Source: Dehalococcoidia bacterium (GTDB taxonomy: Bacteria > Chloroflexota > Dehalococcoidia > Bin125). From it: a DNA stretch of 64,000 nt. Location: positions 13,340-77,339 of the forward strand of contig CAXXNO010000002.1 of the NCBI GenBank assembly GCA_963663235.2. Direction: 5' to 3'. A program made the position numbers and the translations under genes. Positions 1-64,000 of the stretch are shown here, piece by piece (the first letter of the stretch is position 1; every line of letters starts with the position of its first letter). The notes under the pieces were generated by a model. That model was not told the DNA's origin, did no database searches, and saw only the letters and a program-made list of their open reading frames with translations.

Positions 1-2
1 AC

Positions 3-794
3 CCCGAACGCCACGTGCCCTTGGCGGCGTCCATCGAGCTACTGCATACAGCGACGCTGGTGCACGACGACGTGATCGACGCCGCAGAGACCCGCCGCGG
101 ACGCCCCACCGCCAACTCGATGTTCGACAACGCCGCCAGCGTGATGCTGGGCGACTACATGTTCGCGCACGCCGCGGAACTCGTCGCGCGGACGGGTCAC
201 ATCGGCGTGATCCATCTCTTCGCCGCGACGCTGATGACGATGGCCAAGGGCGAGATCAATCAGGATATCAGCGCCTACGACACCGCCTCCGGCAACCTGC
301 GCGACTACTACCAGCGCATTGACGGCAAAACGGCGTCCCTCTTCGCCACCGCGGGGACGGCCGGCGCCACGATGGCCCAGAGCGACGAAGCGACCGTGGA
401 GGCGCTGCGCACCTACGGGCGCGCGCTGGGCATGGCCTTCCAGATCGTGGACGACATCTTGGACTTCACCGGCGACGCCGAGACCCTGGGCAAGCCGGTG
501 GGCGGCGATCTCCTCGCCGGCACGCTGACGCTGCCGGCGATCCTCCTGATGGAGGCCGATCCCCGCGACAACGCGGTGCGCCGGTTGTTCGCCGCCGACG
601 GGCCGGAGGAGCAACAGCGGCTGTTACGGACAGCGCTGGACGAGATCGCCGCCGCGGGCATTCTCGATCGTGCGGCGGAGGTCGCCAGGCAGTGGCAGGC
701 CGACGCCTTGCGTGCGCTGGAACCGCTCGCGGCCAACGAGCACCGGCGCGCGCTGGAGAGTATCGCGGCGTTCGTGACGCGGCGCCGCTTCTAG
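3..794 (+). CDS. Polyprenyl diphosphate synthase (5'-truncated by window edge)
   Basis: Both Asp-rich motifs (LVHDDVID, FQIVDDILD), RRG after the first motif and KTA motif; frame is open to the window start. Confidence 0.93.
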   Translation, partial: PERHVPLAASIELLHTATLVHDDVIDAAETRRGRPTANSMFDNAASVMLGDYMFAHAAELVARTGHIGVIHLFAATLMTMAKGEINQDISAYDTASGNLRDYYQRIDGKTASLFATAGTAGATMAQSDEATVEALRTYGRALGMAFQIVDDILDFTGDAETLGKPVGGDLLAGTLTLPAILLMEADPRDNAVRRLFAADGPEEQQRLLRTALDEIAAAGILDRAAEVARQWQADALRALEPLAANEHRRALESIAAFVTRRRF

Positions 795-804
795 CCCCGC
801 CGCC

Positions 805-1236
805 CTAGTCCAGACTGCGCCTGGTCGTCTTCAGTTCGCCGCGCTTGGACTTGGCGTCCAGCTTCTTGGAGCGTTGCTCGCGCATCACGGCGCGCTTCCG
901 TCGACGCACCTCGATGTTCTTGTCGATGGAGTCAACGAAGTCCTGCTTGCTCGTGATCGGCGGTTCTTTCGATCTGGCCAGCTCCGGATGCTCAAGGGGA
1001 TTGCCCCGGGTCTGCAGGCGCGACACGTCCGCGCCCAGATGCCGGTAGGTGCCCTTGTCCGGAAGGCGACGCGCGAGGCCCTCGCGCACGACGAAGGCTG
1101 TGAACGTGGTGGGCATCAGACGCTGGCCCTCTTCGTCGCAGACGGGGCAAGGCCCGGGTTCGTCCGCCTCTCGCATGTTGCGGACGATCTCAAAGATCCC
1201 ATCGCACGGCTTGCAGAAGTATTCGTAAACCGGCAC
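805..1236 (-). CDS. FmdB-family zinc-ribbon protein with basic C-terminal extension
   Basis: MPVYEYFCKPC...CPVC is the FmdB CxxC/CxxC signature. Confidence 0.85.
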   Translation of the reverse strand: MPVYEYFCKPCDGIFEIVRNMREADEPGPCPVCDEEGQRLMPTTFTAFVVREGLARRLPDKGTYRHLGADVSRLQTRGNPLEHPELARSKEPPITSKQDFVDSIDKNIEVRRRKRAVMREQRSKKLDAKSKRGELKTTRRSLD

Positions 1237-1239
1237 CAG

Positions 1240-2025
1240 TTAGCCTTTCCCCGGACCGTCCCCTGCCCCCGCGAGCGCCCGCACCGCATCCACGAATCCG
1301 GCCGCCTTCACGTCTCGATCGAGCGCCACATGCACCGCCTCGCGCAGGTGCATCTCCAGCTCGCGGCTCAAGCCCGTCTCGACGCGCACTCGCGCCACGT
1401 TCCGGAACGGCTCGCGCTGCAGGTAGCGTAACAGCCGGAACGCGCGCGCGGAAAGCGGCCGGCTTGCCGACCGTGCGGCGCAGTCAGGGCAGAGCACGCC
1501 GCCGAGCGCGGCGGCGAAGCCATTCCCGTCCGGTGTCAGCGCAGCGTCGCAGCGGACGCATCGCTCCAGGTGCGGCTGATACCCCTGGTCCGCCAGCAGC
1601 TGCATCTCGAACCAGCGGACAGCCAGATCGATGCCCGGCGCGGCCTCCACACGCTCCAGCGTCTCCACCAAGAGGCGGTAGAGTCCGGTGGCATCCGGGG
1701 CGGCGTCCGTGAAGCGATCCACGAGCTCCGCCACGTAGAGTCCCCGGCTGAGCCGGTCAATGTCTTCGCGCAGCGCCGCGTGCGCGTCGAGCGTTTGCGC
1801 CTGAGTGATGATGTCCAGTGAGCGGCCCCTGGCGAGCAACAGGCTGGAGCGGGAGAGCGGCTCCAGGTGCCCTGCCAGCCGACTGCGCGGCCGCCGCACG
1901 CCCTTGGCCACGGCCTCGATGCGCCCGAGGCCCGGCGTGAAGAGGACGCAGATCTTGTCCGCTTCGCCCAGGCCGCGCTGGCGCAGCACCACCGCCTCGG
2001 TCCGGTAGACCCGCGGCGCCGCCAT
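1240..2025 (-). CDS. recO: DNA repair protein RecO
   Basis: AVVLR...GEADK, AKGVRRPRSRL, CxxC...CxxC zinc finger; overlaps the recR stop. Confidence 0.95.
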   Translation of the reverse strand: MAAPRVYRTEAVVLRQRGLGEADKICVLFTPGLGRIEAVAKGVRRPRSRLAGHLEPLSRSSLLLARGRSLDIITQAQTLDAHAALREDIDRLSRGLYVAELVDRFTDAAPDATGLYRLLVETLERVEAAPGIDLAVRWFEMQLLADQGYQPHLERCVRCDAALTPDGNGFAAALGGVLCPDCAARSASRPLSARAFRLLRYLQREPFRNVARVRVETGLSRELEMHLREAVHVALDRDVKAAGFVDAVRALAGAGDGPGKG

Positions 2026-2675
2026 CAGCGCACCTCCGCGCCGCCCTCCGGTTCCGGCTCCGCCTCCAGCGGCAACCGGTTCCGCATCGCCCGGCCCAGC
2101 GTGACCTCATCCGCGTACTCGACGTCCGCGCCGGCCGGCAGCCCTCGGGCGATGCGCGTGACCTGCACGGCGAAGGGCCGCAGCACGCGCGCCACGTAAC
2201 TGGCGGTGGCGTCGCCTTCCATGTTCGAGTTGGTCGCCAGGATCACTTCGCGCACGTCGCCATCGCGCACGCGATCCAGCAACTCCCGGATCTTGATTTG
2301 CTCCGGTCCGATCCCGTCCATCGGGCTCAGGGCGCCGTGCAGAACGTGGTACAGGCCGGCGTACGATCCCGCCCGCTCCACGGCCAAGGAGTCCAGCGGC
2401 TCTTCCACCACGCAGATCAAGGCGCGATCGCGGTCGCTGCCGACGCAAAGCGCGCAGGGGTCGCGATCGGTGACGTTCTGGCAGATCCGGCAGAGGTAAA
2501 CGCGCTCCTTCACCTCCAACAAGGCCGACGCGAGCGCCTCCGTCTCCTCAGGCGGGGCGCGCAGAATGTAGTACGCGAGACGTTGCGCGCTCTTGGGCCC
2601 GATCCCCGGCAGCCGGTGAAACGCCTCCACGAGACGCGCAATCGGCGCGGCGGTGACGGTTGACCGCGCAGACAC
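2025..2675 (-). CDS. recR: Recombination protein RecR
   Basis: LPGIGPKSAQRLA HhH, C4 zinc finger, Toprim EVILAT..EGDATA. Confidence 0.97.
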   Translation of the reverse strand: MSARSTVTAAPIARLVEAFHRLPGIGPKSAQRLAYYILRAPPEETEALASALLEVKERVYLCRICQNVTDRDPCALCVGSDRDRALICVVEEPLDSLAVERAGSYAGLYHVLHGALSPMDGIGPEQIKIRELLDRVRDGDVREVILATNSNMEGDATASYVARVLRPFAVQVTRIARGLPAGADVEYADEVTLGRAMRNRLPLEAEPEPEGGAEVR

Positions 2676-2678
2676 GAT

Positions 2679-3053
2679 TTAGGACAGATCCGGCAGCGAG
2701 AGGCCAGCGGTCAAGCCCGACATCCGCTCCGTCTGCATGGCCGCCAGTTTATCGACGGCGTCGTTGACGGCGGCGATGATCAGGTCTTGGAGCATCTCGG
2801 GATCCTCCGGATCGAGGACCTCCGGATCGACCGTCACGGCCCGGAGCTTGTGCTCACCGCTCATCACCAGAGAGAGCACGCCCCCTCCGGCGCTGGCCTC
2901 CACAGTGCTCTCCTTGAGATCCTCCTGGGCCTGCGCCAGCTGCGCCTGCAACTCCTGCGCTTGGCGCACCATGTCCGGCGAGAGCCCGGCTGCGCCCGCC
3001 CCTTTGGCGGACCGCTTGGGCTGCCGAAACATCCCGCCTCTGGATTTCGCCAC
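2679..3053 (-). CDS. ybaB: YbaB/EbfC nucleoid-associated protein
   Basis: ASAGGG, EMLQDLIIAAVNDA; canonical position between dnaX and recR. Confidence 0.93.
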   Translation of the reverse strand: MAKSRGGMFRQPKRSAKGAGAAGLSPDMVRQAQELQAQLAQAQEDLKESTVEASAGGGVLSLVMSGEHKLRAVTVDPEVLDPEDPEMLQDLIIAAVNDAVDKLAAMQTERMSGLTAGLSLPDLS

Positions 3054-3081
3054 GTCGCGCTCCGTTCCGCCGAGCCCCAGC

Positions 3082-4755
<1,674 letters not shown>

Positions 4756-4844
4756 GCCGCTCCCCCTTCGCCGGGCATCCCCAACAGGTGCCAGTATATC
4801 GAAGCGCTTGTCGCGCCCGAACAAGCGTGCGACTTGAGTTTATG

Positions 4845-5321
4845 TCATATCCGCGCGGCCGCGGGCCGCCCGATCCGCCTCAGCGCGGCGCGTTCCATGC
4901 GTCGCATGGCGGCGTCCTCGCGGCGGGTCCGGTGGTCGGCGCCCAGCAAGTGCAGCGTGCCGTGCGCGACCAACAGCGCCAGTTCGTCGTCCAGCGCGAC
5001 GCCGCGCGCCTTGGCCCCCGCCGCGGCGACCGGGAGCGCAACCACGATGGCGCCCAACTCCTCCACCCCATCGGGCCGGCGCAGGCCGGGAAAGCGCGTC
5101 TCGAAGGAGAGCACGTCCGTCGGCTCATCCCGGTGCAGATAGCGCCGGTTCAAGCCCCGGACCGTGCGACTATCCGTCACCGTCACGGAGACGCCGCGCG
5201 GCACACGCAGGCGGCGCGACGCCAGCGTCCCCGCGACGGTCGCGCACAGCAACTCGCCGTCGACCCGCCGCCGGTAGCGCGGATCGATCACCACGTCGAC
5301 CTGGTGCGGGTGGCTAGACAA
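4845..5321 (-). CDS. ybeY: Endoribonuclease YbeY
   Basis: LNRRYL..TDVLSF and HGTLHLLGADH motif; start approximate (TTG overlapping the nuoN stop). Confidence 0.92.
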   Translation of the reverse strand: MSSHPHQVDVVIDPRYRRRVDGELLCATVAGTLASRRLRVPRGVSVTVTDSRTVRGLNRRYLHRDEPTDVLSFETRFPGLRRPDGVEELGAIVVALPVAAAGAKARGVALDDELALLVAHGTLHLLGADHRTRREDAAMRRMERAALRRIGRPAAARI

Positions 5322-6783
5322 AGATCGCCGACACCGCCTCGTCCGCAACGTCGATTAAGAGCGAAGGCGAGACGCCGATCACCAAGATGCCGGCCGTGGT
5401 GGCGGCCAGCGTCAGTCCCAGCGGCAGGTCCGGCGCCCAGCGATCGGGCAAGGCCCCGGGATCCGGGCTCTCGTCCACGAACATCGCCTTGATGGGGCGC
5501 AGATAGTAAGCCGCGCTGATCACCGAGTTGACGACGCCCACGACCGCCAGCCAAGCGAGATCGCTCTTGATGGCGGCGTCAAACAGATACAACTTGCCGA
5601 AGAAGCCAGCGGTGAGCGGGAGTCCGATCAGCGACAAGAGGCTGAACGCCAGCAACGCCCCCAACAGAGGCGCACGCCGTCCGATGCCCCGGTAATCATC
5701 GATCTGGTACGAGCCGATCCGGTTGTAGAACGCGATCACCACCAAAAACGCGGTCAGGTTGGTGACGCTGTAGCCCGCCAGGTAGAAGAGGATTCCCCCC
5801 GGCCCCAAGCTCGCCGACCCATCGGCGGTCACGGCGGCCAGCCCGATCAAGATCGTGCCCGCATGGGCGATGGATGAATAGGCCAGCATGCGCTTGATGT
5901 CCGACTGCCGGAGGGCCAGCACATTGCCGAGGAACATGGACAGCGCCGCGAGGACGGCGAAGATCGTCGACCAGTGGGAGCTGAGGATGTCGTCGCCGAA
6001 GGCCTCGACGAAGACGCGGATGAGGATGGCGAACGCCGCCGCCTTGGACCCGACCGAGAGGTAGGCGGCGATGGGCGTGGGCCCGCCCTGATAGACGTCC
6101 GGCACCCACATCTGAAACGGCGTCACCGCCGCCTTGAAGCCGAAGCCCACAACGAAAAACACCACGCTCAGGACCAGCGCCTCGAAGACACCGCTGTCGC
6201 TGCCTGCGACGTAGGCGGCGATGGCGTTCAAGTTGGTCGAGCCGCTCAGCCCCAAGAGAATCGCCATCCCGTAGAGCAGCACGGCCGAGGCGATCGCGCC
6301 GAGGAGCAAGTACTTCAGCCCCGCCTCGCTGGAGAGGCGGTCCTTGTGCAACCCGACCAGGACGTACTGCGAGAGGGCGGTCAACTCCAGGGCAACGAAG
6401 ATCCCGATCAGATCGCGCGTCCCCGCCAGCAGCATCAGCCCCGCGGTGCTGAGCAGCAGCAGCGCCAGGTACTCGCCCTGCCGCGAAGGGAACCGCGCCA
6501 GCGTCTCCCACGACGCCCCGATCACCGCCAGCGCGATCCCGCCGAGCAGGAACTGGAAGAACAGCGCGAAGCGGTCCAGCACCAGCACGCCGTCGAAGGC
6601 GTCACGGCCGGCCTTGCCGTCGACGAGGAGCACGGCGCTGTAGGCGATGGCGCCCAGCACGGCGGCCGCGGCCGTCGCCACCAGCACCCGCCGATCGTGC
6701 ACAAAGACCTCGGCCACGAGCAAGAAGCCGCCCACGACCATCAGCACGAGCTCGGGCCCGAGGAGGTTAACGTCGCCCAGCAC
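5314..6783 (-). CDS. nuoN: NADH-quinone oxidoreductase subunit N
   Basis: EAGLKYLLLG, PFQMWVPDVYQG, KRMLAYSSIAH; many TM helices. Confidence 0.96.
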   Translation of the reverse strand: MLGDVNLLGPELVLMVVGGFLLVAEVFVHDRRVLVATAAAAVLGAIAYSAVLLVDGKAGRDAFDGVLVLDRFALFFQFLLGGIALAVIGASWETLARFPSRQGEYLALLLLSTAGLMLLAGTRDLIGIFVALELTALSQYVLVGLHKDRLSSEAGLKYLLLGAIASAVLLYGMAILLGLSGSTNLNAIAAYVAGSDSGVFEALVLSVVFFVVGFGFKAAVTPFQMWVPDVYQGGPTPIAAYLSVGSKAAAFAILIRVFVEAFGDDILSSHWSTIFAVLAALSMFLGNVLALRQSDIKRMLAYSSIAHAGTILIGLAAVTADGSASLGPGGILFYLAGYSVTNLTAFLVVIAFYNRIGSYQIDDYRGIGRRAPLLGALLAFSLLSLIGLPLTAGFFGKLYLFDAAIKSDLAWLAVVGVVNSVISAAYYLRPIKAMFVDESPDPGALPDRWAPDLPLGLTLAATTAGILVIGVSPSLLIDVADEAVSAIFV

Positions 6784-8372
6784 TAGGGACCGCCTCCGCC
6801 CAGCGCCAGGCTGATGCCAGCGCTGTCGCGCACGTCAGGGTGCACGGCGGCGATGCCCTCCGCGATGGGCTCCACACCCATCTCCAAGACGTCCATCACC
6901 ACCGAGGGGTAGACGCCCAGCAGGACGATCAGCGCCACCAGGGAGCCCACGGCGGTGACCTCCCACCAGTAGCGGATGTCTTCCAGGTGCGCCCAGCGAT
7001 CGTCGCGGGGCCCAAAGAACGAGCGTTGCAGCGCCCAAAGAAGGTACCCCGCCGCCAGCAGAACCCCTACCAGCGCCACGAGCGTCTGCGGCTCGTGGCG
7101 GCCGAAGGCGCCCAGGAACACGGTGATCTCGGCGACGAAGCCCGCCAGCGCCGGCAGCCCCATGCCCGCCAGCCCGGCAAAGACCATCGCCGCGCCGAGC
7201 AGCGGCAGATGATGCATGAGCCCACGCATCGCTCCGATCTCCCGGGTGTGCGTGCGGTCGTAGACCATCCCGACAACGACGAAGAGCAAGCCCGTGATCA
7301 AACCGTGCGTGACCAGTTGCATCGCCGCGCCGGTCATCCCCACCACGCCCAGCGCCGACACGCCCAGCAGCACGAAGCCCATGTGCGACACGGACGAATA
7401 GGCCACGAGCCGCTTCAGGTCCGTCTGCCGCATGGTGATGATCGCCCCGTACACGATCGACACCGTGCCGACGATCGCCAGGGCGACGTCCGCGTCGCCG
7501 GCGGTGTCCGGCATGAGCGTGAACAGCAGCCGCAGGATCCCGTAGCCGCCCATCTTCAGCAGCACGCCCGCCAGGAGCACAGAGACGGCGGTGGGCGCGT
7601 CGGTATGGGCGTCGGGGAGCCAGGTATGCAGCGGCACCACAGGCAACTTCACAGCGAACGCCAGGAAGACGAAAGCGAAGATCACCGGCACGGGCAGGAC
7701 GGCCGCGGTCAGGGCCGACTCCTGGATCAGGCGCATATCGAACGTCCCGGCGGCCACACCCATGACAAGGAAGCCCACGATCATGAAGGCGGAGCCGGTG
7801 AAGGTGAAGAGGACGAACTTCAAGGCGGAGTAGCTCGCCCGGCCGCTGCCCCAGACGCTGATGAGGAAGAACATCGGCACGAGCTCGAGCTCCCAGAACA
7901 GGAAGAAGAAGATCAGGTCCGTGGCCATGAAGACGCCCAGCACGGCGCTCTCCAGCACCAGCAGCCAGGCGAAGTACTCCTTGGGCCGCAGGTCCACGCG
8001 CCAGGAGACGAGGACCGCCACCGCGGTCAAGAGGCCGGTGAGCAGCACCAGCGGCATCGACAGCCCGTCGACGCCGAGGGCGTAGGAGATATCGAAGCCG
8101 ACGTCCTCCGCCTTGACCCAGAGGAACTCGTCGGTGAACTGGAAGCCGCTGTCGTTGCGGTCGAGCAAGACAAACAAGACCAGCGCGATGACGAACGTCG
8201 TGACGGCCACCGCCAGCGCCGCCCACTTGGCCCGAGTCTGGGCGTCGCCGGGCACCCGGCGGAACAGGGGCGCCGTCCAGGAGACCCGCTCGCCGGGGAG
8301 CAGCGCGATCAGCACCGCCCCCGCCAGCGGCAGGAAGACGAGGACAGACAGGATCGGAAAACCGTCTCCCAT
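6783..8372 (-). CDS. nuoM: NADH-quinone oxidoreductase subunit M
   Basis: GVDGLS, PLHTWLPDAH, LLKMGGYG, KRLVAYSSVSHMG. Confidence 0.96.
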   Translation of the reverse strand: MGDGFPILSVLVFLPLAGAVLIALLPGERVSWTAPLFRRVPGDAQTRAKWAALAVAVTTFVIALVLFVLLDRNDSGFQFTDEFLWVKAEDVGFDISYALGVDGLSMPLVLLTGLLTAVAVLVSWRVDLRPKEYFAWLLVLESAVLGVFMATDLIFFFLFWELELVPMFFLISVWGSGRASYSALKFVLFTFTGSAFMIVGFLVMGVAAGTFDMRLIQESALTAAVLPVPVIFAFVFLAFAVKLPVVPLHTWLPDAHTDAPTAVSVLLAGVLLKMGGYGILRLLFTLMPDTAGDADVALAIVGTVSIVYGAIITMRQTDLKRLVAYSSVSHMGFVLLGVSALGVVGMTGAAMQLVTHGLITGLLFVVVGMVYDRTHTREIGAMRGLMHHLPLLGAAMVFAGLAGMGLPALAGFVAEITVFLGAFGRHEPQTLVALVGVLLAAGYLLWALQRSFFGPRDDRWAHLEDIRYWWEVTAVGSLVALIVLLGVYPSVVMDVLEMGVEPIAEGIAAVHPDVRDSAGISLALGGGGP

Positions 8373-8381
8373 TCGATTCCC

Positions 8382-10304
8382 TTAGAAGAGCACCACGGCG
8401 CCCCAGATGATGACACCGCCCGCCACCAGCCCCACGGCCATCGATTGCACCTGGCCGTTCTGCACCAGCCGTCCCCAGCGGCCGGTCTCGAACGTGCCGC
8501 GCCAGACACCGTTGGCGAAACCATCGACCGCGACCGCGTCGAAGGCCGCCATCGCGCGCGCGACGCCGCCGTAGAAGGCGCGCCGCACCAAGAGATCCTC
8601 CACCAAGTAGTCCATGTAGAACTTGTTCTCCAGGAGGCGGTGCAGCGGCAGCAGCGGCCGGCTGGCGCGCAAGGCGGCGACGTCGCGCGCGCGCCACTGG
8701 TAGAGCGCCAGCGCCCCGCTGATGCCGGCCGCCACCACCACGGAGGAAGCGATGAAGATCCCGACGTCGAACTCGAACTCGCCCAACTCCGGCTCCGGCA
8801 GCGCCCCCAGCACCCAGGTTTGGAACTCGCCGCCGAAGGTGAGGAACCCCGCGGTGATCGCCAGCAGCGCCAGGACCACCAGCGGCCACCTCATGCTGGG
8901 CGGCGCCTCGTGCGGGTGGGACGGGTCGACGCCGTGCTCGCCGGGTTGCGGCTGCTCGCCGCCGCGATACGTGCCGTGGAAAGTGAGCACGATGACGCGG
9001 AACATGTAGAACGCCGTCAGCCCGGCCGTCGCCAGGCCAAAGGCGAAGATCACCTTCTGCTCCGACCAGGCCGCGGTCAGGATCTCATCCTTGGACCAGA
9101 ACCCGGCCAGCGGGATCACCCCCGAGAGCGACAGCGCCCCGATCAAGAACGTGATGTAGGTCACGGGCATCGTCGACCGCAGCCCGCCCATGCGGCGCAT
9201 ATCGAACGTATTCGTCGAGTGGCCGACGGAGCCGGCGCCCAGGAAGAGCAGCGCCTTGAAGAAAGCGTGCGTCATGAGATGGAAAACGGCCGCCCCGTAG
9301 GCGCCGATCCCCAGCGCAAACATCATGTACGCCAGCTGGCTGATGGTGGAGTAGGCCAGCACGCGCTTGATGTCGGTCTGGGTGACGGCGAGGAGCGCCG
9401 CGCCCAAGGCCGTCCCGGCCCCGATCCAGGCGATGAGATCGCCGGCGGTGGCCGAGGCCTCCAGCACGGGAAAGAACCGGGCCAGCAGGTACACCCCCGC
9501 GACGACCATGGTGGCGGCGTGGATGAGAGCGGAGACCGGCGTCGGACCCTCCATCGCGTCGGGCAGCCAGATGTGCAGCGGGAACTGCGCGCTCTTGCCC
9601 ACCGCCCCCGCGACCAGACCGAGCGCGAAGAGCGTGAGCATCGTCTGTCCCAGCAGCCCCACCTCCACCAGCGCCAGCACGTCCGTGTTGATCGCGGCGA
9701 TGTCCAGCGTGCCCGTGCGCTCCCAGATGAGGATCAGGGCGGCCAGCAGGCCCAGGTCGCCGGCGCGCGTGACCAGGAAGGCCTTCTTCGCAGCCGCGGC
9801 AGCGGCCGGGCGATGGAACCAAAAGCCGATCAGCAGATACGAGGCCAGCCCGACGAGCTCCCAGAACACGAAGAGCATGACGAGGTTGTCGGCCAGGACC
9901 AGCCCCAGCATCGCCGAGGTGAACAGCGACATGAAGGCGAAGTAGCGCGTGTAGCCGCCGTCGCCGCGCATGTAGCCGGTGGAGTAGACCTGCACGATGA
10001 ACGAAACGCCGGAGACCACCACCAGCATGACGGCGGTGAGCCCGTCCAGGCGGATGCCGACATTGATCACCAACGAGCCGACGTCGACGAGCTCGTGCGT
10101 GCCGAAGCCCATGCCGCGGCCGTCGCCGCTGATTGCCTCCGCCAGCGGCCACAGCGAGAAGCCCAAGGCCAGCCCCACCGCCCCCACCGTCAGCAGGCCC
10201 GCGAGCCGCGGCGCGTCGCGCAAGAACAGCGTGATCGTGACGAACGACGCCAGCGGCAGGAAGAAGATGAGCCAGAGGATCGCTTCGGGGACGGGCTCGC
10301 TCAT
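8382..10304 (-). CDS. nuoL: NADH-quinone oxidoreductase subunit L
   Basis: GKSAQFPLHIWLPDAMEGPTPVSALIHAATMV, THAFFKALLFL. Confidence 0.97.
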   Translation of the reverse strand: MSEPVPEAILWLIFFLPLASFVTITLFLRDAPRLAGLLTVGAVGLALGFSLWPLAEAISGDGRGMGFGTHELVDVGSLVINVGIRLDGLTAVMLVVVSGVSFIVQVYSTGYMRGDGGYTRYFAFMSLFTSAMLGLVLADNLVMLFVFWELVGLASYLLIGFWFHRPAAAAAAKKAFLVTRAGDLGLLAALILIWERTGTLDIAAINTDVLALVEVGLLGQTMLTLFALGLVAGAVGKSAQFPLHIWLPDAMEGPTPVSALIHAATMVVAGVYLLARFFPVLEASATAGDLIAWIGAGTALGAALLAVTQTDIKRVLAYSTISQLAYMMFALGIGAYGAAVFHLMTHAFFKALLFLGAGSVGHSTNTFDMRRMGGLRSTMPVTYITFLIGALSLSGVIPLAGFWSKDEILTAAWSEQKVIFAFGLATAGLTAFYMFRVIVLTFHGTYRGGEQPQPGEHGVDPSHPHEAPPSMRWPLVVLALLAITAGFLTFGGEFQTWVLGALPEPELGEFEFDVGIFIASSVVVAAGISGALALYQWRARDVAALRASRPLLPLHRLLENKFYMDYLVEDLLVRRAFYGGVARAMAAFDAVAVDGFANGVWRGTFETGRWGRLVQNGQVQSMAVGLVAGGVIIWGAVVLF

Positions 10305-10498
10305 CAGATCTTGCGCATGATCTCGTAGGCGACGTGGGTCTTGGAATCGGGCACGTAGAGCTTGCGGGGGGCGAAGTCCCCCTCGTCGGCGCGATCCGCC
10401 GGCACGATCAGGCGGATGGCAATGCCCTCCGCGTGGAACAGCTCCCGCCAGGTCTCCGCGATGTAGCGGTTGGGGACCTCAGTCAGCTCAGCCCACAT
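10304..10498 (-). CDS. Small soluble hypothetical protein (DUF2007-like) inside the nuo operon
   Basis: 64 aa ORF filling the nuoK-nuoL gap with its stop overlapping the nuoL start; pattern W..L...AE...L..EGI...LYVP...A.EI resembles DUF2007. Confidence 0.7.
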   Translation of the reverse strand: MWAELTEVPNRYIAETWRELFHAEGIAIRLIVPADRADEGDFAPRKLYVPDSKTHVAYEIMRKI

Positions 10499-10505
10499 GC
10501 GCGCG

Positions 10506-10820
10506 TCACCACCTCATCAGGTTGATGCGGTCGACGCTGATGGTGTCACGGTTGCGATAGACCACCATCGCCAACGCCAGCCCCACCGCCACCTCGGCCG
10601 CGGCGGTGGCGATGATGAACATCACGAAGACTTGCGTCGAGAGCGCGACGTCCGTCACGGTGAAGCGCCCGAACGCCACCAGCGTCAGGTTGACCGCGTT
10701 CAGCATGAGCTCCACGCCCATCAGCACCGCGATGGCGTTGCGTTTCGCCAGCGCCACGTAGAGCCCGATGCCGAAGATCAGGGCGCCAACCACGAGGAAG
10801 TGCTCCAGCCCGATGGTCAT
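10506..10820 (-). CDS. nuoK: NADH-quinone oxidoreductase subunit K
   Basis: GVELMLNAVNL, AAAEVAVGLAL. Confidence 0.96.
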   Translation of the reverse strand: MTIGLEHFLVVGALIFGIGLYVALAKRNAIAVLMGVELMLNAVNLTLVAFGRFTVTDVALSTQVFVMFIIATAAAEVAVGLALAMVVYRNRDTISVDRINLMRW

Positions 10821-11416
10821 GCGCTGCCTCCGCCGTCGCCATCGTCAGGGCTCGGCCCGGGCCCGTGGGGCCCGGGCCGGCGCGCCTCCATGGCAAGACT
10901 CTCGTCGTGGAGGGGCGCGTCCTCGGGGTCTTCGCGGGCCAGGGCGATGGCCCCCACGAGCGCGGCCGTCAACAACACCGCCGCGATCTCGAACGGCAGC
11001 ACAAACTCATTGATCAACGACTGGCCAATCACCCGCGGCGATTCGGCGACGGGATCATCGAGCACGGCGGCCCAATCCGTCTCTACCGCCACGAAGACCA
11101 TCGCGGCGGTGACCAGCCCCATCAGGATGGTGGCCGGGTAGCGCATGGAGGTCTCCGCGTTGTCGCGCGCGGCCCGGGGCGTGAGGAGGATGGCGAACAG
11201 CATCAGCACGGAGATCGCGCCGACATAGACCAACACCTGGACGACGGCGATGAACTCGGCGGAGAGCACGAGGTAGAGACCGGCCACGCCGACGAAGGCG
11301 AGGATCAGGAAGATCACGGCATGGATGAGATTGCGGCTGACGACGACGCCCAGCGCCGCCCCCACGGAGATGACCGCGAGCGACCAGAACGCCAGATGGT
11401 AGCCGACGCTATCCAT
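10817..11416 (-). CDS. nuoJ: NADH-quinone oxidoreductase subunit J
   Basis: AEFIAVVQVLVYVGAISVL, LPFEIAAVLL. Confidence 0.95.
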   Translation of the reverse strand: MDSVGYHLAFWSLAVISVGAALGVVVSRNLIHAVIFLILAFVGVAGLYLVLSAEFIAVVQVLVYVGAISVLMLFAILLTPRAARDNAETSMRYPATILMGLVTAAMVFVAVETDWAAVLDDPVAESPRVIGQSLINEFVLPFEIAAVLLTAALVGAIALAREDPEDAPLHDESLAMEARRPGPHGPGPSPDDGDGGGSA

Positions 11417-11431
11417 GCTCCTGGGGCCGCC

Positions 11432-12700
11432 CTAGTCCCCTCCCCCAGCCGCCTCGGCCAGCTCCCGCGCGGCGCGCAAGCCGCCCACGCGGCCGCGGGC
11501 CATGATCGGGGCGTGGGGCAGGCGCGCCAGGGGGCCGCCGGCCGTCCGGGCGTAGAGCACCACGACCGCCAACGTGATCGCCGCGTTGATCACGGCCATC
11601 ACGGGTAACGCGACCGTGCGGTCCCAATCCGTCTCCAGCAGCACAGTCCGCTCCACCGCCGCCACGACGATGAAGAGCAGACCGGCGGGGACCAGGAACT
11701 TCCAGCAGAAGGACATCAGTTGGTCGATGCGCAGGCGGGGCAGCGTCCCTCGGAGCCAGATGAGGACGAAGTAGACCATCGAGGTCTTGGCCAGCAGGAT
11801 CAGCCAGCTCGGAACCCACTCCTCCAGGCCCCAGAGCCACCATCCGCCCAGGAAGAACGTCGCCATTAAGGCAGAGAGGGCGAACGCGTTGAGCAGCTCC
11901 ACGGCGTAGAACAGCCCGAAGCGCATGCCCGAGTATTCCGTGTGGTAGCCCGCCACGATCTCCGACTCCGCCTCCGCAATGTCCATGGGCGTGCGGTTCA
12001 GCTCCGCCGTGCCGCCGATGAAGAACGTGAGCGCCGCCAGCGGCAGCAACAGGAGCAGGATCAGGTCCTCTTGCTGCTGCCACTGCACGATGCCGTTCAG
12101 GCTCATGCTGCCGGTGAAGAAGACCACGGCGAGCAGCGACAGCACCACGGGCACCTCATAGCTAATGGTCATGGCGATCACGCGCATCGCGCCAAAGAGC
12201 GCGTACTTGTTGTTGGACGCCCAGCCGGCGATGAAGATCACCAGCACGTTAGTGCCCGAGATCGCCAGCAGGTAGAGCACACCGACGTTCAGGTCCGCCA
12301 CCTGCATGTTGGGGCCGAACGGCAACACGCCCCACACCAGGAGCGCGGGGATGAAGACCAGCACCGGCGGCAAGAAAAAGAGCCACTTGTCCGCCGCGCG
12401 CGGCACCAGCTCCTCCTTGAGGATCAGCTTGATGGCGTCCGCGACGGGCTGGAACAGACCGCGCGGCCCAACGCGGTTGGGCCCGTAGCGCACCTGGATG
12501 CGCGCGATCAGTTTGCGCTCCACCCAGATCAGCAGCAGGAGCGTGGGGCCGACAACGGCAAGAATCGCGAGGGAGCCGATCAGGCCCGACAGCGCCGAGG
12601 CCAGCCACTCCGGGCCCCAGCCCTGGACCCACTCGGTGATCTCGCGGCTGATGCCGCTGAGGTCTCGGAGGTCGTACCAAGCGGCGAGGAGAGCGGTCAT
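11432..12700 (-). CDS. nuoH: NADH-quinone oxidoreductase subunit H
   Basis: ERK..ARIQ.R.GPNRVGP, EAESEIVAGYHTEYSG, PRLRIDQL. Confidence 0.97.
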   Translation of the reverse strand: MTALLAAWYDLRDLSGISREITEWVQGWGPEWLASALSGLIGSLAILAVVGPTLLLLIWVERKLIARIQVRYGPNRVGPRGLFQPVADAIKLILKEELVPRAADKWLFFLPPVLVFIPALLVWGVLPFGPNMQVADLNVGVLYLLAISGTNVLVIFIAGWASNNKYALFGAMRVIAMTISYEVPVVLSLLAVVFFTGSMSLNGIVQWQQQEDLILLLLLPLAALTFFIGGTAELNRTPMDIAEAESEIVAGYHTEYSGMRFGLFYAVELLNAFALSALMATFFLGGWWLWGLEEWVPSWLILLAKTSMVYFVLIWLRGTLPRLRIDQLMSFCWKFLVPAGLLFIVVAAVERTVLLETDWDRTVALPVMAVINAAITLAVVVLYARTAGGPLARLPHAPIMARGRVGGLRAARELAEAAGGGD

Positions 12701-13821
12701 CGATCGATCTCACCGACCACGATGTCAATGGAGCCGAGGGTGACGATGGCGTCGGCCAGGGTCCCGCCCACGCTCATCTGCTTCAGCGCCGTGAGGTTGA
12801 TGAGGCTGGGGGCGCGGCAGTGGAAGCGCAGCGGCGTCGGGCCGCCGTCGCTGACGACATAGAAGCCCAGCTCGCCCCGCGGCGACTCCACCCGCGCGTA
12901 GGCTTCCGCCTCGGGCGGGCGCAAGTGCAAGGGCACGTCGGTGAGCCAGGGGCCGCCGGGAATGTTATCGACGACCTGCTTGAGGATGTGCACGCTCTGT
13001 CGCACCTCCTCCAAGCGCACGATGAAGCGGTCGTAGCAGTCGCCGTTGCGGCCGACGGGGACGTCGAAGTCGAGTTGGTCGTAGACGCAGTAGGGATCGG
13101 CCTTGCGCAGATCCCAGGGCACGCCGGAACCACGCAGCACCGGACCACTGAGGGAGGCGTTGATAGCGGCCTCGGCGCTGATCACACCCACGCCGCGGGA
13201 GCGGACCACCAGGATCTCGTTGTCGACCGTGAGGCTGGCGTATTCCGCAATGCGATCGGGCATCTCGTCCAGGAAGGCCCGCACAGCCGGCAAGAGCTCG
13301 GGCGGGGGGTCGAAGGCCACGCCGCCGATGCGCATGTAGTTGGTGGTGAGGCGTGCGCCGCAGGTCATCTCGAACATGTCGAGGACCTTTTCCCGCTCCC
13401 GGAACATGTACATCAACGGCGTTTGCCAGGCGCCGCAGTCGTTCACGAAGGTTCCGTTGGCCAGCGAGTGGCTGGCGATCCGCTGGAGCTCGGCGAACAG
13501 CACGCGGAACCATTGGGCCCGCGGCGGCACCTGGATGTCCGCCAGCTTCTCCACCGCCAGGCAGTAAGCGAGGTTGTTGGACATGGCCGCCAGGTAGTCG
13601 ATGCGGTCGGTGAAGGGGATGTTCTGCGTGAACGTGCGCTCCTCGGCCAGCTTCTCCATCGAGCGGTGGAGGTAGCCGATGATCATGTCGGCGTCCTGCA
13701 CCACCTCCCCGTCCAGCGTGACCTTGAGGCGGAAGACGCCGTGCGTGGAGGGGTGCTGCGGACCCAGGTTGACAACGACCGGCTCGGAGCGGGTGCTGGT
13801 GGGCGGCGATTCCGGGCACAT
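12697..13821 (-). CDS. nuoD: NADH-quinone oxidoreductase subunit D
   Basis: NLGPQHPSTHGVFRL, GYLHRSMEK, DIVVGEIDR end; no NiFe CxxC motifs. Confidence 0.97.
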   Translation of the reverse strand: MCPESPPTSTRSEPVVVNLGPQHPSTHGVFRLKVTLDGEVVQDADMIIGYLHRSMEKLAEERTFTQNIPFTDRIDYLAAMSNNLAYCLAVEKLADIQVPPRAQWFRVLFAELQRIASHSLANGTFVNDCGAWQTPLMYMFREREKVLDMFEMTCGARLTTNYMRIGGVAFDPPPELLPAVRAFLDEMPDRIAEYASLTVDNEILVVRSRGVGVISAEAAINASLSGPVLRGSGVPWDLRKADPYCVYDQLDFDVPVGRNGDCYDRFIVRLEEVRQSVHILKQVVDNIPGGPWLTDVPLHLRPPEAEAYARVESPRGELGFYVVSDGGPTPLRFHCRAPSLINLTALKQMSVGGTLADAIVTLGSIDIVVGEIDR

Positions 13822-13826
13822 TGCGG

Positions 13827-14369
13827 TTAACCCTCCGGGATCTGCGGCGTGCCGCCGGGGACCGGCCAGGCGTTGCGACCGCTTTCGTGCGGGAATCCCG
13901 GCAGGCCGGCGCGCAGGTCGCCGGGCATCCCCAAGAAGTCCTTGCGCAGCGGGAAGCCCGGGAAGCCATCCCAGAGGAACATCCGCCGCAGGTCCGGGTG
14001 GCCATCAAAGCGGATGCCCATCAGGTCATAGACCTCGCGCTCTTGCAGGTGTGCGCCGTGGAAGCAAGCGACAAGACTGGGCACGCGGGGGGCGTCGTGG
14101 TCATCGGCGAGCGTCTTGAGCGTGAGCATGTGGTTGCGGTCCAGCGACTGGAGATGATAGACGACCTCGAAGTGCGTCTCGCGATCGACGGCGGTCAGGT
14201 TGGAGAGGTAGCTGAGGTCGAGGTCGGCGTCGTCGGCCAAGTAGCGCACGGCCTCCGGCAGCCGCGCCGGCTCCACCACCAGCGCCGTCGAATCAGCGGC
14301 GCGGACAGCGCCGGGGACCGCCGCAGCCAGCCTCTCCGCCACGACCCGAGGGTCCAGCGCGGCCGTCAC
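13827..14369 (-). CDS. nuoC: NADH-quinone oxidoreductase subunit C
   Basis: EREVYDLMGIRFDGHPDLRR, FPLRKDF. Confidence 0.96.
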   Translation of the reverse strand: MTAALDPRVVAERLAAAVPGAVRAADSTALVVEPARLPEAVRYLADDADLDLSYLSNLTAVDRETHFEVVYHLQSLDRNHMLTLKTLADDHDAPRVPSLVACFHGAHLQEREVYDLMGIRFDGHPDLRRMFLWDGFPGFPLRKDFLGMPGDLRAGLPGFPHESGRNAWPVPGGTPQIPEG

Positions 14370-14370
14370 G

Positions 14371-14742
14371 CTAGCGCCACTCGAGGGCGCGCTTCTTCCA
14401 CTCGTACACGAGGCCGAGCGCCAGCACCCCGATGAAGATCAGCCCGGCCACCAGACCGAAGGTCGCCACGTCGTCCAGCGCCACCGCCAGCGGGAACAGG
14501 AAGATGACTTCCACGTCGAAGAGCACGAAGATCAGGGCGATGAGGTAGTAGCGAAAGTTGAACTGCACCCAGGTGGGGCCTTCCGTCTCCACCCCGCACT
14601 CGTAGGTGTCCGCCTTGACGACATTGGGAATCCGGGGCCGCACCTGCAATCGGTACATGGCCCAGGACGTGATGAGGGGGAGCGAAGGGAACGCGAGCGC
14701 GAACAGCAAGAGGATGGCAAGGTGGCTATATTGCTCCAGCAC
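14371..14742 (-). CDS. nuoA: NADH-quinone oxidoreductase subunit A
   Basis: YECG, YYLIALIFVLFDVE, YEWKKRALEW. Confidence 0.96.
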   Translation of the reverse strand: MLEQYSHLAILLLFALAFPSLPLITSWAMYRLQVRPRIPNVVKADTYECGVETEGPTWVQFNFRYYLIALIFVLFDVEVIFLFPLAVALDDVATFGLVAGLIFIGVLALGLVYEWKKRALEWR

Positions 14743-14784
14743 CTCGCGGCCCTTTCGCTGCTTGTGAGAAGCGGCGCGAGCCGG

Positions 14785-14793
14785 AGTATACCA
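14785..14793 (-). promoter_or_regulatory. Putative extended -10 promoter (TGG-TATACT) of the nuo operon
   Basis: TGnTATACT on the minus strand about 42 nt upstream of nuoA. Confidence 0.55.
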
Positions 14794-14796
14794 TCG

Positions 14797-14856
14797 GCGC
14801 AGGGGGCGGCACAGGGGGCGGCACAGAGGGCAGCGCAGGGGGCGGCACAGGGGCAG
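14797..14856. repeat. Imperfect 12-bp tandem repeat (GC[A/G]CAGGGGGCG x5)
   Basis: gcgcagggggcg gcacagggggcg gcacagagggca gcgcagggggcg gcacaggggcag in the nuoA/GNAT divergent intergenic region. Confidence 0.8.
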
Positions 14857-14966
14857 ACGTCGGGACCAGTCTCAGGCGCGGCCTCTGGGCCGGTCTCAAG
14901 ACCGCACACTCTGACAGGCCGACCCAGGAAGGCGTCCCGAGGACTCGCGATGATGGCCAACCGTTC

Positions 14967-16151
14967 ATGAGCCTTCAAGTCCGCCCGATCGGATTCGACA
15001 AGGAGCGGCGGAGGTTCATCGAGCTGCTGTGGAAGGTGTATCGCGACGACCCCATGTGGGTGCCGCCGCTGCGGCGGCAACTCGCCAGGCAGCTGGACGC
15101 CCGGCACAACGCCTTCCTCACCTACGGCACGGCGCAGCTGTTCCTCGCGGAGCGCGATGGGGAGGTGGTGGGACGCATCTCCGCGCACCTCAACCCGGTG
15201 CACGACGCCACCCACAACGAGCGCGGTGGCTTCTTCGGCTTCTTCGAATCGATCGACGATCCCGCGGTCGCGCAGGCGCTCTTGGAGAGCGCCGAAGACT
15301 GGCTGGCCCAGCACCAAGTCGACTGGGTGCGCGGCCCCATCTCCTTCACCATGAACCAGGAAGTGGGCATCCTGATCGAAGGTTGGGACACCCCGCCGAC
15401 GGTCGGGATGGCGCACTCGCGCGATTACTACCCCGCCCTCATGGAAGGCGCCGGATACCGCAAGGCCAAAGATCTATACGCCTGGTCGTATGCGCTGGGC
15501 ACGCTCAACAAGCGCCTCGCCGCCCTCTACGACCGCGTGGCGGCCCGGCCTAACGTTCACATTCGCGAGTTCGAGCGCAAGCACTTCCATCGCGACGTGC
15601 GCATCGCCGCGCAGATCTTCAACGAGGGCTGGGCCGACAACTGGGGCTTCGTCCCCATCAGCGAAGCCGAGGCCGACCAACTGGCCGACGACTTGAACCA
15701 GTTCGCCAGCCCCGGGACCACGTCGATGATCGAGATTGACGGTGAGCCGGCGGCCATGGTGGTGGGGGTTCCCGACCTCAACCACGTCATCCGCGATATC
15801 GACGGCCGCCTGTTCCCGCTCGGGGCGATCAAGCTCAAGTGGCGCCTCTGGCGTGGCTCTCCCCGTGGCCGCTGCATCCTCCTGGGCATGCGCGCGCAAT
15901 ACCACCGGAACTTCAGCGCCGGCGTCGCTGCCTTGCTATGGGGGCAGATCCACCACTCGGGCAAGCGCTGCGGCTACGAGTGGGCGGAGCTGGGCTGGGT
16001 GTTGGAAGACAATGATCTGGTCAACAAGAGCATTGAGAGCGTCGGCGCGCGGCTCTACAAGCGCTACCGCATCTACCAGAAGGACGCGGCCGGCGCGCAG
16101 CCCGCGCCCGGCGACGCCGGTTCGGTTGTGACAGCAGAGTCGCCCGCCTAG
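14967..16151 (+). CDS. GNAT-fold N-acetyltransferase (YghO-like)
   Basis: DPMWVPPL, VGRISA, GFFGFFES, NWGFVP, ELGWVLEDN, YKRYRIY typical of this family. Confidence 0.8.
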   Translation: MSLQVRPIGFDKERRRFIELLWKVYRDDPMWVPPLRRQLARQLDARHNAFLTYGTAQLFLAERDGEVVGRISAHLNPVHDATHNERGGFFGFFESIDDPAVAQALLESAEDWLAQHQVDWVRGPISFTMNQEVGILIEGWDTPPTVGMAHSRDYYPALMEGAGYRKAKDLYAWSYALGTLNKRLAALYDRVAARPNVHIREFERKHFHRDVRIAAQIFNEGWADNWGFVPISEAEADQLADDLNQFASPGTTSMIEIDGEPAAMVVGVPDLNHVIRDIDGRLFPLGAIKLKWRLWRGSPRGRCILLGMRAQYHRNFSAGVAALLWGQIHHSGKRCGYEWAELGWVLEDNDLVNKSIESVGARLYKRYRIYQKDAAGAQPAPGDAGSVVTAESPA

Positions 16152-16190
16152 ACTGAGCATCGCGTGGGTCGCAAGCCTGCGCCCAAAGCG

Positions 16191-16892
16191 ATGCTCATCG
16201 ATCTGCACAACCACACGTGGCCGCGCTCGCACGATTCGGTCCTGGACCCAAGGGACCTCGTGGAGCGGGCCCGCGCGGCGGGCCTGGACGGGATCTGCGT
16301 CACCGAGCACGACGCCATCTGGGACCCCGCGGATCTGCGGGAACTCTGCGAGGAGACGAACTTCCTGGTGCTCCCCGGGGTCGAGATCAGCACCGACGAC
16401 GGCCACATTCTCTCCTACGGAGTCGAGAAATACGTCTTCGGAATGCACCGCGTGCAGACGCTGGCGGATCACGTCAACGAGCGCGGCGGGACGCTGGTCG
16501 CGGCGCACCCCTACCGCCGGCTCATGCCCTGGCGCGACGAGGAAGAAGACTGGCGGCGCGCCCTGGAGCGGGCCGCCCGGAACCCCGCCTTCCGCATGTG
16601 CGTGGCGCTGGAGCATCTCAACGGACGGGCCATGGAGCGGCAGAACCGCTTCAGCGGCGAGCTCTGCGAGCTGATGGAGCTGCCCGGGACCGGCGGCACC
16701 GATTCCCATGCCGTGCACGACATCGGCAAGGTCGCGACGTACTTCGAGTCTGATCAGATCTCCGACTGGCGCGACCTGGTGCGCGAGCTCAAGGGGGGGC
16801 GTTTCCACGCCGTCGACCTCTCGACCGAGCAGGAGATCAGCACCTCACCCGTCCAGGACGCCGCGCCGGACGCGGCGGCGCAGCCGGGCTGA
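16191..16892 (+). CDS. PHP-domain metal-dependent phosphoesterase
   Basis: DLHNHT, TEHD, GVE, AHPYR, GGTDSH. Confidence 0.9.
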   Translation: MLIDLHNHTWPRSHDSVLDPRDLVERARAAGLDGICVTEHDAIWDPADLRELCEETNFLVLPGVEISTDDGHILSYGVEKYVFGMHRVQTLADHVNERGGTLVAAHPYRRLMPWRDEEEDWRRALERAARNPAFRMCVALEHLNGRAMERQNRFSGELCELMELPGTGGTDSHAVHDIGKVATYFESDQISDWRDLVRELKGGRFHAVDLSTEQEISTSPVQDAAPDAAAQPG

Positions 16893-16919
16893 TTCCGGGC
16901 CCGGCAGAAGGGAGCCGCG

Positions 16920-17450
16920 GTGCCCAGCGACGACCAAGCATTCCCCTCCGTGGTCACAGACGCCATGCGCGCCCGCATCGGCGTGGACGGCGTCCCGGCC
17001 GAGTTCGAGGTCACCACCAGCAGCGTGCGCGCCTTTGCCCGTGCGGTGGGCTATGAGGACCGCGTCTTCTACAACCGCGACGAGGCCCGTCGCCGCGGCC
17101 ATCGCGACCTACCCGCCCCGCCGGGCTATCTCGGGAGTATCGTGTTCGATCCCTCCTGGCCGGACACCATCTGGGGCCGGCCGGAGGGCTTCCTGCCGCG
17201 CATGGACACGCCCTACGCCCAGATCCTCAACGGCGGCAACGACGTGGAGTACTTCGACGAAGAGATCTGCGCCGGGGACCTGCTCACGGCCAGCGCGAAA
17301 ATCGAGGGCTTCAACGAGCGCTACTCCTCGGCGCTGGGCGGCCCGATGCTGATCCAAGTGACCTCCATCACCTACAAGAATCAGCACGGTACCGTGGTGG
17401 CGGTCATGCGCAACACGAGCCTCTCGTACGGCGAGAAGAAGGAGAGCTAG
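16920..17450 (+). CDS. MaoC/FAS1-like dehydratase N-terminal hotdog protein
   Basis: VRAFARAVG...APP, LNGG..EYF..I.AGD.L; paired with the next gene. Confidence 0.8.
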   Translation: MPSDDQAFPSVVTDAMRARIGVDGVPAEFEVTTSSVRAFARAVGYEDRVFYNRDEARRRGHRDLPAPPGYLGSIVFDPSWPDTIWGRPEGFLPRMDTPYAQILNGGNDVEYFDEEICAGDLLTASAKIEGFNERYSSALGGPMLIQVTSITYKNQHGTVVAVMRNTSLSYGEKKES

Positions 17451-17453
17451 GCC

Positions 17454-17891
17454 ATGGGCGAGCAGGTGTACTTCGAAGACGTGGAGGTGGATGCGTCGAT
17501 CCCCGACCTGGAGAAGCGGCCGAGCACGCTGCAACTGGCGCTCTGGGCGGCCGGCTCCGGGGACTTTTACCAGATCCACTACGACAAGGACTTCGCCATC
17601 GCCGCGGGCTTGGACGGCATCATCGTCCACGGTGCGCTCAAGCACGCCTTTCTGGGCGAGGTGGTGCACCGCTGGATCGCGCCGGGCGGGCGCATCAAGC
17701 GGCTGGCCTGCTCCTACCGAGGCATGGACCTCCCCGATCGGCGGCTCACGCAGCGAGGGCGGGTGGTGAAGAAGCACCAAGAGGGTGGGCACAACATCGT
17801 GGAGTTGGAGATCTGGAGCGAGAACGAGCAAGGGGAGCCCACCACACCGGGCACGGCGGTAGTCACGCTGCCTTCGCGTTCGTCAGGTTAG
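17454..17891 (+). CDS. MaoC-family (R)-hydratase
   Basis: YFEDV, SGDFYQIHYD, IVHG hydratase motif. Confidence 0.88.
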   Translation: MGEQVYFEDVEVDASIPDLEKRPSTLQLALWAAGSGDFYQIHYDKDFAIAAGLDGIIVHGALKHAFLGEVVHRWIAPGGRIKRLACSYRGMDLPDRRLTQRGRVVKKHQEGGHNIVELEIWSENEQGEPTTPGTAVVTLPSRSSG

Positions 17892-18466
17892 TTGTCGCCG
17901 CTGCGGGTGACGGCGCGGCGCGCGTAGTCCCGCTGCCAGCGCCACTCGCGGCGCACCTCCATCACGTGAAAGCGATGGCCGCCGCGGCGGGCGCGCCCGC
18001 AGTCGCGGAACCCGGCGCGCGCGAAGCTGCGCTGCGCGCGCAGATTCCAGTCCAGCGTGTGCAAATACAGACGCGTCAATGACGTCTCAGTGAAGATGTG
18101 GTCCACCAGCAAGCCCACCGCCTCGGCGCCGTAGCCGCGGCCCCAGTAGGCGGGCTCCCCGATGGTGATCCCCACCTCGGCCTCCCGCCGTCCGAAGTCG
18201 ATGTTGTAGTACATGGCGTTGCCGATGTGGCGGCCGTGGAGATCATCGATGGCCACAACGCGCCGGGCGACGGGGGGGCGCATCAATTCCGCCGTATACG
18301 TGACGAGGAACTCCGCGTAGGGCATGCGGATGGGGCTGGCGGCGTCGTAGCGGACCAGGCCGAGGTCGGAGCGCCAGGCGTAATCGTGCGGGGCATCGGC
18401 GAGTCGCTTCTGCCGCAGCACCACCTGCGACCCACGGGCGACCGTGCTGTCCTGCGCGGTGGTCAT
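17888..18466 (-). CDS. RimJ/RimL-type GNAT acetyltransferase
   Basis: EVGITIGEPAYWGRGYG, N.RAQRSFARAGF; ATG at 18466 overlaps the upstream stop. Confidence 0.88.
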   Translation of the reverse strand: MTTAQDSTVARGSQVVLRQKRLADAPHDYAWRSDLGLVRYDAASPIRMPYAEFLVTYTAELMRPPVARRVVAIDDLHGRHIGNAMYYNIDFGRREAEVGITIGEPAYWGRGYGAEAVGLLVDHIFTETSLTRLYLHTLDWNLRAQRSFARAGFRDCGRARRGGHRFHVMEVRREWRWQRDYARRAVTRSGDN

Positions 18467-18933
18467 CGCGCGGCTCCCGCGGCCTGTCCGTCGGCGCGCT
18501 CGATCAGCGCGGCCGCCTGGCGCAGGATGGAGGCCGTGTTCTCGTGCGTGGCGCGTTGGACCGCATCGGCTATCGGGAACCAGCGCACGCTCACGTGCTC
18601 GGCGTCGTGTTGCTCCAGGCTCCCGCCCGTCGGTCGCATGAGCCAGAAGTGTACGGACTTGTGAAAGCGCCGCGCTTCTTCGCTGCGGACGAACCAGTAC
18701 TCGATACTGCCCACTTTGTCTTCGAGCGCGACTTCCAGGCCCGTCTCCTCGGCGACCTCTCGCAGCGCCGTCTGCTCCAGGGCTTCCTCGGCGCCCGGCG
18801 TGCCCTTGGGCAGGCCCCACTGGCCTCCGGGGGTCTCCAGCAGCAGGACCTCCATCGTTCCGCGCCGTTGACGGTAGACCACCCCGCCGGCGGAGACGGC
18901 CTGCACGATACGTAATCGCGGTTGGTGTGTCAC
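18463..18933 (-). CDS. NUDIX hydrolase
   Basis: SAGGVV, LPKG...ALREVAEETGL Nudix box. Confidence 0.92.
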   Translation of the reverse strand: MTHQPRLRIVQAVSAGGVVYRQRRGTMEVLLLETPGGQWGLPKGTPGAEEALEQTALREVAEETGLEVALEDKVGSIEYWFVRSEEARRFHKSVHFWLMRPTGGSLEQHDAEHVSVRWFPIADAVQRATHENTASILRQAAALIERADGQAAGAAR

Positions 18934-18936
18934 GGC

Positions 18937-19896
18937 CTAGCGCCCACCCTTCCGCAACTCCAGCGGGTCCTCGCCGAGCGTCAGGCTTTGCAGCGCTGCC
19001 TGCGAGGCGGTTCGCAGCGCGGCGTCTGGGTGCGTCGCATACTCTTGCAGGGCCTCACGGGCCTCCGGGCCGCCGATCTCGCCGAGCGCGGCGATGACCG
19101 CCAGCACCACCTCAGGACTTTCGTCTTCCAGCAGATCGCGAAGCAGAGGCGCCGCGTCCTCGTCGCCGATCTCGCCCGCGGCGAACGCCGCCGCCACTCG
19201 CTCATCTTCATCCAGCGCGGTGAGCGCGGCCGCGATGGTCGGCAGCCAGTACACGTCGGCGCTGCGACCCATGGCCCGTAAGGCGCCGACACGGAGGTCG
19301 GGATCGTCGGCGGCGTAAATATCGTGGATGAGGTCGCGCACCCATTCGGCGCTGATCACGCCGAGGCTCTCCAGCGCCGCCGCTTGGACTACGGGCGCTT
19401 CCGTGCCGGCTTCGACCAGGGCACGGAGGGTGTTGGCGACCAAGTCGGCGTGGCGCGGCTGTAGCCGGCCGAACTCTCCCTGGAGGGCGAATGTCCCCAG
19501 CGCCGCGGCGGCCTCCACGCGCACCTGCTCGTCCGGATCGTCCGCGACCACGGCGGCCAGCCTGATCAGCGCCTGCGGATCTTCGTACTGGGCCAGGCCG
19601 CTGGCCGCCAGGGCCCGCACATCGGCGACGTCGTCTTCAAGGCAGTCCAGACAGATGGCGGAGTAATCCAGCGTGAGCCGCTCTTCCGCCAACTCGATCA
19701 GCCGCTCCAGAAAAGCAAAGCGGGCCGTCTGGTCCAGCGAGCGCATTGCATCCCGCACGCGCTGGCGCGCGCCTGCGTCCACGTCGCTGAGGGCAGTGAG
19801 GTCTTCGCTCGGAATCTCGCGCGTGCCCGCCGCGAGCGCGGCGAAGAGTCCCTCCAGGTCCACCTGTGAGGCCTGAGGCGCGTGTCCGGCGTTCAT
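18937..19896 (-). CDS. HEAT-repeat protein
   Basis: Repeated D..VR..AA.ALG.IG units. Confidence 0.85.
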   Translation of the reverse strand: MNAGHAPQASQVDLEGLFAALAAGTREIPSEDLTALSDVDAGARQRVRDAMRSLDQTARFAFLERLIELAEERLTLDYSAICLDCLEDDVADVRALAASGLAQYEDPQALIRLAAVVADDPDEQVRVEAAAALGTFALQGEFGRLQPRHADLVANTLRALVEAGTEAPVVQAAALESLGVISAEWVRDLIHDIYAADDPDLRVGALRAMGRSADVYWLPTIAAALTALDEDERVAAAFAAGEIGDEDAAPLLRDLLEDESPEVVLAVIAALGEIGGPEAREALQEYATHPDAALRTASQAALQSLTLGEDPLELRKGGR

Positions 19897-19946
19897 GGGC
19901 CTTTCCAAGGCGCAGCGGCGCGCCGCCCGGGCGCCGCGTTGCGATC

Positions 19947-21038
19947 TCAGTCTACGCGCCGCCCCCCATCCCCGGCCACTGCGGAACCGCCCTCGCCGGC
20001 CGTCCCGGGGTCCACGCGAGGGAGGCCGGCCAGCTCGTCCTGCGCCGCCCGGGTCATCAGCGCCCGAATCGCGTCCGTGGGCCGCTCCCCTTCGAAGAGC
20101 ACGCGGTGCGTGGCTTCTACGATGGGCATATCGACGCCAGCGCGACGGGCCAGCGCGCGGGCTGGGCGAGTAGTCTCCACTCCCTCCGCCACGTGCACCA
20201 TGTCGGCGAGGATCTCGTCGAGACGCCGCCCCTTGGCCAGTTCCTCGCCGACGTGGCGGTTGCGCGAGCGTCGGCTGACGCTGGTGACGATGAGGTCGCC
20301 CAGGCCGGCAAGGCCGGTGAAGGTGAGGGGCGCGGCGCCCTGGGACACGCCCAGCCGGGTCATCTCCGCCAGGCCGCGGGTCAGGAACGCCGCCCGGCCG
20401 TTCTCGCCCGTGTTCAGCCCATCACCGATCCCGACGCCGATGGTGATCACGTTCTTGAGCGCCCCCCCCAACTCCACGCCCACCACGTCGGAGCTGGTGT
20501 AGACGCGGAACATCTCGGTCATCAGCATCTCTCGCACCGTCTCGCTGACCCGCGGGTCGCTGCTGGCCACGACCGTGGCCACGGGAAGCCCCAGCGCGAC
20601 CTCCCGCGCGATGTTGGGGCCGGAGATCACGGCCACCGGCGGCTCCTCGCCGATCGCGCGGGCGCCCTCCGCCAGCACCTGCGACATCCGCAACTCGCTG
20701 CCTGCTTCCAGTCCCTTGCAGGCGCTGACCAGGGGCGGCAGCGGGCGGGAGAGGCCGGGCAGCACACGTTGGAGATTTTCACGCAAGCTCTGAGAAGGGA
20801 CGGCGAAGACGACTGCGTCCAGCGGCCCTATGCCGGTCCCGTCCGCTTGGAACACCAGTGAGTCCGGCAGCGCGATTCCCGGCAGCAGCCGGCGCTCCTC
20901 GCGCTCGGCGCTTAGGCGCTCGGCTTCCTCGGGCGTGCGGCAAGCGACGGTGACCCGGGCGCCCGCTCGGGCGAACTGCATGGCCAGCGTGCAGCCCCAC
21001 GATGTGGTCCCGACCACCAGGGCGTGCGGGGCGCTCAC
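19947..21038 (-). CDS. gpsA: NAD(P)H-dependent glycerol-3-phosphate dehydrogenase
   Basis: G..SWG, KGLE, SGPNIA, GVELGGALKNV, GLGDL, SRN. Confidence 0.95.
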   Translation of the reverse strand: MSAPHALVVGTTSWGCTLAMQFARAGARVTVACRTPEEAERLSAEREERRLLPGIALPDSLVFQADGTGIGPLDAVVFAVPSQSLRENLQRVLPGLSRPLPPLVSACKGLEAGSELRMSQVLAEGARAIGEEPPVAVISGPNIAREVALGLPVATVVASSDPRVSETVREMLMTEMFRVYTSSDVVGVELGGALKNVITIGVGIGDGLNTGENGRAAFLTRGLAEMTRLGVSQGAAPLTFTGLAGLGDLIVTSVSRRSRNRHVGEELAKGRRLDEILADMVHVAEGVETTRPARALARRAGVDMPIVEATHRVLFEGERPTDAIRALMTRAAQDELAGLPRVDPGTAGEGGSAVAGDGGRRVD

Positions 21039-21685
21039 GGGCGCTGATCTCGCGGCTGCGGCGCGAGCTTGGGCGTCGTTCTGGTCCGCCCCAGCGTGGG
21101 CTCCGTCCCTTTCAGGAGACGCACGATATTGTCCCGGTGCGAGATGGAGATGATCACGAAGGCTCCCACAGCGTAGGCATAGTACGCGGTGGGCTCGTCG
21201 GCGAACGCGACCAGCAACGCTTGGGTGAGAGCGCCGCCCGCCAAGGCCACGAGGGTGCTCAGGGACATGACGCGCGTGGTGGCCAGCAGGCCGATGGTCA
21301 GTCCCGCGGCCACTGCCCCGGCCAGCGGCGTGAGGACAAGGATCGCGCCCAGGGCGGTCGCGCCGCCGCGGCCGCCGCGGAACCCGGCGAGGAGCGGATA
21401 GATGTGTCCCGTGATCGCGGCCAGCCCGGCGAGCGCTTCGGCGGTTGGGCTATCCCAGACCAGGTAGACGATGAGCACCGGGAGGGCGCCCTTGGAGACG
21501 TCCAAGCCGAGGACCAGGAGGGACCACTTCTTGCCCAGGCGTCGCAGGGTGTTGGTCGCGCCGGTCTTGCCGCTGCCCACCTGCCGCAGGTCGACTCCGC
21601 CCACCACGCGGCCGATCCACAGCCCCACCGGGATGGAGCCCAGCAGATAGCCCACCAGCAGGGCGGTGACCCAGGCTTCAGCCAT
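21035..21685 (-). CDS. plsY: Glycerol-3-phosphate acyltransferase PlsY
   Basis: YLLGSIP, GSGKTGATN, D..KG, GH.YP, FRGGRG, HRDNI. Confidence 0.95.
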   Translation of the reverse strand: MAEAWVTALLVGYLLGSIPVGLWIGRVVGGVDLRQVGSGKTGATNTLRRLGKKWSLLVLGLDVSKGALPVLIVYLVWDSPTAEALAGLAAITGHIYPLLAGFRGGRGGATALGAILVLTPLAGAVAAGLTIGLLATTRVMSLSTLVALAGGALTQALLVAFADEPTAYYAYAVGAFVIISISHRDNIVRLLKGTEPTLGRTRTTPKLAPQPRDQRP

Positions 21686-23027
21686 TGGGCTCACCCCGCT
21701 TGCGCAGGATCAGCCGCAGGGCGGCGCCCTCGAACCCGAACTCGGATCGAATCCGTCGCTCCAGGAAGCGCTGATAGGAGAAATGCACGCCGTCAGGATA
21801 GTTAACGAAGAGGAGGAAGGTGGGCGGCTCCACGCCGGTCTGCGTGGCGTAGAAGATTTTGACGGCGCGGCCATGCACCGCGCCGGGCGGATGCTCGATG
21901 GTGGCCCGCTTCAACAGGGCGTTGAGCTTCCCGGTTGGGATCCGCCGACGGCGCTCTTCCGCGACGGTCACCGCGGTGCGCAGCAGCGTCTCCAGGTTGC
22001 GGCGCGTGAGGGCGGACGACCAGATCGCCGGCGCCCAGGGGACGAAACGCGCCCGCCAGCGCAATTGCCGCGCCCGGCGATCAAGCACCTCCGCATCGTC
22101 TTTAATCAGGTCGCTCTTGTTGAGCACCAAGATGAGACCGCGGGCGGCCTCCAGCGCCGCCCCCAAGATGTGCATATCCTGCGCCACGATGTCTTGCGAC
22201 GCGTCCAGCACGACCGCTACCACGTCGGCCCGCCCGATGGCCCGGCGGGCGCGTGTGACCGCCGCGCGTTCCACGCCTCGTCCGAGCCTGCCCGGGCGCC
22301 GGATGCCCGCCGTGTCCACCAGCACGATCTTCTTGCCGTCCATCTCCAGCGCGGTGTCTACGGCATCGCGCGTGGTGCCGGGCTCCGCGGCGACGATCAT
22401 GCGCTCTTCTTGGAGCATGGCGTTCACCAGTGAGGATTTCCCCACGTTGGGCCGCCCAACGATCGCGAGGCGGCAGCTGACAGTGTCGTCGCGGGCCGGG
22501 GCCTGCGGCAGCCGTTCTACGACGCGGTCCAGCAGGTCGCCGACGCCGAGCCCGTGCAAGGCGCTCACGGTCTGCGGCTCGCCGAGGCCCAGCCGAAAGA
22601 ACTCGCCGGTCTCGGCCTCCAGGGCGGCGTTGTCGGCCTTGTTGAGCACGAGGTAGACGGGCTGCGACGCCTGACGCAGCAACGCCGCGACATCGTGGTC
22701 CAGCGGTAACACCCCTGTTTGCACGTCCAGCACGAAGAAGATCGCGTCCGCCTCCTCCAGCGCCTGGCCCACCTGCTCGCTGATGGGCGTGGCGTAGGGG
22801 CCGGACACGGCCTCGCCCATCAAGCCGCCCGTGTCCACGACGGCGAACGTCAGTCCATGCCAGGCTGCCTCGCCGTAGTGGCGGTCGCGGGTGGTGCCGG
22901 CTTCCTCCTCCACGATCGCCTGCCGCCGGCCCACGATCCGGTTGAAGAGCGAAGACTTGCCCACGTTGGGACGGCCCACGATCGCGACCAGCGGCAGCCC
23001 GCTTTTGGCAGGGGCGGCGAGGGTCAT
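21678..23027 (-). CDS. der: Ribosome biogenesis GTPase Der
   Basis: Two GRPNVGKSS GTPase domains plus KH-like C-terminus. Confidence 0.97.
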   Translation of the reverse strand: MTLAAPAKSGLPLVAIVGRPNVGKSSLFNRIVGRRQAIVEEEAGTTRDRHYGEAAWHGLTFAVVDTGGLMGEAVSGPYATPISEQVGQALEEADAIFFVLDVQTGVLPLDHDVAALLRQASQPVYLVLNKADNAALEAETGEFFRLGLGEPQTVSALHGLGVGDLLDRVVERLPQAPARDDTVSCRLAIVGRPNVGKSSLVNAMLQEERMIVAAEPGTTRDAVDTALEMDGKKIVLVDTAGIRRPGRLGRGVERAAVTRARRAIGRADVVAVVLDASQDIVAQDMHILGAALEAARGLILVLNKSDLIKDDAEVLDRRARQLRWRARFVPWAPAIWSSALTRRNLETLLRTAVTVAEERRRRIPTGKLNALLKRATIEHPPGAVHGRAVKIFYATQTGVEPPTFLLFVNYPDGVHFSYQRFLERRIRSEFGFEGAALRLILRKRGEPNG

Positions 23028-24256
23028 GGCTCCTCCACCACGAGCGTGACCTGCACGTCGCCGGGAATGACCGTCACCGTGACTCCGGGCGGCGCTTCCA
23101 CTTCCACGCGCAGGGAATGCTCACCAGGCTCGAGGTCGGCGGCGCTCACGGACACCTGCCGCAGCCGCTGGATGAGATCCGCGACGTCGGGCGCCGGGCC
23201 ATCCATGACGACGGTGACGAGCACCGGCTCGACCGTGGCGCTGAGCCCCTCCGCGAGGTCCGTCACCACCAGCGGGAGCTCCAACGCCGTCGCCAGCACC
23301 AGCGGCTCCACTTGCACCCGCACCCGCACGATCGTTTCTTCTTCCAACGCCAGCCCGCCCGGCGGGAGCAAGTCCACGTCCGCGACCAGGTCCGCGTCGG
23401 CGCCTTCCACCGAGACGGCCGCGGTTGGGACGCTGCCGACGCGCTCGAGCGCCTCCAGCGTGCCGACCACCACCACGCTCAAGGGGTCGACGTCCACGGT
23501 CAGCACCCGATATCCGGCCGCCGGCCTGCCCACGATCTGCGGCTCAACGGCCACCGACCGGCGGAACGTCAGTTGCTGGATGGGGATTCGAACCTCCACG
23601 GCGGACGGCTGAATCAGCAGGCCGCTCACGGCCGCGCCCGTGGCGGTGCGGGCCTGGAGCGTGGTGGTCAAGGCCACGTCCACCGTCGCGCCGCGCAGGT
23701 CGACCGCCGCCACCACCTCGTCGACCAGTTCGACGAGTTGCCGAATCCCGCTCACCGTCACCGTCTCCAGGGACAGCTGCGGCGCGCCCACTTCGAACCC
23801 CAGCGGCGGGGGGTTCCCCACCGCCACCGTGATCGCGAGCGTCCGCTCCTCCACCGGCTCCAGGATGACGTTCACCGACTCCGGGACCACCGCGCGCACC
23901 CGCACGCCGTCGGCCAGCGACTGAACGCGGACCGGTACCAAGTGCTCACCCACTTCCAGCGCCGTCAGGTCGACCGTCGTCGCGAAGTCCTCCGGCGTCA
24001 CGCCGGCGATGTCGGACTCTTCGCCCGCGATGGTGATCGAGGCCGTTGGGAAGCGGTTCGCCAAGGCCAGGCCGTTGGGCGTGTTGACCGCGTCGATCAC
24101 CAGGCCGAAGCCCAGCCGCTCCTCGATGGTCTCGACCTGCGCATCGGTCACCAGGAACCAGATCACCAGCGCCAGCGCCACCGCCACCAGCGCCAGCAGC
24201 AGGTTGACCCCGGCGCGCCGCCAGCGCAGCCGCCATGGGGCGGGCCAGCGGATCAT
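23024..24256 (-). CDS. cdaR: CdaR/YbbR-domain diadenylate cyclase regulator
   Basis: N-terminal TM followed by repeated beta-rich YbbR-like domains; directly downstream of cdaA. Confidence 0.88.
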   Translation of the reverse strand: MIRWPAPWRLRWRRAGVNLLLALVAVALALVIWFLVTDAQVETIEERLGFGLVIDAVNTPNGLALANRFPTASITIAGEESDIAGVTPEDFATTVDLTALEVGEHLVPVRVQSLADGVRVRAVVPESVNVILEPVEERTLAITVAVGNPPPLGFEVGAPQLSLETVTVSGIRQLVELVDEVVAAVDLRGATVDVALTTTLQARTATGAAVSGLLIQPSAVEVRIPIQQLTFRRSVAVEPQIVGRPAAGYRVLTVDVDPLSVVVVGTLEALERVGSVPTAAVSVEGADADLVADVDLLPPGGLALEEETIVRVRVQVEPLVLATALELPLVVTDLAEGLSATVEPVLVTVVMDGPAPDVADLIQRLRQVSVSAADLEPGEHSLRVEVEAPPGVTVTVIPGDVQVTLVVEEP

Positions 24257-24257
24257 G

Positions 24258-25088
24258 CTACGCCCTCCTGCGGTGGGCCCGCAGCCGCAGTTCGCGCGCC
24301 GTGCCGTTGGTCAACATGGCCAGATGGGCGTGCAGGCCCTCGCCACTCAGCCGGGGCGAGAGCCGCCCATCGTTCGCCACCGAGATTGCGCCCGTCTCCT
24401 CCGATACCACCACCACCACCGCGTCCGTCTGTTCGCTGATGCCGAGCGCCGCGCGATGCCGCAGCCCCAGATGCCGCGCTTGGCGGCTTGGCTCCGCCGA
24501 CACGGGCAGCGTGCAGGCGGCGGCCACGACCCGCTCGGGGCGCAGCACCACGGCGCCATCGTGGAGGGGTGAGTGGGGGTAGAAGATCCCCTTCAGCAGC
24601 TCTGGCGTCGGCAGCGCATCCACCGCGACCCCCGTGTCGGCGATCTCCTGGAGGCCGGTTTCGCGCTCGATCACCATGAGCGCCCCGGTGTGTTGTTGCG
24701 CCAGGTCATCCGCCGCTCTGGCCACCACCTGGATGAGCGGCTCGTACGTCTCCCGCCCCAGGCCGATCCAGGATCGCACGCCCGCGCGCCCCACCCGCTC
24801 CAAGGCGCGCCGGAACTCGGGCTGGAACACGATCAGCACGAACAGCACCAGCAGGGTCAGGGCGTTGTTCACCAGCCAGTTCAGGACCCCCAGATCGAAG
24901 ACGCGGGCCACGACCACGATGGCCACCGTGACGATGGCGACCCCGCGGACGACCGGCATCGCCGTGGTGCCGTGCACCACGCGCAGCAGGGCGAAGATGA
25001 CCAGGGCGAGGATCGCCACCTCCAACACGCCCGCCCAGCCGAAGCCGGAGAACGCGTCGGCGATGTCGTCAAAGAGGTCGTCTTCCAT
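24258..25088 (-). CDS. cdaA: Diadenylate cyclase CdaA
   Basis: 3 TM helices, FQPEFRRALE, PLHDGA, GLRHRAA, VSEETG. Confidence 0.95.
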   Translation of the reverse strand: MEDDLFDDIADAFSGFGWAGVLEVAILALVIFALLRVVHGTTAMPVVRGVAIVTVAIVVVARVFDLGVLNWLVNNALTLLVLFVLIVFQPEFRRALERVGRAGVRSWIGLGRETYEPLIQVVARAADDLAQQHTGALMVIERETGLQEIADTGVAVDALPTPELLKGIFYPHSPLHDGAVVLRPERVVAAACTLPVSAEPSRQARHLGLRHRAALGISEQTDAVVVVVSEETGAISVANDGRLSPRLSGEGLHAHLAMLTNGTARELRLRAHRRRA

Positions 25089-25214
25089 CCGACGCTCCGG
25101 GAGCCCGAACCGGTGGCCGCTCGCTCCCGGCCACATCTTTCTGAACGCGGCGTGCGCCGTTGACAGCGGCTACAGGACCGCCCGTGCGCTCTCGCCGACG
25201 CGCCGAGGCCAATT

Positions 25215-26132
25215 CTAGCGCAGGAGATGCCAGAGCAGCGCCTGCTGCGCGTGCATGCGGTTCTCCGCCTGATCAAACACCACCGACTGGGCGCCCTCGA
25301 TCACCTCATCCGTGATCTCCTCGCCGCGGTGCGCCGGCAGGTCATGCATCACGATCGCGGAGCGCTTGGCGCAGGCCAGCAGTGAGGCGGAGAGCTGATA
25401 GCCCGCAAAGATCTTGCGCCGCGCCGCGGCCTCCGCCTCCTGCCCCATGCTGGTCCAGACATCGGTGTAGACCACGTCCGCGCCGTCGACGGCTTCCCGG
25501 GGATCTTCCAGGGAGCGGAAGCTGCCGCCGGAGTCCGCCGCCCGGCGTGACGCCGCCTCAGCGCTGGGCGTATCGAGGGCGTAGCTCGCTGGTGAGGCAA
25601 GGCGGACGTGCATCCCCATCGACGTGGCGGCCAGCGCCAGCGAGCGCGCCACGTTGTTGCCGTCGCCGACGTAGGCCAGGACGCGACCGCGAGCGCCGCC
25701 GTGCTCTTGGATCGTCACGAGGTCCGCCAGCGCCTGGCAGGGATGCTCCCAGTCGGAGAGGGCGTTGATCACCGGCACCCCGGCGTAGGCGGCCAACTCC
25801 ACGAGTATCTCTTGCGCGAAAGTGCGGCAGGCAATGGCGTCGCAGTAGCGGCCGAGGACGCGCGCCACGTCCTTGACCGGCTCGCGCACGCCCAAGCCCA
25901 CCTCCGCCGGCGAGAGGTAGAGCGCCTCACCCCCGAGCCGGCGCATCGCCTGCTCGAAAGAGACGCGGGTGCGCAACGACGGTTTGTCAAACAGCAGCGC
26001 CAAGGTTTTCCCGCCCAGCGCCCGGCGATGCGATCCGGTCGCGTCCGCTTTCTGCGCTTGCGCGGTCTCGACGAGCGTCGTGATCTCCGTCGCCGTCAGA
26101 TCGGCGATGCCGAGAAGCGATCGGCCCATCAT
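25215..26132 (-). CDS. argF: Ornithine carbamoyltransferase
   Basis: SLRTR, HPCQ, GDGNN, DVWTSMG, HDLP, QAENR; GGAGGA SD upstream of the ATG. Confidence 0.95.
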
Positions 26133-26157
26133 GAAAGGAGTCCTCCGAGTGGACGGT

Positions 26158-26166
26158 ACTATACCA
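26158..26166 (-). promoter_or_regulatory. Putative extended -10 (TGG-TATAGT) of argF
   Basis: TGnTATAGT just upstream of the argF SD. Confidence 0.5.
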
Positions 26167-26245
26167 TCCAGCGCACGGCGCTTCGCCGTTGGCATCGCCG
26201 GTGGCGCGCCGGCGCGGCGCCCGGGGATGCGGGAAGGACGGGCGC

Positions 26246-26791
26246 ATGCGCGCGCTCTCGCGCCAGCCCGTCTGGTGGCCGGCCACGGCGCTGTTTCTCC
26301 TGCTGATCGCCGGTCTCGCGGCGCTCGCCGCCGATCCCGGCGCGTCGGGCGGTCCGGCGCAGATCCTGCCAGCGGAGCAGCGCGTCATCCGCGTGCACGT
26401 CAGCGGTGCGGTGGCCGCACCCGGCGACTACCAACTCGCCGCCGCCGCCAGCGTGGGCGACGCCATCGCCGCCGCCGGCGGGTTGGCGCCGGATGCCGGC
26501 AGTGACTCCGCGATGGAGCTCCGCCTTTTCGACGGCGCCTCCGTCTTCGTCGGGCGCGCGGAGGGCGGACCGCCGTCCAGGCCTCAGCCCATCAGCCACC
26601 GCATTGATCTGAACCGCGCCTCGGCGGCGGAGCTGGTGGCGCTGCCGGGCATCGGGCCGGGCCGCGCGCAGGCGTTGATCGAAGCACGGGCGGCGCGGCC
26701 GGTCGCCTCGCTGCAAGACGTCGTCGACCGCGGGATCTGGCCGCACTCCGCGGCCGAGCAAGTGCAGGCGTTCGTCGGAGTCGCTCCGTGA
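26246..26791 (+). CDS. comEA: ComEA DNA-uptake receptor
   Basis: TM, SLBB ([11 protein letters not shown]), Hh[20 protein letters not shown]. Confidence 0.9.
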
Positions 26792-29199
26792 CGGCCTCAC
26801 TTGCCGCGGCGCCCCTGATGCTGGCCTCACTGGCCTTCGTCGCCGGGGTCGCGACGGCGACCGGCTTCGCATCGACGGCGGTGGAGCTCGGCGTGTTGGC
26901 AGGGATCGCCGCCGCGGGCGGGGTCATCGCGTCCCAGCGCCAACGCTGTTTGCTGGCGCTGGGGCTGCTGCTGCCGTTGCTCTTCGCCGCCGGTCTGGGA
27001 CGGGCGGACGATGGCGCTCCGCAGCCGGGCAGCATCGCCGACCTGACAGGCCGTCGCTTGGAGATCACCGGCGTTCTGTTGGAGGACGCGGCGCGCGGTG
27101 GCCGCGATCAAGAGTTGCGGCTGGCGGCGGAATCGGTCGCCCTCGGCAGCGAGCGTCTGCGCGTCGAGGGCACGGTGCTGCTCCGTGCCCCGCTGGGCCC
27201 GTCCTACCGCTACGGCGATCGCGTTCGCGTCATCGTGACGCTGCGGGCGTTGCCCGACGATCGCGCCAGCGCCTTTCGCGATTTCCTGGCGGATCGGGGG
27301 ATCAGCGCCACCGGAACGGCCGGCGACGTCACCGTCCTGGAACGTGACCAAGGCGATCCCTTGCGGGCCGCGGTCACCGCCGCCCGGCGCGACGTGGACC
27401 AGGCACTCGCTCGGGCGCTGGACGAGCCCCTGGCGGGGCTGGCACAGGGCATCGCGACCGGCCGGCGGGACACGCTGAACCCGGCCCTGCGCGCCGATCT
27501 CAACGCCACCAGCCTCTCGCACTTGGTGGTGATCTCGGGGAGCAACGTTGTCATCCTGGCCACGCTGATCGTGGCCGGCTTGGCGTGGATCATCGGGCGG
27601 CGCTGGGCGGTCTTCGTGGCGCTGGCGTCGATCGGGGTATACACGGTTTTCGTCGGCGCCGACGCTCCGGTCGTGCGCGCCGCGATCATGGCGACGATGT
27701 TCCTGCTCGCGGGCGTGCTGGGCCGCCGCGGGAGCGCGGCGCCCGCGGTGGCCTTCACAGCAGCGATCATGCTCGCGATCACGCCGGGCACCATCACCGA
27801 CCTATCGTTCCAGCTCTCGTTCGCGGCAACATCGGCGCTGGCGGTGCTCGCCTCGCCTCTGCACGAGCGGATGACGCAGTGGATCGGGCTGCATCCGGAG
27901 TCGCAGGGCTTCAGCCCGACGGTGGCGCGCACGCTGCTGGAAACGGCGGTCGTGACGGTGGCCGCGACGGCGGCCACGCTGCCACTCATCGCGCTGCACT
28001 TCGAGCGGATCTCGATCGTGGCGCTGCCGGCGAACCTGCTCGTCGCGCCGATCTTCCCGTTCCTGTTCCTGGGCAGCCTGATCACCGGGATAGCGGGCGC
28101 AATCTCGGAATCGCTTGGGGAGAGCGTGGGCTGGGTCGCCGCCTGGCTGCCGCTGTCCTGGTTTGTCGAGGTTGGCGAAGGGCTGGCGGACCTGCCGTTC
28201 GCGTCGGCGCGGATCGACGGATTCGGCCTGGAGCATGCGTTCGTCCTGTACGGCGCGCTCGTAGCCGTCGGCGTCTGGCTCCACCGCCGCCGCCCGGCCC
28301 CGTCGCCGGCGGCGGCGCGCACCCTAGCGGGCCTCCAGCGTCCGTTGCCCTGGCTCGCGGCCGGGGTGCTGGTGGCGACGAACGTCGTGGTCTGGTGGGC
28401 GGTCGCCGCCGGGAGCGACGGCGCCTTGACCGTGCACGCCCTGGACGTGGGGCAAGGCGACGCGATCCTGATCCAGGCGCCCTCCGGCCGGACCATCCTG
28501 ATCGACGGGGGGGCCAACGAACGGACGCTGATCGAGGAGTTGAGCGAGGCGCTGCCCGCCGGTCACCGCGAAATCGACCTCGTGGTGGCAACCCATCCGC
28601 AGGCGGACCACATCAGCGGTCTTTTCGCCGTCCTCGATCGCTACCGTGTCGGGGCGCTCTTGGTGACGCCGGAGAACGAGCGGACGGCTGCAGGACGACG
28701 ACTAGCCGCGGCCGCGCGCGAACGCGGGGTGCCCGTGCAAGCGCTGGCCCTGGGTGACCGGCTGCTGCTGGCCGATGACATCACCCTGGACGTGATCGCG
28801 CCAGCGCCCTCGCTGGGGCTGGACAGCAGTTCCGCGATCAACGACGGCGGACTGGTCCTGCGTCTGATCCACGGCGAGGTGCAGTTCCTCCTGGCGGCCG
28901 ACATCGAAGCGGCGGGGGAGCTGGCGCTGGCGCTGGGCCCCGGCGACCTCCGCGCTACGGTGCTCAAAGTGGCCCACCATGGCAGTCGCTCTTCCACCAC
29001 GGACCTGCTGCTGCGCCGGGTTCAGCCGGCGATCGTGGTGATCAGCGCCGGCGCCGGCAATCGCTTCGGCCACCCGCATGCGGAGGTGCTGGACCGGCTG
29101 TCGGGGGCCACGCTGCTGCGCACCGACCACCTGGGCACCATCACCTTCCGCTCCGACGGCGCGACGCTCCGTTATCACAGCGAACGCTCCCCTCCCTGA
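26788..29199 (+). CDS. comEC: ComEC/Rec2 DNA internalization channel
   Basis: SHLVVISGSN, SFQLSF, C-terminal MBL DVGQGD, THPQADH, HHGS, FGHPH. Confidence 0.95.
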   Translation: MTASLAAAPLMLASLAFVAGVATATGFASTAVELGVLAGIAAAGGVIASQRQRCLLALGLLLPLLFAAGLGRADDGAPQPGSIADLTGRRLEITGVLLEDAARGGRDQELRLAAESVALGSERLRVEGTVLLRAPLGPSYRYGDRVRVIVTLRALPDDRASAFRDFLADRGISATGTAGDVTVLERDQGDPLRAAVTAARRDVDQALARALDEPLAGLAQGIATGRRDTLNPALRADLNATSLSHLVVISGSNVVILATLIVAGLAWIIGRRWAVFVALASIGVYTVFVGADAPVVRAAIMATMFLLAGVLGRRGSAAPAVAFTAAIMLAITPGTITDLSFQLSFAATSALAVLASPLHERMTQWIGLHPESQGFSPTVARTLLETAVVTVAATAATLPLIALHFERISIVALPANLLVAPIFPFLFLGSLITGIAGAISESLGESVGWVAAWLPLSWFVEVGEGLADLPFASARIDGFGLEHAFVLYGALVAVGVWLHRRRPAPSPAAARTLAGLQRPLPWLAAGVLVATNVVVWWAVAAGSDGALTVHALDVGQGDAILIQAPSGRTILIDGGANERTLIEELSEALPAGHREIDLVVATHPQADHISGLFAVLDRYRVGALLVTPENERTAAGRRLAAAARERGVPVQALALGDRLLLADDITLDVIAPAPSLGLDSSSAINDGGLVLRLIHGEVQFLLAADIEAAGELALALGPGDLRATVLKVAHHGSRSSTTDLLLRRVQPAIVVISAGAGNRFGHPHAEVLDRLSGATLLRTDHLGTITFRSDGATLRYHSERSPP

Positions 29200-29237
29200 A
29201 CGCGACGCTCGGTGCTGGTCCCGGTACACTCTCTGCC

Positions 29238-29975
29238 ATGACCCGCGCCGACGGCCGAACGCCCACCGAGATCCGTCCGGTGACGATGCATCCGGGATAC
29301 GTGGTGCATCCAGAGGGATCCGTGTTGATCGAGACGGGGCTCACTCGCGTTCTCTGCACGGTGTCGACGGAGGAGCGTGTGCCCGCCTTTCTGCGCGGTA
29401 CCAGCGCCGGCTGGGTGACGGCCGAGTACGGCATGTTGCCGCGCAGCACCAACACGCGCACGCCGCGCGAGGCCTCCCGCACCGGCGGGCGCACGCAGGA
29501 GATCCAGCGGCTGATCGGCCGCAGCCTGCGAGCGGTCACGAATCTGGACATCCTGGGAGAGCGCACCTTCACCGTCGATTGTGACGTCATTCAGGCCGAC
29601 GGCGGCACGCGCACGGCGGCGATCACCGGCGGATTCGTGGCGCTCTCCCTGGCCATGCACAAGCTGGTGGCGGCCGGCATCTACAGCGCGCTGCCGTTGA
29701 ATGAGGCAGTCGCCGCCACGAGCGTGGGGCTGGTGGAAGGCGCAGCGCTCCTGGACCTCACGTACGCCGAGGATTCCGGCGCCGACGTCGACTTCAACGT
29801 GGTCAAGACGGCGGGCGGCGACTATGTCGAGGTGCAAGGAACCGCCGAGGGCGAGCCGTTCCCGCGTCGATTGCTGGACAGCATCCTGGACGTCGCCGAC
29901 GAGGGCTTGGAGGTCCTCTTCCGCCTGCAACGGGAGACCATCGAGCGCGCGGTCGCGGCCGACGCTCAGGCGTAA
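29238..29975 (+). CDS. rph: Ribonuclease PH
   Basis: RADGR, GWVTAEYGMLPRST, EIQRLIGRSLR, QADGGTRTA, EVQGTAE. Confidence 0.97.
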   Translation: MTRADGRTPTEIRPVTMHPGYVVHPEGSVLIETGLTRVLCTVSTEERVPAFLRGTSAGWVTAEYGMLPRSTNTRTPREASRTGGRTQEIQRLIGRSLRAVTNLDILGERTFTVDCDVIQADGGTRTAAITGGFVALSLAMHKLVAAGIYSALPLNEAVAATSVGLVEGAALLDLTYAEDSGADVDFNVVKTAGGDYVEVQGTAEGEPFPRRLLDSILDVADEGLEVLFRLQRETIERAVAADAQA

Positions 29976-30622
29976 TCGCCCAGGAACGTCCCGCCCAGCA
30001 CGTGCACGTGCCCCAGCTCCCCGCCCGGCAGGAGAACGTCGCCCGGGAAGTTGGAGACCAACCGAAACCCGTTGGGACTCAGGGACCAACCGGTATCAAC
30101 GATGTCCGCTCCGAACCGGCGGATGTCGCTCCATAGTTCAGCCTGCGGCTGCGCGGGTCCCGCCGGGACGGACAGGACGGTCACCGGCGCCTCGGGAACG
30201 AACGGCCGCTCGTCGTAGAAGACGGCGTGCTCCGTCCGGGAGATCTCGTGCTCACGCTTCGCCACGACCTGGACGATCGGCCGTCGCGGCTGCTCTCGCA
30301 GCTCCAGTTGCGCCTCGGTGCCATCGAGGATATGGATGTGGCCGTGGGGCTGGCTCTGCATGGCCAGTTGCCCGAAGTTGGAGACCAGCCGGAAGCCGTC
30401 GGAGGCGTGCTCGCGGCCCATCTGCGCGGCTACCCTCCCCACCGGGCCCAGGTCTTCCCACAGCTCGCTCTGGGTGCGATGCGTCTTGGGCACGGCCAGC
30501 AGCATGACCCGCGACCAGCCCAGGACGTTCTCGAAGACGATCACGTCCCGGTCCTCGTAGCGGACCTTGGCCGGCTCACGGCCCTCAGCGATGGCGCAGA
30601 ACGTGCAGTTGCGGCTCATCAT
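29966..30622 (-). CDS. Tandem two-domain HIT-family protein
   Basis: CTFC, PKTH, HGHIHILDG; second internal copy ending GFRLVSNF...GHVHVLGG. Confidence 0.85.
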   Translation of the reverse strand: MMSRNCTFCAIAEGREPAKVRYEDRDVIVFENVLGWSRVMLLAVPKTHRTQSELWEDLGPVGRVAAQMGREHASDGFRLVSNFGQLAMQSQPHGHIHILDGTEAQLELREQPRRPIVQVVAKREHEISRTEHAVFYDERPFVPEAPVTVLSVPAGPAQPQAELWSDIRRFGADIVDTGWSLSPNGFRLVSNFPGDVLLPGGELGHVHVLGGTFLGDYA

Positions 30623-30677
30623 GGGAGCGGCCCGCCGGGCGGGCCGGCCGCGAGTGTATGCGTGCCTCCCGCTTTCA

Positions 30678-30717
30678 ATCAACGCAGCCGGGCAATCATC
30701 AACGCAGCCGGGCAATC
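30678..30717. repeat. Perfect 20-bp tandem duplication
   Basis: atcaacgcagccgggcaatc x2 in the HIT/DUF1015 divergent intergenic region. Confidence 0.9.
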
Positions 30718-30782
30718 GACGCAGGCGGGCGCGGCCCGCTGCTATGCTCCCTCTCGAACGCCGAAGTCTGAGGGAGGTCCCA

Positions 30783-32069
30783 GTGCCGGACCTGCGGCCG
30801 TTTCGCGGGCTGCGCTATGACCCCGCCGCCGTCGACGACTGGGGCGCCGTCCTGGGCCCGCCCTACGACGTGGTGGACGCCGCCGAACGGGCCGCCCTGA
30901 CCGCCCGCAGCCCGTACCAGATCAACCACATCGAGTCGGCGTCCGGGGAGCCGGCGATCGCCCGCGCGGCCGAACAGTTGGAGCAGTGGCAGCGTCGCGG
31001 CGTCCTGCGTCGCGACGAGCGGCCGAGCTACTACCTGCACGAGCATCTCTTCCAGCACGAGGAGCGAGAGCGCATTCGGCTCTGCTTCTTCGTGCGCGCC
31101 CGCCTCACGCCCTGGGGCACGGGTGAGATCCGGCCGCACGAGTGGACCATGAGCGGTCCGCGGGAGGAGCGCGCGAGCCTGCGCCGGGCGACCCGCGCCG
31201 ACATCTCACCGGTGTTCGCGATCGCCCCGGACCGCTGGGGCGGGCTGGGCGCGCTCCTCGCCGATGCCTTGCGCCGGCCCGTCGTGGCCGCGGGCGTCGA
31301 CGCCGCGGGCGACCACCACCGCTTGCGCGTGATCAACGAGCCGGCCTCGATCGCGGCCCTCCAAGCCGCGCTCGAGGCCGAGCCCGTCTACATCGCCGAC
31401 GGGCATCACCGCTACGAGTCGGCGTTGGCCGATCGCGAGCAGCGCGCCGCGGCGACCGAGGCGTGGACGGGTGACGAGCCCGAGAACTTCGTGCTCATGG
31501 GCATCGTCCGCGCCGCCGACCCCGGCCTTGTGGTGAGTGCGACGCACCGCCTGGTTCACTCCGGCCAGAGGCCGCCCAACCTCGTGGCGACGCTGCGGTC
31601 CCGCTTTCAGGTCGAAGAGGTGGGCGGTCCGAGCGCGGGACCGGGTCCACTCTTGCGCCGGATGCAGGAGGCCGGAGGCCGTGCGCCGGCCATCGGCGCT
31701 CTGGGGCTGGAGGAGTCGCGCTGCCATCTCTTGATCGCCGACGAGCGCACCCGGGCGGCGCTGCCGGCCCGTCTGCCGCCGTCCTGGCGCGACCTGGACA
31801 TGGCCCTGCTGCAGGGGGCGCTCCTGGAGCCGCTCCTCGGTGTCGACGACGCCGCGCTCAGGGGGGGCGAGGCCATGACCTACACCCACGATGCGGTAGC
31901 GGCCTTCGCCGCCGTGCGGGACGGCCGCGCCTGGTGCGCCTTGCTGCTCAACCCGCCCGCGCTGGAGCAGGTCTTCGCCAGCGCCGACTGCGGCGATCGC
32001 ATGCCGCAGAAGAGCACCTATTTCTTGCCCAAGCTGCCCACGGGGGTGGTGCTCTACTCGTTCCGCTAG
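30783..32069 (+). CDS. DUF1015 family protein
   Basis: LRPFRGLRY, PPYDV, PHE.T, YIADGHHRYE, MPQKSTYF.PK; GGGAGG SD before GTG. Confidence 0.92.
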   Translation: MPDLRPFRGLRYDPAAVDDWGAVLGPPYDVVDAAERAALTARSPYQINHIESASGEPAIARAAEQLEQWQRRGVLRRDERPSYYLHEHLFQHEERERIRLCFFVRARLTPWGTGEIRPHEWTMSGPREERASLRRATRADISPVFAIAPDRWGGLGALLADALRRPVVAAGVDAAGDHHRLRVINEPASIAALQAALEAEPVYIADGHHRYESALADREQRAAATEAWTGDEPENFVLMGIVRAADPGLVVSATHRLVHSGQRPPNLVATLRSRFQVEEVGGPSAGPGPLLRRMQEAGGRAPAIGALGLEESRCHLLIADERTRAALPARLPPSWRDLDMALLQGALLEPLLGVDDAALRGGEAMTYTHDAVAAFAAVRDGRAWCALLLNPPALEQVFASADCGDRMPQKSTYFLPKLPTGVVLYSFR

Positions 32070-32090
32070 GGGGGCGCTAGCGGGCGGCGG

Positions 32091-33683
32091 TTAGATCCGC
32101 GCCTGCACCACGCTCTCGATGCCGGGAATCGCCGCGATGCGCTGCGACTCGTCGGGGCTCAGCTCGCGGTCGATCGTGAGGACCATCAGCGCCATGCTAC
32201 GGTCGCGCCGGCCGACATCCATGGCGGAGATGTTCACGTCCATGGCTCCCAACTGGGTGCCGACCGCGCCGACGCGGCCGGGCACGTCCTCATTCTCCAA
32301 GATGAGGATGTGTGCGTGCCCCTCGCGCTCTCCGCCGCGGGAGACGTCGACCGTGGCGCCGTTGATCTCGACGATGTGCGGCTCGCCGTGCGCGATGGTG
32401 CCGGCGACGTGGACCTCGCCGCCCGCGGTGGTCAGGCGCACGGCGATCTGGTTGGCGTAAGGGGCGGCCTCGTGCCCTTTCTCCTCGGTCACCTGCCAGC
32501 CGCGACCGGCGATGATGTTGTTGACCGAGACCAAATTGACGCGCTCCTCGCTGATCGTGGCGAGCAGGCCGGCGATGGTCGCCGCCTTGAGCGCCGTGAC
32601 GTCGTGGTTGGCGATCTCGCCCTCGTAGTCGATCCGCACCGCCCGCCATTGGCCGGAGGCGAGTTGCGTGGCCAGCGTGCCGCACATCTTCGCCACGTCC
32701 AGGTACGGCCCCACCACCTCCAGCGTCTCCGGATCGACGAAGGGCGCGTTGACCGCCGCCGTCGCCGGCCGGCCATCGAGCACCAGTTGCACTTCGCGGG
32801 CCACGTCCAGGGCCACCTGCTCCTGCGCCTCGGCTGTCGACGCGCCCAGGTGGGGTGTGGAGACCACGCGCGGGTGTTGCAGCAAGGGGTTGTCGCCCGG
32901 GGGCTCATGCTCGAAGACATCGAGCGCTGCGCCGGCCAGGTGTCCCGTGTTCAGCGCCTCCAAGAGCGCGGTCTCGTCCACCAGTCCGCCGCGGGCCGTG
33001 TTGACGATCCGGGCGCCGGGCTTCATCAGCGCGATCTGCTCTCGCCCGATGATGCCGGCCGTCTCCGTGGTGAGCGCCGTGTGCAGCGTGATGAAGTCGG
33101 AGCGTTTGAGCAGCTCCTCCAGCGGCGCCAGTTCGACCCCCAACATGCGCGCGTGCTCATCGGGCACGTAGGGGTCGCAGGCGAGCACCGTCATCTCCAG
33201 AGCGTGCAGCCGCCGGGCGACCGCCGCGCCCACCCGCCCGAGCCCGATCACGCCGGCCACCTTGCCCCGCAACTCCACCCCGACAAACGCCCCGCGGTCC
33301 CAAGCGCCCTGCCGCAGGCTGCTGTCCGCCTGGGGCAGGCGGCGGGCCAGCGCCATCAGCAGCGCGACCGCCAGCTCAGCCGCCGACACCGTGTTGCCCG
33401 CCGGGGCGTTCACCACCACGATGCCCCGTTCCGTGGCGGCATTGACATCGATGTTGTCGACGCCCACGCCGGCGCGGGCAATCACGCGCAGCTTCGCGCC
33501 GGCCTCGATCACCGCTCGCGTGACCTTGGTTTCGCTGCGGACCACCAGCGCGTCGTAGTCGGGGATGGCGGCGATCAGCGCGTCGGGGCTCAGGCCCGGG
33601 CGCTCATCCACGCGGGCCCGCTGCGCCAGCAGGTCGAGGCCCTCCCGCGCGATCGAGTCAGCGACGAGGACGCGCTCGTTCAC
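32091..33683 (-). CDS. serA: D-3-phosphoglycerate dehydrogenase (with ASB and ACT domains)
   Basis: VRS.TKV, RAGVGVDNID, GLGRVG, NTARG, TPHLGAST, C-terminal ACT. Confidence 0.95.
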   Translation of the reverse strand: MNERVLVADSIAREGLDLLAQRARVDERPGLSPDALIAAIPDYDALVVRSETKVTRAVIEAGAKLRVIARAGVGVDNIDVNAATERGIVVVNAPAGNTVSAAELAVALLMALARRLPQADSSLRQGAWDRGAFVGVELRGKVAGVIGLGRVGAAVARRLHALEMTVLACDPYVPDEHARMLGVELAPLEELLKRSDFITLHTALTTETAGIIGREQIALMKPGARIVNTARGGLVDETALLEALNTGHLAGAALDVFEHEPPGDNPLLQHPRVVSTPHLGASTAEAQEQVALDVAREVQLVLDGRPATAAVNAPFVDPETLEVVGPYLDVAKMCGTLATQLASGQWRAVRIDYEGEIANHDVTALKAATIAGLLATISEERVNLVSVNNIIAGRGWQVTEEKGHEAAPYANQIAVRLTTAGGEVHVAGTIAHGEPHIVEINGATVDVSRGGEREGHAHILILENEDVPGRVGAVGTQLGAMDVNISAMDVGRRDRSMALMVLTIDRELSPDESQRIAAIPGIESVVQARI

Positions 33684-33685
33684 CG

Positions 33686-34792
33686 TCAGGCGCGCGGCGG
33701 GGCGGGGGCGGGGTGGCCCAGCTCGCTGAGGCTGCGCCCTAACGCCTCCAGAGCTCGATCCATGTCGGCCTCGTCCACCCAACCAAGGTGTCCCAGGCGG
33801 ATGATCCGGCCGGCGAGCCTCGCCTGGCCGCCCGCCACCACCGTGTTATGCCGCTCGCGCGCCTGCTTGGCGAGCTCCACGCCGTCGACGCCGTCGGGCA
33901 GGCGCAGGGCCGTCACCGTGTTGGAAGCGAAGCGCTCATCGGCGAAGAGTTCCAGCCCCAGCGCCTTGGCGCCGTCGCGCGTGCGCGCGGCGACGCGGGC
34001 GTGGCGCGCGAAGATGGCGTCCGGACCTTCCGCGCGCATCCGCTCCAGCGCCACGTCCAGCCCGTACATGACGGGGATTCCGGGCGTCGCGGGCGTCTGG
34101 CCCTTGGCGGCCGCGTCCCGGTACTGGCGCGCGTCCAGGTAGAACCGGGGCATGGCCGCCGTCTCGGCGGCGGCCCAGGCTTTATCGCTGAGGGCGAGCA
34201 TCGCCAGCCCGGGCGGCGCCTGCCAGCCCTTCTGCGAGGCGGTGACCACGACATCGATGCCCCACACGTCCATCGCCAGCGCGATCGAGCCCAGGCTGGA
34301 GACCGCATCCACCAGGAGCAAGGCGTCGCTCTGGGCATGGACCGCCTCCGCGATCTCGCGCAGGGGGTTGGTGATCCCAGTGGAGGTCTCGTTGTGCGTG
34401 ACGAGCACAGCGCGATAGTCGCCGCCGCGTCGCAGCGCCTCTCGCACCGCCTCGGGATCGGCGGCGCGGCCCCATTCCACTTCCAAGCGGGTGACGTCCG
34501 CGCCGTACAGCCGGGCGATCTCCGCAAAGCGGTCACCGAAAGCGCCGTTCGTGACGGCCAGCACAGGGTCGCCCGGCGAGAGCGTGTTGACGACGGCCGC
34601 TTCCATTCCCCCCGTACCGCCGCACGTCATCAGGAGCACGTCGTTGGCGGTCTGGAAAAACGGCCGCAACCCCTCCGTCAGGCGCGCCAACAGCGCGGCG
34701 AACTCTGGTCCACGGTGGTTGATCATCTGCCGCCCTACCGCCTCCAGGACAGCGGGCGGGCAGGGGGTCGGGCCGGGCACACGCAGATTCAC
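33686..34792 (-). CDS. Class V PLP aminotransferase (serine-pyruvate / SerC-like)
   Basis: LRVPGPT, HNETSTG, DAVSS, SQKG (PLP Lys), RLGHLG; operon with serA; SD before GTG 34792. Confidence 0.9.
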   Translation of the reverse strand: MNLRVPGPTPCPPAVLEAVGRQMINHRGPEFAALLARLTEGLRPFFQTANDVLLMTCGGTGGMEAAVVNTLSPGDPVLAVTNGAFGDRFAEIARLYGADVTRLEVEWGRAADPEAVREALRRGGDYRAVLVTHNETSTGITNPLREIAEAVHAQSDALLLVDAVSSLGSIALAMDVWGIDVVVTASQKGWQAPPGLAMLALSDKAWAAAETAAMPRFYLDARQYRDAAAKGQTPATPGIPVMYGLDVALERMRAEGPDAIFARHARVAARTRDGAKALGLELFADERFASNTVTALRLPDGVDGVELAKQARERHNTVVAGGQARLAGRIIRLGHLGWVDEADMDRALEALGRSLSELGHPAPAPPRA

Positions 34793-34891
34793 GAAGAAAC
34801 CTCCTGAGGGAAGACCGTCCCGATGATACGAGCGGCCGCCGAAGCGGAGCAACCAAGCCGGCGACTTCGCGTCGATGGTAGGGTTGGGATT

Positions 34892-36271
34892 GTGACCAAC
34901 CCGTATCGCACATTGCCCAGCGTCGATCGGCTGCTCCAGCACCCGGCAGTCGCGCGGCTGCGCGATCGCTACCCGAACGGCCGCCTCACGACCCACGCGC
35001 GCGCCGTGCTGGACCGGGCGCGGGCGTCGCTGGCAGCCTCCTCCGATGCCGACGGCGGCGCCGACCTGGAGGCCCTGGCGCAGGCAGTCGTCGCCAGTGT
35101 CGAAGGGGCGACGACGCCCTCGCTGCGACCGGTCCTCAACGCCACCGGCGTGATCCTGCACACGAACCTGGGGCGCGCGCCCTTGTCCGCGGCAGCCCTG
35201 GCCGCGATGGAGCGGGCGGGCCGGGGCTATTCCAACCTGGAGTTCGATCTCGCCGCCGGCAAGCGGGGCTCCCGTTTCGCCCATCTGACCGCGCTCCTGC
35301 GTGAGGCGACCGGCGCCGAGGCGGGGCTGGCCGTCAACAACAACGCCTCCGCGCTCCTGCTGGCGCTCTCCGCTCTGGCGGCGGACCGGGAGGTGATCGT
35401 GAGCCGGGGCCAGGCCGTGGAGATCGGGGGCGGCTTTCGCATCCCGGACGTCCTGCGCCAGAGCGGCGCGACGCTGGTGGAGGTCGGCACGACCAACCGG
35501 ACCCACGCCGACGACTACGGCGACGCCCTCAACCAGCGCACGGCGGCCATCCTGCGGGTGCACGCCAGCAACTTCAAGATCGTCGGCTTCACGGCGCAGC
35601 CCGCGCTGACCGAGCTGCGCCGGCTGGCGAGCGACGCCGGCGTGCTCCTCCTAGACGACCTGGGCAGCGGCTGTCTGCTGGACACCACCCGCTACGGGCT
35701 GGCGCCGGAGCCGCGCGTGCAGGAAAGCGTCGCCACCGGTGTGGACCTCACGATGTTCTCCGGCGACAAACTGCTGGGCGGGCCGCAGGCAGGCCTGATC
35801 GTCGGTCGCGCCGATCTCATTGAGCGCCTGCGCCGCCACCCCCTGGCGCGCGCGCTGCGCCCGGACAAGTCGGCTATCGCCGGCCTGGCCGCAACGCTGG
35901 CGCACTACCTCCATGATCAAGCGGAGACGGAGATCCCCGTGTGGCGGATGATCGCCGCGCCCGCCGACGGGCTGCGCGATCGAGCGGAGGCGTGGCGCAC
36001 GGCGATCGCGGCGGGCTCAGTAGAGCCGTCGCGATCGATGGTGGGAGGGGGATCGTTGCCGGACGAGAGCCTGCCGACGTTCGTCCTGGCCCTGAGAGAG
36101 CCGCGGACAGACGCCGGATCGCTGGCGGCGGCGCTGCGCGGCGGCGACCCACCGCTGATCGCGCGGGTGGAGCACGACGCCGTCCTGCTGGACCCGCGCA
36201 CCATCGACCCCAGCGAGGATGCCGCCGTCGTCACGGCGCTGCGGTCGGCCCTCTCGGGAGAGGGCCGCTAG
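34892..36271 (+). CDS. selA: L-seryl-tRNA(Sec) selenium transferase
   Basis: LPSVD, NATGVILHTNLGRA, VNNNA, EIGGGFRIPD, EVGTTNRT, FSGDKLLGGPQAG. Confidence 0.97.
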   Translation: MTNPYRTLPSVDRLLQHPAVARLRDRYPNGRLTTHARAVLDRARASLAASSDADGGADLEALAQAVVASVEGATTPSLRPVLNATGVILHTNLGRAPLSAAALAAMERAGRGYSNLEFDLAAGKRGSRFAHLTALLREATGAEAGLAVNNNASALLLALSALAADREVIVSRGQAVEIGGGFRIPDVLRQSGATLVEVGTTNRTHADDYGDALNQRTAAILRVHASNFKIVGFTAQPALTELRRLASDAGVLLLDDLGSGCLLDTTRYGLAPEPRVQESVATGVDLTMFSGDKLLGGPQAGLIVGRADLIERLRRHPLARALRPDKSAIAGLAATLAHYLHDQAETEIPVWRMIAAPADGLRDRAEAWRTAIAAGSVEPSRSMVGGGSLPDESLPTFVLALREPRTDAGSLAAALRGGDPPLIARVEHDAVLLDPRTIDPSEDAAVVTALRSALSGEGR

Positions 36272-36327
36272 GCGCCGTCGCGGCGTCGCTCCCGGCGTAT
36301 CTGCCCGTAAAATGGGCGCGGAAGGGA

Positions 36328-37680
36328 ATGCCCGTGGGCCGTCCGGTGTTCGCCTGTGTCTCGCCTCACCCGCCGGTCATCGTGCCCGCCGTCGGACACG
36401 GTCGCGAACGGGAGACAAGCGCAACCATCGAGGCCCTGGCAACGCTGCGGGCGAGGCTCGCGGCGGCCGCCCCGGACACCCTGATCGTGATCTGCCCGCA
36501 CGGGCCGGTCGCCGCCGACCGATTCGCGATCCTCGACGGTCCCCTGCGCGGCGACCTGGGCCGTTTCGGCGCCGGCGCGCTGCGCTTCGAGCGCTCGTGC
36601 GATTCCGAGCTCGTCCAGGCGATCCTCGAGGCGTGCGAGCGGCGCGGCGTCCCGCTCAAGGCCGTCGGCGACTGGGAGCGCGACGACCACTCGGCCTGGG
36701 TGCCGCTGCATTTTTTGCAGGACGCCGCGCCCGGCGCACCGGTCGTGATGCTGGCGATCAGCTTGCTGCCGCCGCAGGCGCACCACGAGCTGGGCTGCGC
36801 GATGGCCGAAGCCATCGCGAAGACGGACAGACGCGTCGCCATCATCGCCAGCGCCGACGGCTCGCACGCGCTGAACTCCGACGGCCCCTACGGCTTCCAC
36901 CCGGCCGGGCCGCGCTTTGAAGAGGAGTTCCAGCGCGCCTTCCAGGCCTGGGACGTGAGCGCGGTGCTCGCCTTCGATGACGCCTATCGGCGCGACGCCG
37001 CCGAGGACGCCGTGCCCTCGCTCGCGATCCTGATGGGTGCGCTCTCGCTCCATGAAGCGCGACCGCGCATCCTCGCGGCCGAGGGCCCTTGGGGCGTTGG
37101 CTATATGACGGGCCTCGTGGAGATCGGAGCGCCGGAAACGGACGCTCCTGTTCCGGACATCACTGGGGCCTCGGACGTCACGGGCCTGGCGCGCGCAGCC
37201 GTGGAGAGCCACGTGCGCGAGGGTCGCAGGCTGGAATCCAACGGGGCGCTGCCCGCCGCGTGGCAGGCGCAGCGGGCGGGGACCTTCGTCTCGATCTACG
37301 CCAGCGGCGAGCTGCGCGGCTGCGTGGGAACCGTGCGCCCCAAACACGCATCGGTGGCTGCGGAGATCGTCGAGAATGCCATCGCTGCGGCGGAGGCGGA
37401 CCCCCGCTTTCCCCCCGTGCGAGCGCACGAACTTGACCGGCTCACGTACAAGGTGGACGTGCTCTCCACGCCCGAGCCGATCGCCGGCCCGACCGACCTG
37501 GACGTGCGGCGCTACGGCGTGGTGGTGGAGGCCGGTCCGCGCCGTGGCGTGCTCCTGCCGGACCTCGCCGGCGTGCAAGACGTGGAGCAGCAAGTTGCGA
37601 TCGCCCGGGCCAAAGCGGAGATCCCGCCGGACGCGCCCGCGGCGCTGTTCCGCTTTGAGATCCGGCGCTACGCGGAGTAG
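36328..37680 (+). CDS. AmmeMemoRadiSam protein B-A fusion (LigB/MEMO-like plus AMMECR1)
   Basis: SPHPP, PHG, SADGSH, GPWGVGY then GTFVS..LRGCVG, DPRFPPV, GVLLPDL. Confidence 0.88.
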   Translation: MPVGRPVFACVSPHPPVIVPAVGHGRERETSATIEALATLRARLAAAAPDTLIVICPHGPVAADRFAILDGPLRGDLGRFGAGALRFERSCDSELVQAILEACERRGVPLKAVGDWERDDHSAWVPLHFLQDAAPGAPVVMLAISLLPPQAHHELGCAMAEAIAKTDRRVAIIASADGSHALNSDGPYGFHPAGPRFEEEFQRAFQAWDVSAVLAFDDAYRRDAAEDAVPSLAILMGALSLHEARPRILAAEGPWGVGYMTGLVEIGAPETDAPVPDITGASDVTGLARAAVESHVREGRRLESNGALPAAWQAQRAGTFVSIYASGELRGCVGTVRPKHASVAAEIVENAIAAAEADPRFPPVRAHELDRLTYKVDVLSTPEPIAGPTDLDVRRYGVVVEAGPRRGVLLPDLAGVQDVEQQVAIARAKAEIPPDAPAALFRFEIRRYAE

Positions 37681-37699
37681 GCCCGAATCGGGGACGCCC

Positions 37700-40078
37700 C
37701 TGGACAGCAAGACGCTCGAATACCTGGAGTTCCCCAAGATCACCGCCCGCCTGGCGGAGCACTGCACCTCGCCCATGGGCCGCGAACTGGCTGGGACCCT
37801 GGTCCCGAGCGACGACGTGGACGAAGTGCTGCGGCGACAGCGCCTAACCGCCGAGGGCAAGCGTCTGCGACGGATCAAGCCGAGCTTCGCGCTCGGCGGC
37901 GCGGCGGACATCACACCGCTGGCGCACTCGGCGGCGCGCGGTGCTCAACTGCCGGCGAGCGAGTTGCTGGAGGCGCTCTCCTTCCTCCGCAGCGCCCGGC
38001 ACACCCGCCACCACATCATTCCGCTGGCCGATCAGGTCCCGGCCCTGGCGGCCGATGCGCAGCGCATCGGCGAGTTCGGCCCCCTGATCGCCGAGATCGA
38101 TCGCGCCCTCAGCCCCCGCGGTGAGATCCTGGACACGGCCAGCCCCACTTTGTCCGTGCTGCGCCGCGACGTGCAGGTCGCCCATGACCGGCTGCTGGAC
38201 CGCGTCCAGCGCATCCTCAACCAGACGCTCGCCCGCGGCTACGCGCAGGAATCGATCATCACGGAGCGCGACGGTCGTTATGTAATCCCGATCAAGGTCG
38301 ACTCGCGCAGCCACGTCCCCGGGGTCGTGCACGATCTCTCCTCCAGCGGGGCGACGGCGTTCGTCGAGCCCTTGGGCGCGGTCGAGCTGGGGAACGGCTG
38401 GCGCGAAGCGCGCCTGCTGGAAGAGCGGGAAGTGGAGCGCGTGCTGCGCCGGCTGAGCGGCCTGCTGGGGGCAGAGGCCGGCGCGATCGTGGCCTCGGTG
38501 CGGGCGCTGGCCGAGATCGACCTGACCCTGGCCAAAGCGGACTTCGCCGCCGCCATCGATGCTCCCCTGCCGGCGGAAGGGGAGAACCAGGCGTGGATCG
38601 TCGAGGCGCCGAGCGAGCTGCGGCTGCAATCGGCCCGCCATCCGCTGCTGACCGGGGAAGTGGTGCCCATCTCTCTCGTGGCCGGGGGCGAGCAGCGCGG
38701 CGTGCTGATCACCGGCCCCAACACGGGCGGCAAGACCGTGGCGCTGAAGAGCGTGGGCCTGCTCACGCTCATGGCCCAAGCCGGGCTGCCGGTCCCCGCC
38801 GAAGCGGGCACGCAGATCCCGGTCTACGCCACGATCGCCGCCGACATCGGCGACGAGCAGAGCATCGAGCAGTCGCTCTCGACGTTCTCCTCGCACATGC
38901 GCAACATCATCCGCATCCTAGAAGCCGCGGGCCCGCAGAGCCTGGTGCTGCTGGACGAGCTGGGAGCAGGCACGGACCCCAGTGAAGGCAGCGCCCTGGG
39001 CCGCGCCATCCTCAAGCAACTGCTCGGCCTGGGCGCCACCTTCGTCGCGACCACGCACCACGGGGAGCTGAAGATCTTTGCGCACGAGACGCCGGGGCTG
39101 ATCAACGCCTCGGTCGAGTTCGACCACGAGACGCTGGCCCCCACCTACCGGCTCATGCTGGGCCTGCCCGGTCGCAGTAACGCGATCGCCATCGCGGAGC
39201 GCCTGGGGCTGCCCGCCCCCGTGCTCGCCGACGCGCGGGCCGCCTACACGCCCGGCGAGCAGAGCATGGAGCGCCTGCTGGAGGAGTTGCAGCGTGATCG
39301 CAGCGCCACGGGCGACGCCCGCAGCGCAGAGGAGTTCGCGCGCCACGAGGCCGAATCGATCCGCGACCAACTCCGGCAGCGCCTGGATCGCCTGGACGCC
39401 GAACGGGACGAAGTGCTGGCCAAGACGCAGATGGAGATGGAGCGCCAGCTCGGCGCCCTGCGCCAGTCCATCCGCGCGGCCGAGAAGCGGCTGGCGTCCG
39501 GGCGCAAAGCGGAAATCGAACAGGCGCGCGAGCGCGCGGCGGGAGCGCAGCGCCGCCTGGAGCGGGTGCGGCGCGAGCGCCGCCAGCCGCAGTCGCATCG
39601 GCGTCCGACGCCGCAGGAGCGCCTCGATCCCGCCTCGATCCGCCCCGGCGCGGTCGTGCACCTGCGTGGCCTGGAACAGCCCGGCGAGGCGCTCACCGCC
39701 GTCGATGCGGACGGCATGCTGGCCGTGCAGCTGGGATCATTGCGGACGCGCGTGCGCAGCGATCAGGTGGAGCGGCTGGGACAGCGCGAGGAACGCCGCG
39801 GCGACGTGCGCTACGCCGTGAGTATCGCCGACCCCGGCTCGCGCATCGAGGTCCGCGGCCAGACCTTGGACGAAGCGCTCCCGACGGTGGAGCGCTTCCT
39901 GGACCAAGCCTTCCGCGCGGGGCTGTCACGGGTCGAGGTCGTGCACGGGAAAGGCACCGGCACGCTGCGCGAGGCCGTGCGCCAACTGCTGGGATCCCAT
40001 CCGCTGGTCGGACGCTACACGCCGGCGAGCCAGGAAGAGGGCGGTGAAGGCGTGACCATCGTGCACTTGGCGCTGTAG
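37700..40078 (+). CDS. mutS2: Endonuclease MutS2
   Basis: DSKTLEYLEF N-terminus, TGPNTGGKT, DIGDEQSIEQSLSTFSSH, DELGAGTDP, Smr VHGKGTG; probable CTG start. Confidence 0.95.
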   Translation: MDSKTLEYLEFPKITARLAEHCTSPMGRELAGTLVPSDDVDEVLRRQRLTAEGKRLRRIKPSFALGGAADITPLAHSAARGAQLPASELLEALSFLRSARHTRHHIIPLADQVPALAADAQRIGEFGPLIAEIDRALSPRGEILDTASPTLSVLRRDVQVAHDRLLDRVQRILNQTLARGYAQESIITERDGRYVIPIKVDSRSHVPGVVHDLSSSGATAFVEPLGAVELGNGWREARLLEEREVERVLRRLSGLLGAEAGAIVASVRALAEIDLTLAKADFAAAIDAPLPAEGENQAWIVEAPSELRLQSARHPLLTGEVVPISLVAGGEQRGVLITGPNTGGKTVALKSVGLLTLMAQAGLPVPAEAGTQIPVYATIAADIGDEQSIEQSLSTFSSHMRNIIRILEAAGPQSLVLLDELGAGTDPSEGSALGRAILKQLLGLGATFVATTHHGELKIFAHETPGLINASVEFDHETLAPTYRLMLGLPGRSNAIAIAERLGLPAPVLADARAAYTPGEQSMERLLEELQRDRSATGDARSAEEFARHEAESIRDQLRQRLDRLDAERDEVLAKTQMEMERQLGALRQSIRAAEKRLASGRKAEIEQARERAAGAQRRLERVRRERRQPQSHRRPTPQERLDPASIRPGAVVHLRGLEQPGEALTAVDADGMLAVQLGSLRTRVRSDQVERLGQREERRGDVRYAVSIADPGSRIEVRGQTLDEALPTVERFLDQAFRAGLSRVEVVHGKGTGTLREAVRQLLGSHPLVGRYTPASQEEGGEGVTIVHLAL

Positions 40079-40702
40079 ATGGCCATCTTCCGTCGCCTCG
40101 GCCGCGCGCTCATCTATGAAGACGACGTCCGTCGCCGCCGCAAGACGGTCCTGGAGCTCGCCGCGGCCGACTTCCTCTCGCCGCTGCGCACGCGCCGGGG
40201 CAAGAAGGGGGGCAAGGGCTATGCCGGCTGGGAGCTGAGCAATGTCGTCGGCGCCGCGTTCTGGTGCATGGCGCTTCTCTCGCAACGGCGGGAACGCTTT
40301 CCCATGCAGTTGCTCTCCCAGATCCATGAGGACACCGCCGCGGTAACGCCCTTCGTGCGGGAGAAGAAGGCCACGCAGGAGATCCTGGACGCCACATCCG
40401 GCATCGATGCGGACTCGCTCGTCGGATTTGCCGACGTGGCCATCAGCCGTTTTCAGCCGCCGGGGGCATCCGGCGAACCGCTGGTGCCAGCGCAGCCCGC
40501 GCATGAGATCCTCAGGGCCGCGTTGCTCCGCGGCGCCATGGCCGGGCACCTCCAGCCCCAGGACGTGCGCGATGCCTGGATCGCCGACCACCCGGAGGCG
40601 AAGAGTAATCCCGAGCGACACTGGCGCACCGCCCAGGGCAAAGCGGAGTCGCTCTATCGCGCCTGGCAGAAGAAGCGCGGCCCCAAGCGCCCCTTCACGT
40701 AG
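40079..40702 (+). CDS. Hypothetical protein
   Basis: 207 aa ORF starting right after the mutS2 stop, GC3-rich codons; no recognised motif. Confidence 0.65.
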   Translation: MAIFRRLGRALIYEDDVRRRRKTVLELAAADFLSPLRTRRGKKGGKGYAGWELSNVVGAAFWCMALLSQRRERFPMQLLSQIHEDTAAVTPFVREKKATQEILDATSGIDADSLVGFADVAISRFQPPGASGEPLVPAQPAHEILRAALLRGAMAGHLQPQDVRDAWIADHPEAKSNPERHWRTAQGKAESLYRAWQKKRGPKRPFT

Positions 40703-40722
40703 CGCTACGGCGGCGGCGAGTT

Positions 40723-40785
40723 GCGCAGGGCACCGGGCGCAGGGCACCGGGCGCCGGCGCTATCCTGAGGCTCTATCCTGAGGCT
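40723..40785. repeat. Two adjacent short tandem duplications (14 bp x2; 13 bp x2)
   Basis: gcgcagggcaccgg x2 (40723-40750); ctatcctgaggct x2 (40760-40785). Confidence 0.85.
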
Positions 40786-40848
40786 GGGCGGCCCCCTGAG
40801 CCGTGCTCCAAGAGAGAGGGAAGCCCGATCGTCGCCCGGAAGCGTCGC

Positions 40849-42237
40849 GTGCCGAGCCGGTCGCTCTTCGACGACCAGGAAGCGCCCGCACCCGGGGCGC
40901 CGCTGGCGGCCCGCATGCGCCCGCGCGACTTTGATGAGTTCGCCGGCCAAGATCATCTCGTCGGCCCGGGGCGGCCGCTGCGCCAGGCGATCGAGGCGGA
41001 CCACGTCCCCTCACTCATCCTCTGGGGACCACCGGGCAGCGGCAAAACCACGCTCGCGCGCATCATCGCGCGGCAGACGAGCGCCTTCTTCGCGCCCATC
41101 TCGGCGGTGTCCAGCGGAGTGGCGGATCTGCGGGAGCTCATTCGCGACGCCCAGGAACGCCGCCGGGACCAGGGGCAGCGCACGATCCTCTTCATCGATG
41201 AGATCCACCGCTTCAACAAGGCGCAGCAGGACGCCATCCTTCCCTACGCCGAGGACGGGACGGTCACGCTCATCGGCGCGACGACCGAGAACCCGTCGTT
41301 CGAAGTGATCGGCCCCTTGCTCTCCCGCACCCGGGTACACACCCTGCGGCGCCTGGAGCCGGACCAGATCCGGCCCCTGCTGGATCGCGCCCTGGCCGAC
41401 CCGGACCGTGGCCTGGGGCCCCGCCCCCCGCCCGTCGGCCCCGAGGCCATGGAAGCGCTGATCGCCCTGGCCAACGGCGACGCCCGCGTGGCGCTCAACG
41501 CCCTGGAGTCGAGCGTGCGTGCCGCCGCCGAGGGGGCCGGGGTGACGGCCGAGTTGGTGGAGGAGGTAGCCCAACGCCGGCTGATCCACGACAAGGCCGG
41601 CGACGCCCACTACGACACGATCTCCGCCTTCATCAAGTCGCTCCGCGGCTCCGACCCGGACGCCGCCCTCTACTGGCTGGCGCGGATGCTGGAAGCGGGC
41701 GAGGATGCGCTGTTCATCGTGCGACGCATGGTGATCCTGGCAGCGGAGGACATCGGCCTGGCCGATCCGCAGGCGCTGTCGGTGGCGGTCGCGGCGCAGC
41801 AGGCGGTCCATTTCGTGGGCCTGCCGGAAGGCTTTTTACCTCTGGCGGAGGCCGTCCTCTACCTGGCGCTGGCGCCCAAGAGCAACTCAGTGCTCAGCGC
41901 CTATGAGCGCGCCCTCTCGGACGTCAAGGCGCACGGCACCCTGCCCGTGCCGCTGCACCTGCGCAACGCGCCGACCGGGCTGATGCGATCGTTGGGCTAC
42001 GGCGCGGGCTACCAGTACGCCCATGACCACCCCGACCACGTCGCGCCCGAGCAAGCCCACCTGCCCGACCCGCTCGTCGGGCATCGCTACTACGAGCCCG
42101 GCGAAACCGGCCAGGAGCCGGCGATCGCCGAGCGCCTGCGCGCCCGCCGGTCCCGCCCGGAACAACGGCGCCGGGCGACCAATCCCGACGGGCGCGCCCG
42201 CCGGCCGGAGCCTCCCGATGGCCGACCGCGATCCTGA
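40849..42237 (+). CDS. rarA: Replication-associated recombination protein A
   Basis: [51 protein letters not shown]. Confidence 0.96.
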
Positions 42238-42625
42238 CGCCCCCTCACAGAGCGCCGCCGCGCGGCGCGGTGCGAAGCGAGGGCCGACGCGTCGCTTCGC
42301 CGGCCTCCCCGACGAGGCCGCGCACGCCATCGCCGCGTTCTTCGGTAGCGAACTGCGCGTGGAGCCGTACTGCGAGTCGGCGGACGCGCCCGTCTATCGC
42401 CTAAAACACCGCAGTCCGTCTGGGACGGTGGAGGTGGTGCTCTGGCCCCGCCTGGCGCGCGCCGACGTGCGCTGCGGCCCGCACACGTGGGTCGCGAAGG
42501 AGATCGCCGCGACCGAGATCGTGGAGGGCATCGAGGTGATCTTCCGCCCCTGCGCGGGCGGCCTACTCTTCGTCACCCTCGCCGGCGAGGTGCTCATGGT
42601 CAGCGGCGGTCAGCCCAGCGCTTAG
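42218..42625 (+). CDS. Hypothetical protein
   Basis: 135 aa ORF overlapping the rarA end, GGAG SD, beta-rich composition. Confidence 0.6.
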   Translation: MADRDPDAPSQSAAARRGAKRGPTRRFAGLPDEAAHAIAAFFGSELRVEPYCESADAPVYRLKHRSPSGTVEVVLWPRLARADVRCGPHTWVAKEIAATEIVEGIEVIFRPCAGGLLFVTLAGEVLMVSGGQPSA

Positions 42626-43224
42626 CGCTGGAGCCCCAGTCGCTCCGCGACGAGCTCCAGAAAGCCGCGCAACATCAGCGCCGTCGCACCGGTCACGCGA
42701 TGGGCACCCCAGGTGTACTCGGACATGATCACCATCTCACCCTGGCGTTCGACCGTGTAGTGGCGGGTATTGCCGACGTCCAGCAGGTGGCTCAGGGGAA
42801 CCTCCAACACCTCCGCGACTTCCTTGGGACTGGGCCGGTACGGATAGGGCGCTCGTTGGAGCACGCCCACGAACGGGATCACGTGGAAGCCGGAGCGGGT
42901 CACGACGTCATCGAGCGGGCCCAGCACGTCCACATCGCTGGGCGCGATGCCCACCTCCTCCTGCGCTTCGCGCAGGGCCGCGGCTTGGGGGCCGGCGTCG
43001 CCCGGATCGATCACCCCACCCGGGAACGAGATCTCGCCTTTGTGATGCTCCACTTCCTGGGAGCGCACCGTCATGAGCACGTGGGGCTCGGCGGGGGCCG
43101 GGACCAAGGTCAGCAGCACGGCGGCCCGGCGCCGCCCGCCCGGCTCGATGGCCCGCCGCGTGTGCGCCCGTACGGCGGCGCGGATCCCGGCCCAGACATC
43201 GACCCCGGTCACGGATTCGTGCAT
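42622..43224 (-). CDS. CoA pyrophosphatase-type NUDIX hydrolase
   Basis: AAVL, H.GEISFPGG, ALREAQEEVG, G.TA. Confidence 0.9.
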   Translation of the reverse strand: MHESVTGVDVWAGIRAAVRAHTRRAIEPGGRRRAAVLLTLVPAPAEPHVLMTVRSQEVEHHKGEISFPGGVIDPGDAGPQAAALREAQEEVGIAPSDVDVLGPLDDVVTRSGFHVIPFVGVLQRAPYPYRPSPKEVAEVLEVPLSHLLDVGNTRHYTVERQGEMVIMSEYTWGAHRVTGATALMLRGFLELVAERLGLQR

Positions 43225-43254
43225 CGATTCTGCGCCTATCTGCCCACCGTGGTG

Positions 43255-43330
43255 TGGTGGGCCGGGCTGGATTCGAACCAGCGACCGAGCGGTTATGAGC
43301 CGCTTGCTCTGACCCCTGAGCTACCGGCCC
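43255..43330 (-). tRNA. tRNA with CAT anticodon, most likely tRNA-Ile2 (lysidine-modified)
   Basis: GGGCCGG/CCGGCCC acceptor stem plus ACCA, anticodon arm AGCGG-CTCATAA-CCGCT, GTTCGAATC T-loop; resembles ileX; no initiator features. Confidence 0.93.
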
Positions 43331-43448
43331 CCCGGCGAGTCTAGGGGCTGACGTTGAGGTGAGCGCGCCCCTATCGCCGGCCGACCCGACGACGATGATC
43401 GAACAGACGCCGGGGAGAGGCATCGGCGCGCGGCGGAACGCGGGCACC

Positions 43449-44252
43449 ATGGACGACAAAGAATTCACCTACCTCACCAGCCGCATCCGCAAGCATCTGG
43501 ACATCGACCTTGAGGCCTACAAGCCGGAGCAGATGCGGCGCCGTCTGACCGGTTTCGTCGAGCGCGAGGAGCGTGGCGGCGTGAGCCGCTTCTGTCGGCG
43601 CTTGCAACGCGAGCCGGATCTTCGCACAGCGCTGCGAGACACGATCACCATCAACGTCTCGGAGTTCTTCCGAGACGCCGCACCCTGGCCCAAGTTGCGA
43701 TCCAAGCTGCTGCCGGAGCTCTTGGAGACGCGCCAGACGCTCAGGATTTGGAGCGCCGGCTGCTCCAACGGGCAGGAGCCCTACACCGTCGCCATGATCC
43801 TGGCGGATTTGCAGGCCGGCTCGCGGGCCCAGATTCTCGCCACGGACTTGGACCGAGTGACGCTGGCGCGGGCGAAGGCGGGCGGGCCCTACCGCCCGGA
43901 CGACGTCCGCAACGTCCCGCCCGCGCTACGGACGAAGCACCTGCGGGAAGCGGAGGATGGCTTCTACGTGGCGGACTTGCTGCGGAAGCGGGTCAGGTTT
44001 CGGGAACTGAATCTGCTGAGCGACGCATTCGACCGCGATTTCGACCTGGTCATCTGTCGCAACGTCCTGATCTACTTCTCCAACGAGGCGAAGCTCCAGT
44101 TGCTGCGGCGCTTCTGCGACTCCCTCAGGCCGGGTGGCGTGCTCTTAGTGGGCGGCACCGAGGCGATTCTCTCGCCCGAGAGCCTGGGCTTGGAACGCCT
44201 GGGCGGCACCTTCTATCGCAACGCGCCCTCCCCCCAGCAGGCGGCCGCCTGA
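43449..44252 (+). CDS. cheR: CheR-type protein-glutamate methyltransferase (no other che genes adjacent)
   Basis: TINVSEFFRD, IWSAGCSNGQEPY, ATD, DLVICRNVLIYF. Confidence 0.93.
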   Translation: MDDKEFTYLTSRIRKHLDIDLEAYKPEQMRRRLTGFVEREERGGVSRFCRRLQREPDLRTALRDTITINVSEFFRDAAPWPKLRSKLLPELLETRQTLRIWSAGCSNGQEPYTVAMILADLQAGSRAQILATDLDRVTLARAKAGGPYRPDDVRNVPPALRTKHLREAEDGFYVADLLRKRVRFRELNLLSDAFDRDFDLVICRNVLIYFSNEAKLQLLRRFCDSLRPGGVLLVGGTEAILSPESLGLERLGGTFYRNAPSPQQAAA

Positions 44253-44307
44253 ACCCAAGGCGGGGCCTGGATTGGCGAGGCGAGGCCGCGCCGGTACGCT
44301 GAGGCGC

Positions 44308-44928
44308 ATGTACGGCCCGTCCCTTTGGATCCTGGACACCTCCCTCGTCCGCCGCCTGCTACCCGCAGCCGTCGCCGGGGCCGTGCTCCTGGCGGCCTGC
44401 GGAGATGACGGTGACCGCGACGCCGGTCCGGCCGCGACGCCGGAGCCCGCGGGCGAAAGCACCGCGTTGGCGGCCAGCGAGGACGCCGCGCCCCTCGCCG
44501 AGGCCGCGCTCCCGGATGGCGTGAAGCCCGTGGAGTTCGAGTCGGTGACCGTGCCCCTACAGACGCGCGACGGGCGCTCGCTCACCCTGCTGCTCGAGGT
44601 CGCCGATACGTTTGAGCGGCGGACCCGCGGCCTGATGTTCCGCACCGCGCTGCCGCCCGCAAGCGGCATGGTGTTCGCCTTCCCGGAAGAGACCCTGGGC
44701 CCCTTCTGGGCCAAGGACACGCCGCTGAGTCTGGACATCGCCTTCCTGGATGAGGAGGGGCGGATCCAGTCCATCCTGCGGCTGGAGAGGCTGAGCACGG
44801 AGCTCATCGCGCCGGAAGAGCCCTACCTCTACGCGGTGGAGATGGCAGCCGGTTGGTTCGCGGAGCAGGCGGTGGGGCCGGGGGACCGATTCTTGCTGCC
44901 ATCCACGGTGGTGGGGATGCCCGACTGA
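44308..44928 (+). CDS. DUF192 lipoprotein
   Basis: Lipobox LAAC; EVADT..RTRGLMFR, GMVF, TPLSLDIAF, AVEM.AG. Confidence 0.88.
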   Translation: MYGPSLWILDTSLVRRLLPAAVAGAVLLAACGDDGDRDAGPAATPEPAGESTALAASEDAAPLAEAALPDGVKPVEFESVTVPLQTRDGRSLTLLLEVADTFERRTRGLMFRTALPPASGMVFAFPEETLGPFWAKDTPLSLDIAFLDEEGRIQSILRLERLSTELIAPEEPYLYAVEMAAGWFAEQAVGPGDRFLLPSTVVGMPD

Positions 44929-45050
44929 TCGAGCCCAGACTTGACTGCCACGAGCATCGGCCCGGTGCTAGTATGCGCCTGCACACCCGCCGCCGGCGGC
45001 AGCCCGGCGGCTGAGCCATCGAATTGTTCATACCGTGAAAGGAGCATGGA

Positions 45051-45149
45051 GTGAGGAAGATCTTCTTCGTTGGAGCGCTGTTCGCGGCTGTGGCGGCGTT
45101 CGGTAAGATGATCATGGGTCGGCGGCACGGAGAAGAGGACGACTCCTAG
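45051..45149 (+). CDS. 32-aa single-TM small protein (not in the ORF track)
   Basis: AAAGGAG SD then GTG; (M)RKIFFVGALFAAVAAFGKMIMGRRHGEEDDS*; TGC-TAGTAT extended -10 at 44966-44974. Confidence 0.65.
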   Translation: MRKIFFVGALFAAVAAFGKMIMGRRHGEEDDS

Positions 45150-45273
45150 CTCCGCTCGTTTGCTCCATCGGCCCGCCGTCCGCCGCCGCCACTCGGGACC
45201 CGGTCGCCCAAGGCCGTCGCGCCGCTGCGACCGCGCGTCGCGGTAGGGGCTTTTCCGTGTCCAGAGCGGCCGG

Positions 45274-46896
45274 ATGAACGCCGACTACGACGTCATCATC
45301 ATCGGCGGAGGCATTAACGGCGCGGCGGCGGCGGCCGCGCTGACACGGCGTGGGTACCGCATCCTGCTCCTGGAGGAGCGCGACTTCGCTTCGGGCACGA
45401 CGGCCGCGTCGACGAAACTGATCCACGGCGGGCTTCGCTACCTGGCGAGCGGCGAGGCCGGCCTGGTCCACGAGTCCCTCCAGTCCCGCGAGCGACTGCT
45501 CCGCGAGCGGCCGCACTTGGTCCGGCCGCTGCCCTTCCTGCTGCCCGTCTATCGCGGAGACCCCCGCCCCGGCGCTTATGTGCGCGCGGGGCTGTTTCTC
45601 TATGACCTCCTCTCACCGCGCAAGGTGTCCCCCCGGCATCGCGCCTTCTCGCGCCAGCAGATCCGGCGCCTGGAGCCCGCTCTCCGCACCCAGGGGCTCA
45701 CCGCCACCTACCTTTACTACGACGCGCAGGTGGTCCTGCCGGAACGCCTCTGCATGGAGTACCTCAGCGAGGCACGCGACGCCGGCGCCGACATCCGCAA
45801 CTACAGCTCCGTGGATTTCATTGTGGTCGGCGGCGGCGTGGCGAGGGGCGTCGACTTTCACGACGTCCTCAGCGGAGCGCGCCATCAAGCCAGCGCGCAG
45901 CTCATCGTCAACGCGGCCGGACCGTGGGTGGATGCAGTGCTGGCAGCGACCGGCGAATCGGTCCGTCCCCGGCTGGGGCCCACCAAGGGCTCCCACCTGG
46001 TCCTGGACTTGGAGGGGCGCGGGCCTCGGCACGCGATCCTGGCGCCGGCCCGCTCCGACGGCCGCCCGGTCTTCGTGATCCCCTGGCTCGACCACCATCT
46101 GGTCGGCACGACCGATGTGCGCTTCGCCGGCGATCCGCGGGACGCCGTCGCGGAGGAGTGGGAGGTGGAGTATCTCCTGGAGGAGACCGCCCGCATCCTG
46201 CCCGGCGTGGGCATCGACCGCGACCACGTGCGCTACGCCTACAGCGGCGTCCGCCCTCTGCCCCATCACCCGCGCCCGGTCGCGGAGGGATCGATCTCAC
46301 GCCGTCATTACGTGATCGACCATTCGGCCGAGGGGGTGCGCGGCCTGTTGTCCATCGTCGGAGGCAAGCTGACCACGGCCGAACGCACCGCCGAAGCGGT
46401 GGTGCGCGCCGCGCGGGGCGCGATCGGGGCGCCGCCGCGGACCGGCCGGCCGCGCGCGCTGCCGGGCCAGCAGCCCGGCCGTGTCTCGTTCTTGCGCGCG
46501 GAGGTGCAGGAGCACCTGCGCGACCGCTACGGCCCTCGCGCCGCGGATGTGGCCGCCTACGCCGCGCTCGAGCCGACGCTCTCCGAGCCGCTGAGCCCCC
46601 ACCACCCGGATATCGGCGCGCAGGTCCTCTACGCCGTTGAGCACGAGGGCGCCCGCACGGTGGCCGACGTCCTCTTACGCCGCACGGCGATCGGCCTCAC
46701 CCACGACCTCGGCCGGGCGGCGGCGCCGAGAGCGGCGGCGATCATCGCCGACCAGCTGGGCTGGTCCGAGTTGCAGCGGCGCTCGGCGCTGCGCGACTAC
46801 GAGCGCGAGGTGCGTCGGACCTTCACGATGCTGCCCGCCGAGTGGCGCGACGCCACTGAAGATCGTGAGCCGGACGCGAGCGTCGCCCCCGCCTGA
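45274..46896 (+). CDS. glpD: FAD-dependent glycerol-3-phosphate dehydrogenase/oxidase
   Basis: IIGGGING, DFASGT..STKLIHGGLRYL, NAAGPW, KGSH, GGKLTT. Confidence 0.92.
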   Translation: MNADYDVIIIGGGINGAAAAAALTRRGYRILLLEERDFASGTTAASTKLIHGGLRYLASGEAGLVHESLQSRERLLRERPHLVRPLPFLLPVYRGDPRPGAYVRAGLFLYDLLSPRKVSPRHRAFSRQQIRRLEPALRTQGLTATYLYYDAQVVLPERLCMEYLSEARDAGADIRNYSSVDFIVVGGGVARGVDFHDVLSGARHQASAQLIVNAAGPWVDAVLAATGESVRPRLGPTKGSHLVLDLEGRGPRHAILAPARSDGRPVFVIPWLDHHLVGTTDVRFAGDPRDAVAEEWEVEYLLEETARILPGVGIDRDHVRYAYSGVRPLPHHPRPVAEGSISRRHYVIDHSAEGVRGLLSIVGGKLTTAERTAEAVVRAARGAIGAPPRTGRPRALPGQQPGRVSFLRAEVQEHLRDRYGPRAADVAAYAALEPTLSEPLSPHHPDIGAQVLYAVEHEGARTVADVLLRRTAIGLTHDLGRAAAPRAAAIIADQLGWSELQRRSALRDYEREVRRTFTMLPAEWRDATEDREPDASVAPA

Positions 46897-46968
46897 CCTG
46901 CTGCCGCCGCGCCTCCAGCCGATGATTGGATCGTGGGTAGAATTCTCCGGCTCCCCAGGCGCGTCCTG

Positions 46969-47763
46969 ATGGCGTTGGCGCAACGGCCGTGGCGAAGCCG
47001 GCGTCCTTGGGCGGCGCTGGTCTGGCTCGGGGTGGCGGCCTACGCAGCGGCCGGCGCCGTGCCGAGCGAGGCCACGCACGGCCCCCTGGCCGCGATGCTG
47101 GTCCTCCTCGCCGCGTTCTGGACCAATCGGCGCATGCAGCGCGACCAGCATCGCCGGGCCCATCACATGGCGCAGACCATCATCGCCCTGCGGCGGCACG
47201 CCGCCGCCTTTGAACGGGACGCCACCACCGATGCGCTCACGGGCCTGGCCAATCGGAAGGCGTTCGACCGCGAGTTGGCGCTCGCCTTCGAGGAGCGGCT
47301 TAGCGGAAACGCCAGCGCTCTGCTGCTCATTGACCTCGGCGGCTTCAAGCAGATCAACGATACCTGGGGACACGGCATCGGCGACGCGGCCCTGCGGCAG
47401 GTCGCGCGTGTCCTCTTGCAAGAGAGCCGCGCGGAGGATCTGGTTGCGCGGTTGGGCGGCGACGAGTTCGGCGTGCTGGCCCGCTCGATCGACGGCGCGG
47501 CGGCCCGGCGGCTCGCTCAGCGCTTGCAGCGGGCCGCCGCGAGCAAGTCGGTCCACCAGGACGCCGACGGGAAGGCCGTGCGGGTCTCGTTCTCCGTCGG
47601 CATCGCGGCGCTCGCCGACCGTGCCGACCTCGACGCGGCCCTGATCAGCGCAGACCGCGATCTCTACGCCGAGAAGGCGCGCGCCATCGCCAACGATCCC
47701 GCGCTCGCCGACGCCAAAGTGCGCTCGCTCATCCGCCGCAAGGCCGCGCGGCGCGCCGCCTGA
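46969..47763 (+). CDS. Membrane-anchored diguanylate cyclase
   Basis: 2 TM helices, DALTGLANR, FKQIND, RAED I-site, intact GGDEF. Confidence 0.9.
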   Translation: MALAQRPWRSRRPWAALVWLGVAAYAAAGAVPSEATHGPLAAMLVLLAAFWTNRRMQRDQHRRAHHMAQTIIALRRHAAAFERDATTDALTGLANRKAFDRELALAFEERLSGNASALLLIDLGGFKQINDTWGHGIGDAALRQVARVLLQESRAEDLVARLGGDEFGVLARSIDGAAARRLAQRLQRAAASKSVHQDADGKAVRVSFSVGIAALADRADLDAALISADRDLYAEKARAIANDPALADAKVRSLIRRKAARRAA

Positions 47764-47766
47764 CTG

Positions 47767-50160
47767 CTATACCACCGCCTTGGACGGGAAAGGCTGCCGC
47801 CAGCGCGGCGGCGCCGATCGTGGGCCGCCATGCGCCGCGAAATCGAGCCGCTGCAAGCGCAAAGAATTGGCCATCACGCTGAGGCTGGAGAGCATCATCG
47901 CGAAGGCGGCCACGATCGGCTCCAGGAAGCCCTGGTCGCCGAGCAGCCAGTGCAGCCCGCCCGGCACCGGACCCACGACCTGGAACAGCGGGTAGAAGAG
48001 CCCGGCCGCAACCGGGATCAGCAGCACGTTGTAGCCGAAGGCCCATCCCAGGTTCTGACGGATCGTGCGCATCGTGGCGCGACTGAGCGTCACCGCGCCG
48101 AAGACGCCCAAGGGGTCATCGCGCATCAGGGTGATCTGCGCCGTCTCGATCGCCACGTCGGTCCCGCCGCCCATAGCGATCCCCACGTCCGCCAGCGCCA
48201 GCGCCGGCGCGTCGTTGATGCCGTCTCCGACCATCGCCACGACCTCGCCGTCACGCTGCAGTCGCTCGACGACGGACGCCTTGTCCGCGGGGAGAACCTC
48301 GGCGATTACGTCGTCCGCGCCGATGGCGTCGCCCACCGCGCGCGCGGTGAAGGCGTTGTCGCCGGTCAGCAGGATCACCCGCAGACCCAGGTCACTCAAG
48401 CGCCGCACGGCCTCGGCGGCGGTCGGCTTCAGCGTATCGGCCACCGCGATGACGCCGGCGACGGCTCCATCGACGGCGACGAACATCGGGGTCTTCCCCG
48501 CCCCAGCGAGACCGGCTGCCGACTCGGCCAGCAACCCCGTCGCGTAGCCGCGATCCGCCATCAGACCGGCGTTGCCGACCTCGACCCGGCGCCCATCAAC
48601 GCGGCCGCCGGCGCCCTTGCCGGGCACAGCCTCAAACTCCTCGGGTTCCGCGAGCACCAGATCGCGCGCCGCCGCCGCCTTCACGATCGCTTCACCGAGC
48701 GCGTGCTCGGACCCTCGCTCCACGGACGCCGCCAGGCGAAGCAACTCCGGCTCGCTCCACGCCGCAATGGTGAGCACGTCCGTCACCTCCGGCCGCCCAT
48801 GAGTGACGGTGCCGGTCTTGTCCAAGACGACGGTGGTCACGTCCTCGACCCGCTCGAGCGCCGCGGCGTTCCGGATCAGGACACCGCGCTGCGCCCCTTT
48901 GCCGACGCCGACCATGATCGCGGTCGGGGTGGCCAGGCCCAGCGCGCAGGGGCAGGCGACCACCAGCACCGCGACGGCGTTGAGGATCCCGAGCGTCAGG
49001 CTCGGCGACGGGCCCAGGCCCCACCACAGCAGCAGCGACACCATCGCGATCGCGATGACCACCGGCACAAACACCGCCGCAATGCGATCCGCCAGCCGCT
49101 GCACCGGCGGTTTCGATCCCTGCGCCGCTTCCACCAGCTTGATGATCTGCGCCAGGACCGTCTCACCGCCCACCTGTGTCGCCCGGAAGCGCAGCCGCCC
49201 GGTCCCGTTGATCGTGGCGCCGAACACGCGCGCGCCGGGGCCCTTTTCCACCGGCAGGCTCTCGCCGGTGAGCATGGACTCGTCCACGGTGCTGCGCCCG
49301 TCGACCACTTCGCCGTCGACCGGGAACTTCTCGCCGGGGCGGATGGCCAGCAGGTCGCCGCTGCGGAGCGCCTCCACCAGGACCTCTTCCTCCACGCCGT
49401 CGCGGACGACGCGCGCCGTAGTGGGGCGCATCTTCAGCAGCCGTTTGATCGCGGCAGACGTCCGCCCCTTGGCCCGCGCTTCCAGATAGCGGCCCAGGGT
49501 CACGAACCCCACGATGATCAGCGCCGTGTCGTAGAAGGTGTCGCGCGCCAGGCCCGCGTCTTCGATGAGCCCCGCCGCGAACGTCGCCACGACGCTGTAG
49601 GCGAAAGCAGCGCCGACGCCGAGCGTGATCAGCGTGTTCATGTCGCTGGTGCCGTGGCGCGCCACCAGCAATGCCGCGCGGAAGATGCCCCGGCCCGACC
49701 ACAGCAGCGCCGGTGTGGCGACTGCGAACACCACGACGAAGAGGAGATCACGGTCCCACCGCAGGTCCGCCCAGCGGTTGACCTGGAGCGCGAAGAACAT
49801 CGACCAACCCAGGGCCAGCGCGACCACGGCGGCCCGGAAGAGCGACCGTCGCTCCGCGTCGCGCTCCCGCGCCTCCCAGTCCTCAGAGACCGCCTCGCGG
49901 GCCCGGTAGCCGGCCCGCTCCACTGCGGCGATGAGCGCCGCCCGCTCCGCCACGCCCGGCACGACCTCCACGCTGGCGCGCTCGCTCGCCAGGTTGACCG
50001 TGGCCGCCACGACGCCCGGCGCCTTCTGCAGCTCGGACTCCAGGCGCAGCACGCAGGAGGCGCAGTGCATCCCCTGGATGGCGAGCGTGACCTCCTCCGT
50101 GCCGTCGCCGGCGGGGGAGTCGCGCTGCTCTGATCCGATGTCGCTGTGGGCGGAGACCAC
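47767..50160 (-). CDS. copA: Cu(+)-translocating P1B-type ATPase
   Basis: [35 protein letters not shown] and MxxSS (P1B-1 signature). Confidence 0.93.
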
Positions 50161-50184
50161 GGATATCCCTCTCTGCGGCGATCG

Positions 50185-50216
50185 TACCGGGTTCGGAGTA
50201 TTACGGTCGTTATAAT
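50185..50216. promoter_or_regulatory. Divergent copA / ATP-grasp promoter region with a possible CsoR-type operator
   Basis: TAC-cgggttcgga-GTA (50185-50200) and a perfect TATAAT (50211-50216). Confidence 0.4.
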
Positions 50217-50255
50217 CGAACCGACCGCGAACGCCATCGCAAACACAGGTGCGCC

Positions 50256-51545
50256 GTGCCCCGAGTGCTGCTCCTCATCCCCAGCGCCAACTACCGCGCG
50301 CCGGACTTCATGCGCGCCGCGGCGGCACTGGACGTCGAGGTGGTGGTGGGGACCGACAACGAGCCGCCGCTGGCCGCCCTCGCTCCCGGGCACATGCTCC
50401 AGGTCGACTACCGCGAGTCGGAGAGCGGCCCGCAGCAGATCGCCGACTTCGCCCGCGAGCACCCGCTGGACGCCATCGTCGCCGTGGACGACCAGGGCAC
50501 GACCCTGGCGGCCCGCGCATCGCGCTGGCTGGGGCTGCCCCACAACTCGCCGGCGGCCGTGCAGGCGACGCGGAACAAGTACGACCTGCGGAAGCGCCTG
50601 AGCACGGCGGGCATCGCGAGTCCTCCGTTTCTGCTCGCCTCGACCCGCGACGACCCCGCCCGCATCGCCGCCCGGATTCCGTTCCCCTGCGTCGTCAAGC
50701 CGCTCTCCCTGGCCGGCGGCCGCGGCGTGATCCGGGCCGACGACGCCGAGTCGTTCGCGGCCGCCTTCGCGCGCCTGGCCGCCCTGCTCACCAACCCGGC
50801 CGTGGCGGACGAGTGCGGCGACACGGCGGGGCGGATCCTGGTGGAGGGCTACATCCCCGGCGTCGAGGTATCGCTGGAGGGGCTGATCGACGACGGCCAC
50901 CTGCACGTCCTCGCCCTCTTCGACAAGCCGGACCCCCTGGAGGGGCCGTTCTTTGAGGAGACGATCTACGTCACGCCGTCGCGCCTGCCCGCGGAAGAGC
51001 AGCACGCGATTGCGGCCTGCGCAGAGGCCGCCGCCCACGCCCTGGGCCTGACCGCCGGCCCCATCCACGCCGAGATGCGGATCAACAGCGACGGCGCCTG
51101 GCCTATCGACATCGCCGCCCGGACGATCGGCGGGCTGTGTTCGCGCACGCTACGCTTCGGCACGGGCATGTCGCTGGAGGAACTGGTGTTGCGGCAAGCC
51201 GTCGGCGCGGCGGTTCCCTCCTACCAGCGCCAGGGAGGCGCCGCCGGCGTGATGATGATCCCCATCCCCGCCGCCGGCACGCTGGAAGCGGTCCAGGGGC
51301 TGGACGAGGCGCGCGCGCTGCCCGCGATCGAGGACGTGACGATCACCATCCCTCGATGCCGCCCGCTGGTCCCGCTGCCCGAGGGGGGTGAGTACCTGGG
51401 CTTTATCTTCGCCCGCGCCGAGACGCCGGAAGAAGTGGAGGCGGCGCTGCGCCGGGCGCACGCGGCGATCGAGTTCGAGATCACGCCAGCGAAAGTCGTG
51501 AACGGCCGCGAGCGGCCTGTCGGGGGCTCGCCGCGGCGGAGGTAA
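50256..51545 (+). CDS. ATP-grasp domain protein
   Basis: [36 protein letters not shown]. Confidence 0.9.
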
Positions 51546-51558
51546 CGGAGGTCTGACC

Positions 51559-51843
51559 ATGGCGCTCTTCGTCGTCCAGCACAAGCACGATCCCGCCACT
51601 TGCCCCGCGAGGGACAAGACCATGGGGCCGCAACTGCTCCAGATCATCGCCGGCGCGCCGCAGGCGGGCGTGACCATCCAGGCGGAGGCCATAGTCGACG
51701 GCGGCCACGAGCTGAACATGATCGTCGAGGCCGCCGACGCGCAGAGCGTGCGTCGATTCATGGCCCCGTTCGCCCAGATGGGCACGGTCAGCGTCCGCGG
51801 CGCCTCCCTCTGCGAGAGGGTCGTCGAGCGCGGCTCTTGCTAG
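51559..51843 (+). CDS. Small hypothetical protein with HxHxxxxCP motif (ferredoxin-like fold suspected)
   Basis: GGAGG SD; MALFVVQHKHDPATCP...LCERVVERGSC; follows the ATP-grasp gene directly. Confidence 0.8.
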   Translation: MALFVVQHKHDPATCPARDKTMGPQLLQIIAGAPQAGVTIQAEAIVDGGHELNMIVEAADAQSVRRFMAPFAQMGTVSVRGASLCERVVERGSC

Positions 51844-51912
51844 ACCGTTAGCGCTTTTTCCAGAGGAGCCAACTGCTCCTCGGTGGGCTCCGCTCAGCAG
51901 AACCACGCTTCC
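51840..51912. repeat. att-like direct repeat copy 1 (displaced 3' end of the radical SAM selenoprotein gene)
   Basis: 71/73 identical to 54669-54741; minus strand encodes EAWFC-TGA-AEPTEEQLAPLEKALTV-TAG. Confidence 0.93.
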
Positions 51913-51937
51913 CGGCTCCAGATAGGCCACAGGCGCG

Positions 51938-51957
51938 TGTAGCCAAGGTGTCGCCAA
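51938..51957 (+). other. Putative integrase arm-type sites (left)
   Basis: TGTAGCCAA (51938-46) and TGTCGCCAA (51949-57). Confidence 0.6.
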
Positions 51958-51992
51958 CTTCTCCCTTCCGGGGCGTCGGGAAGGAGCGCCCG

Positions 51993-52070
51993 ATGGCTCG
52001 ACGGGGACACGGCGAAGGGAGTCTCTACCAGCGAATCGCAGAGGCATTCGACAGGCTGGCAAGCGGCCAG
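51993..52070 (+). pseudogene. Tyrosine integrase remnant (N-terminal arm joined to a C-terminal-like tail)
   Basis: AAGGAG SD then MARRGHGEGSLYQR (typical integrase N-terminus), immediately followed by IAEAFDRLA; catalytic core absent. Confidence 0.7.
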
Positions 52071-52176
52071 CAAACAACCTCATTGGCGCGCTCCATCGCA
52101 CTGGACCTAACATGTCGGGCGCTACGAGAATTGGGCGCAGCGCAACCCCGAGTCACATGCAGCAAAGGAGGTCCAG

Positions 52177-52560
52177 ATGCCCAACACCCGAGAGGCCATC
52201 TCGGCGGCCAACGGAGCCCTCGCCGAGGCAATCCGTATGGGTGATGCCACCGGCTGCGCCGCCACCTACACCGCTGACGCTCGTGTCATGTTCCAGCACA
52301 CGCCTACCGCCGTCGGCCGCGATGCGATTCAGACCTTCTGGCAAGGCGTCATCGACATGGGCGCCAAGGATGCCCGCCTTGAAACCGACGAGCTCCTTGA
52401 CTTCGGTGACACGCAGGTTGAGCGAGGCCGGTACACCCTCGCAGTGCGTTCCGATGATGGTGAGGTGACAGACGAAGGGAAGTACATCGTCGTTTGGAAA
52501 CGGGATGGCGATGCCTGGAAGATTTGGTGGGACAGCTTCAATAGCGACCTTCCTGCGTAA
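52177..52560 (+). CDS. SnoaL/NTF2-like (DUF4440/YybH-like) protein
   Basis: AAAGGAGG SD; GDA...A..YT.DA, GRDAI..FW, GKYIVVWKR..DAWKI. Confidence 0.88.
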   Translation: MPNTREAISAANGALAEAIRMGDATGCAATYTADARVMFQHTPTAVGRDAIQTFWQGVIDMGAKDARLETDELLDFGDTQVERGRYTLAVRSDDGEVTDEGKYIVVWKRDGDAWKIWWDSFNSDLPA

Positions 52561-52619
52561 CAGGCCCCTGGGACCATGTTCTTCGGTGAACGGTCTCGAC
52601 GCGAAGGGGATGGGAACAA

Positions 52620-52729
52620 GGGTGGCGCACGGAACATTCGCAGGGCCGATGGACGTCTACACCTACTGCGTCCAGGGCGGCGACCAGCGAATTGCGGACG
52701 CCTTTGACAGCTTGGCGAAAGATGGCTAA
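52620..52729 (+). pseudogene. Second tyrosine integrase C-terminal remnant
   Basis: AHGTFAGPMDVYTYCVQGGDQRIADAFDSLAKDG* resembles the box II/catalytic Tyr tail; 27/34 nt match to 52027-52060. Confidence 0.55.
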
Positions 52730-52855
52730 TTGAGGCTTGTCATCGGCCAATGATGAGTGCCGAGCTCGCGCGGGTGCGCTCCACGCTGCGATGATCTGCC
52801 GGTAGCAACGGTTCGTCTCCGGCCTTGAGATTCGGGTACATCTCGCTGCACCATG

Positions 52856-52906
52856 GCGCGAGGCGCCCGCGGCGTCGGCGCGTGGTCTAGGGCGGTGGGG
52901 CCCCGC
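52856..52906. repeat. 51-bp direct repeat copy 1 flanking the beta-helix gene
   Basis: 49/51 identical to 54462-54512. Confidence 0.9.
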
Positions 52907-53086
52907 TGGAGAAATTCCTCCACGCTTGGCAACGGGACCGTGGCGTCGGCCGGCGGCCGGCGGCCGGCGTCCCGAGTGAGCCTTGCTGGGCTGGCCTGCG
53001 CGCAATACGCTGCATCGCCTCTCGATTGGGAGAGGCGGCATCGCCGTTGCGCGGCGAAGCGTGTGCGGCCGAGAAAGTAGGGAGCG

Positions 53087-54439
53087 ATGCGAAGGCTGAC
53101 GGTCCTGGCGACGCTGGCGCTGGTGGCCGGCGCGCTGCTGGTGCTGGAGGGCGGGGACGAGGCGGTTGCGGGTCACGTGGGCTGCGGCGACACGCTGACC
53201 AGCAGCACGACGCTGCGCGCCGACCTGGTGTGCGCCGGCACGGCGCTCACCATCGGCGCGGACGACATCACCTTGGACTGCCGGGGGCACAGCCTCACGG
53301 GCGACGGCACGGGCACCGGTGTCTTGTTGGACGGCCGGACCGGCGTCACGGTCAAGAACTGCGCCGCGACCGGCTTCAGGTTCGGCTTCCATCTGTCCGG
53401 GTCCGATGAGAACACCTTGGAGCGGAACGAGGCGCGCGGCAACCTGTGGGGCTTCGATCTCGTTGCGGCCTCCGACGGCAATACCCTGAAACGCAACGAG
53501 GCCCGCGACAACGTTGGTCTCGGCGGCGGTGTCGGCTTCAACGTTGACAGCTCCGATGACAACACACTGGAAAAGAACACGGCGAGGGAGAACGGCTTTG
53601 CAGGCTTCCGGCTCTTTGAGGCCGACGACAACACCCTGGAACGGAACGAGGCCACGGAGAACGGCGAGAGAGGCTTTCAGATTGGCGCATCCGACGACAA
53701 CACCCTGGAACGGAACGAGGCCAGGGAGAACGGCGAGCTTGGCTTCATTCTCGCCTTCTCCAGCCGGAACACCCTGAAGCGGAACGAGGCACGCGGCAAC
53801 GACGGGGCCGGCTTCGTTGTCTTCTCCTCGGACGACAACGCTCTGGTCAAGAACAAGTCCAAGGAGAACAGCTCCGACGGCTTTCGTCTCTCTTTTAGCG
53901 ATGCCAACACCCTGGAGCGGAACGAGGCGCGCGGCAACGACGGGGCCGGCTTCAATCTCGTCTTCTCGAACGACAACGTTCTGGTCAAGAACAAAGCCAA
54001 GGAGAACGGCACGGATGGCTTCTTTCTGCGCCGCGCCGACCGGAACACCTTGGAGCGGAACGAGGCGCGCGGCAACGGCGGGCACGGCTTCGTCCTCGAT
54101 GACAGTGCGGACCTCAACGTCCTAGTCAAGAACGAGGCCACGAAGAACGTCTTGGCGGGCTTCAGGCTTGAGGACTCCGGAGACAACACGCTGGAGAAGA
54201 ACACGGCCGAGGAGAACGGCGGAGACGGGTTCAAGACCGGGGGGACCTCAAGCCTCAACACCTTCACCGAGAACAAGGCCGAGGAGAACGATGGCTTCGG
54301 CTACGCGGACAGCACCACGGATAGCGGAACGGCCGGGACGGCCAACACCTACATCGACAACACCTGCGAGGATAACGAGGCTGGACCGTCGGACCCGCTC
54401 GGCCTGTGCGATGACGACGACGACGATGATGACGACTAG
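53087..54439 (+). CDS. Secreted right-handed parallel beta-helix (NosD/CASH-like) protein with poly-Asp tail
   Basis: Signal peptide; CGDTL...LDCRGH N-cap; many ~22-aa GF.L..SD.NTL..NEA..N repeats; ends in a run of Asp. Confidence 0.88.
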   Translation: MRRLTVLATLALVAGALLVLEGGDEAVAGHVGCGDTLTSSTTLRADLVCAGTALTIGADDITLDCRGHSLTGDGTGTGVLLDGRTGVTVKNCAATGFRFGFHLSGSDENTLERNEARGNLWGFDLVAASDGNTLKRNEARDNVGLGGGVGFNVDSSDDNTLEKNTARENGFAGFRLFEADDNTLERNEATENGERGFQIGASDDNTLERNEARENGELGFILAFSSRNTLKRNEARGNDGAGFVVFSSDDNALVKNKSKENSSDGFRLSFSDANTLERNEARGNDGAGFNLVFSNDNVLVKNKAKENGTDGFFLRRADRNTLERNEARGNGGHGFVLDDSADLNVLVKNEATKNVLAGFRLEDSGDNTLEKNTAEENGGDGFKTGGTSSLNTFTENKAEENDGFGYADSTTDSGTAGTANTYIDNTCEDNEAGPSDPLGLCDDDDDDDDD

Positions 54440-54461
54440 GGCGTGAACGGCCCGACGGGTT

Positions 54462-54512
54462 GCGCGAGGCACCCGCGGCGTCGGCGCGTGGTCTAGTGCG
54501 GTGGGGCCCCGC
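54462..54512. repeat. 51-bp direct repeat copy 2
   Basis: Matches 52856-52906. Confidence 0.9.
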
Positions 54513-54582
54513 GCATCGCTGCCTTAGAAGCCGAACCGCCCTATCGGGTCACCGCCAGCACAGCGGCAGGGGCTCGCCCGTC

Positions 54583-54601
54583 TGTCGCCAACCGTAGCCA
54601 A
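54583..54601 (+). other. Putative integrase arm-type sites (right)
   Basis: TGTCGCCAA (54583-91) and CGTAGCCAA (54593-601), same motif as the left pair. Confidence 0.6.
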
Positions 54602-54668
54602 CGTGTGGCGGGGCTCAGTCTGAGCGGTACGACGGCTCAGTGCCGGAAACCCCTACAAAACTAGGCCC

Positions 54669-54741
54669 CTATACCGTGAGCGCTTTTTCCAGAGGAGCCA
54701 ACTGCTCCTCGGTGGGCTCCGCTCAGCAGAACCACGCTTCC
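54669..54741. repeat. att-like direct repeat copy 2 (current 3' end of the radical SAM gene)
   Basis: 71/73 identical to 51840-51912; both differences are synonymous. Confidence 0.93.
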
Positions 54742-56093
54742 GTGAGGCCGGGCACGACGCCGGCGGGCTGTGGCGCGACACCCACCGGCGCGTCCAGGCC
54801 GGTCAGGGCCTGCATCGCCGCCCGCTTCACCTCCGCGAAGACGGCGACGTTGTCGCGCTCATCGCGGCGCGCCGCCGCCTCCACGATGCCCGTCACTTCG
54901 CGCTGGAGCGTCGCGACGCGCGGGTCGGGATTCGTCCAGGTGTAGGTCAGACCCGCCGCGTCATAAGGGCCCAACCGACCCTGCTCGCGCAGCGCCTCCA
55001 CCAGCGGCGATCCCGGCGGCAGCAGCAGCCTGAGCGCAAGTTGTACCGGCTGGACGTTCGCCACCAGCCCGTGGGTCTCGATGAACTCCAGGATCTCGAC
55101 GAAGCCGCGCACGTCCGTCCAGGGCATGAAGGGCAGCCAGGTCGGCCGAATCGCCAACCCAACGTCGTGCGCCAGGTCCAGGGCCCGCTCCATATCGGCG
55201 CGGGTGTGCCCCTTGTCCAGCAGCCGCAGCGTCTCGTCGTCGCACGACTCGAACGCCGAGGTGAGGAACAGCCCGCCGCTCTCGCGTAGCCGCGGCAGCG
55301 CCTGGGCGTGCTCGATCAGGTGCTCGACCTTGATCGTGGCATCGAAGGTCAGGTCCGGATACAGCCGGTGCATCTCCTCGACGATCCCCAACGATAGCGG
55401 CACCGCGTTGAAGAAGTCCGGATCGCCGAAGGTGATATGCCGCGCCCCCATCTGGACCAGTTGATCAACGTCGGCCAGCACGGTCTGCGAGCGCGCCAGG
55501 CGCAGGCGACCCTCGTACACCGGCGTGATGGGGCAGTGGCGGCAGCGGTGCGCGCAGCCCCGGCTCGCCTCCACGTAGCCCACGAGGCGCTGCTCCGCGC
55601 CCAGGTCGAGGCGGGCATAGTCGCAGAGCGGCGGCAGACCGCTGCGATCCGGCATCGGCAGCGCCTCCCGTTCGAACGCCGGCGCCGCCCCGACGCCCGT
55701 CGGCGGCTGGGGGCAGGCGGAGCCTGCGGCCAGCGCTCCCGCCAAGCGGCGCAGCCCCGGCTCGTACTCCCCACCCACCACGGAATCGGCGATCCCACCC
55801 GCCGTGAGGGAATCGTGCAGCAGGGACGCGTACAGCCCGTAGAAGCAGATGTGCGCGTCCGGGTTGATGCGCCGCACCTTCTCCGCCAGCGCGATCCCCA
55901 GCCGCGCGGCCGTGTGCATGGGGACGGAGATGCCGATCAGCTCCGCCTCGTTGAAGGCGGCGGACTCCGGGCTCTCGATAGCCAGGTCCAGGCAGTGGAC
56001 CGCGTGCCCCGCGCGGCGCAGCACGGCCGCGGGTGAGGCGAGGCCCAAGGGCTGATGACCCAACTCGTAAGTCGAGACGAGGAGGATGCGCAT
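54669..56093 (-). CDS. CUAEP-tail B12-binding/radical SAM selenoprotein (Sec at TGA 54723-54725), 474 aa
   Basis: B12-binding-like N-terminus (QPLGLA), RGCAHRCRHC CxxxCxxC, tail WFC-U-AEPTEEQL..., SECIS-like hairpin, selA in the same window. Confidence 0.9.
54692..54710 (-). promoter_or_regulatory. Bacterial SECIS-like hairpin
   Basis: mRNA GAGGAGC-AGUUG-GCUCCUC; apical loop starts 19 nt after the UGA and has GU at loop positions 2-3. Confidence 0.75.
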
Positions 56094-56113
56094 CGGCGAG
56101 GGCGCGCCGCCGC

Positions 56114-56728
56114 CTACTTGGCGGCGCCGCCGCCGTCTTTCGCGGGCGTGAAGTAGGGATTGCTGCCGGACTCGTGGTCGGTGGTGTCGACCACGCGCTC
56201 GATCTCCGGGACCATCTCCTGGATCGCGACCTCGATCCCCTGCTTGAGCGTGACGTTGGCCATGCCGCAGCCCTGGCAGCCGCCGCCCATCTGGATGTAG
56301 GCCACACGCTCCTGCACATTCAGCAGGCTCACGTAGCCGCCGTGCGCGGCGATCTGCGGGTTGATATGGCTATCGAAGAGGTCCTGCAACTTCTGGGCGA
56401 GGGGGTCGAGCCAGGTGGGGTTGGGGTTATGGAACTCCAGGCCGCTGACGTCCGATCCCTTGTCTTCGTAATGGACGGAGACGCCGTCCAGGTAGGCGAC
56501 GTTCGATCTCTCCACGAAGACGGTGAGCCCGTCGACTTCCACCACCACATCACCGTCCGGCTCGGCTCCTTCTTCAACGAGTGTGAGGACGTGCTCCAGC
56601 CCCTCCGGCCCGCGCCCGGTAATCTTGAGGCGCAGCCCGACGACGGGCTCGGGATAGCTGGCGATCAACTCGCTGAGCTTCGCCTTCGCGGCCTCCGTCA
56701 AGTCGATGCGTGGGGCGTCGGTGCTCAT
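56114..56728 (-). CDS. nfuA: Fe-S biogenesis protein NfuA
   Basis: Degenerate A-type N-domain plus NifU-C INPQIAAHGG, GGGCQGC, DTTDH..G.NPY. Confidence 0.92.
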   Translation of the reverse strand: MSTDAPRIDLTEAAKAKLSELIASYPEPVVGLRLKITGRGPEGLEHVLTLVEEGAEPDGDVVVEVDGLTVFVERSNVAYLDGVSVHYEDKGSDVSGLEFHNPNPTWLDPLAQKLQDLFDSHINPQIAAHGGYVSLLNVQERVAYIQMGGGCQGCGMANVTLKQGIEVAIQEMVPEIERVVDTTDHESGSNPYFTPAKDGGGAAK

Positions 56729-56922
56729 GCGTCGTTTCCTTCCCCAGAGCCGGACCGCCGCGCGGCGAGCGCTGCCTGCCAACTCTGGCTCCATACTAAA
56801 CCACCAGGTCGATCAACCCCAGCATACGCGGCCACTTGTGCTCGGGCGGCCATCAGGACACCGGCCGGGCCCGCTTCCAGCGTCGCCGTTATCATAGAGA
56901 CCTCCAGAGAGGGCCCCGCTCG

Positions 56923-57330
56923 ATGCCGGATCCGGAAGAAGGGGCGCTGGCAGCCTTCGCCGCCGAAGCCCTGCACCCTCACTCCTGGTCGAACGGGCCC
57001 GGCGCTCGCTACGGCCGGCACGCCCACCCGTACCACAAGGTGCTGATCTGCGTGAGAGGCGCCATCACCTTCCACACGCCAGATGGGGACCGCAGCCTGC
57101 GGCCCAGCGACCGTCTGGACCTGCCGCCGGGCGTGGCGCACGCCGCCACCGTCGGGCCCGACGGGGTCCGCTGCCTCGAAGCCGACCGGCTGAGCGGCCG
57201 CCGCGCCGCGGCGTTAGACGCCGTGGAGTTCGCGGAGCGCGAGTTATTGAGGAACGCTATACGCGCTTCGCCCGCATTTTCCTTCCGACTGTGGATACTT
57301 TGGTTTACATGGCCCCCGACGCAACGGTAG
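56923..57330 (+). CDS. Cupin-domain protein
   Basis: WSNGPG..Y..HAHPYHKVL...G.I.F, L.P.DRL.LPPGVAH.A.VGP.GV.CLE; 3' end uncertain. Confidence 0.8.
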   Translation: MPDPEEGALAAFAAEALHPHSWSNGPGARYGRHAHPYHKVLICVRGAITFHTPDGDRSLRPSDRLDLPPGVAHAATVGPDGVRCLEADRLSGRRAAALDAVEFAERELLRNAIRASPAFSFRLWILWFTWPPTQR

Positions 57331-57394
57331 TATCCGCGGGCCGACCCACAACACGCGAAAACTGCAACACGCAGCCACATCCTTGGAGGATGCC

Positions 57395-58228
57395 ATGGTG
57401 CAGGCTCTTCGGTCACGAAACGGCCCGACCCAGGCGCAGCTCGACTACGACTGCGCCGCGGCCTTCTACGACGAGACGCGCAACGCCAGCCCCGCGCTGG
57501 TGGAGGCGATTCTGGAGCAGCTGGGCCCCGCCGCCGGGCGCAGCCTCCTGGAGGTCGGCTGCGGTACTGGCAACTACTCCCGGGCCTTCGCGGACGCGGG
57601 ATTTCGCGTTGTCGGCATCGACACCTCCGCCGAGATGCTCGGCCGGGCGGCCCAGAAGATTCCCGGCCGCATGGGCGTCGCCGTCGCCCGTCACCTCCCC
57701 TTCCCCAACCGCTCGTTCGACTGTGTGGTCACGGTGAACGTCTATCACCACCTGCCCTATCCGTTCGCCGCCTTCCGGGAATTCCAGCGGGTCAGTCGCG
57801 ACTGCTCGGTCCATTACCTGACCGCCGGCGAGCAATTCCGCACGCACTGGGCCCTGCACTACTTCCCCCGGGAGCGGCTCTCCTTGCCGGGCGAGCATCC
57901 GACGCAAGCGCAGCTCATCAGCCTGATGCAGGGGGCGGGCTTCCCCGAGGCCGCCGCCGTCCGCTTTGACTACACCGACATGGCGGATGCTTCCTTCATG
58001 GCCCTGCGCCACGCCCCCGATCGGCTCGTGGATTCCCAGCACCGCCTGGGGATCTCGTGCTATCGGCGCCTGTCGGCGGCCGAGCACGCCGCCGGCGAGA
58101 GCGCGCTGGCGGCCGACCTCGCCTCCGGCCGGTTCGATGCGATCCGCTACCGCTACGACGCCGCCTGGAGCAACGTTGGGGACGGGACGATCCTTGTGGG
58201 CCGGCTGAACGGGAACGGCGCTCACTAG
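57395..58228 (+). CDS. Class I SAM-dependent methyltransferase
   Basis: LLEVGCGTG, GIDTS.EML, LPF...SFD, HHL; GGAGG SD. Confidence 0.88.
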   Translation: MVQALRSRNGPTQAQLDYDCAAAFYDETRNASPALVEAILEQLGPAAGRSLLEVGCGTGNYSRAFADAGFRVVGIDTSAEMLGRAAQKIPGRMGVAVARHLPFPNRSFDCVVTVNVYHHLPYPFAAFREFQRVSRDCSVHYLTAGEQFRTHWALHYFPRERLSLPGEHPTQAQLISLMQGAGFPEAAAVRFDYTDMADASFMALRHAPDRLVDSQHRLGISCYRRLSAAEHAAGESALAADLASGRFDAIRYRYDAAWSNVGDGTILVGRLNGNGAH

Positions 58229-58367
58229 GCGGTACGCACCCGCCGCGAGGCTGCGGAGCCCCGCTCAAGTCACACCTGCCCGGCCACCCTCATCGCATCA
58301 TCGCAGAGGGGCTTACGCCCGCAGCCCTCAGCGGCGGGCCTCAGAGCGGGCAGTGGCCGACCCGGCT

Positions 58368-58970
58368 CTAGTTGACGGTGAAGTCCTTGCTCTCATCGAA
58401 GAGCGAGAAGTGGGAGTTCTGGTTGCAGGTAAGGACGTAATTCCCCGCACCGAGCGCCACCACCAAGGTGGCGGTCTCACCCACCGGAATCTGCTCTACC
58501 TGGGCGACGACGGTTATTTCCGGCGCATCCAGCTTGACGAACATCCCGACGATCGGGAGGTCGCGGAAGTCCAGATCCGTGCGGATAACGATGAAATCGT
58601 GCGCGAACGGCCCGTCGTTGCGGATGGTGAAAGTGATCTCGCCTGCGTCGACTTCGTCCTTGTCCACCTCAATATCGAAATCAGCGTCGTCCTGGACCTG
58701 GACCACGTTGACCGCGGACGGCCCGGCGTCGGCGGGGGGCTCCGACACGGCCGGTGCCAGAGGCGGTTCGTCTTCTTGGACCTGCGCCTGCGGCTCGTCC
58801 GTGGCTGCGGGGGTCTGCGCCGCCGCGGGCTCCGCGTCGCCGTCGTCGGAATCGCTGCAGCCGACCAGGGCCAAGCCGGCGGCGCCGAGTCCGAACGTCG
58901 CGCTCAGCGTCAGCATCCGCCGGCGCGTCAGGCGCCGGTCCCGCACGTGGTTCACGCTGTGATTGCTCAT
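58368..58970 (-). CDS. Tat-exported cupredoxin-like lipoprotein
   Basis: LTRRRML twin-Arg signal, LVGC lipobox, AGEITF.IRN...HDF, GNYVLTCN..SH; AGGAGG SD. Confidence 0.8.
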   Translation of the reverse strand: MSNHSVNHVRDRRLTRRRMLTLSATFGLGAAGLALVGCSDSDDGDAEPAAAQTPAATDEPQAQVQEDEPPLAPAVSEPPADAGPSAVNVVQVQDDADFDIEVDKDEVDAGEITFTIRNDGPFAHDFIVIRTDLDFRDLPIVGMFVKLDAPEITVVAQVEQIPVGETATLVVALGAGNYVLTCNQNSHFSLFDESKDFTVN

Positions 58971-59110
58971 GGGTCCTCCTCCTGACTCAGTGAGCGTGGA
59001 CCCACGACCGCGACAGCCAGGATAGGTCCACGCCGCTACCCGAATTGGACCATGCCGGCGGGTGCCCAGGCAAGCGCACACCAAGGGTCCGGGTCCGCAG
59101 CCCCCGCGGC

Positions 59111-60439
59111 TCAGTCCAGCGCGCCCCGCGCGGCCGCAGGCGACGCCGGGGCCGCCGGCGCCGGAACCACCGGGCGGGGCAGGCGCATGGCGATGTAGAA
59201 GAGGAGGATCGCGGCGGCGAAGCCGCTGATGTACATGACCAGGGCCCAATCGTAGGAGCCGGTGGTATCGAAGATCGCGCCCACGATCACGGGTGAGGGG
59301 ATCATAATCGTCGTGCGGATCACGGCGACCGTCCCCAGGATCGTCGCGAAGTGCGCCACGCCGAAGACGCGGATAATCGAGACCGGCTCCAGCATCGCCG
59401 GACCCCCCTCCGCAACGGCCCAGAACAGCAGGAACAGCGCGATAGCGAGCGCGCTCGTATCGAACAGGAAGACGGCGCTGGCCAGCAGCCCGGCGCCGCA
59501 GACGATCATGGCGATCGGTTCAAAGCGCCGGCCGCGGTCGGCCAGCCAGGCGATGGCCAGCCGCGAGGCGATGCCCGATCCCGCCATCACCGACAGCAAC
59601 GCCGCCGCCAGCCCGGGGCTGAGGTCAATCGACTCGAACAGCGGCACGGCGTGCACGATCATGCCGAAGCTGGCGTAGAAGAAGAGTGCGATCGCCAGCG
59701 TCAGGGCCCAGAACACCGGCGTGCGGATCGCCCGGCCCAGCGAGAGACCGGTCGGCGTCGGCCGCCGGCGGGGCGCGCCTGGGGGGGACTGCCGGCCGTC
59801 AACCACCAGCCCCACGTCGTGCGGGTTGTTCCGGACCACGAACAGCGAGAACGGGACGAAATAGGCCAGGAGGAGGACGGCGGCGACCAGGAAAGCGCCG
59901 TCCCAATCGAGTGCGTCGATGATGACGCGGAAGATGGGGACGCCGAGGAGGCCGCCCAGGGAGATGCCCACCGCAAGGATGCCGAGCGCCACGCCGCGCC
60001 GTCGATCGAACCAGAGCGAGGCCAGCGTCTGGAAGGGGATAAAGAACGTCATGGAAAGCGCGACGCCGGCCAGGCCGTAGAAGAGATACCACTGCCAGAG
60101 CGCGTGGGTCGTGGATAGCAGCACGTACGCCACCGCGCCCAGCAGAGCACCCGCCAGGAGAGCGGAGCGCGCGCCCCGCCGGTCGATCCAGCGGCCCACC
60201 AAGGGCGACGCCAGGCCGCTGGTCAGCAGGGCGATGGAGATGGCGAGCGAGACCTCAGCCCGCGACCAACCGAACCCCTCTTCCAACGGTTCGATGTAGA
60301 GCCCGAACGACCACAAGACCAAGCAGGTCGACAGCGCGATGCCCACGGCCGAGCCGGCCATGAGCCACCAGCCGTAGTAGATCGTCCGCCGGCCGCTCAG
60401 GACCAGCGCGGCGTTGCGAGCCGGTCCCCAGACGAACAG
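59111..60439 (-). CDS. MFS transporter (OFA/MCT-like)
   Basis: IYYGWW, GWSR, G.W.DRRGAR, WFDRRRG.ALG; about 12 TM; probable CTG start after AAGGAG. Confidence 0.9.
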   Translation of the reverse strand: MFVWGPARNAALVLSGRRTIYYGWWLMAGSAVGIALSTCLVLWSFGLYIEPLEEGFGWSRAEVSLAISIALLTSGLASPLVGRWIDRRGARSALLAGALLGAVAYVLLSTTHALWQWYLFYGLAGVALSMTFFIPFQTLASLWFDRRRGVALGILAVGISLGGLLGVPIFRVIIDALDWDGAFLVAAVLLLAYFVPFSLFVVRNNPHDVGLVVDGRQSPPGAPRRRPTPTGLSLGRAIRTPVFWALTLAIALFFYASFGMIVHAVPLFESIDLSPGLAAALLSVMAGSGIASRLAIAWLADRGRRFEPIAMIVCGAGLLASAVFLFDTSALAIALFLLFWAVAEGGPAMLEPVSIIRVFGVAHFATILGTVAVIRTTIMIPSPVIVGAIFDTTGSYDWALVMYISGFAAAILLFYIAMRLPRPVVPAPAAPASPAAARGALD

Positions 60440-60473
60440 CCCGCCGCTCCTTCAGCCGCGCCGCCGCGGCGCC

Positions 60474-61433
60474 CTAGGAGCCTTCAAAGTAGCGCCGCGG
60501 GTTATCCACCATGATCTGCCGGAGCGTGTCGTCGGACACGCCCTTGTCCTTGAGGGCCGGCAGAAAGACCTTGTTGACGAAGAGGATGCCCTCGATCGGG
60601 AGGCGCGCATTGAACTTCGCCTGCGTGGCGGTGGGGAGCAGCGTCATGGTCAGCGGGGTGTCGTGCGAGAAGCAGATTTTCCCGGCGTGGCCGCGATCGA
60701 TCAGGGCCTTGGCGACGTCGACGCGCTCTTCGACGCTGGGCGGCGGGTAGAAGACGCCCAGCGGGAGCCGGTCGAGGCCGATCCAATAGCCGCGCTCGGC
60801 CAACCCACTCAAGTAGTTGACGCTGTCGGAATCGTCGGAGTGGCCAATATAGACGCGCGTCGGGTCCACCCCCTCTTGCTCGAAGATCCGCGCCTGCCGC
60901 TCGCCGAGACGCAGTTTGGCGGCGGTGTGCGTGGTGATCGGCGCACCCGTGGCCTTGTGCGCGCGGGCCGCGGCCCGCAGCACCTTTTCGATGAAGTCGG
61001 TGACGCCCGGCTCGTCGGTGGCGACCTTGATGATCCCGGCCTTGATGTCCGTGCCTTCGATGCCCTGCTCGATCTCCCTGGTGAAGAGCCCGGTCAGCTC
61101 TTCCACCGTGCGCTCCTCCATGGATCGGGACGGGTCCAGCCAGTGGCCCGTGCAGGCGATGACGTTCATGCCCGATCGCTCGGCCACTTCGGCCATCAGC
61201 CGGATGTCGCGTCCGAGGTCGATGGTGGTGAGGTCGACGAAGGTGTCGACGCCGCCGGCCTTGGCCTCGGCCAGCGTCTGGCTGACGCCTTCGATGAACT
61301 TCTCGCGCCCCCCGAAGAAGTCGGGCCAGGCCTGCCAGAACCCCGCCGACGTCGAGCAGATGTGCTCGTGCATGAGCGTGACGCCCAACTGCTTGGTATC
61401 CAGCGGTCCCCTGACACTGTTCACCGTGGCCAT
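60474..61433 (-). CDS. Phosphotriesterase-family amidohydrolase
   Basis: GVTLMHEH, ACTG, IIKVA, TH, GH, SHD metal ligands. Confidence 0.92.
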   Translation of the reverse strand: MATVNSVRGPLDTKQLGVTLMHEHICSTSAGFWQAWPDFFGGREKFIEGVSQTLAEAKAGGVDTFVDLTTIDLGRDIRLMAEVAERSGMNVIACTGHWLDPSRSMEERTVEELTGLFTREIEQGIEGTDIKAGIIKVATDEPGVTDFIEKVLRAAARAHKATGAPITTHTAAKLRLGERQARIFEQEGVDPTRVYIGHSDDSDSVNYLSGLAERGYWIGLDRLPLGVFYPPPSVEERVDVAKALIDRGHAGKICFSHDTPLTMTLLPTATQAKFNARLPIEGILFVNKVFLPALKDKGVSDDTLRQIMVDNPRRYFEGS

Positions 61434-61499
61434 GTTTCGCTTCCTCTCTCTTGCTTTCGCCAGAGCGGGCGCAGGCCCGCCCCTAGGCGATCACACCCC

Positions 61500-62726
61500 T
61501 TAGGCGATCACACCAGCGATCGCCAGTTGGGCAAGGCGCTCATCGTCGTAACCCAGGCGCTCCTTCAATACCTCCGCCGTGTGTTCGCCCACGTCGGGGG
61601 CGACGCGGCGCACGCTCGCCGGAGTCTTGGTGAAGGTGACCGGATGGTTGGGGGTGAGCTTGCGGCCGTAGTCCGGATGGTCCACCTCCACCAGATAGTC
61701 GTTGGCACGGACGGCGGGATCACTGGGCAAGTCGCCGATCCGCTGCACGCGATCGAAGATCAGGTCCGGCTCCCGGCCCAGCCGCCGCAGCCATTCGTCC
61801 CGTGGCTCCTGAGCGAAGCGTTCCTCCAGGATTCCGATCAACTCTTTCGAGTTGGCGCGGATCGCCTCGTAGGTGTTGAAGCGCGGGTCGTCGGTCAAGT
61901 CGGTCATCGCCATCGCGCGGCTGAGAGGCGCCCAGTCGCGCCCGGCGTTCACACAGCCGAGAAACAGCCACTCGTCATCGGCGCAGCGGTACAGGTTGTA
62001 GAGCGGGTTGGCGGCGTTGGCGCGATCGAAGCGCGGCCAGTCCTGCAAGCCCTGGAACATACTGGCGGACACGGCCCAGTACTGGAGCCAAATGGAGGCC
62101 ATCATGTGCGAGACCTCCACCTTTTGTCCCACACCGGTGCGGTCGCGGGCGCCCAGGGCCGTGACCACCCCGTAGGCGAGCATGTTGGCCGCCATCACGT
62201 CCGCGAAGGCGACGGTACTCCAGTTCGGCGCGTCCCCCGGCCCGCCGTTCTGCCACATCAGTCCGGAACGGGCCTGCCCGATGCCGTCGATCGCGGGCCG
62301 CCCCGCCTCCGGCCCCTTGAAACCGTGCCCGGAAGCGCAGCCGTAAATGAGCTGCGGGTTCACCTTGGCCAGATCCTCGTAGCCGATGCCGAGCCGGTCC
62401 AACACGCCGGGGCGGAAATTCTCCAGGAAGATGTCCGCGTCCTTGACCAGGTCGCGCAAGATCTCGCGGCCGGTTTCGCTCTTGAGATCGATGGTGATGC
62501 CGCGCTTGTTGCGGTTGACGGCCTCAAACATGGCGCTCTTGCCGCCTGGCAACTCGAGTTGCCAGGCCGCCGGAGAGACGAAGTTGCGCGCCCCGTCGGG
62601 GCTATGCGGGTTCTCCACCTTGACCACGTCCGCGCCCAGGTCGCCCAGCATCACGCCGGCGAGAGGTCCCAGCATCCAGATGGTGCACTCCACCACCTTG
62701 ATCCCGGCCAGCGGTCCGTCGGTCAT
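61500..62726 (-). CDS. Family III CoA-transferase (CaiB/BaiF)
   Basis: PLAGIKVVE, LGADVVKVE, NRNKRGITIDLK, ENFRPG, AD motif, GEHTAEVL. Confidence 0.93.
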   Translation of the reverse strand: MTDGPLAGIKVVECTIWMLGPLAGVMLGDLGADVVKVENPHSPDGARNFVSPAAWQLELPGGKSAMFEAVNRNKRGITIDLKSETGREILRDLVKDADIFLENFRPGVLDRLGIGYEDLAKVNPQLIYGCASGHGFKGPEAGRPAIDGIGQARSGLMWQNGGPGDAPNWSTVAFADVMAANMLAYGVVTALGARDRTGVGQKVEVSHMMASIWLQYWAVSASMFQGLQDWPRFDRANAANPLYNLYRCADDEWLFLGCVNAGRDWAPLSRAMAMTDLTDDPRFNTYEAIRANSKELIGILEERFAQEPRDEWLRRLGREPDLIFDRVQRIGDLPSDPAVRANDYLVEVDHPDYGRKLTPNHPVTFTKTPASVRRVAPDVGEHTAEVLKERLGYDDERLAQLAIAGVIA

Positions 62727-62813
62727 CGCCTGATTCTCCCAGTCCCCAGCCGTTTGCGGGGCGCAGACTTGCGGCAGTGTAAGCCATTGAGGCGAGCGCC
62801 TCCGGGCGCGCCC

Positions 62814-63989
62814 CTAGAAGAACGCCTCCCGTGGTTCCAGCCCCAAGAGCACGCGGCCCGCATCTTCCTGCAACCGCGGGGTGAGCGCCAGGTGCTGCGT
62901 GACCACGTGGACGTCGCGAAACGCCCGCTCCAGCGGGCTCGTCGTGAAGATCGAGCTGGCGCCGGCCGCGTCGCGGACGATGTCCACCGCCTCGGCCGCC
63001 TTCCTGGCGGCCTGCACGGCGGCCAGATGGATGAGGGCGGTCTGCCGCACGCTCACGGGTGATCCGGCCGTGATGCTGCGGCAGGCGTCGTCCAGAGCCC
63101 CGAAGAGAAAGGCCCGGCCCGACTGCAGCGCCCCCTCCGCCTCCGCGACCTGCATCTGGATCCGCGGGTCGTCGCGCAGCAGGGCGCGGGAAAGAAACGG
63201 GGTCTTCTCGCGCGCCAGATCGATGAAGGCGTCGATGGCGCCGCGGGCGATGCCAGTCGCGACCACCGCGTTGCTCGGGGCCAGCAGGCCGCCCAACGGC
63301 AGCGAGTACGCCGCCGTCCGTACACGCGGCGGCTCGCGGTACATGTCGAGGGTCCGTTCCTCCGGCACGAAGACGTCCGTGGCGGCGAAATCGTTGCTGC
63401 CGGTCCCGCGCAGCCCGACCACCGACCAGGTATCGATGATCTCGCATTCGTCGCGCGGCAGGGTCATGTAGCGGACGAGGGTCTTGCCGTCCGGCCCGGT
63501 GCGCGGTGTGTCGCCATCGACGATCGTGCAGTCGGCTAGCAGCCAGTCGCTGTGCAGGCAGCCGCTGGCGTAGCGCCAGCGCCCGGAGACGCGGTAGCCG
63601 TCGCCCGTCGCGACCGCGCGCCCGCCCTGCGTCACGGAGGAGGCGGAGACGACGTTCGCCCGGCCGAAGAGGAGATCGCCGGCGGCGGCCTCGGGCAGCC
63701 AGGCGCCGAGGAAGCCGTTGGCTTCGGCGCCGACCACCACGCACCACCCCGTGGAGCCGTCCGCGGCGGCGAGCTCTTCGATCACGTGCAGGAAGGGGAT
63801 CGGGTCCAGCTCCGGGCCGCCCACGGATCGCGGGACGAGCAGCATGAAGAGGTTGGCTTGCGCCAGCGCCTCCACCAGCGGTGGCGGCAGCCGGCGTTCG
63901 CGGTCCGCCTGGCCGGCGTATTCCTTGATCAGCGGCGCCAAGTCCCGGGCGACGCCCAGCACGGCCTCAGGGGACGACGTGACGCTCAT
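62814..63989 (-). CDS. Acyl-CoA dehydrogenase-fold flavin-dependent monooxygenase (HsaA-like)
   Basis: ADGSTGW, SGRWRYASGC, DTW...GLRGTGS, LERAFRDVH. Confidence 0.88.
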   Translation of the reverse strand: MSVTSSPEAVLGVARDLAPLIKEYAGQADRERRLPPPLVEALAQANLFMLLVPRSVGGPELDPIPFLHVIEELAAADGSTGWCVVVGAEANGFLGAWLPEAAAGDLLFGRANVVSASSVTQGGRAVATGDGYRVSGRWRYASGCLHSDWLLADCTIVDGDTPRTGPDGKTLVRYMTLPRDECEIIDTWSVVGLRGTGSNDFAATDVFVPEERTLDMYREPPRVRTAAYSLPLGGLLAPSNAVVATGIARGAIDAFIDLAREKTPFLSRALLRDDPRIQMQVAEAEGALQSGRAFLFGALDDACRSITAGSPVSVRQTALIHLAAVQAARKAAEAVDIVRDAAGASSIFTTSPLERAFRDVHVVTQHLALTPRLQEDAGRVLLGLEPREAFF

Positions 63990-64000
63990 CCCGCTCCCTC

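What the first reader, a model, noticed from the sequence alone, without database searches (positions are those of the whole stretch)
51840..54741. Integrative element whose att duplication is the Sec codon plus SECIS of a selenoprotein gene
Seen: 73-bp direct repeats (71/73 identical) 2829 bp apart. Each encodes the complete tail EAWFC-UGA-AEPTEEQLAPLEKALTV-stop with the SECIS-like hairpin. Both mismatches are synonymous (CTA/CTC, GTC/GTA). The left copy's TAG overlaps the convergent neighbour's TAG (CTAG at 51840-43), which suggests it is the displaced native end. Known: tyrosine-integrase elements often target tRNA/tmRNA or conserved gene 3' ends and carry a replacement fragment. Inference: this element's attP carries a working Sec-recoding module that rebuilds the selenoprotein after integration. 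I am not aware of this target having been described.
Basis: partly seen in the sequence, partly recalled or inferred. Interest (0 to 1): 0.9.

Follow-up and report, generated by a model that had tools for sequence, protein, structure and literature searches.

The report
Decayed integrase island in selenoprotein gene tail
A small, now dead mobile element inserted into the last 73 bases of a selenoprotein gene and brought its own copy of those bases, including the selenocysteine codon and its hairpin signal, so the gene still reads through to its end.

Summary
There are two 73-nt direct repeats (51840-51912 and 54669-54741, 71/73 identical, both differences synonymous). Each encodes EAWFC-UGA-AEPTEEQLAPLEKALTV-stop of a CUAEP/CCAEP-tail radical SAM selenoprotein (NF040546).

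The 2.8 kb between them is a decayed tyrosine-integrase island:
- It holds two integrase relics matching one full-length integrase, P0001 (E 2e-16, 3e-7, 3e-5).
- Its GC is 0.60-0.64 against 0.70-0.73 in the flanks.
- A 13-nt motif found only four times in the 2.75-Mb genome lies on both arms of this island and at both ends of a sister island at tRNA-Arg(CCG).

The hairpin after UGA is kept by compensatory changes in 138 orthologous tails. SelA, SelB, SelD and tRNA-Sec are present.

Only this genome has a second tail: 1 of 65 family genomes and 1 of 401 class genomes. 113 of 114 tails from other phyla sit on a gene body; one was not assessable. Other genera have the empty site.

No intact element, attP or same-species empty site was found. 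The crossover point is unknown.

Verdict: a real but fossil element, and a new target variant of the known 3'-end-replacing integration strategy. I found no publication describing this target.

The parts
51840..51912 (-). attL: displaced 73-nt copy of the selenoprotein gene tail (16 nt before UGA, UGA at 51894-51896, hairpin 51863-51881, stop at 51840-51842). No gene body upstream of it.
   Evidence: tblastn finds only the tail here
51913..51992 (+). Integrase-proximal arm (P'). Holds the motif GTAGCCAAGGTGT at 51939-51951. Homologous to the spacer between tRNA-Arg(CCG) and an integrase start on contig C9.
   Evidence: 75% identity over 96 nt; alignment; the motif occurs only 4 times in the genome
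51993..52066 (+). Integrase relic 1: codons 1-14 (MARRGHGEGSLYQR) fused in frame to the C-terminal QRIAEAFDRLAS, i.e. an internal deletion of about residues 15-357 of a P0001-type integrase.
   Evidence: P0001 aa 1-14, 12/14, E 3e-7; aa 358-369, 11/12, E 3e-5; 13/14 identical to the C9 integrase start.
52177..52560 (+). Cargo gene: DUF4440/SnoaL-like protein, 127 aa.
   Evidence: PF14534, E 2.2e-14
52589..52729 (+). Integrase relic 2: the last ~43 residues of a tyrosine integrase (...MDVYTYCVQGGDQRIADAFDSLAKDG-stop). The Tyr in MDVY lies where the catalytic tyrosine of this family usually sits (position recalled, not tested).
   Evidence: 27/43 identical to P0001 aa 326-368, E 2e-16. Pfam alone did not see it.
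52856..52906 (.). First copy of a 51-nt direct repeat (49/51) flanking the beta-helix gene; meaning unknown.
   Evidence: (D8)
53087..54439 (+). Cargo gene: parallel beta-helix (NosD/PbH1-repeat) protein, 450 aa, with a hydrophobic N-terminus that looks like a signal peptide (my reading, no predictor run) and a poly-Asp C-terminus. Paralogues lie on contigs C11 and C4.
   Evidence: (PF13229 1.1e-59, PF05048 2.8e-57)
54462..54512 (.). Second copy of the 51-nt direct repeat.
   Evidence: D8
54594..54606 (+). Arm motif GTAGCCAACGTGT on the far arm (P), 62 nt before attR, in the same orientation as the one at 51939.
54669..54741 (-). attR: the tail now joined to the live gene. Stop 54669-54671, hairpin 54692-54710, Sec codon 54723-54725.
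54669..56093 (-). CUAEP/CCAEP-tail radical SAM selenoprotein gene (474 aa with U457): B12-binding plus radical SAM domains, CAHRCRHC cluster motif.
   Evidence: NF040546, 584.9 bits against a cut-off of 500, profile positions 1-467 of 468..
51559..51843 (+). Host-side neighbour of attL: DUF3303 ORF (94 aa) whose TAG overlaps the displaced tail's stop.
   Evidence: PF11746, E 2.5e-5

Best explanation
A small genomic island moved by a tyrosine integrase inserted by site-specific recombination into the 3' end of the CUAEP-tail radical SAM selenoprotein gene.

Its attP carried a 73-nt look-alike of the gene's end. This runs from 16 nt before the UGA Sec codon, through the SECIS-type hairpin and the last 17 codons, exactly to the stop codon. 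Recombination inside this block left the host's old tail stranded at the far end of the island (attL). It joined the gene body to a tail that is at least partly element-derived (attR). The reading frame, Sec codon, hairpin and stop all stay intact.

The island then decayed. One integrase gene lost residues ~15-357. Of a second integrase only the last ~43 codons remain. What is left is two cargo genes (DUF4440/SnoaL-like and a probably secreted beta-helix protein) and the att arms.

Shown:
- the repeat;
- the family of the gene;
- the conserved hairpin;
- the integrase relics;
- the arm motifs shared with a tRNA-Arg island;
- the absence of a second tail elsewhere.

Inferred:
- that integration was catalysed by the relic integrase type;
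- that the rebuilt gene still makes a selenoprotein;
- where the strands were exchanged, which is somewhere in the 63 identical nt 51850-51912.
For: 1. Repeat: 73 nt, 71/73, only two copies in the genome.

2. Gene: NF040546 at 584.9 bits against a cut-off of 500, with the tail aligned to the profile end. The ortholog in G046 has Cys in place of U.

3. Sec machinery in G000:
- tRNA-Sec;
- SelB at 359.1 bits against 242.25, SelA at 551.8 against 267.9, SelD at 357.8 against 125.

4. Hairpin 12 nt after UGA, tested on 138 distinct tails:
- 82.8% of cells are paired against 66.7% in shuffles;
- 198 cells have a change on both sides against 83.8 in shuffles;
- 0 of 500 shuffles reach either value;
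- slid registers give 35-59% paired.

5. Integrase relics:
- The 41-aa ORF beside tRNA-Arg on C9 found 4 of 4 full-length PF14659+PF00589 integrases.
- The best of them, P0001, aligns to window 52589-52717 (27/43, E 2e-16).
- It also aligns to 51993-52066 in two pieces, 12/14 and 11/12.

6. Arms:
- Window 51938-52033 is 75% identical to C9:135027-135121, the spacer plus integrase start next to tRNA-Arg(CCG).
- The motif GTAGCCAAN[GT]TGT occurs 4 times in 2.75 Mb, both strands. My estimate of the chance expectation is about 0.7.
- All four lie beside the four att blocks: window 51939 and 54594, C9:135028 and C2:485.

7. The tRNA-Arg island has an 84-nt identical block on two contigs. It also has a Toprim/DUF7146 gene, an HTH_21-bearing ORF (probably an IS transposase) and a second integrase.

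8. GC is 0.60-0.64 inside the insert against 0.70-0.73 outside.

9. Uniqueness and empty sites:
- 1 of 65 family genomes has two tails, 62 have one and 2 have none.
- In the class sample 40 of 401 genomes carry the tail pattern and only G000 carries it twice.
- 113 of 114 tails from genome contigs continue a gene body; one was not assessable.
- In L012, L013 and L014 the ATP-grasp gene ends 64-131 nt after the rSAM gene.

10. In Logan contigs of three runs from two studies, all four junction arms are present with 0 other letters. Depths are equal along the stretch: about 5-6, 5-6 and 10-14.
Against: - No intact integrase is in the island, and no intact relative of the element was found anywhere.
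- Scans for 'tail + divergent integrase start' gave 0 in viral contigs and 0 in metagenome contigs.
- The arm-motif + integrase-start pattern gave 0 in viral contigs and 0 of 400 other phylum genomes.
- No genome of the same genus or species is available, so the 'empty site' comes from other genera. There rSAM identity is ~67% or less, and no DUF3303 ORF was detected at E 1e-3.
- k=31 contigs cannot tell the integrated order from attB + circular attP, so linkage rests on the assembly itself.
- The arm motif was defined after I had seen the alignments.
- Pfam does not recognise either relic on its own.
- A search of the 65 family genomes with relic 2 gave nothing significant.
Confidence: 0.85

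Rival explanations
1. Assembly artefact: the second tail copy and the 2.8 kb were joined here wrongly, for example from another organism in the metagenome that shares the conserved tail.
For: The tail is conserved among many organisms in the same samples. Depth at the two repeat bins is 170-500 against ~5-14 elsewhere. Short-word contigs break inside the repeat. The genome is an assembly of 14 contigs.
Against: - Four distinct junction arms occur with 0 other letters and equal depth in runs of two studies. Pieces also occur in a third study.
- The two copies differ at two positions, each tied to its own flank.
- The arm next to the left copy and the arm next to the right copy carry the same genome-unique motif as the two ends of the tRNA-Arg island. 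A chance misjoin would not produce this.
- Even if the true order were attB + free circle, an element carrying the tail would still exist.
Confidence: 0.03
2. The insert arrived by another route (illegitimate or homologous recombination, or duplication followed by replacement). The integrase pieces would then be unrelated debris.
For: No active integrase is present. The cargo is ordinary. A second 51-nt repeat pair inside the insert shows that other rearrangements happened here.
Against: - The integrase start lies 80 nt from the repeat border, and 79 nt from tRNA-Arg in the sister island.
- The identity block ends exactly at the stop codon, as expected for a replacement tail.
- The shared motif lies on both arms in one orientation.
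Confidence: 0.05
3. Same island, but the tail copy it carried was only a landing homology. The live gene's UGA and hairpin are entirely host DNA because the crossover lay at the stop-proximal end of the block, so nothing of the recoding module was 'rebuilt'.
For: The crossover is unmapped. The only differences lie in the last 10 nt, so the exchange could have been just upstream of them.
Against: - By the usual logic of 3'-end targets (recalled), the identity block runs from the crossover to the gene end. That places the crossover near the integrase-proximal border (51880-51912), around the UGA.
- A block that starts 16 nt before UGA would otherwise serve no purpose.
- The in-register likeness to the tRNA-Arg block is strongest there.
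Confidence: 0.2

Closest known systems
Genomic islands and prophages in the 3' ends of tRNA and tmRNA genes, including islands at selC, the tRNA-Sec gene (recalled from the literature, not from a call)
   Same: A tyrosine integrase sits next to one att end. A direct repeat restores the 3' part of the target gene. The target is highly conserved and rich in hairpins. A sister island of this very type sits at tRNA-Arg(CCG) in the same genome. 22 of 30 loci of more distant integrases of this kind in the class lie beside tRNA genes; that is 21 of 29 without the unpublished G296.
   Different: The target is a protein-coding mRNA region, not an RNA gene. The restored part must keep a reading frame, an in-frame UGA and a SelB-type hairpin. 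Here the integrase start faces the att block, whereas the 30 class loci mostly have the tRNA after the integrase's 3' end.
e14 element and phage 21 in the icd gene of E. coli (recalled)
   Same: Integration occurs inside the 3' end of a protein-coding gene. The element brings a substitute 3' end with synonymous or near-synonymous differences, so the gene stays functional.
   Different: icd has no recoding signal. Here the substitute must carry a Sec codon and its cis-acting hairpin. The present element is decayed and much smaller.
CUAEP/CCAEP-tail radical SAM (seleno)protein, NF040546
   Same: The target gene is a full member: 584.9 bits against a cut-off of 500. It has the CU-AEP motif, and it sits in the Nfu-like / rSAM / ATP-grasp neighbourhood seen in many phyla.
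   Different: Nothing about the protein itself differs. The family is called uncharacterised in the one paper that names it (bioRxiv 10.1101/2022.07.06.499078, passage read).
P0001, an unnamed 371-aa metagenomic tyrosine integrase (PF14659 + PF00589)
   Same: It is the closest intact relative of both relics: 12/14 at the N-terminus, and 27/43 and 11/12 at the C-terminus.
   Different: Identity is known only for the short relic stretches.

Membership tests
Integrase-borne genomic island with 3'-end-replacing att repeat | Direct repeat at both ends that duplicates the 3' part of the target gene | tested here: met
   73 nt, 71/73, ends exactly at the stop codon
Integrase-borne genomic island with 3'-end-replacing att repeat | Tyrosine integrase gene beside one att end | tested here: met
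   Present only as two relics. The start codon lies 80 nt from attL.
Integrase-borne genomic island with 3'-end-replacing att repeat | Intact, potentially active integrase | tested here: not met
   Relic 1 lacks ~residues 15-357. Relic 2 is the last ~43 residues only. PF00589 finds nothing at this locus, C2:65139-68139.
Integrase-borne genomic island with 3'-end-replacing att repeat | Insert absent from relatives (empty site) | tested here: met
   Other genera only. 62 of 64 other family genomes have one tail and 2 have none. The ATP-grasp gene ends 64-131 nt after the rSAM gene in L012-L014. No same-genus genome is held.
Integrase-borne genomic island with 3'-end-replacing att repeat | Repeated arm sequences on both sides of the core (arm-type sites) | tested here: met
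   The motif occurs 4 times in the genome, on both arms of two islands. Binding by the integrase was not tested.
Integrase-borne genomic island with 3'-end-replacing att repeat | Excision to attB + circular attP | not testable with these tools
   31-mer contigs give the same pieces for both states. No raw reads were available.
NF040546 CUAEP/CCAEP-tail radical SAM selenoprotein | Score over the curated cut-off along the full length, including the tail | tested here: met
   584.9 bits against 500; residues 3-466 on profile positions 1-467 of 468
NF040546 CUAEP/CCAEP-tail radical SAM selenoprotein | In-frame UGA at the CU site, with Cys in some orthologs | tested here: met
   U457. 1 TGA inside the match in most family genomes. 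CCAEP in L011.
Bacterial SECIS (SelB-dependent hairpin just after UGA) | Conserved stem-loop a short distance 3' of UGA, kept by compensatory changes | tested here: met
   The 7-bp stem starts 12 nt after UGA, with loop AGUUG. 6 of 7 pairs have changes on both sides, and 0 of 500 shuffles reach the observed score.
Bacterial SECIS (SelB-dependent hairpin just after UGA) | Sec machinery in the genome | tested here: met
   tRNA-Sec; SelB, SelA and SelD over their cut-offs
Bacterial SECIS (SelB-dependent hairpin just after UGA) | SelB binding and Sec insertion at this UGA | not testable with these tools
   No Rfam family matches the region. This needs a reporter assay or proteomics.

The most novel reading that the evidence does not exclude
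One integrase lineage switched its landing site from a tRNA gene to the Sec-recoding region of a selenoprotein mRNA, because that region looks like a tRNA to the enzyme.

The strand exchange would take place inside the recoding module itself. It would occur either at the imperfect dyad centred on the UGA (GTGGGCTCCGC-TCA-GCAGAACCAC) or at the SECIS stem-loop.

Support:
- When the two att blocks are anchored on their homologous arms, they are 34/78 identical in register. Random genome windows average 21-23 (P about 0.001-0.004, post hoc).
- The UGA lies 44 nt from the arm motif, the same distance as the D-loop of tRNA-Arg in the sister island. These distances are my arithmetic.

If true, bacterial Sec-recoding signals, conserved across phyla, would be a new class of attB alongside tRNA and tmRNA genes. 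Mobile elements would then carry portable UGA+SECIS cassettes.
Probability: 0.3. Interest if true: 0.75.

Novelty: new variant of a known kind. Interest (0 to 1): 0.6.

Why it matters
Integrative elements are known to choose conserved gene ends and to bring a spare end with them. That has been described for RNA genes and for some ordinary protein genes.

Here the spare end has to do more. It must keep an in-frame UGA read as selenocysteine, which needs a specific mRNA hairpin a fixed distance downstream. This shows that a mobile element can carry a complete bacterial Sec-recoding cassette.

It also shows that a recoding signal conserved across many phyla can serve as a landing site. 138 distinct tails share the same hairpin.

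The sister island at tRNA-Arg in the same genome has homologous arms and a near-identical integrase start. This gives a rare natural pair for studying how a tyrosine integrase changes target.

Practically, the case warns annotators that a second, body-less 'tail' of a selenoprotein can mark an island border.

Tried and rejected
Searches for a second example or an intact element, all negative:
- The tail pattern in viral contigs gave 0.
- 'Tail + divergent integrase start' gave 0 in viral contigs and 0 in metagenome contigs.
- A longer tail pattern in metagenome contigs gave 3 contigs. All were ordinary genes of distant relatives, ~55% rSAM identity.
- Arm motif + integrase start gave 0 in viral contigs and 0 of 400 other phylum genomes.
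- The C9 arm DNA against 65 family genomes gave only 26-32-nt chance-size hits outside G000.
- P0001 against viral contigs gave only 25-30% relatives.
- P0001 against 401 class genomes gave 136 with a match, all at 29-40% identity. None of the 30 loci fetched has a tail pattern.

Relic 2:
- It was not recognised by Pfam.
- Against the family genomes it gave only E > 0.03 hits.
- The nine weak hits that I inspected did not look like integrase ends by eye.
- Its identity rests on P0001 alone.

Ideas I dropped:
- An apparent likeness between the attL junction and the T-arm/anticodon arm of tRNA-Arg. I judged it to be at chance level and dropped it.
- Equal spacing of the SECIS loop and the anticodon loop from the arm motif. 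It is 67 against 62 nt, so not equal.

Reads:
- Logan contigs cannot order the four arms, so neither excision nor the assembly's linkage is tested.
- The joints listed there have short sides, were laid at a likeness of 85, and are probably other organisms.

Other:
- Rfam gave only a chance miRNA hit at E 0.61.
- Papers not held.
- Supplementary files were not requested.

Full report
1. THE OBSERVATION

The repeat finder lists a two-copy family of 73 nt at 51840-51912 and 54669-54741, 97% identical, 2829 nt apart. A pairwise alignment of the copies with 40-80 nt of flank shows that likeness begins and ends sharply at these borders. In the whole assembly (G000, 2,754,989 bases, 14 contigs) the 73-mer matches only these two places. 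The next hit is 18 nt long.

On the minus strand both copies read EAWFC-UGA-AEPTEEQLAPLEKALTV-stop. The two differences are Leu CTA/CTC and Val GTC/GTA, both synonymous. The left copy's stop overlaps the stop of a convergent 94-aa DUF3303 ORF within CTAG.

2. THE GENE AND ITS RECODING SIGNALS

- The right copy ends a 474-codon gene (54669-56093, minus strand). It scores 584.9 bits on NF040546, 'CUAEP/CCAEP-tail radical SAM (seleno)protein', against a cut-off of 500. The match runs over profile positions 1-467 of 468.
- The gene has B12-binding and radical SAM domains.
- The UGA is codon 457 (54723-54725).
- G000 has tRNA-Sec (aragorn), SelB (359.1 bits against 242.25), SelA (551.8 against 267.9, inside this window) and SelD (357.8 against 125, itself with one TGA).
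- Orthologs in 35 of 36 other family genomes sampled match the family at E 1e-50 or better. Most carry one in-frame TGA, and the G046 ortholog has Cys there.
- Twelve nucleotides after the UGA lies a 7-bp stem with the loop AGUUG.

The hairpin was tested on an ungapped alignment of 138 distinct tails from the family and from many other phyla:
- 82.8% of cells pair, against 66.7% in shuffles.
- 198 cells carry a change on both sides, against 83.8 in shuffles.
- 0 of 500 shuffles reach either value.
- Sliding the 3' strand by 1-3 columns drops pairing to 35-59%.

No Rfam family covers it. So the duplicated block holds the Sec codon, a hairpin under selection, the rest of the frame and the stop. 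That the hairpin binds SelB is inferred.

3. WHAT LIES BETWEEN THE COPIES

Integrase start. The 80 nt right of the left copy, and the ORF start that follows (MARRGHGEGSLYQR, 51993), are 75% identical over 96 nt to a place on contig C9. There, a tRNA-Arg(CCG) gene is followed after 79 nt by an ORF starting MRRRGHGEGSLYQR.

Search with the C9 ORF. That 41-aa ORF, searched against longer proteins, found four proteins. All four are full-length tyrosine integrases carrying PF14659 and PF00589.

The best hit, P0001 (371 aa), then identified both relics in the window:
- Residues 326-368 align to 52589-52717 (27/43, E 2e-16).
- Residues 1-14 and 358-369 align to 51993-52034 and 52031-52066 (12/14 and 11/12).

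So one integrase gene has an in-frame internal deletion. A second is reduced to its last ~43 codons. Pfam did not see either relic.

Cargo. Between and after the relics lie a DUF4440/SnoaL-like gene and a parallel beta-helix gene.

Composition. GC in the insert is 0.60-0.64, against 0.70-0.73 on both sides.

4. THE ARMS, AND A SISTER ISLAND

The alignment of the two integrase-proximal arms showed a shared motif. The same motif also lies near the right end of the window's insert.

Counted over the whole genome on both strands, GTAGCCAAN[GT]TGT occurs four times. I estimate about 0.7 occurrences by chance. The four places are:
- window 51939, 26 nt inside attL;
- window 54594, ending 62 nt before attR;
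- C9:135028, 20 nt after the tRNA-Arg block;
- C2:485, about 100 nt before a second tRNA-Arg(CCG) copy at the start of the window's own contig.

The two tRNA-Arg copies share an 84-nt identical block. The C9 side continues with an HTH_21-bearing ORF (probably an IS transposase) that cuts the integrase, a Toprim/DUF7146 gene and another integrase.

I read this as two islands of one type, each with arm sites on both sides of its core. One is in tRNA-Arg and the other in the selenoprotein tail. The motif was defined after seeing the data. Its genome-wide count is the control.

5. IS IT ANYWHERE ELSE?

- A 43-aa tail query finds two copies in G000, one copy in 62 of the other 64 family genomes, and none in 2.
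- The degenerate pattern for WFCUAEPT finds 40 of 401 class-sample genomes. Only G000 has two matches.
In 113 of them the tail continues an rSAM body. One lay at a contig end and could not be judged.
- In L012, L013 and L014, the three genomes of the genus whose rSAM gene is most like G000's (~67% identity), the convergent ATP-grasp gene ends 64-131 nt after the rSAM gene. In nine stretches from other taxa the gap is -40 to 64 nt.
- In G000 the ATP-grasp end is 298 nt from the left copy and 3127 nt from the live gene's end.
- Scans for an intact element or an attP gave nothing.
- No same-genus genome is held.

6. READS

Six runs from two studies hold 90-97% of the sampled words, and a run of a third study holds 13%. 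I laid three of the six holders (X6, X7, X11) and the third-study run X1.

- In each of the three holder runs, left flank into the repeat (51400-51879), insert into the repeat (ending at 54708) and repeat into the gene body (54720-55200) are separate contigs.
- Each has 0 other letters, except one letter in the X11 gene-body piece. Contig depths are alike along the stretch.
- The fourth arm, repeat into the insert (51883-52118), is listed for X6 and X7 but is not among the listed X11 pieces.
- X1 has three pieces with 0 other letters: 51862-51988, 52263-52418 and 52632-52938.
- This excludes a simple duplication artefact. With 31-mers it cannot tell attL/attR from attB/attP.

7. HOW IT MOST LIKELY WORKED

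The circular element had, in order, the far arm, the 73-nt block, the near arm and the integrase gene. Exchange within the block joined the gene body to the element's copy of everything downstream of the crossover. The host's original downstream part was left beside the integrase.

- The block ends exactly at the stop codon, as expected if only the coding part was kept by selection.
- The two differences lie in the last 10 nt. That part of the left copy is therefore host, and that part of the right copy is element.
- Two synonymous differences out of two fit a copy that evolved under the same coding constraint, but with n = 2 this is weak.
- The crossover lies somewhere in the 63 identical nt.

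Two dyads are candidates for the crossover: the SECIS stem-loop (centre 51872) and an imperfect dyad around the UGA (centre 51895). The second lies next to the integrase-proximal border. It is also 44 nt from the arm motif, the same distance as the D-loop of tRNA-Arg in the sister island (my arithmetic).

Anchored on the homologous arms, the two blocks are 34/78 identical without gaps. Random genome windows give a mean of 21-23 with sd 3.9 (P 0.001-0.004). Other registers give 17-35 of 95, against 43 in register. This is post hoc and suggestive only.

8. COMPARISON WITH WHAT IS KNOWN

Integration into a gene's 3' end with a replacement fragment is textbook for tRNA and tmRNA genes. It is also known for protein genes such as icd (e14, phage 21). 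These examples are recalled.

In the TIGER/Islander announcement (PMC12424338, passages read), 43.4% of about 1.75 million islands lie in protein-coding sequences. So the kind is known.

What differs is the content of the replaced piece: a Sec codon with its cis signal.

The family NF040546 is named once in the searchable library, as 'uncharacterized' (bioRxiv 10.1101/2022.07.06.499078, passage read).

Text searches gave no relevant paper:
- 'CUAEP';
- 'SECIS' + 'integrase' + 'attB' (the hits concern staphylococcal islands or eukaryotes);
- 'selenoprotein' + 'prophage' + 'integration site' + 'selenocysteine'.

Island databases and paper supplements were not searched, so 'not described' is provisional.

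9. VERDICT

The island is real, fossil, and the only example found. It is a new target variant of a known strategy. It comes with a useful natural comparison (the tRNA-Arg sister island) and an open, testable question about where the integrase cuts.

Noticed in passing
L167 (G000 contig C9:131000-146000) and L168 (contig C2:1-13400, just before the window): There are two identical tRNA-Arg(CCG) copies (84-nt block, C9:134924-135007 and C2:587-670), each beside the genome-unique arm motif. The C9 side has an integrase start cut by an HTH_21-bearing ORF (probably an IS transposase), a Toprim/DUF7146 869-aa ORF and a second integrase. This looks like one island running from the end region of C9 into the start of C2, which would link the two contigs.
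   Followed up: partly
window 52856-52906 and 54462-54512: A 51-nt direct repeat (49/51) brackets the beta-helix gene inside the island. It has no other copy in the genome. The C11 paralogue's likeness runs into the first 16 nt of the second copy. It may be a nested insertion or a duplicated regulatory piece.
   Followed up: no
window 52115-52562 (runs X6, X7, X11): The same samples hold a second version of the DUF4440/SnoaL gene region (29 other letters and 1 gap over 448 nt), on contigs of 640-1121 nt that continue into DNA unlike the window. This could be a related element in another strain or organism.
   Followed up: no
loci L011-L153: The CUAEP radical SAM gene keeps company with an ATP-grasp (L-amino-acid-ligase-like) gene and an Nfu/IscA-type gene across many phyla. 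ATP-grasp is present in 43 of 108 stretches from genome contigs and Nfu in 35 of 108; in the family loci the counts are 7 and 23 of 30. This hints at a shared pathway for this uncharacterised selenoprotein.
   Followed up: partly
window 34904-36244 (G000 C2:48243-49583): SelA is encoded about 18 kb from the selenoprotein gene. SelD on contig C4 itself contains one in-frame TGA.
   Followed up: no
G000 C9:140458-141854 and C12:55362-56707: Two copies of another integrase gene share near-identical upstream sequence (one difference in the 280 nt shown). Read from their start codon they hit a stop after 100 and 21 codons, although a PF00589 domain follows. These are frameshifts, pseudogenes or assembly errors.
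   Followed up: no
G000 C5:159277-159376: aragorn reports a 100-nt tRNA-like gene of undetermined type with a two-base anticodon call (ca).
   Followed up: no
G000 C11:128640-129664 and C4:476957-477122: These are paralogues (75-84% DNA identity) of the island's beta-helix gene elsewhere in the genome.
   Followed up: no
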